Positions 1-64,000 of a stretch of DNA of 64,000 nt are shown piece by piece. The translations under genes and the position numbers were made by a program. The notes beneath the pieces are model-generated. The model searched no databases. It saw nothing but the letters and a program-made list of their open reading frames with translations, and was not told the DNA's origin. Position 1 is the first letter of the stretch, and the number at the start of each line of letters is the position of its first letter. Origin of the DNA: Ministeria vibrans ATCC 50519 (taxonomy: Eukaryota; Protista; Filasterea); the NCBI GenBank assembly GCA_943704425.1, contig CALSCP010001674.1:53822-117821 (forward strand), given 5' to 3'.

Positions 1-2110
1 TGATCTGGTGGACGTGCTGGCGTCGCTGTGTGTGCACAGTGTCGACGGTGCAGCAAAAGTCATTGGGTGCGATCGGCTCTTGCTTGTCTGTGCTGTGCAC
101 CTGACGCGTCCCGGCCGCGTCCGCTGGCGTGTCTTGCGTCTCCTACGCCTCATGTGTGCTGCCGGAGGACAGGGCGTTGCACGTGAGCTCGTCTCTGACT
201 ATGGCATTGCCGAGCGCATTTTGCCACTCTTGCTCGAATGTGTCTCGCTGGTTGATCCGCACGAGAGTCCGCAAGCAACCGAGTGTGCGCGCCAAGAGGC
301 CTTTCGTCTGTGGGCCGTCTTCTGTCGCTATGGCCTTCTGGCGGGTCCTGTCGCCGACTTGTACGCGCCTGTATTTTGCGAGGGAGCTCTCTCGCCCTCA
401 CGAACGCAGTACAGCGATGCGTCGCGCGTTGCTGCTCTTCACTGCATTGAACAGATTGCGTTTGCCGCAGCGCATCCCTTGGAACAGTTCCCGCCCGAGG
501 GACTCCTATGGTCGCACGTCGACGGTCTGCTGCCGTCCATTGTTCAGCTGTGGACGACCAGGGGTGTGTCGAGTGCTGTTTTGCATGCGTGTGCTCTCGC
601 ATGTGCTGCTATCGTGGAACACACTCCTGCGGGCCTCACACACCCTTTGAGTGTGTTCACGCGCATCTTTGACACACTCTTGTTGCTCACCAAAGATGAG
701 CCTGTCTGGCCCTGGTCCTATGTGCGTCTGTCGCGGGTCTGTCTCGAGCACATGAGGGATGCCCACCACGAGTGCGTGGTTGCCTTTCGCTTGCATCTGA
801 CCACCGTGTTTACTGTGGGCACTGCTCAGGCAGACGCGGATGTGGCGTGTCTCAGTGAATTTGTACGAGTGGGCACTCTCCTTGACGACACAAACGAAAA
901 AAACATTGCCGCGCAAGTGTGGTCGACTAGTGTCAACATTCTCGCGTGTGCTCGTGCCGGCGACGAACACATTGTCGAGTGGCTCTTACATCATGTCATT
1001 CTCGACGATCGATTCCTCCTGTCGCGTCCTTCGTCCTTCAACGAGACCATCGAATCGAGCGCCTGGGACGTCACCGAACGCGCTGTGCCACTCTCCCAGG
1101 GCGACACCAAGAGTGTATCGAGCCTGCGAGAGTCGCTCTCCGACTATTTTCTGGGCGGCCTTGTGGGCGATCGTGCTCAGCAACATCGAAGCAAGACTGT
1201 GTGGCCTCTGCGTCAGTTTGCCGGTGTGCGTGCGACGTCGCTTCTGCCGTGCTCTGCTTATTGGGCTCTCATTCCACTTGAGCTTGCGTACGACTACGTA
1301 AACACTCAGGGGGTCTCCATGGAACGCCCGTTGGCCGCCGACAACACTCTGGCCGTCGTCACGGCCGCTCTGCAGTTTCTCTACGAGTGTTGCACGCGAC
1401 ATGGTCTTGCCGCCTCCGCCGAACCGGGTCTTTGCATCGCTACTCTCAGCAAGGTTTTTCTGCTCAGCTCGTCGCTCTTCACCGAACCCAAAGTGCACGC
1501 GCTACTTGCATCGCTGCTCGTCTTGTTTGCATCTACTCCCTCTGCGACGGCATTCTTTCCCGCTGGGCCCTATGAGGATGTCTACCGTGCGCTGCTGGAT
1601 CACTTTAACAGTGTTGCCAATGGCAACACTCTATTCACCGCCTACCTCTTTTACCCGCTGCGCCAGTGCTGTCCGCCCCTTCTACGCGCTCGTCTTTATC
1701 GCGAAGACGAAGACTCTCTTCTCACCTACTTGCATGCGCGCGGAGCAACGACGCTCTGTTGGAGTCTGCGCGAGCACAGTGACCCGCCCGAACGTGACCT
1801 GGTCCTCCTCACGTCCCTCGTGGCGCTCCTTGCGCGTCGAGGTCTCCCCTTGCTTCTCGAACGCGCTCCCTTGCTCTTCTCCATGGCACTTTATCACGTG
1901 GCACGAGCGCTCTTTGACGAAGACAGTGTGGTGCGAGAGCCACTTTTGAAGCTGGTGCGGCAGCAATGGAAGAAGGTAATTTTTTAGTGAGTGAGTGAGT
2001 GAGGTGGAGTGTGCGTTTGACATTGTTTTTCGTTTTAGGATTTGGTGGATCATTTGGTGTGGTGCGATTGGACTGTGCCGCTGGCGGTACCTCTGGCGCG
2101 TCGGAGTGAG
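1..2110 (+). CDS. RPAP1: RNA polymerase II-associated protein 1, C-terminal part (5' truncated by window)
   Basis: 659-aa ORF with EAFRLWAVFCRYG and the C-terminal block YRALLDHFNSVANGNTLFTAYLFYPLRQ...RARLY typical of RPAP1. Probable intron 1976-2038; the last exon and end are uncertain. Confidence 0.7.
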
Positions 2111-2223
2111 CCTGTCTTAGGTTGTTTTTAACTTAACTACAAGCCCTTAATCCAGACATTTAAGAGCAACCGTCACGCCTTCGTATTTTAATAAAGGCAT
2201 CTTGTCAATTTGCATTTTGTACG

Positions 2224-3010
2224 TTACTCTGTGTTTGGCCGCTTAAAGAGCGCAAAAACGCCAGCAAAGCCCAACAGACCTCCATCGCCGTGAATAACAA
2301 GCTCACCGACAGCATAGGCAGCGGCAGGCAGACGCAAACCGGCGACAATGGCACGCCAGGTGGTCTCTGTCGTTACGACAGTGTACTCGCTCAGCGCACT
2401 CGAGTGCTCAGGCACCATTGTCGCTTCAAAGGAACTGACATTGGTGACACAGATCGACTCACGTATGTGCAAGAGGACATGTTGGTGGGTGTCGGTGAAA
2501 AAGAAGCGCACGCGTACGTTGGTCGAGGCACTCGCGAGTGCGTCCAGTGTACAGGCCATCAGACGAAAAATGGTCTCGAGCGGTAGTCGTTCCACCGCAC
2601 TTTGAATCTAAAGTAAAGTTGTTGGCGTCCAGGTGACTGTTGATTTCATCTCGCGTGCAAACAATACCTTGTCACGCGACGGCTCGAGGATTGCGACTTC
2701 ACTGGCCTCGAGCGCACAGGTGAGGAGGTAGTTGCGGCCATTGGCACTCGTGTAGTAGGCGGCAAGGGAACGCAATGCGTCCGCATACGCTTGACGAACT
2801 CGACTCAGGTCCGCGGGAGAGAGCGAAGGAGTAAGCAGGAGTGACTCAAGCAGCGTCACAGCCCATTGGTCACCCGATCGACTGTTTTCCTGACGCGCAC
2901 TCTGAGCCTGAGCAAGCACACTCGCAGAGGAGCCCCCGCAGAGACGAAGCAGTCGGGCAGCCGTGTCAGAGCGAGGAAGAGGGTCCAGTTCGCTCGCAAA
3001 CCCACTAAAC
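2224..3010 (-). CDS. Alkyl sulfatase (SdsA1/BDS1-type) dimerisation domain + SCP2-like C-terminal domain, two exons (3010-2668, 2607-2224), no start codon of its own
   Basis: FSGFASELDPLP...RLCGG...QWAVTLL...ADALRSLAAYYTSANGRNYLLTCALE resembles the SdsA1 dimerisation domain. LPLETIFRLMACTLD...WRAIVAG...GELVIHGD is SCP2-like. GT-AG intron 2667-2608 joins DK|IQSAVERL in frame, and there is a polypyrimidine CAG acceptor at 3011. Confidence 0.72.
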
Positions 3011-3106
3011 CTGGAGGGGGGAAAGAGAGAAAAGGAGTTAAAAAGGTGCGGCCAAAGTGAACAACAATGCACACAATACTAACACTACTTCTACTACTTC
3101 AAATAC

Positions 3107-3197
<91 letters not shown>
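3107..3197. repeat. (AAT)n microsatellite
   Basis: About 30 AAT units seen directly. Confidence 0.97.
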
Positions 3198-3198
<1 letters not shown>

Positions 3199-3201
3199 TC
3201 A

Positions 3202-6200
3202 TTACTTGTGCAGTGGGTGCGATGGAGCTGAGCTTGGACGAAGGACCGTCGGGTCGACGGAGAGTGTGGCGAGGGGGCGGGGTCCCGGACGAGGGGGCGC
3301 AACGGGGCGTGAGGCGGGACGCGGACGAGGCGCTGCGACGGGCCGACGGGTCGCCACGACCTCTTCGGGTGTGGGCTCGGGTTTGACGAGCGCCGTTTCG
3401 GCCGCTCGACGCGCTTCTTCCTGCTTCGTCAAGAGAGTGGCACTCTCTTGCTCAGTGCGCTCTCGCAGACGATTCATAGCGCGCTGCAGGCGCTCTTCCT
3501 CCCGTGCCGACGCAGCCGCTGCTCGCTCCGCCTCTTCCGTCGCCTCGCGTGCCTTTCGCTCCACCTCAGCCTGTTCCGCCGCTGCCTGCTCCTCCGCAGC
3601 CCGCGTGGCCGCAGCCGCTTCTTCATTCGCAAGGCGCTTTGCCTCGGCCAATCGTTCCCGCTCCGCTTCCACAGCCTGCTTCTCGGCCGCCTCACGCTCA
3701 CGTGCTTCCTGTTTCTCACGCTCCACACGCTCCTTCTCCTCCTTCTTTTCCCGCGCCGCCCGTTCCTTCTCCTCCTTCTTCTCCCGCACCAATCGTTCCT
3801 TCTCTTCCTTCTTCTCCCGCGCCACTCGCTCCTTCTCCGCTTTCTTCAGCCCCTTCGTCTTGCGCCCCACACTCTCCCCTTCCATCTCCGTCTCCTTCGC
3901 CATATCCTGAGCTTCCCTCTCCTCCTCCTCATCCTCCTCCGCCTTCTTCTCTTCATGCTCCCGCTGCTGCTTCTGCTGCTGCTCTTCCTCTTCTTCCAGC
4001 TCCTTCAATCGCTTCTTCTCACGTTTCTCCAACAGTTGACGTTTCTCCCGCTCCATCTCGGCAGCGCGTCGTCGTTTGATCTCCTCTTCCTCCAAACTCA
4101 CGCGAGCCGAAGCAGTCTCCACTACTTCTTCCTGCTGCACCTGCTTGGGTCGTCGCGCACGAGACGGTTGCCTTACCACTGCCGCTGCTCTACCCACAGC
4201 AGCAGCAGCAGTAGCAGGAGCAGCAGGAGACGTCGCAGCCTTCGCAGTCGTGTTGGGGGAGTACCCACCAGCAGTGCCACGACTCAACGAAGCGGTGCGC
4301 ACTCGCATCTCAACGGTCGCGTCGCGTCGCAGGGGCTCTAACAGTGCCAGTTGAACCATGAGCTTCTGGATTGCTTCGGCGTTCTTCTCAGACCCACCCG
4401 TCTCAGTCGCATTGCCGTTCGCGTCCTCAAGTGCGTCGGCCATGCGCAAAACATTGATCTGCTCCAGAATGGTGTTCACCTTGAACTGCTGTCGCTCAAT
4501 GAGTCGCGTCACAGCAAGAATCTGCAAAGGAAGATCGCGCACACAACGCTCAGCAGGGTACCAGTCGGGCGGGCGCAGACAGCCGGGCGCAAAGACAATG
4601 CCCAGTGCCTTGCTGTCCATGAGGTTGTGCTTGCCGTGCTGTGCCACGCGCACCAGATGATAGATGAGCACCTCAAGCGTCAGGTAGTTCTCGCGCGGCA
4701 AGCACTGGCACACCTGATAAAGCGCACTATACGACTGCTCCACTGACAGGTCGCCTGTGACGCTACGCAACAGGTCATCGTACTGCTCGTAAGCAATGAC
4801 TGGCTCGGGGAGCTCGCGGAACCACGACTTTAGCATGGCACAGAGCACTGGCACCGGCACCTCGTCAAAGTCCACGGCATCAACGCCGCGTCGCTCGAGT
4901 ACTCGCTTGAGCTCCTCAATGGCCGAGTGCTGTGCTGGCTTGCGGTACACGCCAGCCGTGTAGAGACCGTTCTTGTCGATGGCCGCAACGGCAAGCGAAA
5001 GCAGTGGCGACACAAACACGCCCTTGTTGGGGTCCGACTGGCGCCGCAGAGATACCTTGAAATAGCGCCCTTTCGCACCGCCTTTGAGCATGCCCCACAG
5101 ACGTCGCTTGTTGTTACCACCTCCGCCACTGCCACCACCGCTCATCGCTCGAATGCTGTCCAACTCACTTCCATTGGTTGACTGCTCGTGTGCCTCCTCC
5201 CCCTCCTGCTGTTGTTGCTGTTGTGCGTCCTTGCCTTCGCGCGTCCGCCCATGGTCCGCACGACACGTGTGCACCGTCAACACCTGACACTTGGCATGAC
5301 AGGCAAACTTGCACAGCCGACACAACACATAGCGTTCAAGGAATCCCACCATACGATCGCAGTGCTCACACACAGTGCGAATCCCGTAGTGGGCCGCGAC
5401 AAACTCATGACCATTGTGCGAGAAGATGCTCGTCGCCTCAGTGCCCCTCTTCTTCTTACCATTGGTCTTGGTGACCTTGTTCCTCAGTCGTTGTCCGAGT
5501 CCCGTCGACAGCGCCGCGCCTTCACCCGCCACCGTCGACCGCTTGCTCTTCTTCGACACATTCTCACCCGCACGCTCCAATACGAGTCCACTCGACGTCA
5601 CCACCGTGCCCAGTGACTTGCGACGGTCCAAGACCGGCCGTGCGTCCTCTTCTTCTTCTCCTTCTTCTTCTTCTTCTTCCAAATCCGCTTCCTCATCCAC
5701 TTCCCCCACTTCTTCATCTTCCTCATCATTATCTTCGCCCTCTTCCCCCACTTCACCCAACTCGGTGCTCTCGTCTCCCTCTTTGGTATAGTTGTCTCCT
5801 TCAACCACTTCACGAAACTTCACAAGCGCTTCAGCAGCCGGTCGTGCGCCAGACGGTGGCGGTGGCGGGATCATGGGCACCCGTTTCTTGGATGGAACCT
5901 TGGCACGCAGCATGGGTACCGAGGGCGGGCGGAAACGACGGGTCTCCAACAAAATCGCACGGAACGCCTCCTTGACACGCGCCACCACCTGAAGACGCAC
6001 GTCGGACACAACTTTCTTCTCGGCACACACCTGCATCGTGATGTGTCCCATGCGCTCGACCATCTCGTCCATTGCCACGCACACATCGACCGTCATGGTC
6101 GTCGCACACACCACTTCGTTGTGGTAGCGGCGAAGTGCCACGCCAGTCAAATAGTCGACGTCCTCGGCTTCGGGTACCAGCTCCGTACTGAGAATGAACG

Positions 6201-9200
6201 CCCGCTGTTCATCCGAGCTAGCGCCCAGATTCTCATCGTCGTCCTCTTCGGTGGGAAACTCCAGCGCGCGCTTCAACATAGCCTTTTGAAATTTTTCAAC
6301 ATGCTCGAGGCTTTTAAGGGCAAAATCGTCAAATTCGGGCTCATTGACAAGCTCGTGTAGCGTCAAAATCGACGGATGAACCGTGTTGCGTTGAAGTAAT
6401 CGCTGTGAGCGGGCTCGTCGCAGTTCAACCATACGCATTGCCTTCTCAATGGCAGCATTTTTGGGAGCGGCGACAGAGGGGGAGGCAGATGGTATTGCGG
6501 CAGCAGAGGAGGAGGGAAAGACGGTAGGTGAGCGGTTGTTCGCGCCACTGTTGTTGTTCAGGTCGAGTGTGGACGGACCCTTGCCGGCCGAAACTATCGT
6601 TGCCGTGGTGGCTACTACGCCTTCAACCTGCTCCTCCTCGTCGTCGTCCGAGTCCGCCGATTTGCGCAGCGCTGCCGGTGGAAGGTAGCTCGGGGCACGA
6701 TTAGGCTTCTTGCGTGCCCGTGCTGTGCCGGCACACGTTTTCATGTTCTCGCGACAGCCCATGTGGCACACATGATAACAGACGCCGCACTGGGCGGCAT
6801 GACGGCGCTGCAAGAGGGGCACGTCACAGACGACACAAGGCACCGCCACACGCACCATGATGACGTCGTAGACATGGCCACTGCTATTGTCCACATGAAA
6901 GCCATGAGCAATCGAGCCGACCTTCTTGGTCGCGGGGCCACCAAGCGGTGCCAATCGACCTGTAGGTACATTTTTACGGGAGGTTCGGGGAGAGTGTGAC
7001 GGGCTTGAGCGTGCCGAGCCAACGCTCTCAACCGAGAGGGGACGCGGCGGACCCTTCAACAAGCGATTGAGAGACGTCGCTGAAGTACCACCACCACCAC
7101 CACCACCACCGGTAGCGGCCGTTCGAAAGGATTGCGGTCGGGCGGGACTCGTCGCTTTTGCGGTGTTGCTGATCGTCGCACTGCTTGTGGACAATGAAGC
7201 AGCCTCCAACTCCTGCTCATCGCGGTTGATACTGAGCGCACTGCCAGTGAGTAGCATTTGAGTGCGCTCGGCCACCGTCGACATGCGAGGCACTTTGAAA
7301 GCCGCCCTCAGGTCGCTGTTAATCGAGTCGTTCGACGACGCAACCCGACTCATGGGTGACGAGTCGGACATGTCCGGCTCGGCCTGCGTGCCCTGAATGA
7401 GTCGACAAGTCACACGCGCAGCGCTCAGAGATGGTGACGTAACGGGTGACGCAGTCGACACCATGGTCACCGAAGTGACATTCACCTGAAGTGCTTCGTC
7501 CTCCTCCAACACATATGCATTGCTCTCTTCGACTGCCGCAGCTGCCATCCCATCCTCGGTTGCCTCACTACTGTCAACCACGTCGGCTGTTGCTTCACGG
7601 TTCGCGTCTTTCGCTGCTTCAGTCCCCTTTTCGTTTGTGACGGTAGCCGTCGATGCAACAGACACGCTCGAGCTGAAAGGCGCTTCGCCCGAATCGTCAC
7701 AAAAGTCCATGTTGCCAAGGGAGCCCAAGGAATCGTGGCGTTCCGCATCCTGATTTAGCGCCTCGCCTAGAACAGTAAGGGTCGCAGGAATATGCGAGAG
7801 TCGGTTGGCGTTGGCGTGCTGAGCTCGCGCCGCATCTGAGCTTCCGTCGTCGTCACGTTTGCGCGGATCCATCGCACCCAGAATGGTCTTCATCCTCTTG
7901 CGCAGTTGCGGCGGTGCCACCTTATTCATAATCTTGTTTCGCCGTCCACCACCAGCGGCAGTGGCAGTGCCCGACTTTAAGGCTGTCGAAGGGGACTTTG
8001 AGTCGTCGCCATCGGAAAGGCATGAGCGGTCCTCGGATGTGTCACCGAGCGGCGCTCGTTCCTTGCTCGTGCTGCTATCGTCAAGATCAAGCAGACGGGG
8101 ATCGGAGCGGTTGCGACGGTGTCCAAAACGACGCCAGCCCTTGAGATGTTGAGGTGCCTTGTAGACAAGAACCTCCGAGCTGTTGCTCATGGTCTGAACG
8201 ACGGGCAGTTTTCCATCGCTGCCACCGCTTTCGATACCATCAGCGCTCGCATTGGAGCTGCGTGGCGAGTGGAGATCCGACGACGCGAGGTCATCACCAC
8301 GCATGAGCTCATCGCCCATCGTGTGGCGGTGATGCACGGTCGACGTGTCGCCCTTTTCAAGGCGCTTCTGAGCACGACGCAGTCTTTCCTTTGCCATGCG
8401 ACGCTCCTCACGCTCTGCAGCGGCCGCCAGCTCAAGTTCCGCCTGACGGTGCACCTCCTCTTCGCGTTGTTGCTGCAAAATTTGCAGTTCGCGCTCGCGC
8501 TCGGCCAGACGTAGTGCCTCCTGCTCCATGAGTTGCTGACGATGGAGTGCGGCAGCGCGTCGCTCGGCCTCGCGCTGTTCGCGCTCAGCTTGAAGGCGTG
8601 CCTCTTCGGCAAGACGCTCCGCTTCGAGTGCCGCAAGACGTGCCTCCTCCTCAGCCTTGCAGCGCGCCATTTCCGCTTCGTGCCACAGCCGAGCAAGCTG
8701 AGCCATGGCGAGTCGCATGCGCCACCACGACTGCAGCTGAATGGCGGCGTCGAGTTCGCAGCGAAGCATCTCGGCGTGCTGGCGCGCGCGACGGCCACGC
8801 GTGTACGCTTGAAAAACAATGGCAGCGCGACGCATACTGAGAAAGCGCTGACGCTGCAAGTGTGCACGGTAGCCGCGCTGAATGATCATGGCGGCGGACA
8901 TGAGACGACTCTGAAGCATGGTGTCGAGAAAGTCGCAGAGTTGCTGGCGCATAAAAATGCGCGTCTTGCCGACCTGATACGGGGGAAAACTTGTGTCCAC
9001 GGAGGCGTCGGGCAGACGACTGAGCAAAGGTGGCACGCGCTGCATAAGCTGATCAATGGGTGCCTTTCTCACTTCGCCACGACGGCGCAGCAGTACGTAG
9101 AAGCGCGAGGCAAACGCTTCAAACGAGAGACGGGTGGGGTAGCCGGCGCGCCGGATGCGTGTCGTCTCCTGGACGCCACAGTAGCGTAGTTGGGTCATGA

Positions 9201-11387
9201 CAAAGTCCGCGTCGATAGTGAGCGGCTGGCCAGCCGGATTTGTTTTGATGCAACGCACAAAGTGAGGCACCGACGTGTTCAGAGTGGCAATGAGTTCACC
9301 AAGTGACACCTCAAACTGAGCGCTGACGGTGAGTTGACGTTTGTCGCGCAGACGAGCGATCGTGGCTGGCTTGCGCGACGTGGCCTGGCGCATGTCGGCG
9401 CGCATTTTGGCAGCCTCGGACTTCTTGCGGACGGCGCCCACTGAGTTGTGAAGGGCCTCGTGCAGACGATGGTTGTAGCTGATGGCGAAGCAAAAGCGCA
9501 TGACATTGCGGAGTTTGCGCCAGTTTCGCGCGGCACTCTTGGACTTCATCGACTGAAGGGCACCTCCGTCACCCATGGTGGACATGTCACGGAGCAGGGG
9601 CAGGTCGGAGCGGAAAAGAGCGGAGAGAATGTCGTGGCGCATGACATCGCGGTTTTTGTCTAGGAAGCCGACAATCTCATAATGGACTTCGCCAGCGTAG
9701 TGAGCAACGCCAAAGGTGGTCGTCTGTTTTTTGACGGGTCGCAAGTAGAGCTTGTTTGGGTTCTTTTTGGGTGCGTGGGCGCGATGAAACTTGTCAAGGA
9801 GCGTCTGGTCGGTGGCCTTGGGGAAGTTGCTCTCCTCGTTGAGGGTGGGAAGGAGGCCGGTGGGACGTTTGGTGATAAGGTCGATGCACGCCTGGTTATC
9901 GACAAACATGATGGCCGACCAGCGGATGTCCTCCTCTTCGTACAGCTGCTGTTCGAGGCGAAAGACGTGTGCGTTGAAATAGCGCTGCAGCTCCTCGTTT
10001 GCAAAGTTGATGCAAAACTGCTCAAAGGAGTTGATGGCAAAGTTTTCAAAGCCAAAGATGTCAAGCATGCCAAGCACGGCGGAGGACCAGCCGCTCACAA
10101 CAGACTGCATGGAGGATGGGGCCCCGCGAGGGCTCACGAGAGTATTCATGTGATTGAGGATCCACTGGAACATGTTGCCGTAGAGCGTTTTGGCGAGGCC
10201 GTCGCGGCCCTCGACCGCCTGCTGTTCGGTGCAGTTGGCGGAGAAGCGCTCGCCTGCGCCAGTAATGCTGCTGCGCTGGGTGAGTGCGTTTGCAAGGTCG
10301 CTGGGGGAGATGGCAAGAAGGTCGGCAACGACGCAGAGAGTGTCCATGACGCGCACCGAGGCTGCTTCGTGCTTGTCGACGGCAAAGCTCACGTTGCCCA
10401 GGTGAAGGATACCGGCAAGGACGCGCAGCAGCTGACGGATAGTGTCGGTGTCGAAGCCCATCTCAAGAAGGCCCTCGTTGAGACGACGGTACTCGACGGC
10501 GTCATCGACACCGTCAACAAAGTAGCAGTCGCTCTGTGAGAGGTAATGGTAGGCCTGGGGCACCTCGAGGTGCCATTTTTGGCGGTCGTCATCCGATGCG
10601 CCCGCGAGCAATGCATAGAACACGTGGTAGTTGCGCTCGTGGCGGGCCGGGTGGACTATGCGACTGCGTTCAAGGAGATAGTTGACCATGCGAGCGCCTT
10701 CGATCTGACCGCTCGCATTGAAGCGAATCTCCATAAACTTGCCAAAGCGCGACGAGTTGTTGTTGCGCACCGTCTTGGCATTGCCAAAGGCCTCAAGCAC
10801 CGGTCCCGCACACACAATGTAGCGATCGATGGACTTTGGCATTGTCGTGTCAAGAGCAAAGCTGGGAATGCCGAGGTCGGCGCCGTCGGCGGCAGCGGCG
10901 CTCTTGTCGTTGGTCAGGCTCGAGATGTACTGGATGATGAGCTTGGTGGTCTCCGTCTTGCCGCTGCCGCTTTCGCCGCTCACCACGATGCACTGGGACT
11001 TCTTGGTCGCAAAGATGGCAGTGTAGGCGCTGTCGGCAATGGCGAAGATGTGGGGCGGGAGGTCGCCGAGCTTGCGCTGGCGATAGGTCGCCATGGCGCG
11101 CGGATTGTAGATGGCGAGCTTAGCAAAGGGGTTGAGAGCCACAAGAATAGAGCCGATGAAGGAGTAGATGAGCTTGTGCTGGAAGCGCAGCGAGAGGCAT
11201 CGCAGGATCGCCTGTGGGGAGAGGGTGCAGAGGAGGGAGGCGTCAGGAGAGCAATTGGTGGCGTAAGGAGGAAAAATGCATTGTGTATATGTCTTGTCTC
11301 TCTCTTCTTTTGGAAGTTGTCGATGTGATGAGGCATCTTACCTGGTCGTTGACATTCGACAGTGTCGTCAGATCGTCCGGAATGTCC
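3202..11387 (-). CDS. MYO9: Class IX-like unconventional myosin: motor, IQ motifs, coiled coil, two C1 domains, RhoGAP, charged helical tail
   Basis: P-loop GESGSGKT, switch I NNNSSRFGKF, switch II LDIFGFE, and a loop-2 insert (WRKLRNVMRF). IQ motifs IQRGYR/FQAYTRG/LQSWWR, C1 domains HVY..C..C and HNGHEF..CEHC, RhoGAP GVYRKPA...LKSWFRELPEP...NLMDSKALGIVFAP. Upstream exon 11387-11342 (DIPDDLTTLSNVNDQ) splices to the ~8 kb exon starting at 11211. Confidence 0.9.
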
Positions 11388-11503
11388 CTGTCCAACAGAG
11401 AAGAGTATTGCTTGACATTCACAGTTGTTCGTTTCTTTTTTTTTTTTTTTTTTTTTTTTTTTCGTTGTTGCGTTTGTTTTTCGAGATTGACTCATCAACG
11501 AAC

Positions 11504-11769
11504 CTGTAAATCGTCAAGGCCATTGACAGGGGCGCCTCCACTCTTAGCCAGCTAGAAGACGGGAGTCGTAGGTAAGTGGAGGAGAGTGTGGGTGAGGAGA
11601 GAGAGGAGAGAGAAGACAAAAACCATAAGCGACAAAAAAAAAAAAAACGACAAAAACTCACTTGTGCGTTTATCCATTTGACAAAGGTTTTGGTTTGCAC
11701 GTCCAATCGGCTCTGCTTGGCCTCTTGGATCTTGGACTGCATCCCTGATCCCGTGCCATATCGTGACAT
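11504..11769 (-). CDS. Two exons (11769-11662, 11551-11504) encoding the start of a calponin-homology domain
   Basis: MSRYG...VQTKTFVKWINAQ|LAKSGGAPVNGLDDLQ matches the QxKTFxxWxN actinin/filamin CH1 signature. Clean GTGAGT..TAG intron; the rest of the domain is not visible. Confidence 0.7.
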
Positions 11770-11916
11770 AGTGAGATGATAATGAGAAAATTAGAAGAAA
11801 AAAAATAATGTTTGATCTAAGATGAGAGTGAGTCACATTGACTAAACTTATTAGTGTTCATTGATTTGTGTGCGTCTCGTCGTGAATCGTGTGTGGGACG
11901 ACGGACGGCTGCGGCG

Positions 11917-12563
11917 ATGATGTTAAGAAGCGTGTGTGCGTCGCGAGGATGGGCTGCGCGCGCCGTGCAAGTGCGGGGTGCCAAGAACCTTGCTGTGCTG
12001 CACATTCCGATTGATACGCCCCAGGAAGAGGCTGAGCGCATTGCCAACGAACATGCCAAGGTGCTGGAGGCACGACTGGCGTCGGAACGCAGCGAACCGG
12101 ACATTGAAATGCGCTCCATGTCTTCACGTAAGTCTTCTTGTCATATCGTCCCTCTCTCTCTCTCTCGTGCTGCACGTGTCTGTGCTGGCGACCCGATGGG
12201 GCGGGAGGGGATTGGCACGTCTTCTTGGGGGGTGTGGGTGTGTTGATTGGTGTGCGAATTGCTTTCGTATTGTTGAAAACGTCTCTTTGGCCCTTATCGA
12301 TGATTGGTTGTTTCGTCTTGTAGCGAGAGGGAGCAAGCCTATTCATGGTAGTAAACAGCTGTGGAGAAAGGTACGGTTCATAATATAGTTGAGAGAGGGC
12401 GTGAGAGAGAGAGTGAGACTGTCTCACAATCGTAATGAGATGAGAAAGTGTCAAAGTACCAAACAAAAAGTAGCGCTCTGCTTCCCGCCGTAGACTTCAA
12501 CAAAAGAATGTTCCTGAAGAAGCACGTAGACTCATAAGCATTATAATAATTATTCTTGTTTTT

Positions 12564-12598
<35 letters not shown>

Positions 12599-13297
12599 TG
12601 TGTGTGTTGTTTAGTACGTCTGGAGCCAACTGGAGGAGACATTTCGCTCAAGCACCGCCATGATGTGGTGCTCGTACTTTCCTGTGCCCAACACCTTCTG
12701 GGGAGTAAGCACTTTTGCGTCGATTGATTCCAGCACATTGACATTTTGCCATTGTGTGTAGCAACTACGTGGAGAGCTTAACAAGGTCGACTGTGACTTG
12801 CGCCTGCTTCAGGTCGGCATCACCCGCGCCTATCTGCGCCGCAGCAAATACCGCAACGCCATGCCGGCCATCTACGGTCCCTCGGTTCTCATCTACTCCA
12901 AGTCAGCGTCGCTCGACGTCCTCCACCGCGTCACCAGCAAACACGCAGAGGTCCTTGAGGTAACTCTTATAAAGAGTGCACTGCGCTGCACTACCACCAC
13001 TCAGTCAATCGAATTCATGTTTATTTTTTATTTTTTTTGTGTGTGTGTGTTTGTCTGTGTTTTCAGCCGTCAGTTGCAATCACAGAGGGCGCGCTGTTCA
13101 ACTCAGACATGATCCAGGAGTATGCCAAGTCGCCTCCTCTGCCCTTCCTCCACTCTGAGCTCGTCTCGCTCCTCTCCACTCCTATTGCTCGCACTTCCCA
13201 GCTCCTTCAGTCACCGGCTCAGGAACTTTCCCGTCAAGTGGGTGAAATTGCAAAGGATGGCCAAGAGGAGGACGAACCGAAGGGACAAACACACTGA
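11917..13297 (+). CDS. MRPL10: Mitochondrial ribosomal protein uL10m (multi-exon)
   Basis: Arg/Ala-rich presequence. Spliced QLRGELNKVDCDLRLLQVGITRAYLRRSKYRNAMPAIYGPSVLI and IQEYAKSPPLPFLHSELVSLLSTP resemble the L10 family. Confidence 0.75.
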
Positions 13298-13482
13298 AAC
13301 GAAAAATGAACCCGTTTTACTTGTTGTATTGTTATATTGTTACCAATCAGAGAGAAGGAAAAATTGAGATGAGATCTGTCTTTAGATGAAGCTTTTTATT
13401 CGCAATACAGTCAATCAGTCAATAGTCAAATAGTCATCCATGATTTAATATTATTTATTTTAGAAGCCGTTACGTTGCTGCT

Positions 13483-14742
13483 ATGGTTGAGCTTCTCGCG
13501 TGGCAGTGGGAGATCTTATATGTGTTTGTGGCGTGGCGCGTCGTCTTTTATGCTGTCGGTTACCTTTCCGGACCTCTCGCACAGGTTGCACCTCTCCCCT
13601 GCTCCTCCCCTCCTCCCCGCTTCCCGGCTGTGCGTTGGAAATGCGTGCGTCCTGACATGGTGCGTGCGTAGGAGCATGGAATGGACCGCAAGAAGACGGC
13701 GCTTTGGCGTAACACGTTCGTTTCCTTTCTGCATGCCACAGCGGTGTGTCTGTTGACGTTTGTTGGATTTGTCGGTGACGCCAAATCCTGGCAGGATCTC
13801 ATCGAGTATGAGAACCCATGGCTGCGTATGACCATGGTGGTCAGCACTGGTAAGTGACTGTTCGTTGCACAGTCGATTTTTGGCCGAGAGAGACGTTTTT
13901 TTTTTTTGTGTCCAAGTAATTATCATACTCATCTCAACACCCACTCAAATTCACTCGAATATCACATTTCTTCTTGCCCTGACCAACAGCTACACTAATC
14001 ATATGGAATACACGGCGTAGCAGTTGCAGTATTGCTGTTGCTTTGCTGAAATCGTGACACTTAACTTCCACCCTCATATTTTGCAGCGTATTTTGTGCAC
14101 GACTTTTGCGATATGTACCTCAGTGGAATCCATCCGATTCTGGACGGCATCTTCCTGCACCACCTTGTTGTGATTACGGCCTTCCTTACCGCACTCTCGA
14201 GTCACGCCAACAGTGGCTATGTCGCCGCCTGTCTTCTCGTCGAATTCCACGGTTAGACAGACTCAGAATGACAACAGCAAAATAATTAGTATAATTAATT
14301 ATGATGCATCAACACTCATTTTTTTGTTTTTTTGTTTTTTTTTGTTTTTTTTGTTTTTTGTTTTTTGTTTTTTTGTAGGAATGTGGCTTCACGCTCGTCA
14401 GCTTGTGCGCCTCCTCGGCCTCCAGCGCACACACCCTCTCAGCACGGCCGTGCGCACTCTCAACTCCCTCACTATTGTTCCTTTCCGGCTCTACCTTCAC
14501 CTGCACCTGCCTGTCCGTGTCTACCTCGAGCGCCACCGCTTTCCTTCCATGATGCATGTCGCAGTTGCTGCCGGTGGAATGCTTGCTGTCAGTGTCATGA
14601 ACTTTGTCTTGGCCTATAGGTTTTTCCGGTATACACTGTTTCATTTGTTGTCACTCATGTTGGGCTAACCATACTATTTTTATATAATAGGTCTGAATAT
14701 TTCAAGGTGCGAGAGAACGGCGAAAAGTGTAAAACAACGTAG
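13483..14742 (+). CDS. TLC (TRAM/LAG1/CLN8) domain membrane protein, TLCD1/2-like
   Basis: Spliced GYFVHDFCDM...FLHHLVV...LLVEFHGMWLHARQL...PFRL motifs; several hydrophobic helices. Confidence 0.8.
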
Positions 14743-14845
14743 GATAAGAATCTTCCCATGAACCAATAAATAAACAGAACCATGGTGATAATGTACACAT
14801 CTACCCATCAATAAAGGACCATAAATAATAATAATTATTATACTA

Positions 14846-15571
14846 TTATTTTACGGTAAACATTTGGTACTCGGGCGATGAGCCTTCGGCAACCCACTCT
14901 TCGCGCAGCTGAGCTGCTGTGTGACCAGTGCACACGTGATCAGCGCCGTTGGTCGCGAGCATCGCTTCCAGAGCGCGCGTGACTCGTCCGCGGAGAATGC
15001 GATGGAGCGACGAGCGCACCCAGGCGATGCGAGCCTCCTCCGAGTCGCCCTGCGCCGCATTGACCAAGTCCACGACTTCATCGACTGTGAGAAAGGCCGC
15101 GTCGCCGATGGCAAGGATGCGGTGCATGGCACAGACAGGCGAGTCGTTGAAGGCGGCAAAGGCGTCGACGACGAACGCGTCGTCCTGCCGCATCAGGTTG
15201 AGGTAGCACGAATTCAGGTACTGTGCAAGCATCACTTTCAACGACACGCGCCCGCGCATCGCCGGAATGCGAACGAGCCCCATAAGCGGTCCTAACACAG
15301 CGAAAGCATTGTTTCAGCAACAACCACAACACGACAAACACCGAACCTGCACACGCCTGCGTTGTAAAGTCGATAAACGCTTCGCGATTTAACGTGCCAA
15401 ACGGCAATGGACCCGCTGGGGCGGCTGCGGCGATGCTGGGGTCGATCGCAGGCGCGCCAGCGCTGACTGGGGGTGCACTCTTGCTCTATGCCATGTGCAA
15501 TATATAATAAGAGCGAAAGGAACTAATGAAGCCCCATGGTTTGCCGTCCAACTCACCGTGGGAACCTTCAT
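14846..15571 (-). CDS. Hypothetical protein (3 exons), no family recognised
   Basis: MKVPT|SKSAPP...PFGTLNREAFIDFTTQACA|GPLMGLVRIP... joined in frame by two GT-AG introns; coding-like GC content. Confidence 0.55.
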
Positions 15572-15719
15572 AGTGACAAGGCGTCGTATCGGAGTTTAGA
15601 GAAAATGTACATGAAAACTGTGTGAATCTGAATTTATTCTGACAGACAATCTGTTCGTCTAATTGTTATATTCATTCATTTTATTCTTCACTCGACTGAC
15701 CCGACAAAAAAACGGCGTA

Positions 15720-17231
15720 ATGCAACACGTTGGACGCGTATTGTCTAAAGGGGCTGGGTTCTTTGATATGCTGGTGCCCGGCGTGGCGGGGGCCTGGTTC
15801 TGGTCGCCGACACTGTTTCTTCTGCCGATAGGACGAGCAAAAACGACCGAATGGAAACTCAAGCTTGCCACGGCGCTTGTGGACACGCCGCAAGCACTCT
15901 GGCCGTCTCGACTTATTGGCTTGTTTCATATCTTCATGCTGCTGTGGCTTCACCGCGTCTACGGGACGCTTGTGGGTCTCAGTGACGAGTCGCTCTTCAC
16001 CGTTGACATTTGCAACGAAGTTCACATCGATCCCTATACAGCAACTCAGCTCAGTGCAGCCATGGCCACTGCCTCATACGCACTCATTGTAGCCGACCTC
16101 ACGCGCGAAGACAAAGGTCTTCTTAATTACATTGGCCTCTTTGGATGGTCTGTCCTGCTCACGTCGTCCAACCATGACCACAACGGATACATTGTACGCC
16201 TCCCCAAGCAACGCACCCCTCCCCGCACATACACACACACACACATCACATCACAAGTGTACCCCACTACCCTCATCCATGCTATTGTGTTCCGCTCGTC
16301 CCGAATCGTTCGCAGTCGCACAATTGTATCCCGTTCCGCCACCTCAGCTAACTGAATCACTCTTTCCCTCTCTTTCTTTTTGCTTCTGTAGCGCGCCCTC
16401 CTCCTGTACGCCATAGGAGAGCAGCTCCACATTCTCTCTCAGCTGGCACTTTCCACGCTGCAGTCCATCACGGCCCTTGCAAAGCCTATCGAGTGGTTTC
16501 TGTACATCAGTGCGCGCCTTGTCAAATCCGTCGCGTGCGGGGCACACGAAGCGCGCATTCTCGACGCCTGTGCACGCTCATGCCCTTCCTCGGGTGCCCC
16601 GCTCTTCTTCTGGTACACCTTCGGGCTCAGCTACGTCCCCGACCGCATTGTGTTTGCCCTCCTCCGTTTAGTCGCCTGGGTCTTCTTCTTTCAACCTTCC
16701 GCCGTCTTCTACGTCACTCTTCGTCACCTCTTCTCCGCACTGCTCAATCTCGCCGGAATCACACTTGCCGCCTTTGCTCCAAATATTATCAACAATGTTG
16801 TCCAGCAGCAGCAACAACAACAGCAGCAGCAGCAACAGCAAGTCAACCCCTTTCTCAACAACGTACAAAGAGAAGTGTTTGCTTTTGTGTGTTTGACAGA
16901 GAGAGAGTGACTTAAAAATTCATTCACTAGGCACTAACACATCAGGGTGAGCCCGGGACGCAACAACAACAAGATGACGACCCCTCCGAATGGGTGCACG
17001 TCGACTCGGACGGAAACACACACACAGACAATGACCACTCTACTACGACTCATGTGGACACTAATCCTTCAAGTACTACCTCTGATCCGCGTGGAAGTGA
17101 TGCTGCTGAGACGGGCTGTGTTGTGTGCTACGATGCCAGTCCCAATATGTGTCTTCTCCCTTGTCGGTACCATTCGCACTCAGACACACACACACTCACA
17201 CATACAAGCTCAATTCATCACTCCCGCACAC

Positions 17232-17265
<34 letters not shown>

Positions 17266-17420
17266 CCTTTCTCTCCTCATTTTCCTCTTCCTCTCTTTGT
17301 AGACACGTTTGTGTGTGTCAAGAGTGCTCTCAGCAAATGGGTCAAAATGGCTTTACAACATGTCCGCTCTGTAACCAGCGAGTTGATAGTGTTTTTCAAG
17401 TGTTTATTGCCTCTAAATAA
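15720..17420 (+). CDS. Multi-transmembrane protein with C-terminal RING-HC finger (putative E3 ligase)
   Basis: Hydrophobic segments and a short polyQ. RING split by an intron: CVVCYDASPNMCLLPCR|HVCVCQECS...CPLCNQRVDSVFQVF. Confidence 0.75.
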
Positions 17421-17525
17421 TAAAATCGTGTTTCACCAAAGTTCACAATGGCGATTGACAATTAATCTCAAAACTCTCTTATTAATTGATATTTCTCAAT
17501 TCTCATTTCATTTCCCCATCGTTTT

Positions 17526-18999
17526 ATGACATTCCCTCTCCAACCACCGCAACAGTTTGCCGGACCTCCTCCTGCCTTCCAGCGTCCACGAGAGGTCCGC
17601 AATTCGCGTTAGTTGTTGCTGACGGAAAAATATCAACACTCTCATTTCGCTCTAGGTGGGCCAAATGTCTCGCGATGACAACTTACAGTGGCACTTTGAC
17701 AATCGTCAGGAGCTGGTACAAGCGAAAAAAAAGCAAAAAACAAAAAAACACTGTGTCTGGGATATCATAATCATTCTGTGTTGTTTGTTTCAAGCGTCTT
17801 CTTGCTTGTCCACCGTCGACTTGCGACCTCAACGACGGCCTTGCGTCCTTCATCCAGAAGGATGTCGATGCGGAACGTCGTCAGCGGCTCCGTCCCATCC
17901 AAGACTATCTGGATTTCAAGGGATTGCTTAGCAGCGACGCACTGAAAGGCACAATGCTCACTCTCAATCACTTTGTGTTTCTCTCTATTACTTTGTCTAT
18001 CTCTCTCTCTATTACTTTGTCTCTTTCTCTCTCTTTCTTTCTATCACGTTGCGTCTCTCTCTCTCTCTCTCTCTCTATCACTTTGATCTCTCTCTCTATC
18101 ACTTTCTCTATCACTTTGTTTCTCTCCCTCTCTATCTATCTATCTCAATCTCATTCACTCACTTTGCTATTCTCACTACATCAGGCACCATTGTGGCTTG
18201 GCGAGGAACCCTTACGAAACTCATGTGCGCCGTGTACGAACAATGGAATGGCTGGAGGATACACGCGCGGAGGCGAAACGGAGTGGTGTACCTGTGGGAG
18301 GAGGAAACGGACGAGGCACTCACGCGACGCAAACAGAACGAGGCACAGCCCGAGTCACGCGACGCGCGTATGTGCTACTGGGGCTACAAATTTGAGCAGT
18401 TTTGCTGTTCGGCCAATGCAGAAGCGGTGCACGCCCAAGACATCGAGACACTCTCGCGCGAATGGACGCAGCCCGTCGACACACGCGCCTCCTACTGCTC
18501 GCTTGTTGCCACACGTCTTGACCGTCACCCGCTTCTCATGGCCGGCGAAGTTGATTGCTGTGTCCCGGAGACACCAGGCGTGCAGTCACCTACGTCGGTG
18601 CACTCTCGCTATGTCGAGCTAAAAACGTCGCGTGTACTTCAGAGCGAACATGACCAGGTCAAATTCGAAAGGAAAATGCTCAAACTGTGGGCGCAGTCGT
18701 TTCTCCTGGGCATCCCCACCATCATTGTGGGCTTTCGCGACGACCAAGGCACTGTGCGCGACATCCAGACATTTGAAACAGTGAGCATGGCGCGACTCGT
18801 GCGAGGCAAACCGCACGCCTGGGACGCCAGTGTCGCACTGCGCTCTCTCTCCGCAATCCTCGCTCACATTACGCTTCATCTTGATCGCCTCGAACACTCC
18901 TCTTCCGCCACTCTAGTTGAACCCGCTCTTCAACTTGATTTCGCAAAACCCTTCAAGGCCATTCACCTTTCAACGTCCACAGTCGATTTTTTGTCATAA
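17526..18999 (+). CDS. DXO: Decapping and exoribonuclease DXO/Rai1/Dom3z
   Basis: WRGTLTKLM, YWGYKFEQF, GEVDC, YVELKTS, KLWAQSFLLGIPTIIVGFRDDQG motifs. Confidence 0.93.
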
Positions 19000-19064
19000 T
19001 AATATTAAGAATAAGAATATTGTACCAGACTAATAAAAAGATACCATTGTAAAAAGCAAACAAA

Positions 19065-21663
19065 TTAGCAAGTGGCAGGAGCAATCCATTCATAGCCATT
19101 CAAGCCGGACGCGCCCATTCCACCGCCCTGCACCACACCAATGCGATCGCCGTGCTCGTCACGAGACAGTGAGCCCAGCACCGCATACTCCACTCCCCGA
19201 GACATGTCACTCGGAACGTTGGCAGTCACGTCAAACGTTTCCCGGTCAAACACATCTCCCCCCCAGTCCACCACCATGCCATCACCCATCGTATCAGTCG
19301 TCGTCACCGCTTCTGCATCATCAGCATTCTCCGCATCCCTAGCGCCGTACGGCCGTTGCTGGAAGAGAATGGTGCGTCCCAGGAGAGGAAGGGCCGTCTC
19401 CAGTGTCGGCCGATGCACTACTGGCTCACCCCGGCGCATCTCATTCAGCCCCACACCTATAGATAATACGCAAGCGTGCAGCGAGTAGGTGTGTCATATA
19501 AAAAGTCAAAGAAACAAAGTCAAATCCACACGCGTGCACGCAGTCATGAACATCCAAAAAAATACATATACTTTTTGCCCGAAGCACACATTATCTTACT
19601 GCGTGGGAGCACTCGGAATGTCTTGAGCGGCTGAAGGTACGGGGGAATACCGTTCTCTTCGGGGTTGTCGTAGCCTCGGCCACCGTGTGAGAATTCGTCG
19701 AGGAACTGCTTGAGAGACAGAGTGCGTGTGCCATCGGCATGCACCTTGCCGACGGGCCCGTGCTCGAGTGGGTCACTCGCACTGCTGCCTCCACTGCTAC
19801 TGCTGCTGCTACTACTGCTACTACTGGTGCTGCTCTCGACCGGTTTGGGCTTCTCATCAACGCAAAGGGAGGCATTGGTGGCGCCACGGACCACATAGGG
19901 CAGTGCAATGGGACGCCCCGAGGCAGCGGGGTCGTCGACAACGTATGAGGCGTGGAAGCGCACGAGGCGCGCCGCTTGCACTGACGTGCATGAGATGGTC
20001 GCCGGACGGTCGTCGTCGAGCAGCAGTGTCGCAAACTCCCAGTCGGTACAGCCGGTGGGACACAGTCCAATGGCAGCGTATGGAGGCACGCGCGGCGTGG
20101 GAAGGTGACGTGGGGTATCAAGGGAAGCGTCGTAAAGTGGATGTTGACGCCAGATGACGGCATAAGTGCCCGGTGGATAAGCAATGCTCCACAGGCCCAG
20201 GAGGACCCCTTCGGCGCCGGAGGCAAGACTGTATGCTTGCCAGCACTGCGGCGCAAGCGCAATGAGTGTCGTGTTCGAAAGTACAAGCAGGCGTGTGGAA
20301 CGGGGCAGGGACAGAGTAAGCACGCACTCACTAGAGCGCAAGTGCCACAGATGCACTGTTGAGACGCAAGCGGAGCGCACGTCAAAAAAGACCACTTGAG
20401 TGCCATCGGGCGATAGTGTCCATCTGCCCCCACTAGCCTTGTCGTTGCCATGTGCGGATGTGAAGAGACGACGCTGGCGGAACCAGTCGTGCGCACACGG
20501 TGCAAATACGTTCGAGTCAAAAGCATAGTAGCTACTCTCGCAGTCGCGTGCACCCGGCTCCGCCTCAGGCAATGGCACACGATGGATCAAACTCAGCGTG
20601 CTGAGCGAGTACAATGCTGCAGTGCCCGTCGGAAGCACTGCGAGCAGTGTATCGCCCCGCACCAACAGTCGTGAGTGGACGTCGGTAGCAGTGGCTGCCG
20701 CACACGCTTCCAGCTTGGCGACAATGCTCAGACGCACCTCCTCCGAAATGAGCCCATCGGTGCCCTCCAACGTACCTGCGCAAATATCCTTGACGAGCGT
20801 GTCGGCAGCCAAGTGGGCAAGATTAGGCGCAGCTGCATTGGCGTCTGTGTCATTAGTGTGCTCGGCAGCTCGACGCGACAAGAAGAGACCCGTGTGTGCA
20901 TCAAACACAAACTGGTCGGCGACCACAATGTGTGCCGCATCACCGACCACATTCAGCGGGTTAGTGTTGATCAGTTTCACACACGTGTCGAGCAGGACGC
21001 GACGCTCCTCCTCCTCGGCGGGCGACGTCGACGGTGCAAAGCCGAGCACAACGGCTGCCTCATCGTCGCCACCAAGCCCTAGCCGGCCTATGGGCACTTG
21101 GCCATCTTCGAACCAGGTGTGCACGAGGAGATACTCGCTGTTCTGCGACCACACAAACTGAACGGCGCTGTCCTGACCATTGTCGGGGTAGAAGGTGCGC
21201 TGCTTCTCGCCGCTGAATGGATCCAGCACGATCAGCCCGTTGGTATCGTAGTCAAGCGCCACCCAGTTGCCATCGGGGCTCCACAGCAGCGCATTGTTGA
21301 CGTTGACACAGCCATTCGACTCAAATGCGGCGCCTGAGTTGATGGGGATCGATCGAACAGGAAGGCCCTAAGTCACAACATAATCATCAGCTTGCGGTTT
21401 AGCTCATGTTCACTCCGTACCGTTCGCATATCGACGATCTCAACAAAGGTGGTCGAGCCATAGTCTGCTCCATTCTCCGTGTCGGATGCAAACGCAATGT
21501 AGTCGTGTGTGGGTGCGATTCCAACCGCACAAATAGTGCTGACAGGACGACCACCAAATTGCACTCGACCTTGCCCACTCTCCAGCACCTCTCTCAGCGC
21601 CTGACGCGCTTCCGCTCCGCCGCGATCCACAAGGGCATTTTGAAACGTGGAAAATAACGACAT
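19065..21663 (-). CDS. Hypothetical beta-propeller (WD40-like) protein, 3 exons
   Basis: LLWSPD, FVWSQNSEYLLV and WTLSPDGTQVVF blade-like motifs. Three co-oriented ORFs separated by short GT-AG introns. Confidence 0.55.
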
Positions 21664-21750
21664 GGAAACAATCAAAAGACAAAATATTGGTTGAACTAAA
21701 TAGAAAATTCGAATTTCGATTCAAACCTTTTGCGATCAGAAAAGAGATAA

Positions 21751-23145
21751 ATGAACGTAGTGCTCGCCCTTATCACTGTCCTCTCGGCGGGCGCGGTGCA
21801 TTGGCTACTACAAAGTCCCCGCGTGCCCTCTTTGAATGCTGACATGGCGGCCAGGGTGCTCACCAACGCAGCAGTGGGATGCGAACACCTCGATTTCAAT
21901 GCGCCCCTCCAGCTCCTCTTCCTTGTGTGTACGTCGAATCCCCGTGGCAACCAGGCCGTGGATGAGCCTGCTCCGTCTGCAGCGCAGCAGGTCGAGCCTT
22001 CGTCGTGGCTGGAAACCCAGCGAGACGGATCGTTTGAGCGCCATCGAGTGGCGGTGGTGAGCACATCTCTGTCAGGGAATCTCCTGTCGAAACTCGCCTA
22101 CGTACAGGCTGTTGGAGGGCCCCTTGATCCCACCTGGACACCTCGGGATGCCGACGGGGCTCTCCCACTCGACTCGCAGCGAATCTCGGGACTCTCAGTG
22201 GTGCACTACAAGAATCAGACCAGCGTACTCCTGGGATGGGCTCGCGACTGTGTCCTCGACTACCGCCTCACAGCTGCCAAAGAAATCACCTTCCACTCGT
22301 ACGTGTGTCACCCCACCCTCCTTGTGGGTCTCAATGCCCTTGCTTCGTTTACTACCAACTCGGATCGCTGGCTCTTTGCGACGGCCGCCTCTCAACCCAT
22401 TCCCAATTTGTCTCAAGACGCCAGTTTCTTCCCCTCACCTTCCCTCCTTCACGCCTCTTCGTCCCACCTTGTCTCATGTCGCGCTCCACACACCGAACAC
22501 TCTACTTGGACGTGCACAGCAGTGCTCGAGGGCCTCAGTGGTGCGTCGGGTGTTGCTGTGGGCCACGACGGTCGCACACTCTACGTGAGTCAGAGCGGCT
22601 CCCGCACCATCTCGTCCTTTCGCCACAACCGCAAAGACGGCTCGGTTGTCCCACACCCCACCGGGGTTATTTCAACCAATGCATCATGTGTGAGTCTCCG
22701 GATGCGGCCCATCACTACCGCAGTGAGACCCACAGAGGCGCCTGAGCAGCTTATCGCGAGCTGCCTCCGCGCCCCACAACGCCTCACCCAATGGCTTCCT
22801 GGCCATCTCATCTCCCACCACGCCTCAAGTGCCCTTCTCCTCCGCATCTCCACCACACGTCGCCCCAGCAGCAGCAGCAGCAGCAGCAGCTCTAGTAGTA
22901 GTCATGGTGCTAGTAGCAGCAGTAGCATACAGGGCAGCGGCTGCCATGTCACACACGCCGAGCCCCTCCTGCGCGAGAGCACCCTCCGCGACAACGATGT
23001 CTTCGCACCCCAGCCCACCACTGCCACTCCGACCCTCGGCTACACCGTCTACATGGGCGCACGCCACTCGCGCGGTCTTATGCGCGTCAAGATTCTCGAT
23101 GAGTTTCAGGCAGAAGTTAGAAAGGCAACAAGTCACATGGGATAA
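21751..23145 (+). CDS. Paraoxonase/arylesterase-like six-bladed propeller with N-terminal signal anchor (degenerate active site)
   Basis: Hydrophobic N-terminus; GCEHL, HPTLLVGLNAL, LEGLSGASGVAVGHDGRTLYVSQS match the PON layout. Intronless. Confidence 0.62.
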   Translation: MNVVLALITVLSAGAVHWLLQSPRVPSLNADMAARVLTNAAVGCEHLDFNAPLQLLFLVCTSNPRGNQAVDEPAPSAAQQVEPSSWLETQRDGSFERHRVAVVSTSLSGNLLSKLAYVQAVGGPLDPTWTPRDADGALPLDSQRISGLSVVHYKNQTSVLLGWARDCVLDYRLTAAKEITFHSYVCHPTLLVGLNALASFTTNSDRWLFATAASQPIPNLSQDASFFPSPSLLHASSSHLVSCRAPHTEHSTWTCTAVLEGLSGASGVAVGHDGRTLYVSQSGSRTISSFRHNRKDGSVVPHPTGVISTNASCVSLRMRPITTAVRPTEAPEQLIASCLRAPQRLTQWLPGHLISHHASSALLLRISTTRRPSSSSSSSSSSSSHGASSSSSIQGSGCHVTHAEPLLRESTLRDNDVFAPQPTTATPTLGYTVYMGARHSRGLMRVKILDEFQAEVRKATSHMG

Positions 23146-23216
23146 TCCTTCACAGTATACTTCTCTCTCTCCCTCTCTCTACACACGCACACAAAATACA
23201 CATGTAACCACGATTC

Positions 23217-24181
23217 TCATTTGTGAGTCAGGAGATGCTCCTTCAAGTGAGACATATTCTTGAGTGGCAATGCACAACAATGACACACCATGGGCCTCTT
23301 GAGCATCGCCTCTGCTGCGTCCCTGTCAACTGCAATGTGCCCAGTGCGCTCAAGCATCTCGATTACTTGTGTGAGTGGCAGGAAAAATTCCGTGGTAAAA
23401 CTGTTGTAGTGTTTCTTGGTTTTCAGTGAAGTGGAGTTGAAGTCGGTTGAAATGACGTGCATGTGGAGTGGTGGTAATGAGGGCACCGAGTGAAATCCCA
23501 TTCGAAATGCGGTAGTGTGCGCGCACTCATTTTTTAAGCGCTCCTCGGCTATCCGTGCCTCTCCTCGCGCCTTCATGCGCTCCAGCAGTGGCAAATGTTC
23601 ACGCCCAAGAGACTTGACATCACGTACTGAACCATCCGCAGGCAGTACGAGCCAGTGCCACTGTGCCTTGGGAAAGGCATCTACAATGAGTGCAACGCCA
23701 TCCTCTTGCACCAATACCCCTTGCTCTTGAATCTTCTTCAGAAGAACATTCTCCCAAGGTCGAAAGCCCGCAGCCTTCTTTGATGTCGATGCTGCGGTCG
23801 CTGCCTTCTGCTTCAGCTGCTGAGGTGGCGGCATCCGCTTGGCAGTGGGCGCGTCCACCTCGTCCACGCCAAGCGAGCCTTCAGTCGCACTCCGTTTTCG
23901 TGCAGCACTCTCCCTTGCTTTCTCGCCACGGCCCACTTCACTACAATCACTTGCTTGGCTATCGAGCGAACGCCGCACAATCCTGACATAGTACGGCGGC
24001 ATCTCTTTGCGGGCGAGAAAGCGAAACGAGTCGCCGTCCAACAGTTCCGTTTGGGCTCCCTGCTCCAGCCGCTCATTACGGACTTCCACGGCGTTCACGC
24101 CCTGACACTCCACACTCAACGTTCCCTCCTCCACATCCGCAACAAACACCGCCTGCTTCCGGCTCACGCCTGGGTGCTGAG

Positions 24182-24234
<53 letters not shown>

Positions 24235-24376
24235 GTGTCAGCGACTGTGTATCGATCTGGGCATTCGCTTGTCTTACCATTATCCCTGTTGTTGGCCCGC
24301 GTCCCAATTCAACACGGCCGTGCTTAATTCGAATGGTGACCATTCCCTCTCCAGACGTCAGTGATATTTTGAACAT
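23217..24376 (-). CDS. APTX: Aprataxin (FHA + HIT + zinc finger)
   Basis: LGRGP..|..VSRKQ (FHA), DAFPKAQWHWLVLP, GFHSVPSLPPLHMHVISTDF, KTKKHYNSFTTEFF, CHCC..LKEHL. One (CA)n-containing intron. Confidence 0.93.
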
Positions 24377-24800
24377 TGTCAAAAAAAATTGTGTGAGATG
24401 AATAAGAAAAATTCGAATGATCGTAAATGACTGTATAAAATGGAGACCAAAGCCATTTTTTGTCACGCCCTTCAACTTGCCCTCTCCCTAAATACCCCCT
24501 TGTCTGAGACATGAGAGTGATGAGACATCTCTCCGAACCTTAAATCGTGATTAACCTGACCCCCGGCACCAGGATCAGCGCAGTCAAATAAATGTATTCC
24601 TCCAACACCATCTGTGAGTTTTTCAGTTGACACTAGACAGTTCACACTCATCAGTCATCAGCCAACAGCCATCACTGAATACTGATCAGTGATCACTGAA
24701 GTTCACTCATCACAGCTCATAAATTTAATTGGTATAATAAAATAATAATAAAATAAGAATCCTATTGACCTATTCATTTGTGTTTCGAACTTCGCTCTGC

Positions 24801-24826
<26 letters not shown>

Positions 24827-24831
<5 letters not shown>

Positions 24832-27704
24832 TCTGACGGCAGCTGAAAGGGCTGCTGCTGCTACGGACGCGTCAACGCTGAGCAGACGCAACCGGCTGAA
24901 GCATCGGCGCCCCCGCGGCGGTGCAAAGGAAGGCGACAACGACGACGAAATCGCGGCGAAACGCGCAGCACTTCGACAGCGCGCTCGCGACTCCTTCGTG
25001 TCGCCCACGCCTGGCAGCGAAGATACGGACGGCCAGCTCCCATCGTCGTCGGCTCCGGCCGAGCCAGTGCCTGCAGTGCCCGCTGAGAGCGCGTCTGCCG
25101 CAACAACTCCACCCGGCAAACCCCAATCGAGACCGTCCAGCGTTCCACCGCCTCTGCCGCCAAAATCGCGAAGCATCATCACCATTCCTCCCCCGTCACT
25201 CCCACCCCCTACGCAGCCCGCGTCTCCTCCCGTGCTGCCCCGCCCCGAATCGCCCCCGCCGGCGCCTCCATCGGCGCCACCAAGTTTGCCTCCGTCACTC
25301 CCGCCAAGTTTGCCCCCGTCTCTCCCACCCTCCTTGCCGCCCGGTCTGCCCCCGTCCCTTCCCCCGTCTCTTCCGCCTCCAAGCCCTGCCGATCCGCCAA
25401 TGCTGCCGGAGACTTCGCGCTTTCCAACGTTGCCTCAAGACCTCACGGGAAACAGCGACAGACGCTCTGCAACCGAGTCGCCCGATGGCAGCGATCATCA
25501 TCAGTCCAGCGACACAGCCGACCCCGAGGCCATCCACGACGAGGACTCTTTCTTAAGCCCATCGGCACGGTCCAGCCCCGACGTCGAGAGTACGCTCGAC
25601 GCAGCCATTGAGGCGGCTGAGGCGGCCGTCGAGTCCATTGATGAGCATGATGATGCCCGTGCGCACGACGACGACGACGACCACAACGTCATCAACGAGT
25701 CGCTAGAGGAAGACGTTGCAGAGCAGGAGGAAGCGGATGAAGACGAAGGAGAAGAAGAAGGAGCAGAAGAAGCAGAAGGAGAAGAAGGAGAAGAAGAAGC
25801 AGAAGAAGACGTTGAAGAAGAAGGAGAAGGAGAAAGGGAAGAAGAAGGAGAAGAAGCAGAAGGAGAAGAGGAGAGGGAAGCCACACCGGACGAAGATGTG
25901 ATTGTGGTGGAGGACGAGACGCGCTCACATGGACTACTGTTGGACGGCGTGACGCTCACTTCCTCTGACGATCACCCGGCAGAAGACGAAGCAGAAGCCG
26001 ACCAAGACTCGACGGTACGCGATAATGATGAGGAGGACACACCGCAAGTGAACGGATCCGAGAGTGTTGATCCCTCCGAGAACGAGCTGATCGAGTCTCA
26101 GCCGGCAACACCGCGCACGCCAACGGATGGACAGAGCAAACCACCTCGTCGGCGTTTCTCCACCGAGATGACTCCCATTGTGGCTGCGGGCGCCACCAAG
26201 AAACTCCGACTGGTCAAGAAGAAGTCACGCGCGTCAATGAGCTCAGGCGAGTCATCGCTGACACCCAACGCACGACGTGACCGCGATGCCGTCGCCCGCC
26301 GATCATACAAGGGAGAAGAGGGTGTGCTCGACTCCATGGCACAGCGAGCCGAGTCGGAGCTGGAGCGCAAACGACGCGAGCGCGCCGAAGCCCGTCAGTT
26401 TCGTGATGAAGAGCGCGAGCGCCAGAAAAAGCTCGAAGAGCGACGTGTGGACGAGCGTCGCGCCCAGGAGCACGCGTCGCTCGCAGAACGTCAGCAAAAA
26501 CTTGCCCAATGGCGCGAAGAGCACAAAGACGACGACTTGCCGCCACCCCCCGAGCTGCGCGACGGTCCAGTGCGCGAAGAAGATGGCGTTGTGGCGGAGG
26601 CCCTTGAGCTCGCCAATCTGCCACAAGAGCCAGCCGCCCCCGACAGCAAAGATGCCCCCCTGTCTCTCGAAGCCATCTACAAGAACAAGTATGAAAAGGC
26701 AATGCGAACGGTTGCGCAACTGCACAACGACAAGGTAAAAACATATAATTATAAAGAGTTAATATATAATTATAGTAAACAACCCTTTTTTTAGAACACG
26801 TTGCGATTCCATTTGGAAGCAGTCAAGGACAAGCTGTCAGACTCGTTGGACCAGGTTCAGACGGACGCTCGCATTGTGCGAACGATGACCAAGGAGACGC
26901 GCGAGGCAAAGCGCAACTGGGCCGAGTCACAGGCGGAGCTGGAAGACTTGAGGATTCGTGTCGAGGTGTCCTCTGCAGACCTTAAAAAACTGCAGGGCGA
27001 ACGCGACCAGACTCAATCGGTGTTGAGCAAACTTGACTCGGAGAAGCAGGAACTCGATGCAGCCGTGCACAAACAGACTCTCGAGAAGGGAAAGCAGCAG
27101 GACTCTATTTCCAATCTCCGTAAGAAAATGCTTTAGTATTAATATTATTTTTATTTTTATCGACATTAATTTAATTTTTTGTTTTTGTTTTTGTTTTTTT
27201 TTTCTGGGTTTCAGAGGATCGCTTTAACAAGGTTGAAGCTCATCGTGATCGACTGCGCGAGGAGCTTGAAGTGCTCAGGACCAAGTTTAGTACCACCGAA
27301 AAAGAGGTAAAATAATAATAATAATAATTATTTCGTTTGCTCACAAGAAAACAACATTGTTGTAGTTGAAGCACGCCAAGGCGAACCGTGGCGTAGACAC
27401 GGAAGCGGTGGAGTCAATGCAAAAGCTGTGCGACAAGTTGGTGGAGGCTGAGAAGGAGCGAGTGGAGAAGGAGCGAGCGCAGAGAATTGCGTGTGAAGAG
27501 CGCAACGAGGAACTGGAGAAACAGCTGCGGGAGATCAAGTACAGCTCGACGAGCACCGAAGAGGACAGCGACACGCATCGGCTGGAGAAGCGAAAGCTTG
27601 AGCGAGAAATCAAGCGACAGGCGGATGCCATTGCGGATCTTGAGTCGCAGAATGAGCGACTGCAGTCTCGCATTGAGCGTCGTGAGAGACGCACCAAAGA
27701 ATAA
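24827..27704 (+). CDS. LRRFIP1/2-like coiled-coil protein with long Pro-rich/acidic N-terminal extension
   Basis: LDSMAQRAESELERKRRERAEARQFRDEERERQKK and KYEKAMRTVAQLHNDK|NTLRFHLEAVKDKL match the two conserved LRRFIP blocks. Four exons. Confidence 0.75.
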
Positions 27705-27774
27705 GAGAGACGTACAAAGACATAATAATAATATTTTGACTGAATACCTTGATGAAGAGTTAATTGTCAGGTTA

Positions 27775-27837
27775 TGACTCACGTGAGTGACGTGACTCAC
27801 GTGAGAGATGTGTCATGTCACTGATGTGTCATGTGAC
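27775..27837. promoter_or_regulatory. Cluster of overlapping AP-1 (TGACTCA), E-box (TCACGTGA), CRE-half and GTCATGTGAC motifs
   Basis: TGACTCACGTGAG occurs twice (27775, 27793) and GATGTGTCATGT twice, 70-130 bp upstream of the ATG at 27905. Confidence 0.45.
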
Positions 27838-27904
27838 TACTCTCACTGCTTTGACTGGTTGAACTCACAGCATATTCAATTATTCACCATCTTAATTTCT
27901 CTCT

Positions 27905-29580
27905 ATGCGGACAGTCACAGTCGGTCGCACCGCGACACTGATGGACGTACTGCAGGAGTCGTGGGGTCTCAGTCGCACACGGGTCAAACGGCTCGTTCGT
28001 GGCAAGATGGTCAGTGTGAGTGGACGGGTCGCGCGCGATCCAATGATGCAAGTCAACGTCGGTGATGAAATCGCTCTGCCTGAAGAAATCCAAATGATAG
28101 AAGGCCCCACCGAGCAACCCACTGGACTTCCTACTGGGCTTGCGATTGAGTATGAGGACGAGAATGTGATTATCTTGCGCAAGGACGCGGGATTCTCTGT
28201 GTTGCGCGAACATCGACCCTTTGCAAGTGCTCTCGCCTTTCTCTCGTCGCCCCCGGCCGACACTGCCATCTTGCGCCATGTCTCTGCCGGAGGTGGCACG
28301 CCCTGTCTGCTTTCGTTACTTCCGAAGAAGGTCGGCGGTCTCACCGCGCTGGTTCGCTCGCAACAGGCGTGGGCGCGGTGCGAGAGTCTTTTGGCCGAGA
28401 ACGTCTGTCGCATCGTGCGCATGCGCTTCCGCTGCATGCTCATTCGCTCACCTGCCGACATTCCGAATGATTTTATTGTGGAGAAGCCCTTTGATGGCGA
28501 GCCTGCACGCACCCGTGTGGTCGTTGTGGCGCGCACGCCGAGCATTACACAAGGCGAGCTGGTGACAGTGGACATGTACCCGCTCGAAGGGGGAGGAACA
28601 CGCATCTCGCGCAACCTCGAGCACGCGTCGCAAGTGATTGACCACGCACCCGGTGTGATCCTTGGCTTGGCGTCGGCCGGTCCGGGATTTGCACATGCCA
28701 AAGGCGTCTACCTGTCGCTCTGCGCGATGACTCTGTTGCCCCCCCTGGTTGACGAAGAGCATACAGTGGAAATTGCCGAACCCACAAAGTTTGAGGCGAT
28801 GCGAGAGCGCGAACTACGCGCCTGGAGCAAACGAGAACTAGAGCGGGATATGTTGGCGGAGCAACTGGGCTCTCCCAATGCAGTGCTTTTCGACAAGCTG
28901 CGGTTGCGCGTGTCTCCAGATGTGCTACGACCGCGCAAGGGCTCCGAGGCACTTGTCACTGCCTGCGCTGCCTTCCAGCCGACGCGTCTGCTCGACGTTG
29001 GCACCGGCTGTGGCTGTTTGGCGCTAGCTGTGCTCAATCGAGTGCCAGGTTGTCGTGCCATCGCCATTGACATTTCCGAGGCGGCGCTTCAAGTCGCGCA
29101 TGACAATGCCATGGCGAATTCCCTGTCGTACCGGTGTGTCTTCAAGCGAGGTAAGCACGCATACGTTCTACATGATTGTCTTTTTTTATTGTTTTTTATT
29201 GCCGGTTGTGTGTAGGAGACCTTGGGGCGCTTGAAGAGAGTGTGTTGAGTGGCAGTGCGTTTGATGTAATTGTGTGCAATCCACCGTATCTGGACAGTGC
29301 GCGCGCCAATGAGTATCACATGGAGGACCCTCACGAAGCCATCTTTGCCGATGAAGGGGGTCTGGGGGCACACCGGCGACTACTGGAAAGCATTGAGCGT
29401 GGAGGAGACCGTGTGCTTGTAAGGGGGGGTGCACTGGTGTTGGAGGTGAACAACCGACAGGCGAGTGCGGTGTGTGCACTGGCGCAAAGGGTAGCGCCGT
29501 CCTTGTGCTTTAGGCGTGTGGACAAGGATGCCTTTGGTTTTGACCGTGTTTTGGTGTTTGAGAGGGAGGGCGCTGTGTAA
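27905..29580 (+). CDS. Fusion: S4 domain + degenerate RluA/RluD pseudouridine synthase fold + HemK/PrmC-type SAM methyltransferase
   Basis: S4 (LSRTRVKRLVRGKMVSVSG), YEDENVIILRKDAG and GEPART. Then VSPDVLRPRKGSEALV, LDVGTGCG, DISEAAL, VCNPPY, KDAFGFDRV. Intron 29151-29215 restores the frame. Confidence 0.85.
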
Positions 29581-29635
29581 GATTATTAATAATAATTGTA
29601 TTTAAAGTGTACTACTATACATACATAATATTAAT

Positions 29636-31162
29636 TTACACTTTGCCACGACTGCGACGAGGTGGCGATGGACTGCGACTATATCGTCGTCTGTAGTCAT
29701 CGTGATGGCGGCGGTGGTGCGTATATGGTGAGGATGGATCTCTTTCGGAAGGGCAGGCAGGGGGACTGCGACTACGATTCCTTCTGGTGGAGGGACTGCG
29801 ACTACGACTGCGACGATTCCTTCTGCTGGGGGGACTGCGACTACGACTGCGACGATTCCTTCTGCTGGAGGGACTGCGACTGCGACTGCGACGGTTCCTT
29901 CTGCTGGGGGGACTGGGACTGCGGTGACGATGGTATGCACTTGAGGATGGTCTCCTCCGAGGTGGAGAGACCGACCTCGGTCGATAATGCTGCTCTCGCT
30001 CCCGTTCCTGTCGTCCACGCACCACTTCCTTGTCCTGACTCACTTCTTTGCGCAGCTGACTCTGCATGCGTTGTCGCATTTTCTCCAATGGCGACATCTT
30101 TTTTGTTGCGGCAGTAGGAGGAGTTGAGTTTGGTGTTGTTGCAGTCGTTTTGACAGTGGCGCCCTCACGTAGTTGCGTCTGTCGACACCTCTGTTCGCGC
30201 AACTCCTCCAATCGATTCATGCGCTCCATCATATTCCCTTCGGCCGACGAGTCCGACTCGGCGTCGTCTTCTCCGTCTTCTCCACGCTCCAAACGCGCCA
30301 GTTCCGCCTCGGCTGCCGCCCGGCCGGCCACTTCAGCACTCTCCTCCACCGACGTGGGACCACTTGTGCTTGTTGACGCCGAAAAGGGAATGTAGCCTTG
30401 GCCACGGCGCTTCTTTTCCGTGCTCACACGCTCCTGTTCGGTGCGCACCTCGTCGCAGTGGGCCTCCCGCAGTCGTGAGGGAAAATCATCGATGCCATAC
30501 TGCTGTCCAAGAAGAAGCAATCGCGCGCGCTTCTCTGCCGTCATGTCGATCAGAATGTCACCGCCCACAAACAGCCGATTGTACTCAATAAGTGCCTCTG
30601 CTTTGTTGCCCAGGCGAGACATTCGCTCCATTGCGCGCTCCCGTTCTTTTTCGAGTGCCTTGCTCGCAGCGCCAGGGCGCACCAGCGCCTCTTCTTCACG
30701 CAACTGTTCAAGGATGTCTCCTTCATTGACGCGACCCTCGCTGTCGCCGCCGCCTGCACAGGCATCACTGTCCTTGTCGACGTCTCCTGGCTCCTGGCGG
30801 CGATGCTCCTCGTCGAGAAGCACAAGAGCGTGGAACCGCTCAAAGGCAAGCAACGCCTCCACGGCCGCATCGTCGCCGCTCCTTCGCACACGCTCACTCG
30901 ACTCGCGCGGCGCTTCATCAACCCGGTCGAGCTGCCAGCGACCATCAAACCGGTCCATCTCCACGTCAAGCGCGTCGTGTCGCTTCACAGTCTCGTCGCC
31001 CTGTCCACAATGGACAGTCAGTGCGCGTCCGTGAATCTGTAGCAGTTGCGCATGATCGCCCGTCACGCTGTCCACATACGCCCGTCGTCGCTCTGCCCTC
31101 TTCTTCATCTCATCCATCGCACGATACAGCTTTTTCTCCTGCGCGCGACTCGCATGCCACAT
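29636..31162 (-). CDS. CLASRP: CLK4-associating serine/arginine-rich protein
   Basis: MWHASRAQEKKL...KKRAERRR...LQIHGR, MDRFDGR, FERFHALV, KMSPLEKMRQRMQSQL and an RS-rich tail. Intronless. Confidence 0.88.
   Translation of the reverse strand: MWHASRAQEKKLYRAMDEMKKRAERRRAYVDSVTGDHAQLLQIHGRALTVHCGQGDETVKRHDALDVEMDRFDGRWQLDRVDEAPRESSERVRRSGDDAAVEALLAFERFHALVLLDEEHRRQEPGDVDKDSDACAGGGDSEGRVNEGDILEQLREEEALVRPGAASKALEKERERAMERMSRLGNKAEALIEYNRLFVGGDILIDMTAEKRARLLLLGQQYGIDDFPSRLREAHCDEVRTEQERVSTEKKRRGQGYIPFSASTSTSGPTSVEESAEVAGRAAAEAELARLERGEDGEDDAESDSSAEGNMMERMNRLEELREQRCRQTQLREGATVKTTATTPNSTPPTAATKKMSPLEKMRQRMQSQLRKEVSQDKEVVRGRQEREREQHYRPRSVSPPRRRPSSSAYHRHRSPSPPSRRNRRSRSRSPSSRRNRRSRSRSPPSRRNRRSRSRSPSTRRNRSRSPPACPSERDPSSPYTHHRRHHDDYRRRYSRSPSPPRRSRGKV
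29745..29920. repeat. 39-bp coding tandem repeat (PSSRRNRRSRSRS)x~3-4
   Basis: Repeated GGGACTGCGACTACGACTGCGACGATTCCTTCTGCTGG units. Confidence 0.85.
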
Positions 31163-31372
31163 CGCGTGAGTACAAAGTAACACCAAAAATATTAATTTAA
31201 TAGGCAATAGCTGATTGATTATTATTAATAAAAATAATAATAATAATAATATTAAAATAATTAATTTATTATATTTTTATTATTATTATACATTCTTATG
31301 AATAATATTATTTTTTTCAATTATTAATGATACTATCTTATTACTCATTGTAATATAAACTAAACGTAACTT

Positions 31373-33456
31373 TCATTCACCACTCTCAAATTTAATCACA
31401 ATTTTAACGACGCCGGGAACAGCAGGATCAGTCACATGCAATTCGGTGCCGTCGGTAATGCCCAGCTCCTGTAAGGGCAAAGGAAGATTCTTGCGGGTGC
31501 GCTCCTCGAGCATAGGCGGCGTCGACATGTACAGCGTCTTGTCGTTGCCGCGGATGCCGGGCGCTTGCATGCGACTGCACAAACCAAAATTGTCACACAC
31601 TCCTCTCATTTTCCCACACGCCACAAAGACACACCACAAAGACACACGCATATACTTTGTTTTCTTACAAGGTGGTGTCTTCTCGAAGACGCTCGACAAC
31701 ACGTTCAAGTGTCGTGGTAGGATTGCACTCAAAGGGCACAGGTGCATTGGAACACACAAGACAGTCTGGTTTTCGCTCATACTCAAATGTGTGTGAGTAA
31801 AGACCATCGAGACCGTTGAACATCATGTAGTTGTTAAGCCACGCCGAACAGTTGGTTGCAATCTTGAACACTTCCCCAGCACAAGCAGCTAAGGAATAAA
31901 ACATACGTTCAGCAGAGATACAAAAAAGCACACTAAGCACACACACATACATATATTTATATACAATAAATTTATTATTATTATAATTATATAAAATATA
32001 TACACTCAAGTGTACCCGCAATAACCGCGTTGGTCGAGGCAACGGCGGGAATGATATTCTTGACAACACCCTGGGTGAGACGGTACGTGACGCCCTCAAT
32101 GCCAAATTCGGCTGCGCGTGCCTTGGCCTCCGAGCACAGCCACTCAATGTGCGACGGGTCATCTCCATCCAACGCAGTCTCTGGTAATATAGACAAAGAA
32201 GAAGAGATTTCCAATTTATTTATCAATCACAAACAACACAAACAGCTCAGATAATATAATATACAGTCAAAAAATGAATGGGAGCGTTTGTTGTACCTTG
32301 GCGAAGACGAGGCCACAGGATAATTTTAGCATATTCAATGCAGTGCTCTGGGAGACGCGGTGTGGCGGCAATGGTACAAAGGGGGAATGTGACCTGGGGC
32401 GGAAACGTATCGAGGGAACACTCAAAGCACGCTGTCATGCCGGGCACAATCACACGAGCGTGTCCTTTGAATCCTACACACACATACTAGCAGAGGAAGA
32501 AACGAACATGGTTCTGAGTGTGCGTACCTTCGGTGCCTCCGTCCACCATGGGAATAATCGTCTGTGGCTTCACTGCTCCCTCACCGTCGTACTCTACCAG
32601 TCCCAGGAGAAGCCCGTTGATCCAGCGACGCGCTCCAATCGAATCCAGACCGCACACCACAATGTTAAACTGACGGTAGAAACTCTCGTCTTTGTCTTGA
32701 ATTTTACAAAAGTGTCTAGAAGAAGAAGAAGAAGAAGAAGAAGAAGAAGAGAGGNNNNNNNNNNNNNNNNNNNNGCTCCTTTTTTGTCTTTCTCACGGTG
32801 TCACTTTGGCACCCTGGACACGCTCATTGACAAAGGCGGCAGCAACGTCCGCCTTGGGCCTTCCGACGTCGTGTTCGCGGAAGAGAAACTGTCGGTTGAG
32901 ATTGCTCACGTCAATGGTGTCCATGTCAATCACGTCCACGTGCAGCAGGCCCGACAGCACAATGTCCTTCAGCAGCTCACACCCCAATCCACCCGCTCCG
33001 ACCACAAGGATTCGCACAGAGCTGAGCAGAAAGTCGCGAAGCTACAAAACAACCGAGTGTGACAGGTTGAGTTCACTCCAGTCTCACAGAACGAAGCATC
33101 TGGCCACATCTCCGCCCGCCCCAGTGCACATACACCGCTCGTGGGTCTCCATTCTTGGCCAGAACGTCGTCAGAAACGATCATGTCTTGGCAAAGACTGG
33201 GGCAAAAAAATCACAACACGAATTGCGCAGTGGCGCTTCACGCGGTAGCAAGCGCGTCCTCGGACGCAACGGGCATGCCGCAGCGCACAAGGAGCACTGA
33301 TAGCCACGATGGGCACGCGGTCGCCACGCCCCGCACGCGCACAGCACGTCCACAGCGTACCTCGACCGACGGCTCAAAGTCCGCCTGCGCCAACGGACCT
33401 GTGCGCAGCAGCAGACGCTCAATGTGCTGCCACCGAGTCGCCATGTCCTGGGACAT
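31373..33456 (-). CDS. UBA3: NEDD8-activating enzyme E1 catalytic subunit
   Basis: [32 protein letters not shown], catalytic [38 protein letters not shown]. Multi-exon; N gap inside an intron. Confidence 0.95.
32755..32774. other. Assembly gap (20 N)
   Basis: N run next to (GAA)n. Confidence 1.
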
Positions 33457-33576
33457 TCTAAATTCCTATATTTACGTGTGTCGAACAGAAAAAATTGTAT
33501 ATACTATGATTAATGAGCAGTGAGTGACTTAGTTAAACAATAGTTGATTCACATCATTTAGTTCAGTTTTTGTTCC

Positions 33577-34539
33577 ATGTCTGACCCGTGTCGGTATTAC
33601 GCAGCGGGTCACTGTGTAAGAGGGCAGTCGTGTCGCTTTGCGCATGTACGAGGCGAAAGACCCTCTGGCGCGGGGGCGTGCCGCTTCTTCCTGCGTGGCG
33701 AGTGTGCGTACGGCAGTCGATGTCGCTACGACCACGTCCGCGAACGCGATCCCTCCTCAGCCGCCCCGCCACCTCCAAATGCATTACGGCGCCGAGTTGA
33801 TAGACCTGAAGATGCCCCGGTTGCCCTCGTCATTCCGGCCGACTAGTCAGCAGAAAAAACGCAAATGAAATAGGATTCGTAACCTCCGCTTCTCTAGCAC
33901 TCCTCAAGACTCCTTGCCTCTGTGGGCACCCACCGGTGACCCTGGCAATGGTCTTATCTGCTCTATTTGCATGGAGGAAGTCCTGGACTCGAAACGCGCC
34001 CTCTCCGTCAGTTGCCGTACCACTCACACATTGCTACACTCACTCACTCTCTCCGTCTCGTCACTTCTTTTTTTTTGTTATTGTTTTTGCAGGACCGCCG
34101 GTTCGGTATCTTACAATGCGATCATGTGTTTTGTCTGGCGTGCCTCCGCAAGTGGCGCGCCACCAAGGACCAGACAACGGCACGCCAATGCCCGATGTGT
34201 CGTGGTGTCTCCCACTACGTCGTGCCGTCCTCCTTCTTCCCAGACTCAGCTGATACCAAAGCGCGCGTCATGGAAGAGTACCGTCAGCGCCTGGCAGAGA
34301 CACCCTGCAAGTACTTTGACCAAGGGGAGGGCGAGTGTCCCTTTGGCTCGTCGTGCTTCTACAAGCACGCCTTCCGCGACGGCTCCCTTGACTCCCGCCG
34401 TCCCCGCAAGTACGCCCACGGCGACGTCGAAGACTCCCTCATTCTCCACCGCGATCCCACTCTATGGGACTTCCTTGCCGAGTTCAACCAGTCCGCCGAT
34501 GACCAGCTTGAAGAGCGCATCGCCCAACTCAACCTCTAG
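33577..34539 (+). CDS. MKRN: Makorin-type CCCH/RING E3 ligase (compact form)
   Basis: Two N-terminal CCCH fingers, RING CSICMEEV..RFGILQCDHVFCLACLRKWR..CPMCR, and C-terminal PCKYFDQGEGECPFGSSCFYKH. Confidence 0.9.
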
Positions 34540-34655
34540 CGAGTTGCCCTTGCATTCCTCACGCACAAACGTATTGCATTCAAATGTACAATAAAACACT
34601 CAGAATAACTTATTATGATAATAATATAATTATGACACTATTATTATTATTATTC

Positions 34656-36041
34656 TTATTGTTGATGCTGCTGTTGTTGCGGTTGTTGTTTCTGTTGTTG
34701 TTGTTGTTCTTGTTGTTGCGGTTGTTGTTGTTGTTGCGGTTGTTGTTGTTGTTGTTGTTGTTGTTGTTGCGGTTGTTGTTGTTGTTCCTCCCTCGAGCAC
34801 ACAATGTCAGCGACGCAGTGGACAATTCGCGGCGCATATGACTTGACCTGAACCACACGAGCGACGCGCACCCGCCACGCACGTCCCCCATCGCTCTTTC
34901 CCGCACACAAGAGCCGCTCAAACGCACTTGCAACCGTGTGAGTTGCCCATGTTTCACAGGCAGTAGCACGCACCTGCGTGGCCGACGCCTCATCCGTCGC
35001 ATCCCCAGCTTCACCGCCCGGAAGCCCCCACGTCACATTGCCATGCACGTGGAGTGTGCCGCCCGACGAACGGAGCACACGCGCCGCCGTGGGCCACGCT
35101 CGCTCGCTCGTGGGAATAAGTCCCAGGTGAACCCGATCCGCAACACCCGAGGGCAGCTCATGTTCACTCCACTGCGAATTGTCCCCTTCAAGAATGGTCA
35201 CTCGCGCGTCGCTGTCAATGTGGTTGGCAGCGAGTCCACGGCGCAGTGCCACCAGTGCATGAGGGTTCCAGTCGCAGGCGTAAACGTGCCGTACGCGTCC
35301 GTGCACCAACATGGGCAGTGTGAAGTAGCCTATGCCCACGTACAGGTCGACAACACACTCGTTGGGCTGCGCCAGTCGTCCAATGCGCGTGCGCTCAGTC
35401 ACATTGCCCGTTGAGAACATACAGCGACGCACATCAAACACATACGTGACACCCGACTCGACATGGCGCGTCCAACCGTCACTGCTGCCATACACAATCA
35501 CCGTCTGGCTATCCCGCGTGCCCGTGTCCGCAATGGGCGCCTTCACCGCAATCGTGTCGCAGTGGAGTGCCTCGGCAACCACACGCCAGCGTGCGCCCTC
35601 CTCGTCTTCGTCCCACCAGGCACCCGAAAGACTTTGCTGCGGCAGCACTGCAACACGACCATGCACATCAAAACGCGTCGGGATGTCAGCACGAAACTCA
35701 GGCGAATCGACTGGCGGCGCCGCCAGTGCAAGTCTCTGCGCCAGCTGCACAAGACCGGCGAACACGCGCTCGGCCGGCGAAAGTGTCGCCACCTTGCGCC
35801 CCAACTGGATGCCCCCGTCGATTCTCCACTCCCTCATGCCTTCAAATTCCTCGCCAGCATCACAGCAGGCCGTCACGACGAGCGCAACAGAGCACGCGTC
35901 GACCACCGGCAACGCCAGTTCGCTGGACGCCATCTTCGCCGCGTCCCGACCCACACGACGCGCCCCATCAAATAGACCCTCTCTCTCAAGTACTCTCCTC
36001 AATCTCTGAGCGTCCGATCGCCCAACAATCAAACAGGACAT
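34656..36041 (-). CDS. TYW2: tRNA wybutosine-synthesising protein 2 (Trm12) with polyQ tail
   Basis: YVFDVRRCMFSTGNVTER, VDLYVGIGYFTLP, DWNPHA, ADRVHLGLIPTSE, VKSYAPRIVHCVAD. Confidence 0.88.
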   Translation of the reverse strand: MSCLIVGRSDAQRLRRVLEREGLFDGARRVGRDAAKMASSELALPVVDACSVALVVTACCDAGEEFEGMREWRIDGGIQLGRKVATLSPAERVFAGLVQLAQRLALAAPPVDSPEFRADIPTRFDVHGRVAVLPQQSLSGAWWDEDEEGARWRVVAEALHCDTIAVKAPIADTGTRDSQTVIVYGSSDGWTRHVESGVTYVFDVRRCMFSTGNVTERTRIGRLAQPNECVVDLYVGIGYFTLPMLVHGRVRHVYACDWNPHALVALRRGLAANHIDSDARVTILEGDNSQWSEHELPSGVADRVHLGLIPTSERAWPTAARVLRSSGGTLHVHGNVTWGLPGGEAGDATDEASATQVRATACETWATHTVASAFERLLCAGKSDGGRAWRVRVARVVQVKSYAPRIVHCVADIVCSREEQQQQPQQQQQQQQQQPQQQQQPQQQEQQQQQKQQPQQQQHQQ

Positions 36042-36154
36042 GAAATATTTATGAGTAGAATGTCGATTGTCGAAATCTATTGAGTTTATTCACAATTTTG
36101 TTTCGTTGGTCAGGCCCGCTCGACTGCGCTCAGAATCTCTTCAACTGTGTCGAG

Positions 36155-42291
<6,137 letters not shown>

Positions 42292-42419
42292 ATTTTATAT
42301 GAGAGAAAGAGAGAGAGAGAGAGAGATAGAGAGGTTCACAAGACCTTTCGAGCGATTGTGCGAGTGAACCGGAGCGAATAAAAAGTTTTTCTATTATTCA
42401 ATTCAAATGACACTAAATT

Positions 42420-45400
42420 TTATACATTGGAGAAATACGACAGGAGGTCGGCCAAAGAAAATTCCAAGCGAACCTCAGAGCCAGGCCAACAACGTTTGAT
42501 GAGATCCTCGTAGCCATGGTATGCCGCAAGAAAGTCCTCTTGCACGGACCGCCACACGACCTATCAAACACAAATCTCAGTCACGTTGCACACAATCACA
42601 AAACACAAACAATTCGAGAGATGGAGAGGACAAAAACAATTATTGAACAATCACACACACACACACACACACACATACACACATACATACATACACACAC
42701 ACACAAAACACATACATACACACACATGGAGTACAAGACACTAAGTGTACAATAACATACTGGTAAAAGAGAGTCCGAGTCGGTGAGCTGCTTCTTAAGT
42801 GTGCGGTACATCGCCTCGAGACCCTTCTTGACGACTGCACCCGGGTACAAGCCAATGGTGCGTTTGAGTTCTTGCTTGCTAAACTGCACCTGAAAACCCA
42901 CTTCGTTGTCAATCACCCCACTGTCAATAAGCTGCTGCACTGCCTCAAAGAATCGCGACAGTTTCTCCATGGGATGGCCCAAACTGCGGCGCACATACGC
43001 CTGCAGGTTGTCGCGGTACTTCACCTGTGCATCACGACGCACTGGCGCGAGTGAAGCAACTTTGCGCAGCGGTACAAGCGAGCACAGATGATGGTAGTTG
43101 ACAAAGCAAACGACTTCCGGGTGCTTGCACGCACTGGCAATTCGCTCAATTGTCTCAAACACCGCCTGCATCAGCTGGCCCAGCGCACCGTCGACGAGCG
43201 TTCGCCATCGCGCCGAGTCTCGCACCGTCTCCTCCACCGCCCCAATAAAGTGCGGCAGTTGCAACACAAACGGCAAAATCACTGCACGGCCCTTCTTGGG
43301 CACTCGCGTGTCCCTCACCGCTCGCAACTGATCGTCAAAGAACCGATCCACAATGCGCTTGGTCAGAATCTGACATTTACCCAACAGCAAATAAATGAAG
43401 GTCTCCTTCACCTCGGGCAGATTGGTAAACTCGTCAATGCGCACCAACATGGCCAACGCCGACAACTGGTGGTCGTCGCCGTCGCCTCCTCCTCCTCCTG
43501 ACCCACTGCCACCACCACCACTGCCCCCACCACCCGTCATGCCACTCGACTTGTCGCTATCCCCGACACTTTCGGCTGCTGTCGATGTGGCGGTGGTGCT
43601 TGACGAGCCCGCAGTTGCATTGATGATCTGCACCAGTTCGTCTTCGAGCCAGGAAAACATGGAGTTCATGACGGAGCGCAGGGAGGCCATGCGCTGCGAG
43701 TAATCAAGGGAGGCCACCTGTGTGACCGACTGTCTCTTTTTTCGGCGTGCCCACTCACCGGTTGGCGTCGAAGGTGTACTGTCTGCGTCCGATGTTGTGC
43801 CCGTGACCACTGTCGACGTACTGCCACCGACACTAGACAGTGGGTGGTGATTGCTGCGCACAATACCACCGCCACTTGAAGCACTGGCCAGGCTCACCTG
43901 TCGCCGGTGCAGATAGGAGGGTGGTCGCGACGACGCGGTCGATGCCACTGTGGAGTCGTCCGCGAGATTTCCACCATCGTGGTCAGCGCTGCCGCCTGCA
44001 CCGTCATTGCCTGTTCTTGCTGCTGCGTCGTCATCGTCATCGTCGTTGTCGCCATCATCGTCGTCGTCATCGTCGTGTGTCGACCTGTTAGGCACGGCCA
44101 GACCAAAAAATTCCTCGCAAAAGTTCTGCTCCCCCACAACCAGTGGAACCACCGAACTGAGGAGCATGTGAAAGAGTTGCTCGGGGCCCGATGCTGTAGG
44201 ATTGCTATCGTGATGCTGTTGCTGTTCTTCGCTTTCAGCACGGCGGGCGGCAGCGTCGAGTGCGGCAATGACGGCAGCGTCGTTGTCGGTGCCTGTAGTG
44301 ATGTTGTCGTCGTCGTCGTCTTCGAGGTTGTCGTCGTTGACGGTCGAGCGGAACGTAAAGCGCGCGCGGTTGATGCGGGCGGACAGCGACGACGACGGTC
44401 CAGTGGCGCTGTTCGTAGACTGACTGCGACGGTTCTGAAGACGGTCGATGAGCTCGCGAATTTCGGTGTGATAAACGCCGCGCATGACCTGCGCGTACGT
44501 CGAGCAAAGCCGATCGTAGTGACTGCAGTCTGCATCGCGCACCCACTGCATAAGCTGGGTGTACGGCAGAAGCTGTGAAAAGCGCGACTGATGCGAGAGA
44601 AAGGAGGCGTCAGAGGTGCCGGCAGAGCGAATGACGGCCGTAAGAGAGTCGCTGAGGACGAGTGGGGAGGTGGTGTGGCGGCCAAGAAGTGACGGAGACA
44701 ACGGAGTGTTCTCAACGTGACGCACAAAAAGACGCGAGGTGAAGAAGGTGGCAAGGCGGTTGAGAAAGTCGTCTTGAACGGACGCGAAGAGAGCACGTTG
44801 GTCTTGGACAGCAACCATGTCCGTGAGAGCGTCGTCAAGCTCGCACTCCATGGCGCGACGCAGATGAGCTGCCGCTGCCGTGACAGCCGGCAAATTGACG
44901 CGCTCAAGTGGTCCTGTGCGCAGTGTGTTGACAACAGATTCCGGCAAGCTCATAGTTTCGAGGATATGATCGAGGAGATTGAGCAGTTTGCGTTTGTTGT
45001 CACGCTGCAGTTGCATTGTGCCATGGTGGCCCGTGACATGCTTGACTGCATCAGTGACGGCTCCCAAGGCCGACTCGTAGCGCTCGAGCCAACCGTCAAT
45101 GCGCTCCAGCTCGCTATCGGCGATGTCCAGACGGCACATGAGCTCTTCGGTCTTTTGAAAGGACTCAAGCAACTCGTGCGTGTTTGCCGCATCCAACTGG
45201 TGCATGTCCGACGCTAGCTGTGACGCAAAGAGTTCGGCATTGCCAATGGCGCCGTGCGCGTCGCGCAGCAGCGAAGTGAGGTCCATCTCTTCTTGTAGAG
45301 TCAGTTCGCGATACGTCTCGGTGTCGGCAGCAGCGGCGGCGTCGTCGCCCCCTCGGCTGGCACTGTTGCTGTTGGTGGTGGCGTCGTCACAGCCGCCGTC

Positions 45401-45886
45401 GTCGTCAGCGCCCGGCAAGGTGGCTGTTGTGCCCGCCGTCGCTGTGGCATCAGTGCGGAACTTGGAGAAGCCTGCAGCACGACGGGTGCGCAGGTTTTTG
45501 AGAGTGGGACGCACTTGGAGGTGAGACTGAGAGAGACGCACAATGGAGTCGACAAAGGCGTCGCGCGCAGCAACAGACGCCGACTGCCACACGAACGGCT
45601 TGGAGTCAAAGGTGAGTGAGAAGAGGCCGCTGTCGCTGGCGGCGTCGGGCGCAGGCCCTTCGAGCAGCCGTAGCTCTTCGAGCTTCCACGAGTGAATGCG
45701 CTTGAGCGACGCATCGCTCACCTTCACTATGTGAATGCTCGGCACAGACCCGCTCTTGAGCGTCAGACACAGCAGCCGCGACTTGGGCTTCTTCTCGGCC
45801 TTGCTGCGGTACGGGCTCACCTGCAGCACCGCTACGAGACGCTCGTTCGACGCGAAAATGTCCTTTTGCAATCGTCGAAGGTCCAT
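42420..45886 (-). CDS. EXOC1: Exocyst complex component 1 (Sec3)
   Basis: N-terminal PH-like block (RLLCL..WKLEELR), LGHPMEKLSRFFE, FSKQELKRTIGLYPG. Final exon VVWRSVQEDF...LIKRCWPGS after a (TG)n intron. Confidence 0.92.
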
Positions 45887-46374
45887 TGCTCAAAAACTTT
45901 GAAGTTCTCATTTCTGATTTCAGATGATCGAAATATTCAAATGCGAGAAAGTGGATTATCAAAAACTCTGAGAAGGAGTAGGTCAGTAAGACTATGTGCG
46001 GGCGCAGAGTGGGTCGACGGGGCTCTCAGTAGCGTCAGAATAACAAAAACGTATTTGTACAGTACAGTGGAATGTTCATTTCTTGGCAGCGACGGCGGGT
46101 GCGTCGGCCGCAGGGATCTGCTCGGGGTTGTAGAGGATGCGGAGTGGCGGCAGCTGGGCGCGTCGAGTGTCGCGGTCAAAGTAGCGATTTGCTGCGAGCT
46201 GGTGCGCCTCTCCCTTGGGCATGCGCGGGGGGGCGGCGGGCTGCCTGGGGGGCGTGGAGGGGGTAGAGCCGGTTGAGCAACAAACATGTCCGTGTTGTAA
46301 GCCCCATCACGCACATTTAGAGCATAACTGTTTTTTTTTTTCTCGGCGGATCGATCGGGGAAATTGCCCGAGTC

Positions 46375-46384
46375 NNNNNNNNNN
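46375..46384. other. Assembly gap (10 N)
   Basis: N run. Confidence 1.
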
Positions 46385-46952
46385 ACATGAAAAACGCTTC
46401 GTCGTATTCCTCCACCTACGACATTGCGGTTTTTCTTGTTTTACTTTCTCTGCAGATCTCTGTGGTAACGCGGCGCCACGATTGCGTTGGGGCGGACTTC
46501 CAAGCACTGGAGAGTCCTCATCAGCAGGGTTTCAGCTTGTTTTAGAAACGACATTCGCTCAAAGTTACGAAATTACGAAAATTACTGATCAATTTTCAAT
46601 TTGATTTGACAATTCACAGTTTCACATTTTGGCTTGAGTTCAAGGCAGTGAGTATTGACTTGGCAGTCACCCTACCACCGCTCAGCGGCGCCTACTGCCT
46701 AGGCTCTAGCCGGTGTAGCCGCCTACCGGAGTCTTAAGAGAGTGTGCGTTGACATGTAACTTGTGTTTGAATAAAACTAGTATTCTTTTTTTTGATCTCA
46801 CTCCCGTCTCGCAAAGTGGACGGCTTCAGCGCAATATTGACTATCATCTAGCGTTGCTTGGCTGACCAGTCCGTTTCGAGACGACCTCTCCTCCTTTTTT
46901 TTTTTTCTCTGGTCGCCTTGGACACCAAAAGACAATTCGCGTCACAGCGCAC

Positions 46953-49900
46953 CATGTCGCCTCCCGACGACGCCGAGATGGCCGAGGTGCACAAGCGCGT
47001 GTATGCTATGTTGCGGACACCAATACGCTCGACTGGTGCCGATCCCCTCAAGTCCACAGCGACATCAGTTGCCGCATCAACAGCGCTCGTTCACGTCCGA
47101 CCCATCGACGAGCTTCCGCCTGGCGCCACTCTCCGATCAGGCCGCATTGATTGGGCTCGTTCTGCAACCGAGGGCGAATCGCTGCAATTGGCTACAGCGG
47201 AGGCACCCACAGCGGAATTATCTGCACAGCAACCGCCCGTTGCTACGTCCGCCTCTGCCGACATTCTTCTCAACAGCAAGGCCGCTCAGCAGTCAGCCGT
47301 GCCTACAACAAGTGTACGAGTCTCGGGCGCTACTTGGATCGACCGCTACGGCCTCGACGCCGTTAGTCATGCCGCAGACCCTTCTGCGCCCAAACGGCGT
47401 GCAACGACTGCGTCGACGTTTGTGCCGACGCTCGACAAGCACGTGTCGTCCCGCTACTTTGAGGGCATTGGTGGCGCTGGCGCTCGTCACATTGACGAGT
47501 CCAAGGCGATTATGCGCAAACGGTTGCTGCGTGGCGTTGTGGCGTCATGTCGTGCTCGTCTCGACTGGCTCACCACCGAGAGCAGGCAGCGGTGCGGCGT
47601 CATTGTCGAGTCGTCGGTGTGTCTCGTCGTCGACATGTCCCAAGGACTTGCCCAACACCTCGAAGGACTGCGACAGGCCATAGACAGTGTGCTTGCCGAG
47701 CAAATCTCACAGTGCCAGCGCTTCAACGTTGTCGTGTTCCACGCTGGCCACGCGCGTTCCTTTGCCAACCAACTCACTGCCGTCACACGCGACTCCATCC
47801 AAGACGCCCGCGAGTGGCTCGCTACCCTTGAACCATGTGATCGCCCGGGTGTCAACACTTGGTCTGCCCTCAAAATTGCTCTAAGTGACCCACAAACCGA
47901 GGTACCAAGCAAAATCTAACTCATAATCATATTGATAATCATGTCGGCCTAATAGCTAATAATAATTGTTGTTGTGTGTGTGTTTTTTTTGGGGGTTTTT
48001 TTGTTGGTGTGCGTTTTGTTTCAGGCACTCTATGTGATCTCAGGAAATGTGCCGGACCAGCCGGTTGACTTGGTCTTTAATATGGTGCAACAGTTAACAG
48101 TGGGACGCACACTCACCATCAACACAGTCAGCTACTGTGCGTACGCCGAGGCAGACGAGTTCGTGCGTCGTCTGGCATCGCTCGCTCCCTCTCCTGCCGC
48201 CACCACTGCATCTTTATCGACGAAACCGTCAACGACGTCGTCGCGTGTCCATGTGTATCAGGCAGTTGAGGCGCGTGGGGGCGAGGGTGCAATGACGCAG
48301 ATGTGTGGAGGTAGTGACGTGGAGGCGTTGACGGCTGAGCTGGTGCGTGTGCAGGAGCTGCTGGAGAAGCTGGAGCAGCAAACAAGCGAGCTGGACGAGC
48401 GCAAACGGTCATTTCGAGCAACGCGGCAGATGCCACGGTGGATGCAAACGGCACTACGTACGGGCGAGTACGCCATCAACGCACAGACGCGTGGGATGAC
48501 CCTGGGCGTGCCGCGTCGTCGTGTGCTCGACTTCTCAGGTCCACCCCAAACCAGCACCGAGTGGTTGCGCGACCATTCGCTCAAGGCGCGCGGTCTTACT
48601 CTTTGGGCTATGCTCAAACCCTACCTGGTGCTTCCGGGCAACGACAGTGCCAAGAAGAACGGCAAGGAGGAGGAGGAGAAGGAAGAGATGATCACGCTTC
48701 AGGTCAAGTGGGGCGATGGGACTATTCGGCGCGTAAGACCGCCACGTGAAGTGCTCGAGCGCTATGTGGAGCAGTTGGACGAGCTTACAGATTTGCATGT
48801 GGGACGCATGGGATGGCTGCTGGAGGGCAGTCGGGCGGCGTTTGGCTGCATCCGTGAGCGACGAGTGTGTCTGCTCGTGGACGTAAGTGAGCGCATTGGC
48901 ATGCGCAGTGGCCGTCTGCTCAGGCACCTTCAAGAGTTGCTCATTGAGCAACTGCGCCACGCTCTGCTCTTCAACGTGATTGCTTGTGGCGGACGACACG
49001 GTGCTGTCGCCTGGCGTCGCACTGCCGTTGCCGTTTCCGTCGCCAACTTTGACAGTGCGTGGGAATTTCTCACGTCGGTGCGCTTTGGCAGCCGCCCTGC
49101 ACTGCTTGACGGACTCAAACTGGCGCTGGCAGACCGCTCGCTTGAGGCCATGTATGTCATTGCGGGCGACTACCCCATGCGCGAGCACGAGCTCATTACG
49201 TCTGCCGTGGAGCGAGCGAGCCCATCGCCACGTCCCATTCACACCTGCGCCTATGGTTCGACAGAGGCCCCTGTGAACACGCGCTTGCGCGAGCTCGCCA
49301 GTCGCACTCACGCTCGTTACCACTACTACGGGGAGTCGCGCGGAGCGGGCCATCTGCTTGAGTCAGACGACATGCTCGTGTTGCGCTCCGAGGCGGCGTC
49401 GGCACGTGCGGCCCGCATCCAAGCGCTCGAGTGGATCTCCCAACTGGATCAGATGGAAGAGGCACGTCGGGAGGGAGTGAAAGGCGAGGAGGACAACGAG
49501 GAGGAGAGCCGTGGACGGTGTTTGGAGGACGCATGCAAACAACAACAGCTACTGCGGTCTCAGCGAGCACACGAGCAACACGTGCGGTCTCAGTTGCTTT
49601 CACAGCGACGTCCGTTTACTGCTGCTGCAGCCACCACAACGGCTACGGCTACATCGACGGGCGGTCGTGGTGGAGCCACAAGCTTGAGCGCCTCCCAAGC
49701 GATCAGCATGACACCTGTGGTGCACCTCGATCGGAAGCTTGATAGTGACGCCGAAGGGTTTATTAGTGCCGTGGCGGGTGCGCGTGTGCCTGTGCGTCGT
49801 GCTGTGGAGCTGCTGCGAGCCCATGCGCACGCCGAGGCCGACCAGCAGCGACTGCTCTTTGCTCGTGTGGTGCACCATTTACTGGAGCAGTGCAAGCGCA

Positions 49901-52329
49901 TGTTTGACGGTACACCCGACTCGATTACACTGCGCACCCCTGTGGTTGCCTGGCAGCTGCTCGCCTTGATGTGTGCGGAACAACTACTGACTGGCCCACA
50001 CGTGGCGGCGCTGTTGCGTTCAATCATTGAGGTGGCGGTGGCAAGCAGTGTCGCCACCGACACGAGCGCTGGGCGACACCGCGCGGCATGCTGTCATGCA
50101 GCAATGGAGGCGCTGCTCGGTCGACTGCACGCCTACCCTGAATTTTGCAGGCGATTTGTGGAGATTGTTGAGGACACCGAAGCTGACATTGCGTCCCGTG
50201 TCGTCATGCAGGCGGTGCGCACCGCAGCTGCTGCCTCGTCAACGACCGGCGGGGTGGGCACGACGTCGGCCACCACCATCACGACCATGACTGCAAATGG
50301 TGGTGGGCGACGAGGTGGACGTGAACCCGTGTCGGACGACACCATCTTCGACGACACAACGGTGTCGGTGGCGTCGCCCTTTGATGTGCCCTCCTCGGCC
50401 GAACCTTTATCGTCCGGGCGACCTCGCGCCGCCAAAGGTACACGTCAAGGCCGTGATCGCCCAGCAACAGCGTCGACCTTCTCAGCCGGGTCCTCGACAC
50501 GCATGACCACAGGTGGCGGTGGTGTCGCCGCAGGGTACGCCTCGTCGGGCGTGTTTACATTCAACCGGCAGGGCCGTCACACGGGTGCCGCATCGGATCA
50601 GGGCCATCTGCCGGGCGGTGTGTGGCTGCCGGTACAGCCACAGTCGCTGCGTCCCGAGGCCAATGTACTGCTGCAGCAGTCGGCCAGTACTAATGGGGCG
50701 TCCAATGACCAGCGTCGCCTGCCTTGGCGCCCTGTCTCCAAGACGATCAAGCCCGGCTCGTCAGCAGCACTCGACTCGCGTACTACCTACGAGCAGTCGA
50801 GAGCGCACGAGACGGCCACGTTGATCCGCGACGAGCAACGTCGCCAGAAACGGGCGCGTGCACAGTCACGTCCATTGGCCAGCGCTCACGCTTGGTTGCG
50901 TCGACATGGCCTCGACGCGCTTCACTTGGCCTCACACGAGACCTTTGTGGGGGCGTCGCGCGACTATCACCACCGCGTGCGCACTCTGGGTGCACCCACG
51001 ACGGGCCAGGCAGCGGCCATCACAGCTCTGGCATGGCACGAGCAGGCGCTGGAGACGCTCGTGACCAAGGTCCAGACGCGCATCCGCAAGTACCGCCGTG
51101 CCAGTCGGCGACTGCAGAGGCAGATGCATCGCAAGACGGCTGATCTGGCGCCCAACGACCCGTCTCTCTTTGGCGATGTGAGCAAAGCAAGTGTGGATTC
51201 CCTGGTGGTGTTTGTGGTGGACTTTAGTGGAAGCATGGCAGCACACGTCGAGACGGTAAAGCTGCATGTGCTGCACGCGCTCGGCCAAGTGCCGACGGGC
51301 ACCCCGTTCAATGTGTTGCTTTTTGGCGGCGATCAAGTGCGACAGTTGTTTGATGGGCCGCATGTCATGGAGACGGCACTTCTGTGCCAGGCGGAGGCAT
51401 TCGTGAACGAAGCGGAGTGTTTCGGTGGAACGAACATGCTGACGGCACTGCGAGTGGCACTGGAGGAGTATGGACGCACAGGAGCGCATGGGGATGTCTT
51501 CCTGCTAAGTGACGGACGACCCGACGTTGCTGCCAGTACGATTGCCGCGGAGGTTGACGGCTGTGAGGGTGTGCGAGTCAACACGGTGTCGTTTGGCAAC
51601 GCAGTGTACGACGCCGTGGCTGTGTCGGTGATGCAGGCGCTTGCAGAGCACACGCGGGGGCGACATGTGGCGTGTTTGGGCGACGGACGAGTGCTTTCAC
51701 AGACAGAGCTGGAGCGACTGGGGCGAGATGGTGTGCGAAGAGACGACGCTGAAATGCCGCACGAGAGTGACATTGAGCGACTGGTGACGGAGATTGCGCG
51801 TGCAGAGCGGATGATTCTCGAATTGCGCGCACAACGCGACGTGATCAAGCGAGTGGGAGCGCGACGTGCAAAGAGACCGCTCCGAGTAGTGAGTAGTGGA
51901 GAACAAACGGAGACACAAAAGGTGAAGGAAGAAGAGGAGGATCTGATGATGGTAAGTACGGAAGATGAAGGGAGTGAGCAGAATGCAGGAGACGAAGAGG
52001 AAGAGGACGACAACGAGGAGATGGAAGACGACGAAGGAGCAGAGGAAGGCGAGGAAGATGTCCTTGCGGCGGCGCTACGTGGTCTACGCTATATTTCACA
52101 AGTGCGTGCCGCGGAGGAGCAAAAGGTTGAGCAGGAGCTGGCACAGGCACAGGTAGGACCACTGCTGAGCGAGCGACACCAGGAGCAACAGCACAAGAAG
52201 CAGCAACAGCACATGCAGGAGGGCAGTGGAGTGCTTCTGAGCGGTCCGTCGCAGCGCACAGACTTGCGCGTATCCTTCCGACCGGTCAATGGCAAGCCAG
52301 AGCATGACCAACTCCCACTTGTCAGTTGA
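46953..52329 (+). CDS. VWA3A/B-like protein with three VWA domains (start uncertain)
   Basis: Three repeats of W(I/L)xxxGL/SL followed by VWA: WLTTESRQRCGVIVESSVCLVVD, WLLEGSRAAFGCIRERRVCLLVD, VFVVDFSGSM..FLLSDGRPD. Intron 47902-48024. Confidence 0.75.
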
Positions 52330-52434
52330 GCATATATAAACGATGATACTATCCTTGTTTGTTTTTTTTTTCTTCTTTTGGAGATTGTACATTGAAAGGA
52401 AAAGAGAAAGGAAAGGGTGAGTGAGTGAAGAGGA

Positions 52435-54289
52435 TTATTCTTGCATGGGCGTTGGACCAGACGCAATGCACGCAAGAATGGACGTCGCAAGGTCCATCAG
52501 TTGAAGGTACTCGTCGGCACCGTCCATCAACGCATGATCTAAAGAGCGCGAGTGAGTTATTTGAAATAAAGTGACTCAGTTGAGATAGTCAGATTGTGTG
52601 TGACACAGACAGAGAGATAGAGTGTGCGTGTTTTGTTTTGATATACTAATAATATTGTTGTTGTAAAACATACCGACTTGAGCAATGCGAATGGCAATCT
52701 GAGCGCGTTGGTTGTCGGTGAGCGCCTCGTCGGGAAGTGCCGTGCGCTGCGCGAGCTGTGCGGCAATCTGTGCTGCAGCATAGCCCTCAAGAACCAGATC
52801 ACGAACTGCCTGCTCGACCTTGCTGTATGAGTTGGTGCGACATGCTTTCAGAAGATCCACAATGAGCTCCTCAGGCACGACCTATACACAATTCAATTGG
52901 GAAGCAGTCAACAATCGACACACACCGCACGCCACAAAGACAGATAGATACACACAGCACACCACAAAGGCAAACAGACAAAGACTTACGCCTGCAATGT
53001 TGTAGAAATCCGCAGCACTCATTTGACCGGAGCGACGTAGACGCGACGCAGACTGAAGAAACATGATGGACTTGCGCATGTCACCATCGGAAACACGTAC
53101 AAGAGCGGAAAGTGCCTCGTCGTCGCACTCGAGGCTTTCCTTGCCGCAGATCATGCGCAGTTGGCGTGTGAGTGTGTCAACGGGCAGGGGCTTGAAACGA
53201 AACTTGGCACATCGCGAGGCAAGTGGCTCGATGATGCGGCTGACATAGTTGCAAATGAGACAAAATCGGGTCGTTTTTGCGTAGTTTTCCATGACACGAC
53301 GAAGCGCTACGCACAATCCGAGTATAAGAGACAAAGAAGAGAGAGAGAAAAAGGTGAGAAAAAGGAGCAAAATGATAGAGACAGAGAGAGGTGAGAGAGA
53401 GGAACATAGGGATAGAGACAGAGAGAGGTGGGAGAAAGGGAAAAAGTGATAGAGACAGAGAGAAATGGAAGATGGAACAAAGTGAGAGAATGGGCAGAGA
53501 AACAAAATGACGGAGAGAATAAAGAGGGGGAAAGAACAAAGTGATAGTGACAAATGAGCGTATTTTCCACACCTGTCTGCGCGTCGGCTGTAAGCGAGTC
53601 GGACTCATCGAGGATGATTATTTTGTAGGGGGGACATGGATAGCCTCTACGCAAACAGTACAGCGCCGAGCATGAGTGATGGGATGCAGACCAGTGTTGA
53701 CACCGTACTTGACAACAACAGAAGTGGCGCCCTGTGCAAATGTCTTGATCTTCTCGCGCACCACGTCGATGCCGCGCTCGTCGGAAGCATTGAGCTCGAG
53801 AACGCGCTGCTTGACCAGACTGGGGCTGTCGCGGAAGGTGAGCGAGCGGTCAGCGCAAAGAATGGCCCTTACCCGTAGAGCTGGCGAGAAAGCGCAAGGA
53901 TGGTCGACGTCTTGCCCGTTCCCGGTGGTCCGTAGAACAGCAGGTGAGGGATCTCGCTGCCAGTGAGGGATTTCCGAAGCATCTACAGCGGAGAGAGGAC
54001 AGACAGTTCAACGCGTCGCGCAGGAGCGAAGGAAGGGGCGCACGCGCGCAGGACTCACCTCAACAACTTCATCTTGGTGGGCCACATCGTCGACAGTGCG
54101 CGGCCGGCTGTGTTTGCGTCAGGAGACAAAGTGCAGAAGATGAGTCGAATTGGCGCGCAAAACGCATTTTTTTTTCAAAGTGTACAATTTCTCAACCCAC
54201 GGCACCATGGTGGCAGCCTCTTTGGCACGATCCGACGTGCCTTCGCCGGTCGATGCTGTCCGAGGTTGGAAGAAAGCAGCGGTGGCCAT
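52435..54289 (-). CDS. RFC4: Replication factor C small subunit (human RFC4 / yeast Rfc2 type)
   Basis: [75 protein letters not shown]. Confidence 0.92.
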
Positions 54290-54547
54290 TGATTGTGGAA
54301 AATATTTTGTAATTCGTGTTTCAGACTTTCAGAAACTTTAAACTATTCAGACTCGAAAAATCATTAGTCTTGAAAGGGTCATAGATGTAGGTCGTTTAGT
54401 GCGTGTCGTAGAACTAGGGCCTAGAATGTGTTTTCTTGAATGTCTTTGATTCTTATTATGGTGATAATTATACTTCTTCTTCCTCAAAAATTTATTATTC
54501 TCAACCTTTTTACGATGAGATTGTTTATTAAACACTTGTACACACGC

Positions 54548-56129
54548 TCACTGAGCAGATGAAAAACCCCACTCGCGGGCCCGATCGGCACGGGCATTCT
54601 TGTAGCCGGCGACTACATCATCGGGCACAGGCGCAATACCCAGTCGCTGTGCAATAGCATTGCAGTAGGGGAACTGCTCGAGTCCCAACATGTGTGCTGT
54701 TGCGTCTTGTGCACTCTCACTGGTCACTGGGTCGTCCTGGAGCATTTCTTCCTCGCTTGGGAGTGTGTCTTTGCCGCTCCACACGTGAGCCACCCACTGT
54801 GCTTGGAACTCTGCCACGCGAAAAGGCACGACTTTAAAGCAGAGACCAACAAAGGCAAGGGAGGGAAAGCGACAGTGAAAGAGATGGCGGAAGAGCGGCT
54901 GAACATGTTTGGGGCGATGAGGGTCGTTCAGCAGAAGCGACGAGGGTGCCAAGAAAGGAAAGGAATAGTGATAACCAGTGCAGAGGAGCACAGTGTCCAC
55001 ATTGCACTCGCTGCTTCCGTCTTCAAAGTGCACGGTTCCTTTAGTGCGTTCTATGCTCGCAATGGGTCCTTTGCGTGTGAGTGTGCTTACGCCAGCAAAC
55101 TCAAGCTGCTCCTGAGGGGTAGTGTGCCGTTCAGAGAGTGTGACCGGTCCCACTGTGTCACAGGTTGACAACTCACGCGCAATGTCGAGACCTACGCCAA
55201 CACAAAAGCCATGTAAATTCAATACTCGACGACTCACTGAATGAAAAAAAGAAGAAAAAAAAAAGAAGGGGAGGACACACCTGAGGCACCCGAGCCGACG
55301 ACCACGATTTTGTGCTGTGCGAACGCTGATGGGCTGCGGTACTCGTGACTGTGCAGCACCTGTGGGCGTTCGTGGGTTGCGTCAGGGGCTGTCAGCGCCA
55401 AGTGTGCTGGGACGTACGGTTCGCTGTAGTGTCCGTTGCATACTGATACCTGACGAGAGTGGAGTGTCAGGTGACGGAAGTAAGAAAGTACAGATAATCT
55501 TACTGCGTCAAACGACTCTGTCGTGCGTGCCGACGTCTCCTCGTCCTTGACGGTAATTTTCCATGTATTATTCTATGTACACACCATAAGAGAACAGTGA
55601 GAAACACAGGTCTCGCACGAGGGGCGCAACGGGTACCTCTTCTCGCTCAACCTGCTCCACTGAGTGTCGAAATCGAATGCACTCTGACAGCCCAAACTTG
55701 ACGGCATATCGCTCGAGATACGCAAGCACAGCCGAGTGGTGGGCAAAGTCCTCACCGTGCTGGGTGTCTTCTTCGCCAAAGGGAGTGTCGCTGAAGCTCA
55801 TGACGCGCCGACTGAGGTTTGTGTGAAGCGACTCGTACATCGACGAGAACACCCGACCGTCGTGCGGCGCCTGCACCACCCACGTCCCTCCTACGCAGCG
55901 CTTGTCTCACGTCTTGAACAGTCTTCTTTGATTCGGTCGTACCCACGCGCGCCGCTTGCTCATACACCACCACTTTAAGGCCCTGCTCCAGTAGAGACTA
56001 TTCAACCCCCAGAGAGTCAAAGTGGAGTGCATCGTGAAACTCAGTTGCGCCATCAAACATCAATAACGGCTGTACCTTGGCAGTCACGAGGCCACTTGCC
56101 CCCGCACCAATGACACACACTCGCTTCAT
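54548..56129 (-). CDS. Flavin-containing monooxygenase (class B)
   Basis: VIGAGASGL, SSMYESLHTNL, VCNGHYSEP, HSHEYR, VVGSGASGLDIAREL, LCTGYHYSFPFL. Confidence 0.92.
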
Positions 56130-56249
56130 GCAAACAAAGATGATTCAATCATCAATGAGAAGGATCAGTTGGAATTGGTGCGAGAAAATAGGATTTTCTT
56201 TAATGTTTAGTGTTTACAGTTTACTGATTTCTGCTGTCCTTCTCCCACA

Positions 56250-59200
56250 ATGAGCGACAAGACGGGATTTGTGCGGCCGCCATTGGGCAAAAAGCAGATT
56301 ACGCTTCGAAACATGACGACTCTGGAGAGCGTCGAGGAGGTGCGATGCGGCTGTGCATGTCACATCACGCAAACGGCCGTGCGAGTGTCCCCTGCGCCCC
56401 CCCCGCCCCCGCACCGCTGCGTATTCCACTAGATCCCGATAATTGACTGGTTCTGTGCCGAAGCCGCCCGCAGGAGCGCCCCGGCCGTTGACGCAAAGGC
56501 TCTTTTGATGACGCCAACGCAATTTGACTGTCTCACTCTCTCTCTCTCTCTCAACTTCCACTGCACCGCTCCCCCTCCCCTCTCGCATGCTCCCTTTTCC
56601 TATGGCTATCCGATGCGAACAGCATCAGTGTCTCGCGAGCGCTCATTTTTATTTCGCTTTACCGTTTTTTTTGTGCTTTTGCTGATGGACTGTGTGTGAC
56701 TTTTGGATGTGTAGGTGAAGAAGTCGTTCAATCGCCATCTGCACTACACGGTTGCCAAGGACCGCAATGTGGCCACCCCTCGCGACTATTTCCATGCTCT
56801 TGCCCACAGTGTGCGTGATCAACTCGTAGCCAAGTGGATTCGAACACAGCAGCGATACCTTGAGAAAGACCCGAAGGTGCGATCAAATATATTCATGGTT
56901 GTCGCTCATTGTTGTGTCTTACGTGTCTCTTGCTTTTGTCTTTTCAGCGCGTATACTATTTGAGCTTGGAATTCTACATGGGTCGGTCGTTGACCAACAC
57001 CATGATCAACTTGGGCATTGACGTGACCTGCGAGGATGCCATGTATCAGGTACGTCGCACCTGATTGGTTGCTCTGTTCTCTCCCTCCATTTCTCCAACC
57101 GCCTCCTTTTCTTTTTCTTTTCTTCCTTTTTTTGTCGTTCTCTCCATTCTGTAGCTTGGTCTGAATGTGGAGGACCTTGAGGCTGCGGAAGAAGACGCGG
57201 GTCTGGGCAACGGAGGACTGGGTCGGCTTGCAGCGTGCTTCCTAGACTCGATGGCGACGCTGGGCCTCGCAGCTTACGGCTATGGCATTCGCTACGAGTA
57301 CGGTATCTTTACGCAACTTCTCCGCAACGGCTGGCAACTTGAGGCGCCCGACGAGTGGCTGCGCAATGGCAACCCATGGGAGATTGCGCGTCCCGAGTAC
57401 ATGCTTCCCGTGCACTTTTACGGCAAGGTAGTCGGCGTGCCGGACGGGAAAGGGGGCGAGCGACGCGAGTGGGTTGAGCGTCAGACGGTCCTTGCCATGC
57501 CTTACGACACACCCATCCCGGGCTACAACAACAAGACGGTAAATCTGCTGCGTCTGTGGTCCGCGCGCTCGCCGAACGAGTTTGAGCTGAGCTACTTCAA
57601 CCATGGCGACTACATCCGTGCTGTCATTGACCGCAACCTTGCCGAGAACATTACGCGCGTCCTTTACCCCAACGACAACTTCTTTCAGGGCAAAGAGCTG
57701 CGTCTCAAGCAAGAGTACTTTCTGTGCGCTGCGTCGCTGCAAGACATTCTCATGCGCTTTCGCAAGAGCACCTTTCCCAGCGACAAGGCAGGCCCCATCG
57801 ACTACAAGCGACTCGCGTCCAAGGCGGCCGTGCAGCTCAACGACACACACCCATCGTTGGCCATTCCCGAGCTCATGCGCATTCTCATTGACGACGAGAA
57901 CCTCACATTTGACGAGGCTTTTGACGTCACGCGCGCCACGTGCGCCTACACCAACCACACGGTACTGCCTGAGGCCCTTGAGCGCTGGCCTGTTTCGCTG
58001 CTCGCGCTCCTGCTGCCGCGACACCTTGAGATTATCTACGAGATCAATCACCGCTTCCTCAACGACGTGCGCGCGCACTGGCCCGGTGACACTGAGAAGC
58101 TACGTCGCATGAGCATCATCGAAGAGGGGCCTCCCGAGAAGCGTGTCAACATGGCTCACCTCTGCATCGTCGGCAGTCACTGCATCAACGGCGTTGCTGC
58201 CATCCACTCTCAGATCCTCAAGGACGACACCTTCAATCTCTTCTTCCAGCTCTTCCCCAATCGCTTCCAAAACAAGGTACTTACGATAGAAATGCAAAGG
58301 TATTGAATATGAATACTCACACTGATGTACGACAGACAAACGGAATTACTCCACGCCGGTGGCTGCTCAAGTGCAACACAGCGCTTGCTGAAATCATCAC
58401 ACAGCACATTGGTCGCGAGTGGACCACCGATCTGTTCCAACTCAAGGCTCTTTTGCCCTTTATTGAGTCCCCCGACAATGGCGAACTGCTCCGCGAATTG
58501 CATAAAGTTAAACAGGTGAGTCAGAGAGGAGTGATTGCATGAGTTGTGGTGAGTGCACAAGCAAGTGGGATTTTGACGGAGTGGGTGCTGTAGGACAACA
58601 AGCTGCGACTGGCATCTATCCTGGAGGCGGACTACGGCGTGCAGATCAACGTCGACAGCATGTTTGACATTCAGGTCAAGCGCATCCACGAGTACAAGCG
58701 ACAGCTGCTCAATGCCCTCCACATGATTGTCCGTTACAACCGTATGTTTTAAATACGACTTCGTTTCCCTTGAGTCTGACTTTTTGTCTATCTACTAGGA
58801 ATCTGTGCGAATCCTGCCGGTGAGTTTGTGCCGCGCACGATCATTGTCGGAGGAAAAGCAGCGCCAGGTAAAGAGAGAGAGGAGGAAGAGAGAAACAAAG
58901 TGATAGAGAGAAAGAGGTTGTGACTCTCGCATGTGTGTGGCATAGGGTACCATATGGCTAAGTTGATCATCCGTCTGATCACGGGCATTGCGGATGTGGT
59001 CAACAATGATCCTGTCGTGGGCGACCGTCTCAAGATTGTCTTCCTTGAGAACTACCGCGTCTCCCTTGCTGAAAAGGTACCATTATTATTAATTATTTTT
59101 ATATTTCACACACACTTATACTATACTTATGGACCCACAGGTATTCCCTGCAGCCGACCTGAGCGAACAGATTTCGCTCGCAGGCACAGAGGCGAGTGGC

Positions 59201-59983
59201 ACGGGCAACATGAAGTTCATGCTCAACGGCGCGCTCACCATTGGCACCATGGACGGCGCAAACGTTGAGATGTGCGAGCAAGTGGGTGAGGAGAACATGT
59301 TCATCTTTGGAATGCGCGTCAAGGACGTAAGTACACAAGCAGACAGACATGCAGATGATTGACTAATGTGTGTGTGTTTTTTTTTTTGTTTTTTTTTTTT
59401 TTGCTATTTGAAGGTGGAGCGGATCCGCAGCGCCGGATACAATCCACGAAAGTACTACGAAGCAAACAGTGAGCTGAACCAGGCACTGAACCAGATCCGC
59501 GACGGCGATTTTGCCGGCACGGATGGCCCTGACACGTTCCATCAGCTGGTTGACTCCATTCTCGTCCATGGTATGCCACTTGTATTCTTGCTCTTCTTCT
59601 TTTCTCCCTATCGCTTGCTTTCAACACCTTTTTTTCTTATCAGTCACATTGCTGTCATGAGTTTGTTCTTCTTCCCTTTTGCTTTGTTTACAATCTCTCT
59701 CTGAATCACTTTTTTCTCTCTCTCACTCACTTTGTTCTTTCTTCGTCTGATGATCTTCTATGTCGTATTTTGTACTTTTGTAGGTGATCGATTTATGCTG
59801 CTGGCTGACTTTGAGGCTTATCTTGAGGCGCAGGCCGAAGTCGATGAATGTTTTGCCGATCGTCAAAAGTGGCTCACCAAAGCGGCCCTCAACATTGTTG
59901 GCGCTGCCAAGTTTAGCTCGGACCGCACCATTCGCGAGTATGCTGCCGATATCTGGGACGTCAAGCCCGTTCCTGAAGAGTAG
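56250..59983 (+). CDS. PYG: Glycogen phosphorylase
   Basis: [58 protein letters not shown] motif [21 protein letters not shown]. Confidence 0.97.
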
Positions 59984-60591
59984 TTCCAGGACATTTCAAT
60001 CAAATAAACATTACACGTTGCACTTTACAGTCACACTTAATGAGCGAACCGTGGAACCGCGTCACTGTCGCAGCAGGTCGTGCGTACGCCTCCAACATGG
60101 AATTGTTGTTGTGTGAGAGTGAGCGAGTGCCGTCGTCGTTCTCTAGCTGGTTGTTGTGTGTTTAGAAGGAAGAGGGAAGTGGATGTGATGCGGTGGATCT
60201 CAATGCGTCTGTCCCCATGAATGGTACGACCGGCAGCGGGACAAGTGTGCGACTTTGCGCCATTTACAAAGGGGCATGAAGGTGATCATTTTGGCAAGTA
60301 TCGTGCGCTGAGTGTATGTATCGCTCTCGCTATACCCTTGCTCGCTCTCTGTCGCACGACGTTACCTGCGCTCTTGTAACTCTTTTGAATTCACGAGAAC
60401 TGTTCTCGCTCCAACGTGAAAAAGTGTAGCGTACAATGAATGTGTGCAAAGTGTTGTGTTGAGAGAGGAAAAGAGTGAGAGTGCGGTTGAGAGAGGAATG
60501 CCGAGTTTGTAAGAGCATAAGAAAAGATGGTCAACCAAAGCATCAAAATTGATTCATATACAAAAAGTAAGATAAGGGCGAGGGACTGTGG

Positions 60592-62305
60592 CTAGAAGTC
60601 GAGGGGCACCACCTGGAAGTGGCTCTCGGCGGCTTCATGCTCGGGGTTCTTGTCGTGCGAGAGCAGCTGCACCCCCGTGCGCTGGTACTCGGTCGCACGC
60701 AGAAGGTTCTGCACCAGCATGGTCACCGTCATCTGATAAATTGCAAAAGCACACAAGACAGGCAGACAGTCAGTGTCGATTCTCATTAGTGTTGTGGTTC
60801 GTCTTACTGTTCCCACAGAGGGTACAAACAGCGAAGCTTTGCCCTCCAGCGACTCCTTGTCAAAATTTTGAAAGCTGGCAAAGTTCACACAAACAACTCC
60901 CTATGAAATAAAAAAGAGAGAGAATATAACAAGAAGTCAAGCAAGCAAAGATGGATAAAGAACAAAGTGGTGTCGAGAGAGGAAGGAAGAAAGAACAAAA
61001 AGAAAGAAAAGAAAAAGAGAGAAATTGACAGAGAGAGAGAGCGTACGTCCTTGAGGGAGTCAGTATTAATGCGGTAGCCCTTGACGGGGACCCCTGAGAT
61101 GACAATGTCGCTCTGCAGTAGTGCCTCGTCTAGCGTCGTCGATGTCTCGCTGGTCTCGTGGCGCTTCAGTTGGATCCCTGGACCACGGTGAAACAGCAGT
61201 GTGTCGTTGACGTCGACTGAATAAACCTAAGGACAATAAATAAATAAAATTTAAAAAAATATATAATATATAATTATATATAATCATCCAAGTCCAGACA
61301 ACAAAAGAAACGATTGCGATACCTTGGCACCGTCATTGGCAAGCATGGCGGCCAAGGGACGACCAACAATCTCACTGCGGTTGACAATGGTGACGACGCG
61401 GCCGTGCAGGCGATCGCCAGTCGGAAGAGCCGAGTTGTAGATGCCACAGGCGGCAAGGAGACGCACAATGGCAAGGGGTGTGCACGGCAGGATGGTCCTC
61501 TGCTGCTGCGCTGCATCCACGTGTCGGATGTTGTTGTACAGGCAGTAGCGGTAGTAGTGGCACAGCCCCTCAACATCCTTGACGGGCGACACGCATGACT
61601 GGATATATTGATCCTATCCAATGAATAGAAAATCAGTCACATGCGCCGACGCATCTCTCTCTGGCTGGCAATCTATCCGATTCTCTCTTAGATTCGATGC
61701 GTCGAGGCGATCCGTACGATTCATGGGGGGCGTTTGGTCCACAGGCAACGCAAAAAAAAATGGAAAAAATGAAAAAGCAGATCGGATTGGTTCCGATTGA
61801 TCAAGAGGGCATGGGGATGGCAGTGGGGCGGGAGGGGGTGGGGTGGGGAGGGTGGCAGACGGGCGGGGGCGCTGCACACGCGGGGCGTACCTCCTGCGGG
61901 GTGAAGACGGGGTAGTACACCAGAATGCCGTTGACGCTGTCGTCTGCGTTGGCGTGCATGATGTTGCGCTCCAGCTGCAGCCGCGTGCATTGGCGCAGCT
62001 CGAAGTTGACGCCAATCTCAGCCATTGCCTTGGCGCTCGAGATGGCGTATTTCCGGGCAGACTGCAAGAGAACGGTTTTTGGCGTGATGTTAGGGAACGG
62101 TTTGCGTCACAGATCGAAACGCAGCGCAGCGGACGCGCGAAGACGCACGCGCGTCGGGTGCACGGCATACCGGGTCCGTGTTGGCCAGGAAGGCCACGAG
62201 GCGCGGGGGCTTCCCGCCGCTCTCCACGAGCTGTTCCACTTGTTGTTTCAACTCGGCGCGCGCTTCTTGCGCCAGCGGCATAGACTTGATCAGGGTGCAC
62301 GGCAT
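60592..62305 (-). CDS. MTD1: NAD-dependent methylenetetrahydrofolate dehydrogenase (yeast Mtd1-type)
   Basis: NGILVYYPVF, KDVEGL..LYNNIR, ILPCTPLAIV, IVNRSEIVGRPLAAMLANDGA, NFASFQNF, MLVQNLLR. Confidence 0.88.
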
Positions 62306-62542
62306 TACGGGGCGGAAGGTGGAGGGAGGAACTTGGAGAGAGTTGTACAATTGTGTCTGTGATTTCACTCAAGCCAGTGTAGCCAAGTGAGATTAAGAAG
62401 AAGGACTATTGCTTCTTCACAGTTCGACACTAAATCGACCGTCGCCAAACAGTCAAACACTTATTAACACTAAAAACAATCGATACAATTGGTTTGTTAG
62501 GTCGATACTCGATTAGACATTAGTTTCTTTTTGTTAATCATC

Positions 62543-63842
62543 ATGGGTGTTTACGAGTCATTGAGACTGTACGCAAGAGGGGAGTCGAGTGTGCGCACTG
62601 GAGTGAATATATCGTAACGACTTGTCTCTTTCCCAGACACATAAGCGACGACCGCTTTGTCATTGAGCCCACGGGCGGTGTGGGGCTCGATGCCCACGAA
62701 CGCCAACTGCTTGAAATCGATCGCCTGGAAGGCACCATTGCCGTGCGACGTAAGAGACTCGCGAAAAAAAAAAACGAGAAAAAAAGGATGACATTGGCAG
62801 TGGACGAAAATAAGGACTGCCAAGGCTGGGCGGGTGTCGCATACGGAACGAGACGGATGCGTGGAAGGCACTTGAGCAGGCTGCATGCGCGCTCACACTC
62901 TGGCTTTTGCGTTGTTTTCGTGTAGCGTTCGCGGCAAGCCGAATTCCCGGCAATGCCATCATCCACGACATTTACGGCATCATGGGGGTGATTGAGCTGC
63001 TCAGCGGGCCCTACCTCATTGTCATTACCGAGGCCCACGTGACCGGACGCATCTTTCACTCGAACATTCTGCGTGTGACGCACTGCGAATCGTTTCGGTT
63101 TAGTCCGTCGCTGCGTCAACTTTCCGACCGACAAATGGCCGACGAGGCGACCTACCTGTCCATGCTTGAGAGCATGCTCAACTCGGGGGGCTTTCACTTC
63201 TCGCACACGTATGACGTGACGCACACGATGCAGCGTCTGTCGGACACAGACCCGAGCTTCTTCACACAGCCGCTACACGTTCGCGCCGATCGCCGCTTCT
63301 ACTGGAACGAGTACCTCCATTCCCAGCTTGTCAATGTTCCCGACATTCGCGACTTTATGTTGCCTGTTACGCATGGCTGTACGAACTTTAAGAGGGAGAG
63401 AAAGGAGGAAATGGGGGGGGGGGGGGGGGGAGAAACAAAGTGATAGTGAGAGAGAGTCAAAGACAAACCGCAGAAAGATATGTGCCTATGGAAAGGGGGT
63501 CCTGATTATGGATTGTGTTTGTTTGTAGTCTTTGAGATCACATCGACATCCGTGAATGGTCACTCGCTGGCATTCATTTTGATTACACGTCGGTCGTGTC
63601 GGCGCACAGGCACACGCTTCAACGTGCGTGGCATCGACTCGGACGGAGGAGTGGCCAACTTTGCCGAGACAGAGCAGATTGTGTACTACAATGACCAGTA
63701 TGCGTCGTTTGTGCAGGTCCGTGGATCTATTCCCGTCTACTGGAGTCAGGTATGACTGAATTTGATCTTTCTCTGCCATTGTACATTGTAATTTGTGCTC
63801 ACATGCTCTCTTGCTCTGTGTACTTCTCGCCGTGGCTGTGCG

Positions 63843-63884
<42 letters not shown>

Positions 63885-64000
63885 TCTCTCTCTCTCTCTC
63901 TCTCAAACTCTCTCTCTCTCTCTCTCAAACTCTCTCTCTCTCAAACTCTCAACTCTCTCTCTCTCAAACTCTCTCAAACTCTCTCAAACTCTCAAACTCT
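62543..64000 (+). CDS. SAC1: Phosphatidylinositol-4-phosphate phosphatase SAC1, 5' part (truncated by window)
   Basis: MGVYESLRL|[87 protein letters not shown]. Confidence 0.93.
63847..64000. repeat. Intronic (CT)n grading into (CTCTCAAACT)n
   Basis: Seen directly. Confidence 0.9.

Follow-up and report, generated by a model that had tools for sequence, protein, structure and literature searches.

A single gene of Ministeria vibrans ATCC 50519 appears to join a HemK-type methyltransferase to an S4 domain and a pseudouridine synthase that has lost its catalytic motifs, which raises the question of whether the synthase-like half now serves to bring the methyltransferase to RNA or to the ribosome. 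Two HemK-type enzymes, HemK1/Mtq1 and HemK2/N6AMT1, are generally credited to eukaryotes, and each is directed at release factors. The gene lies in the window, by which we mean the whole stretch of 64,000 nucleotides that was analyzed; all coordinates refer to it.

A three-module gene with one intron

Positions 27905-29580 of the plus strand were read as a single gene, composed of two exons and a 65-nt GT-AG intron.

27905..29150, plus strand: exon 1, 415 codons followed by base 1 of a Gly codon that the intron splits; continuous open reading frame with donor GAG/GTAAGC
29151..29215, plus strand: predicted intron of 65 nt (GT...AG), with GT at 29151, AG at 29214-29215, and a T-rich tract before the acceptor; predicted from sequence and homology
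29216..29580, plus strand: exon 2, second half of the methyltransferase, matching TIGR03534 positions 153-252/253 (E = 1.4e-15); stop codon TAA at 29578-29580

Nothing in the window was flagged as resembling human sequence. The open reading frame is unbroken from 27905 to 29215 on the plus strand, an in-frame stop lies four codons upstream of the ATG at 27905, and the frame is kept across the splice (G + GA = Gly). Exon 1 encodes the S4 domain, the dead synthase, and the first half of the methyltransferase. Because exons 1 and 2 cover successive stretches of the 253-position PrmC profile TIGR03534 (positions 30-138 and 153-252, respectively), the splice restores one methyltransferase domain. 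The predicted product of about 536 residues has three modules: S4, a dead RluD-type pseudouridine synthase, and a PrmC/HemK-type methyltransferase. Searches, profile scores, and trees for this protein treat exon 1 (27905-29149) and exon 2 (29218-29577) as separate pieces, and the whole-chain fold is represented by P0042, a full-length chytrid ortholog. No N-terminal presequence was found in the window protein; its fold in the AF2 model begins at residue 1-2 with a pLDDT of 96, and ortholog N termini are acidic or neutral.

A predicted synthase fold without its active site

The features of the N-terminal half (residues 1-310) are as follows.

27905..28090, plus strand: S4 RNA-binding domain, residues 1-62; Pfam S4 at 21.2 bits, just below the cutoff; phmmer match to the S4 region of RluD; AF2 pLDDT 92-98
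28136..28834, plus strand: RluA-family pseudouridine synthase fold, predicted to be catalytically dead, residues 78-310; Foldseek, VIA, and full-length alignments to stand-alone relatives
28313..28324, plus strand: SLLP at catalytic motif II (HRLD), residues 137-140; in the alignments, Pro stands in the column of the essential Asp
28586..28627, plus strand: site of motif III (TGRxHQxRxHLA), which reads EGGGTRISRNLEHA in the alignments
28778..28825, plus strand: EPTKFEAMRERELRAW helix, hallmark of the synthase subfamily, with the consensus EPxKFxxxRxRExxRW in stand-alone and fused relatives

An earlier, sequence-only reading of this DNA had taken the N-terminal half for a pseudouridine synthase, and structural comparison bears this out. 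The AF2 model (pLDDT 82, pTM 0.73) contains a full S4 domain and RluA-family synthase fold in residues 1-310, which VIA aligned with residues 6-319 of RluD (2ist) at Z 18.2. VIA scores to RluC, RluA, RPUSD4, and RPUSD1 reached Z 16-18, compared with Z 8-9 for TruB, RsuA, and Cbf5, and Foldseek returned RluD, RluA, RluC, RPUSD4, and RPUSD1 at E values of 2e-14 to 3e-9 (2ist, 2e-14). At the sequence level, phmmer against 1.84 billion representatives yielded 67 matches, many of them spanning residues 22-310, and a phmmer search of the PDB connected the synthase half to RluD at an E value of 2e-4. The "full RluD-like motif series" described earlier holds for fold and alignment but not for Pfam, in which S4 is subthreshold and PF00849 has no match in the window protein at E <= 1; a whole-genome search with PF00849 also missed the locus. 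As an argument against synthase identity, this failure of Pfam is overruled by the full HMMER and structure searches.

Both substitutions called from the letters alone, HRLD to SLLP and TGRTHQIR to EGGGTRIS, are present. Motif III (GRxHQxRxH) is replaced by GGGTRISRNLEHA, the EGGGTRIS stretch starts at residue 228, and the aromatic KxYxA motif is lost, with MRFRC where relatives read KRYRA. Twenty-six stand-alone relatives agree without exception at 12 active-site positions (H, R, D, T, K, Y, R, H, Q, R, H, and D), and the window has a different residue at every one of them (in the same order, S, L, P, V, M, F, G, T, R, S, N, and L). No Asp takes the catalytic position, which is held by Pro, and the only acidic residue within residues 110-150 is D119, which lies in a low-confidence loop. 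As judged from the alignments and the predicted structure, the synthase module has kept its fold and lost its active site. Since the catalytic Asp and the invariant residues around it are gone, the module is predicted to be unable to isomerize uridine.

The EPTKFEAMRERELRAW helix occupies residues 294-309 of the window model, within the last synthase helix (292-309). In the P0042 model, the equivalent helix (295-321) is long and leads into the methyltransferase. Charge analysis of the modules gave no clear basic surface signal beyond the S4 domain (pI 10.7); the synthase-like part has a pI of 7.2, and the orthologs are mixed.

A PrmC/HemK-type methyltransferase without the helical N-domain

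The methyltransferase half carries the following features.

28886..28957, plus strand: HemK-type beta-hairpin and PR..SE.LV loop (LFDKLRLRVSPDVLRPRKGSEALV); aligned to E. coli PrmC 77-154 (E = 3e-9) and supported by conserved columns
28991..29020, plus strand: SAM-binding motif I, LDVGTGCGCL; alignments and PrmC match
29278..29289, plus strand: catalytic motif IV, NPPY; sequence reading and conserved columns
29323..29367, plus strand: HemK-family loop after NPPY (EDPHEAIFADEGGLG, matching EPxxALxxGxDGL); conserved columns

By its motifs, the C-terminal part is an intact PrmC/HemK-type methyltransferase and is predicted to be active. DxGTGxG and NPPY are retained, as had been claimed, in the form of LDVGTGCG and NPPY. 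Identity to PrmC extends to 37 of 48 conserved columns (including D-GTG-G, D-S, N, NPPY, P-AL, E, and D...R), and the genome's own HemK1 keeps 38 of the same 48. A PDB search matched the window methyltransferase to PrmC (2b3t) at an E value of 3e-9. TIGR03534 is the top family for both exons, which, scored apart, gave 73.1 bits (exon 1) and 57.4 bits (exon 2); the equivalog cutoff of 199.1 bits is missed by these exons, by the orthologs (110-179 bits), and by the genome's own HemK1 (178 bits).

The helical N-domain with which HemK binds release factor had been described as missing, and indeed only about 18 residues separate the last synthase helix (292-309) from the HemK beta-hairpin (328-351). 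The profile match to PrmC starts at position 30 or later, and the dead synthase stands where PrmC has its helical N-domain. PF17827 (PrmC_N), tried as a test for this domain, was uninformative, since it matched nowhere in the genome and missed even the genuine HemK1.

The protein might have been the genome's only HemK, but a check for separate HEMK1 and N6AMT1 genes found a canonical HemK1 (L004, 340 aa, 178 bits) as well as an N6AMT1-like gene. The fusion gene is thus the third HemK paralogue of the genome.

A conserved fusion family and the place of the window protein

A first homologue search with exon 1 returned short bacterial HemK proteins only and no close ortholog. The fusion is not a one-off, however; about 30 relatives share the architecture and constitute an existing, unannotated family. 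They come from early-diverging fungi (Chytridiomycota, Neocallimastigomycota, Mucoromycota, and Zoopagomycota), from a diatom and Tetraselmis, and from metagenomes, and the organisms named include chytrids, Anaeromyces, Podila, Mucor, Coemansia, Amphora (the diatom), and Tetraselmis (a green alga). Alignments, together with Pfam and NCBIfam scans of the orthologs, gave the window protein and the family (e.g., KAJ3282862.1 and KAJ3415579.1) the same domain order and in-frame junction. Annotation of the family is purely automatic, with several members named "release factor glutamine methyltransferase," and no paper on the family came up in a literature search for the fusion.

HRLD is kept in none of the approximately 31 fused relatives aligned at the motif, compared with 26 of 26 stand-alone relatives. 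The question of whether the Asp is always lost across the architecture has a divided answer, as the full motif is gone in all fused relatives aligned there but some fungal orthologs have Asp or Glu in its place. The S4 domain is kept in the window protein and in fungal-type members, and diatom-type relatives are without it. The window protein, the fungal-type fusion members, and two truncated entries share a 3-residue insertion (IPNDF versus GESF or GDEF) and a Cys that precedes the HRLD-equivalent tetrad by three residues (PCLL versus PECI, PKCI, PVCL, or PRCL). The whole-chain model of P0042 (602 residues) has a pLDDT of 91.9 and a pTM of 0.84, a confidence that points to a fixed domain arrangement in the predicted structure, and its C-terminal half matches PrmC (2b3t_A) with a TM score of 0.72 and an rmsd of 2.0.

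In the synthase tree, the window protein sits on a very long branch (2.06) and groups with the fusion clade at only 38% support. In the methyltransferase tree, the domains of the fused relatives form their own clade with 100% support; exon 2 falls inside this clade and the exon 1 part falls outside, beside bacterial PrmC, a split attributable to the short window rows and to a bacterial PrmC neighbor that had been picked for its similarity to the window. HMM scores lean toward the fusion clade, whose HMM the window methyltransferase favors by about 21 bits (sum of pieces), whereas the genome's own HemK1 favors the PrmC HMM by 43 bits. In an AU test, one clade including the window was not rejected (p = 0.64), and the constrained tree was 10.2 log-likelihood units better.

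Discussion

The window protein follows RluD, the E. coli synthase of pseudouridines 1911/1915/1917 in 23S rRNA, in the order of S4 domain, RluA-family fold, and motif I (YEDxxxxxxxKxxG). It differs from RluD in having other residues for the catalytic Asp and at 11 further invariant positions of the site, in giving no score with PF00849, and in carrying a subfamily-specific C-terminal helix (EPxKF...RExxRW) and then a whole methyltransferase domain. With the glutamine-N5 methyltransferases PrmC/HemK of bacteria and HemK1/Mtq1 of mitochondria, it shares the hairpin, the PR..(S/T)E loop, DxGTGxG, NPPY, and the EPxxAL...GxDGL loop. It departs from these enzymes in the replacement of the helical N-domain by S4 and the dead synthase, in its subcutoff TIGR03534 scores, and in the separate clade formed by its fused relatives. 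Synthase folds used without catalysis occur in kinetoplastid mitoribosome assembly intermediates, in the form of an RPUSD4-like factor and mt-LAF4 (PMC7957421, PMC7703582). The structures 7aoi_XP, 6yxx_EC, and 7am2_BZ are among the top matches of the window synthase half by Foldseek and VIA. In contrast to the window protein, which is fused to a methyltransferase predicted to be active and has no presequence, the RPUSD4-like factor and mt-LAF4 stand alone and are mitochondrial.

Fusions of an RNA-binding module to a methyltransferase are represented by S4-FtsJ in TlyA and by the THUMP or PUA methyltransferases, and a PrmC/TrmB fusion exists as NCBIfam NF002421. These resemble what is proposed for the window protein in that a nucleic acid docking module aims a Rossmann-fold methyltransferase and in that PrmC occurs in fusions. 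We know of none among them, however, that docks via a dead pseudouridine synthase or that couples a PrmC-type protein-glutamine methyltransferase to an RNA-binding module.

Based on domain ancestry, we propose, with a probability of about 0.5, that the dead synthase is an RNA or ribonucleoprotein docking module that directs a glutamine-N5 methyltransferase to a target bound to RNA or to the ribosome. The S4 and dead-synthase module would now serve only for substrate recognition, and its docking partner would be a structured RNA or a ribonucleoprotein (tRNA, ribosome, or pre-ribosome). The cytosol or the nucleus is the most likely place for such docking. LSU helix 69, to which RluD binds and which the sequence-only reading brought up, would be a candidate site. 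Held by a rigid helical connector, the methyltransferase would then methylate a nitrogen of the amide or amino type on that particle, and because the catalytic domain is so PrmC-like, the target would most probably be a glutamine side chain of an RNA-bound protein. Weighing against docking are the synthase-like part, which is not basic (pI 7.2), and the diatom-type relatives without S4. More tentatively, and at somewhat less than even odds, the family may write a methyl mark missing from the eukaryotic map on a ribonucleoprotein of the cytosol or nucleus. The mark would be Gln-N5 on a protein that belongs to the ribosome or is bound to it, or else an N-methylated base, and its site would be picked by an RNA-reading pseudo-enzyme.

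Alternatively, the methyl group might go to RNA itself. The dead synthase would bind a stem-loop of the ancestral type, and the NPPY domain would act on a base flipped out of rRNA or tRNA, adding the methyl group to an exocyclic or a ring nitrogen (m6A, m2G, or similar) and not to a protein glutamine. NPPY-type motifs are also found in RNA and DNA amino-methyltransferases, a synthase fold is suited to flipping a base out of a helix, and some orthologs have weak secondary matches to TrmN and RlmF-type models. We nonetheless consider a base target improbable, as Foldseek gives 7e-16 for PrmC versus about 1e-8 for RNA methyltransferases, the orthologs score 110-179 bits with TIGR03534, and the HemK-specific hairpin and EPxxAL...GxDGL loop are kept. 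That PrmC is the best family by sequence and fold, and that automatic annotation calls several members release factor glutamine methyltransferases, would also suit an enzyme that modifies a free class-I release factor or GGQ-family protein at its GGQ glutamine and in which the dead synthase is a scaffold, dimerization, or regulatory unit. A PrmC-like catalytic domain may conceivably still act on free release factors; however, the PrmC N-domain, which helps hold the release factor, is missing, HemK1 and the N6AMT1-like gene already cover the two known release factor jobs, and retention of S4 (in the window and fungal-type proteins) and, across diverse eukaryotes, of a synthase fold that no longer catalyzes argues for selected binding, all of which makes such a passenger role unlikely.

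We give very little credence to a bifunctional protein whose synthase half is still enzymatic through other residues or on another substrate. In some fungal orthologs the catalytic position is indeed acidic, with Asp or Glu (NFMD, TLLD, YQID, and HGLE), and parts of motif III are kept, but the window protein has Pro there, no acidic residue within sequence reach, and changes at all 12 invariant positions, and the His-Arg preceding the Asp is kept in no member. The strong divergence of the window protein (branch length, 2.06) could likewise be read as a sign of a decaying gene, or of two adjacent genes merged in the reading. This is hardly credible for a domain junction that is crossed by one uninterrupted open reading frame and recurs in about 30 proteins of other organisms, with methyltransferase motifs wholly intact and a canonical intron that restores the frame. 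The view in the sequence-only reading that the fusion is no splicing or assembly artifact therefore stands, on the continuous frame over the junction and on conservation of the same fusion in other eukaryotes.

In sum, the docking model is set within a third conserved eukaryotic HemK-type lineage, defined here, in which the release factor recognition domain has been swapped for a dead RNA-modifying enzyme; it would be a clear example of a pseudo-enzyme redeployed for targeting. The family is a natural experiment in the fate of the pseudouridine synthase fold after loss of catalysis, and the analysis corrects the automatic label "release factor glutamine methyltransferase" on its members. If the family does write an unmapped mark, it would be the first PrmC-type protein methyltransferase to be guided by RNA, as well as a third HemK paralogue in eukaryotes with a function of its own. 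Should the target prove to be a glutamine of a ribosomal protein, or a base of an RNA, a new modification would be added to the translation machinery. Since the family is present in genetically tractable organisms (Mucor, Mortierella-type fungi, some chytrids, and diatoms), its substrate should be directly findable.

RESULTS

The fusion gene is predicted to consist of two exons, and its N terminus has no room for extension, since an in-frame stop lies four codons 5′ of the ATG and the upstream neighbour gene ends at 27704. A donor at 29151 (GAG/GTAAGC) and an acceptor AG at 29214–29215, after a T-rich tract, define a 65-nt segment whose excision preserves the frame (G + GA = Gly), with reading continuing to a TAA. 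Exon 1 matches positions 30–138 and exon 2 positions 153–252 of the PrmC profile TIGR03534 (model length 253); because these segments are successive, the predicted splice would restore a single methyltransferase domain. The exons were analysed separately throughout (window:27905–29149 and window:29218–29577).

Features of the window
27775–27837: dense overlapping palindromes just 5′ of the ATG
27905–29215, + strand: open reading frame of 436 codons, ATG to stop
29151–29215, + strand: predicted intron
29578–29580, + strand: TAA stop codon of the spliced fusion gene
29636–31207, − strand: gene with a DRY_EERY splicing-regulator domain and an Arg/Ser-rich tail
42596–45886, − strand: Sec3 exocyst subunit by Pfam
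57167–58306, + strand: exon, N-terminal half of glycogen/starch phosphorylase (PF00343, E 3e-160)

The palindrome cluster (TGACTCACGTGAGTGACGTGACTCACGTGAGAG) combines CACGTG (E-box/G-box) and TGACTCA (AP-1/GCN4-type) cores and may be a promoter element of the fusion gene. The fusion gene and the 29636–31207 gene are convergent, with stop codons only ~55 nt apart (29578–29638), which leaves room only for very short or overlapping 3′ UTRs. A search of 5.8 billion proteins with the Sec3 sequence found no relative at E ≤ 1e-20, a homologue search of the protein collections returned no close ortholog of the fusion protein, and the source organism appears to be poorly sampled by public protein collections.

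Both ancestry and fold make the N-terminal half (residues 1–310) an RluD-type pseudouridine synthase, as the sequence-only reading had proposed. Pfam gave a sub-threshold S4 match without PF00849, and a whole-genome PF00849 search also missed the locus. A phmmer search of the PDB aligned residues 21–97 to the S4 domain and first strand of Escherichia coli RluD (E 2e-4; IEYEDENVIILRKDAGF against IVYEDEDIIIINKPRDL), and among 1.84 billion representatives it found 67 matches, many of them ~300-residue proteins aligned to residues 22–310. A C-terminal helix, EPxKFxxxRxRExxRW, distinguishes the subfamily made up of the nearest relatives; the window protein also carries it (EPTKFEAMRERELRAW), and an ESM Atlas feature search led to clusters of S4 + PseudoU_synth_2 (0.94). 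An AF2 model built on the phmmer matches (pLDDT 82, pTM 0.73) had full-length RluD as its best Foldseek match in the PDB (2ist, E 2e-14), followed by RluD on a pre-50S particle, RluA, RluC, RPUSD4, RPUSD1, and RluD-like factors of kinetoplastid mitoribosome assembly intermediates. VIA-align gave Z 18.2 against 2ist (model 1–310, chain 6–319) and Z 16–18 for RluA-family members, versus 8–9 for the TruB, RsuA, and Cbf5 families. One subfamily member that keeps HRLD and is active, P0026 (463 aa), is joined at its C terminus to a NUDIX hydrolase domain; the subfamily seems prone to C-terminal fusions.

Loss of the catalytic Asp, also claimed earlier, was borne out. Alignment with 26 stand-alone relatives identified twelve active-site columns with little or no variation: H, R, D, and T of HRLDxxT, K and Y of KxYxA, R, H, Q, R, and H of GRxHQxRxH, and a later D. 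All twelve are replaced in the window protein (S, L, P, V, M, F, G, T, R, S, N, and L), with Pro140 at the Asp column. The sole acidic residue between 110 and 150, D119, sits in a loop with pLDDT <50. The synthase module is thus predicted, from alignment and sequence, to be catalytically dead.

The C-terminal part is, by sequence, an intact PrmC/HemK-type methyltransferase that lacks the PrmC N-domain. Its best PDB sequence match is E. coli HemK (2b3t, 1t43; E 3e-9), and among NCBIfam models TIGR03534 scores highest for each exon, with PrmB behind it and HemK2 far behind. Of 48 columns with at least 80% conservation among bacterial PrmC sequences, 37 are kept in the window protein and 38 in the genome's own HemK1; those retained in the window protein include the hairpin Phe, PR..E.L, D-GTG-G, D-S-AL-A-N, NPPY, P-AL, E, and D...R, so that both motifs originally read as intact (DxGTGxG and NPPY) are present. 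The missing columns lie in the N-domain, which the Pfam PrmC_N model misses even in the genome's canonical HemK1. The PrmC N-terminal domain holds the substrate. Only ~18 residues separate the last synthase helix (292–309) from the HemK hairpin (328–351), and the S4 + synthase module therefore occupies the place of the helical domain, whose absence had been noted from the sequence.

The same architecture recurs in other eukaryotes. Three of the longer phmmer matches were chytrid fusions of S4, a weak PseudoU_synth_2, and a methyltransferase.

Chytrid fusion proteins
P0042: 602 aa, Borealophlyctis
P0070: 628 aa, Blyttiomyces
P0062: 661 aa, Chytridiales sp.

A profile built from the three and the window exon added full-length members from other Chytridiomycota (Rhizophlyctis, Dinochytrium, Chytridium, Polychytrium, Physocladia), Anaeromyces (Neocallimastigomycota), Podila and Mucor (Mucoromycota), Coemansia (Zoopagomycota), the diatom Amphora, the green alga Tetraselmis, and many metagenome contigs. 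With 8000 word-sharing candidates scored, the high-scoring full-length matches included no protein from animals, land plants, or Dikarya. Public databases hold these sequences without annotation or under wrong names, as "hypothetical protein", "SAM-dependent methyltransferase", or, automatically, "release factor glutamine methyltransferase".

Among 38 aligned relatives, none of the fused proteins aligned in motif II keeps HRLD, whereas 26/26 stand-alone relatives do. Two short "stand-alone" entries with dead motifs, P0031 and P0027, end in the HemK linker motif AY.TG and are truncated models of fusions; loss of catalysis therefore tracks fusion across the sample. Whether the Asp itself is always lost has a mixed answer: the tetrads include NTLP, NDLS, HGLE, and SSLP, but NFMD, TLLD, YQID, and SLLD still end in D. 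A diatom-type sub-clade (P0113–P0135, including P0132 from Amphora coffeaeformis, and P0152) has no S4 domain, reads PHYRAY in motif II (PHYRAYAQ for HRLDxxTxG), and has (S/A/T)RG for KPxG; it may use the synthase module differently.

The window protein is likely an ortholog within this family, if a very divergent one judging by its sequence (identity ≤28% in the N-terminal half, and reaching 42% in the portion of the methyltransferase encoded by exon 2). In the synthase tree, 30 fused relatives grouped together (SH-aLRT 92), as did 24 stand-alone ones (89). The window protein, whose branch is very long (2.06), was placed where the two groups divide. In the methyltransferase tree, fused relatives formed a clade with 100% support, separate from bacterial PrmC and the genome's HemK1; the exon-2 piece fell inside it, and the 95-column exon-1 piece joined a single bacterial PrmC that had been picked for likeness to the window. 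A single clade of relatives and both window pieces was not rejected (AU test, p 0.64), and constraining the tree in this way improved on the free quick tree by 10.2 log-likelihood units. Two small characters set the window protein, the fungal-type members, and the two co-aligned truncated entries apart from every stand-alone relative in the same alignments: an insertion of three residues following the KxYxA strand, and a Cys three residues before the HRLD-equivalent tetrad.

Profile scores (fusion-clade HMM; PrmC HMM)
Window exon 1: 86.1 bits; 85.4 bits
Window exon 2: 76.8 bits; 56.5 bits
Own HemK1: 118.8 bits; 162.0 bits

The 29.7-Mb assembly encodes a separate single-exon HemK1 (L004 1237–2259, contig C1778; 340 aa, GTGSG and NPPY, TIGR03534 178 bits) and an N6AMT1/HemK2-type exon (L014 ~1500–1640, contig C1243; VILFNPPYVVTP...WAGG). 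The HemK complement of the genome is therefore not limited to the fusion protein, which is a third paralogue. Active RluA-type synthases occur at other loci (e.g., HRIDRHTSG on contig C1392), and no stand-alone EPxKF-subfamily member was found in the assembly. The S4 fold begins at residue 1–2 (AF2 pLDDT 96) and ortholog N termini are short and acidic or neutral, so that a classical presequence for mitochondria or plastids is unlikely and the protein probably resides in the cytosol or nucleus.

DISCUSSION

Members of this family from distant eukaryotes combine a complete PrmC-type catalytic domain with a well-folded but dead RluD-type module in place of the PrmC N-domain. The full-length model of the chytrid ortholog P0042 (602 residues, three domains; pLDDT 91.9, pTM 0.84) suggests that the domains hold a fixed mutual orientation, with a 27-residue helix (295–321) after the synthase module, a short low-confidence linker (~322–339), and then the HemK hairpin. 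The C-terminal half of P0042 superposes on PrmC of the PrmC-RF1 complex (TM 0.72, rmsd 2.0).

We propose that the S4 + synthase module would still grip structured RNA, and that this grip would select the particle on which the methyltransferase acts; overall, we give this docking model about an even chance (0.5). A glutamine of an RNA-bound protein would be the favoured target, since the catalytic domain resembles PrmC as closely as a true HemK1 does, and we consider methylation of an RNA base improbable. Action on a free release factor, with the N-terminal half a mere passenger, seems equally improbable; the genome has its own HemK1. On the earlier proposal of docking at helix 69 the results weigh neither way, and charge analysis gives no help (S4 pI 10.7, synthase part pI 7.2, orthologs mixed).

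The proposed docking role has precedent in synthase folds that work on ribosomal particles without catalysis, namely a deactivated RPUSD4-type factor and the inactive TruD-type mt-LAF4 in kinetoplastid mitoribosome precursors (PMC7957421, PMC7703582). An RluD point mutant, as cited in PMC7957421, rescues growth without making pseudouridine. Both domains, the pairing of a docking module with a methyltransferase, and the pseudo-enzyme as binder are already known; full-text literature searching found no paper describing a pseudouridine synthase/HemK fusion, and this combination and a third eukaryotic HemK lineage are, as far as can be told, new. The fusion family is a sound, testable lead whose importance depends on the substrate of the methyltransferase.
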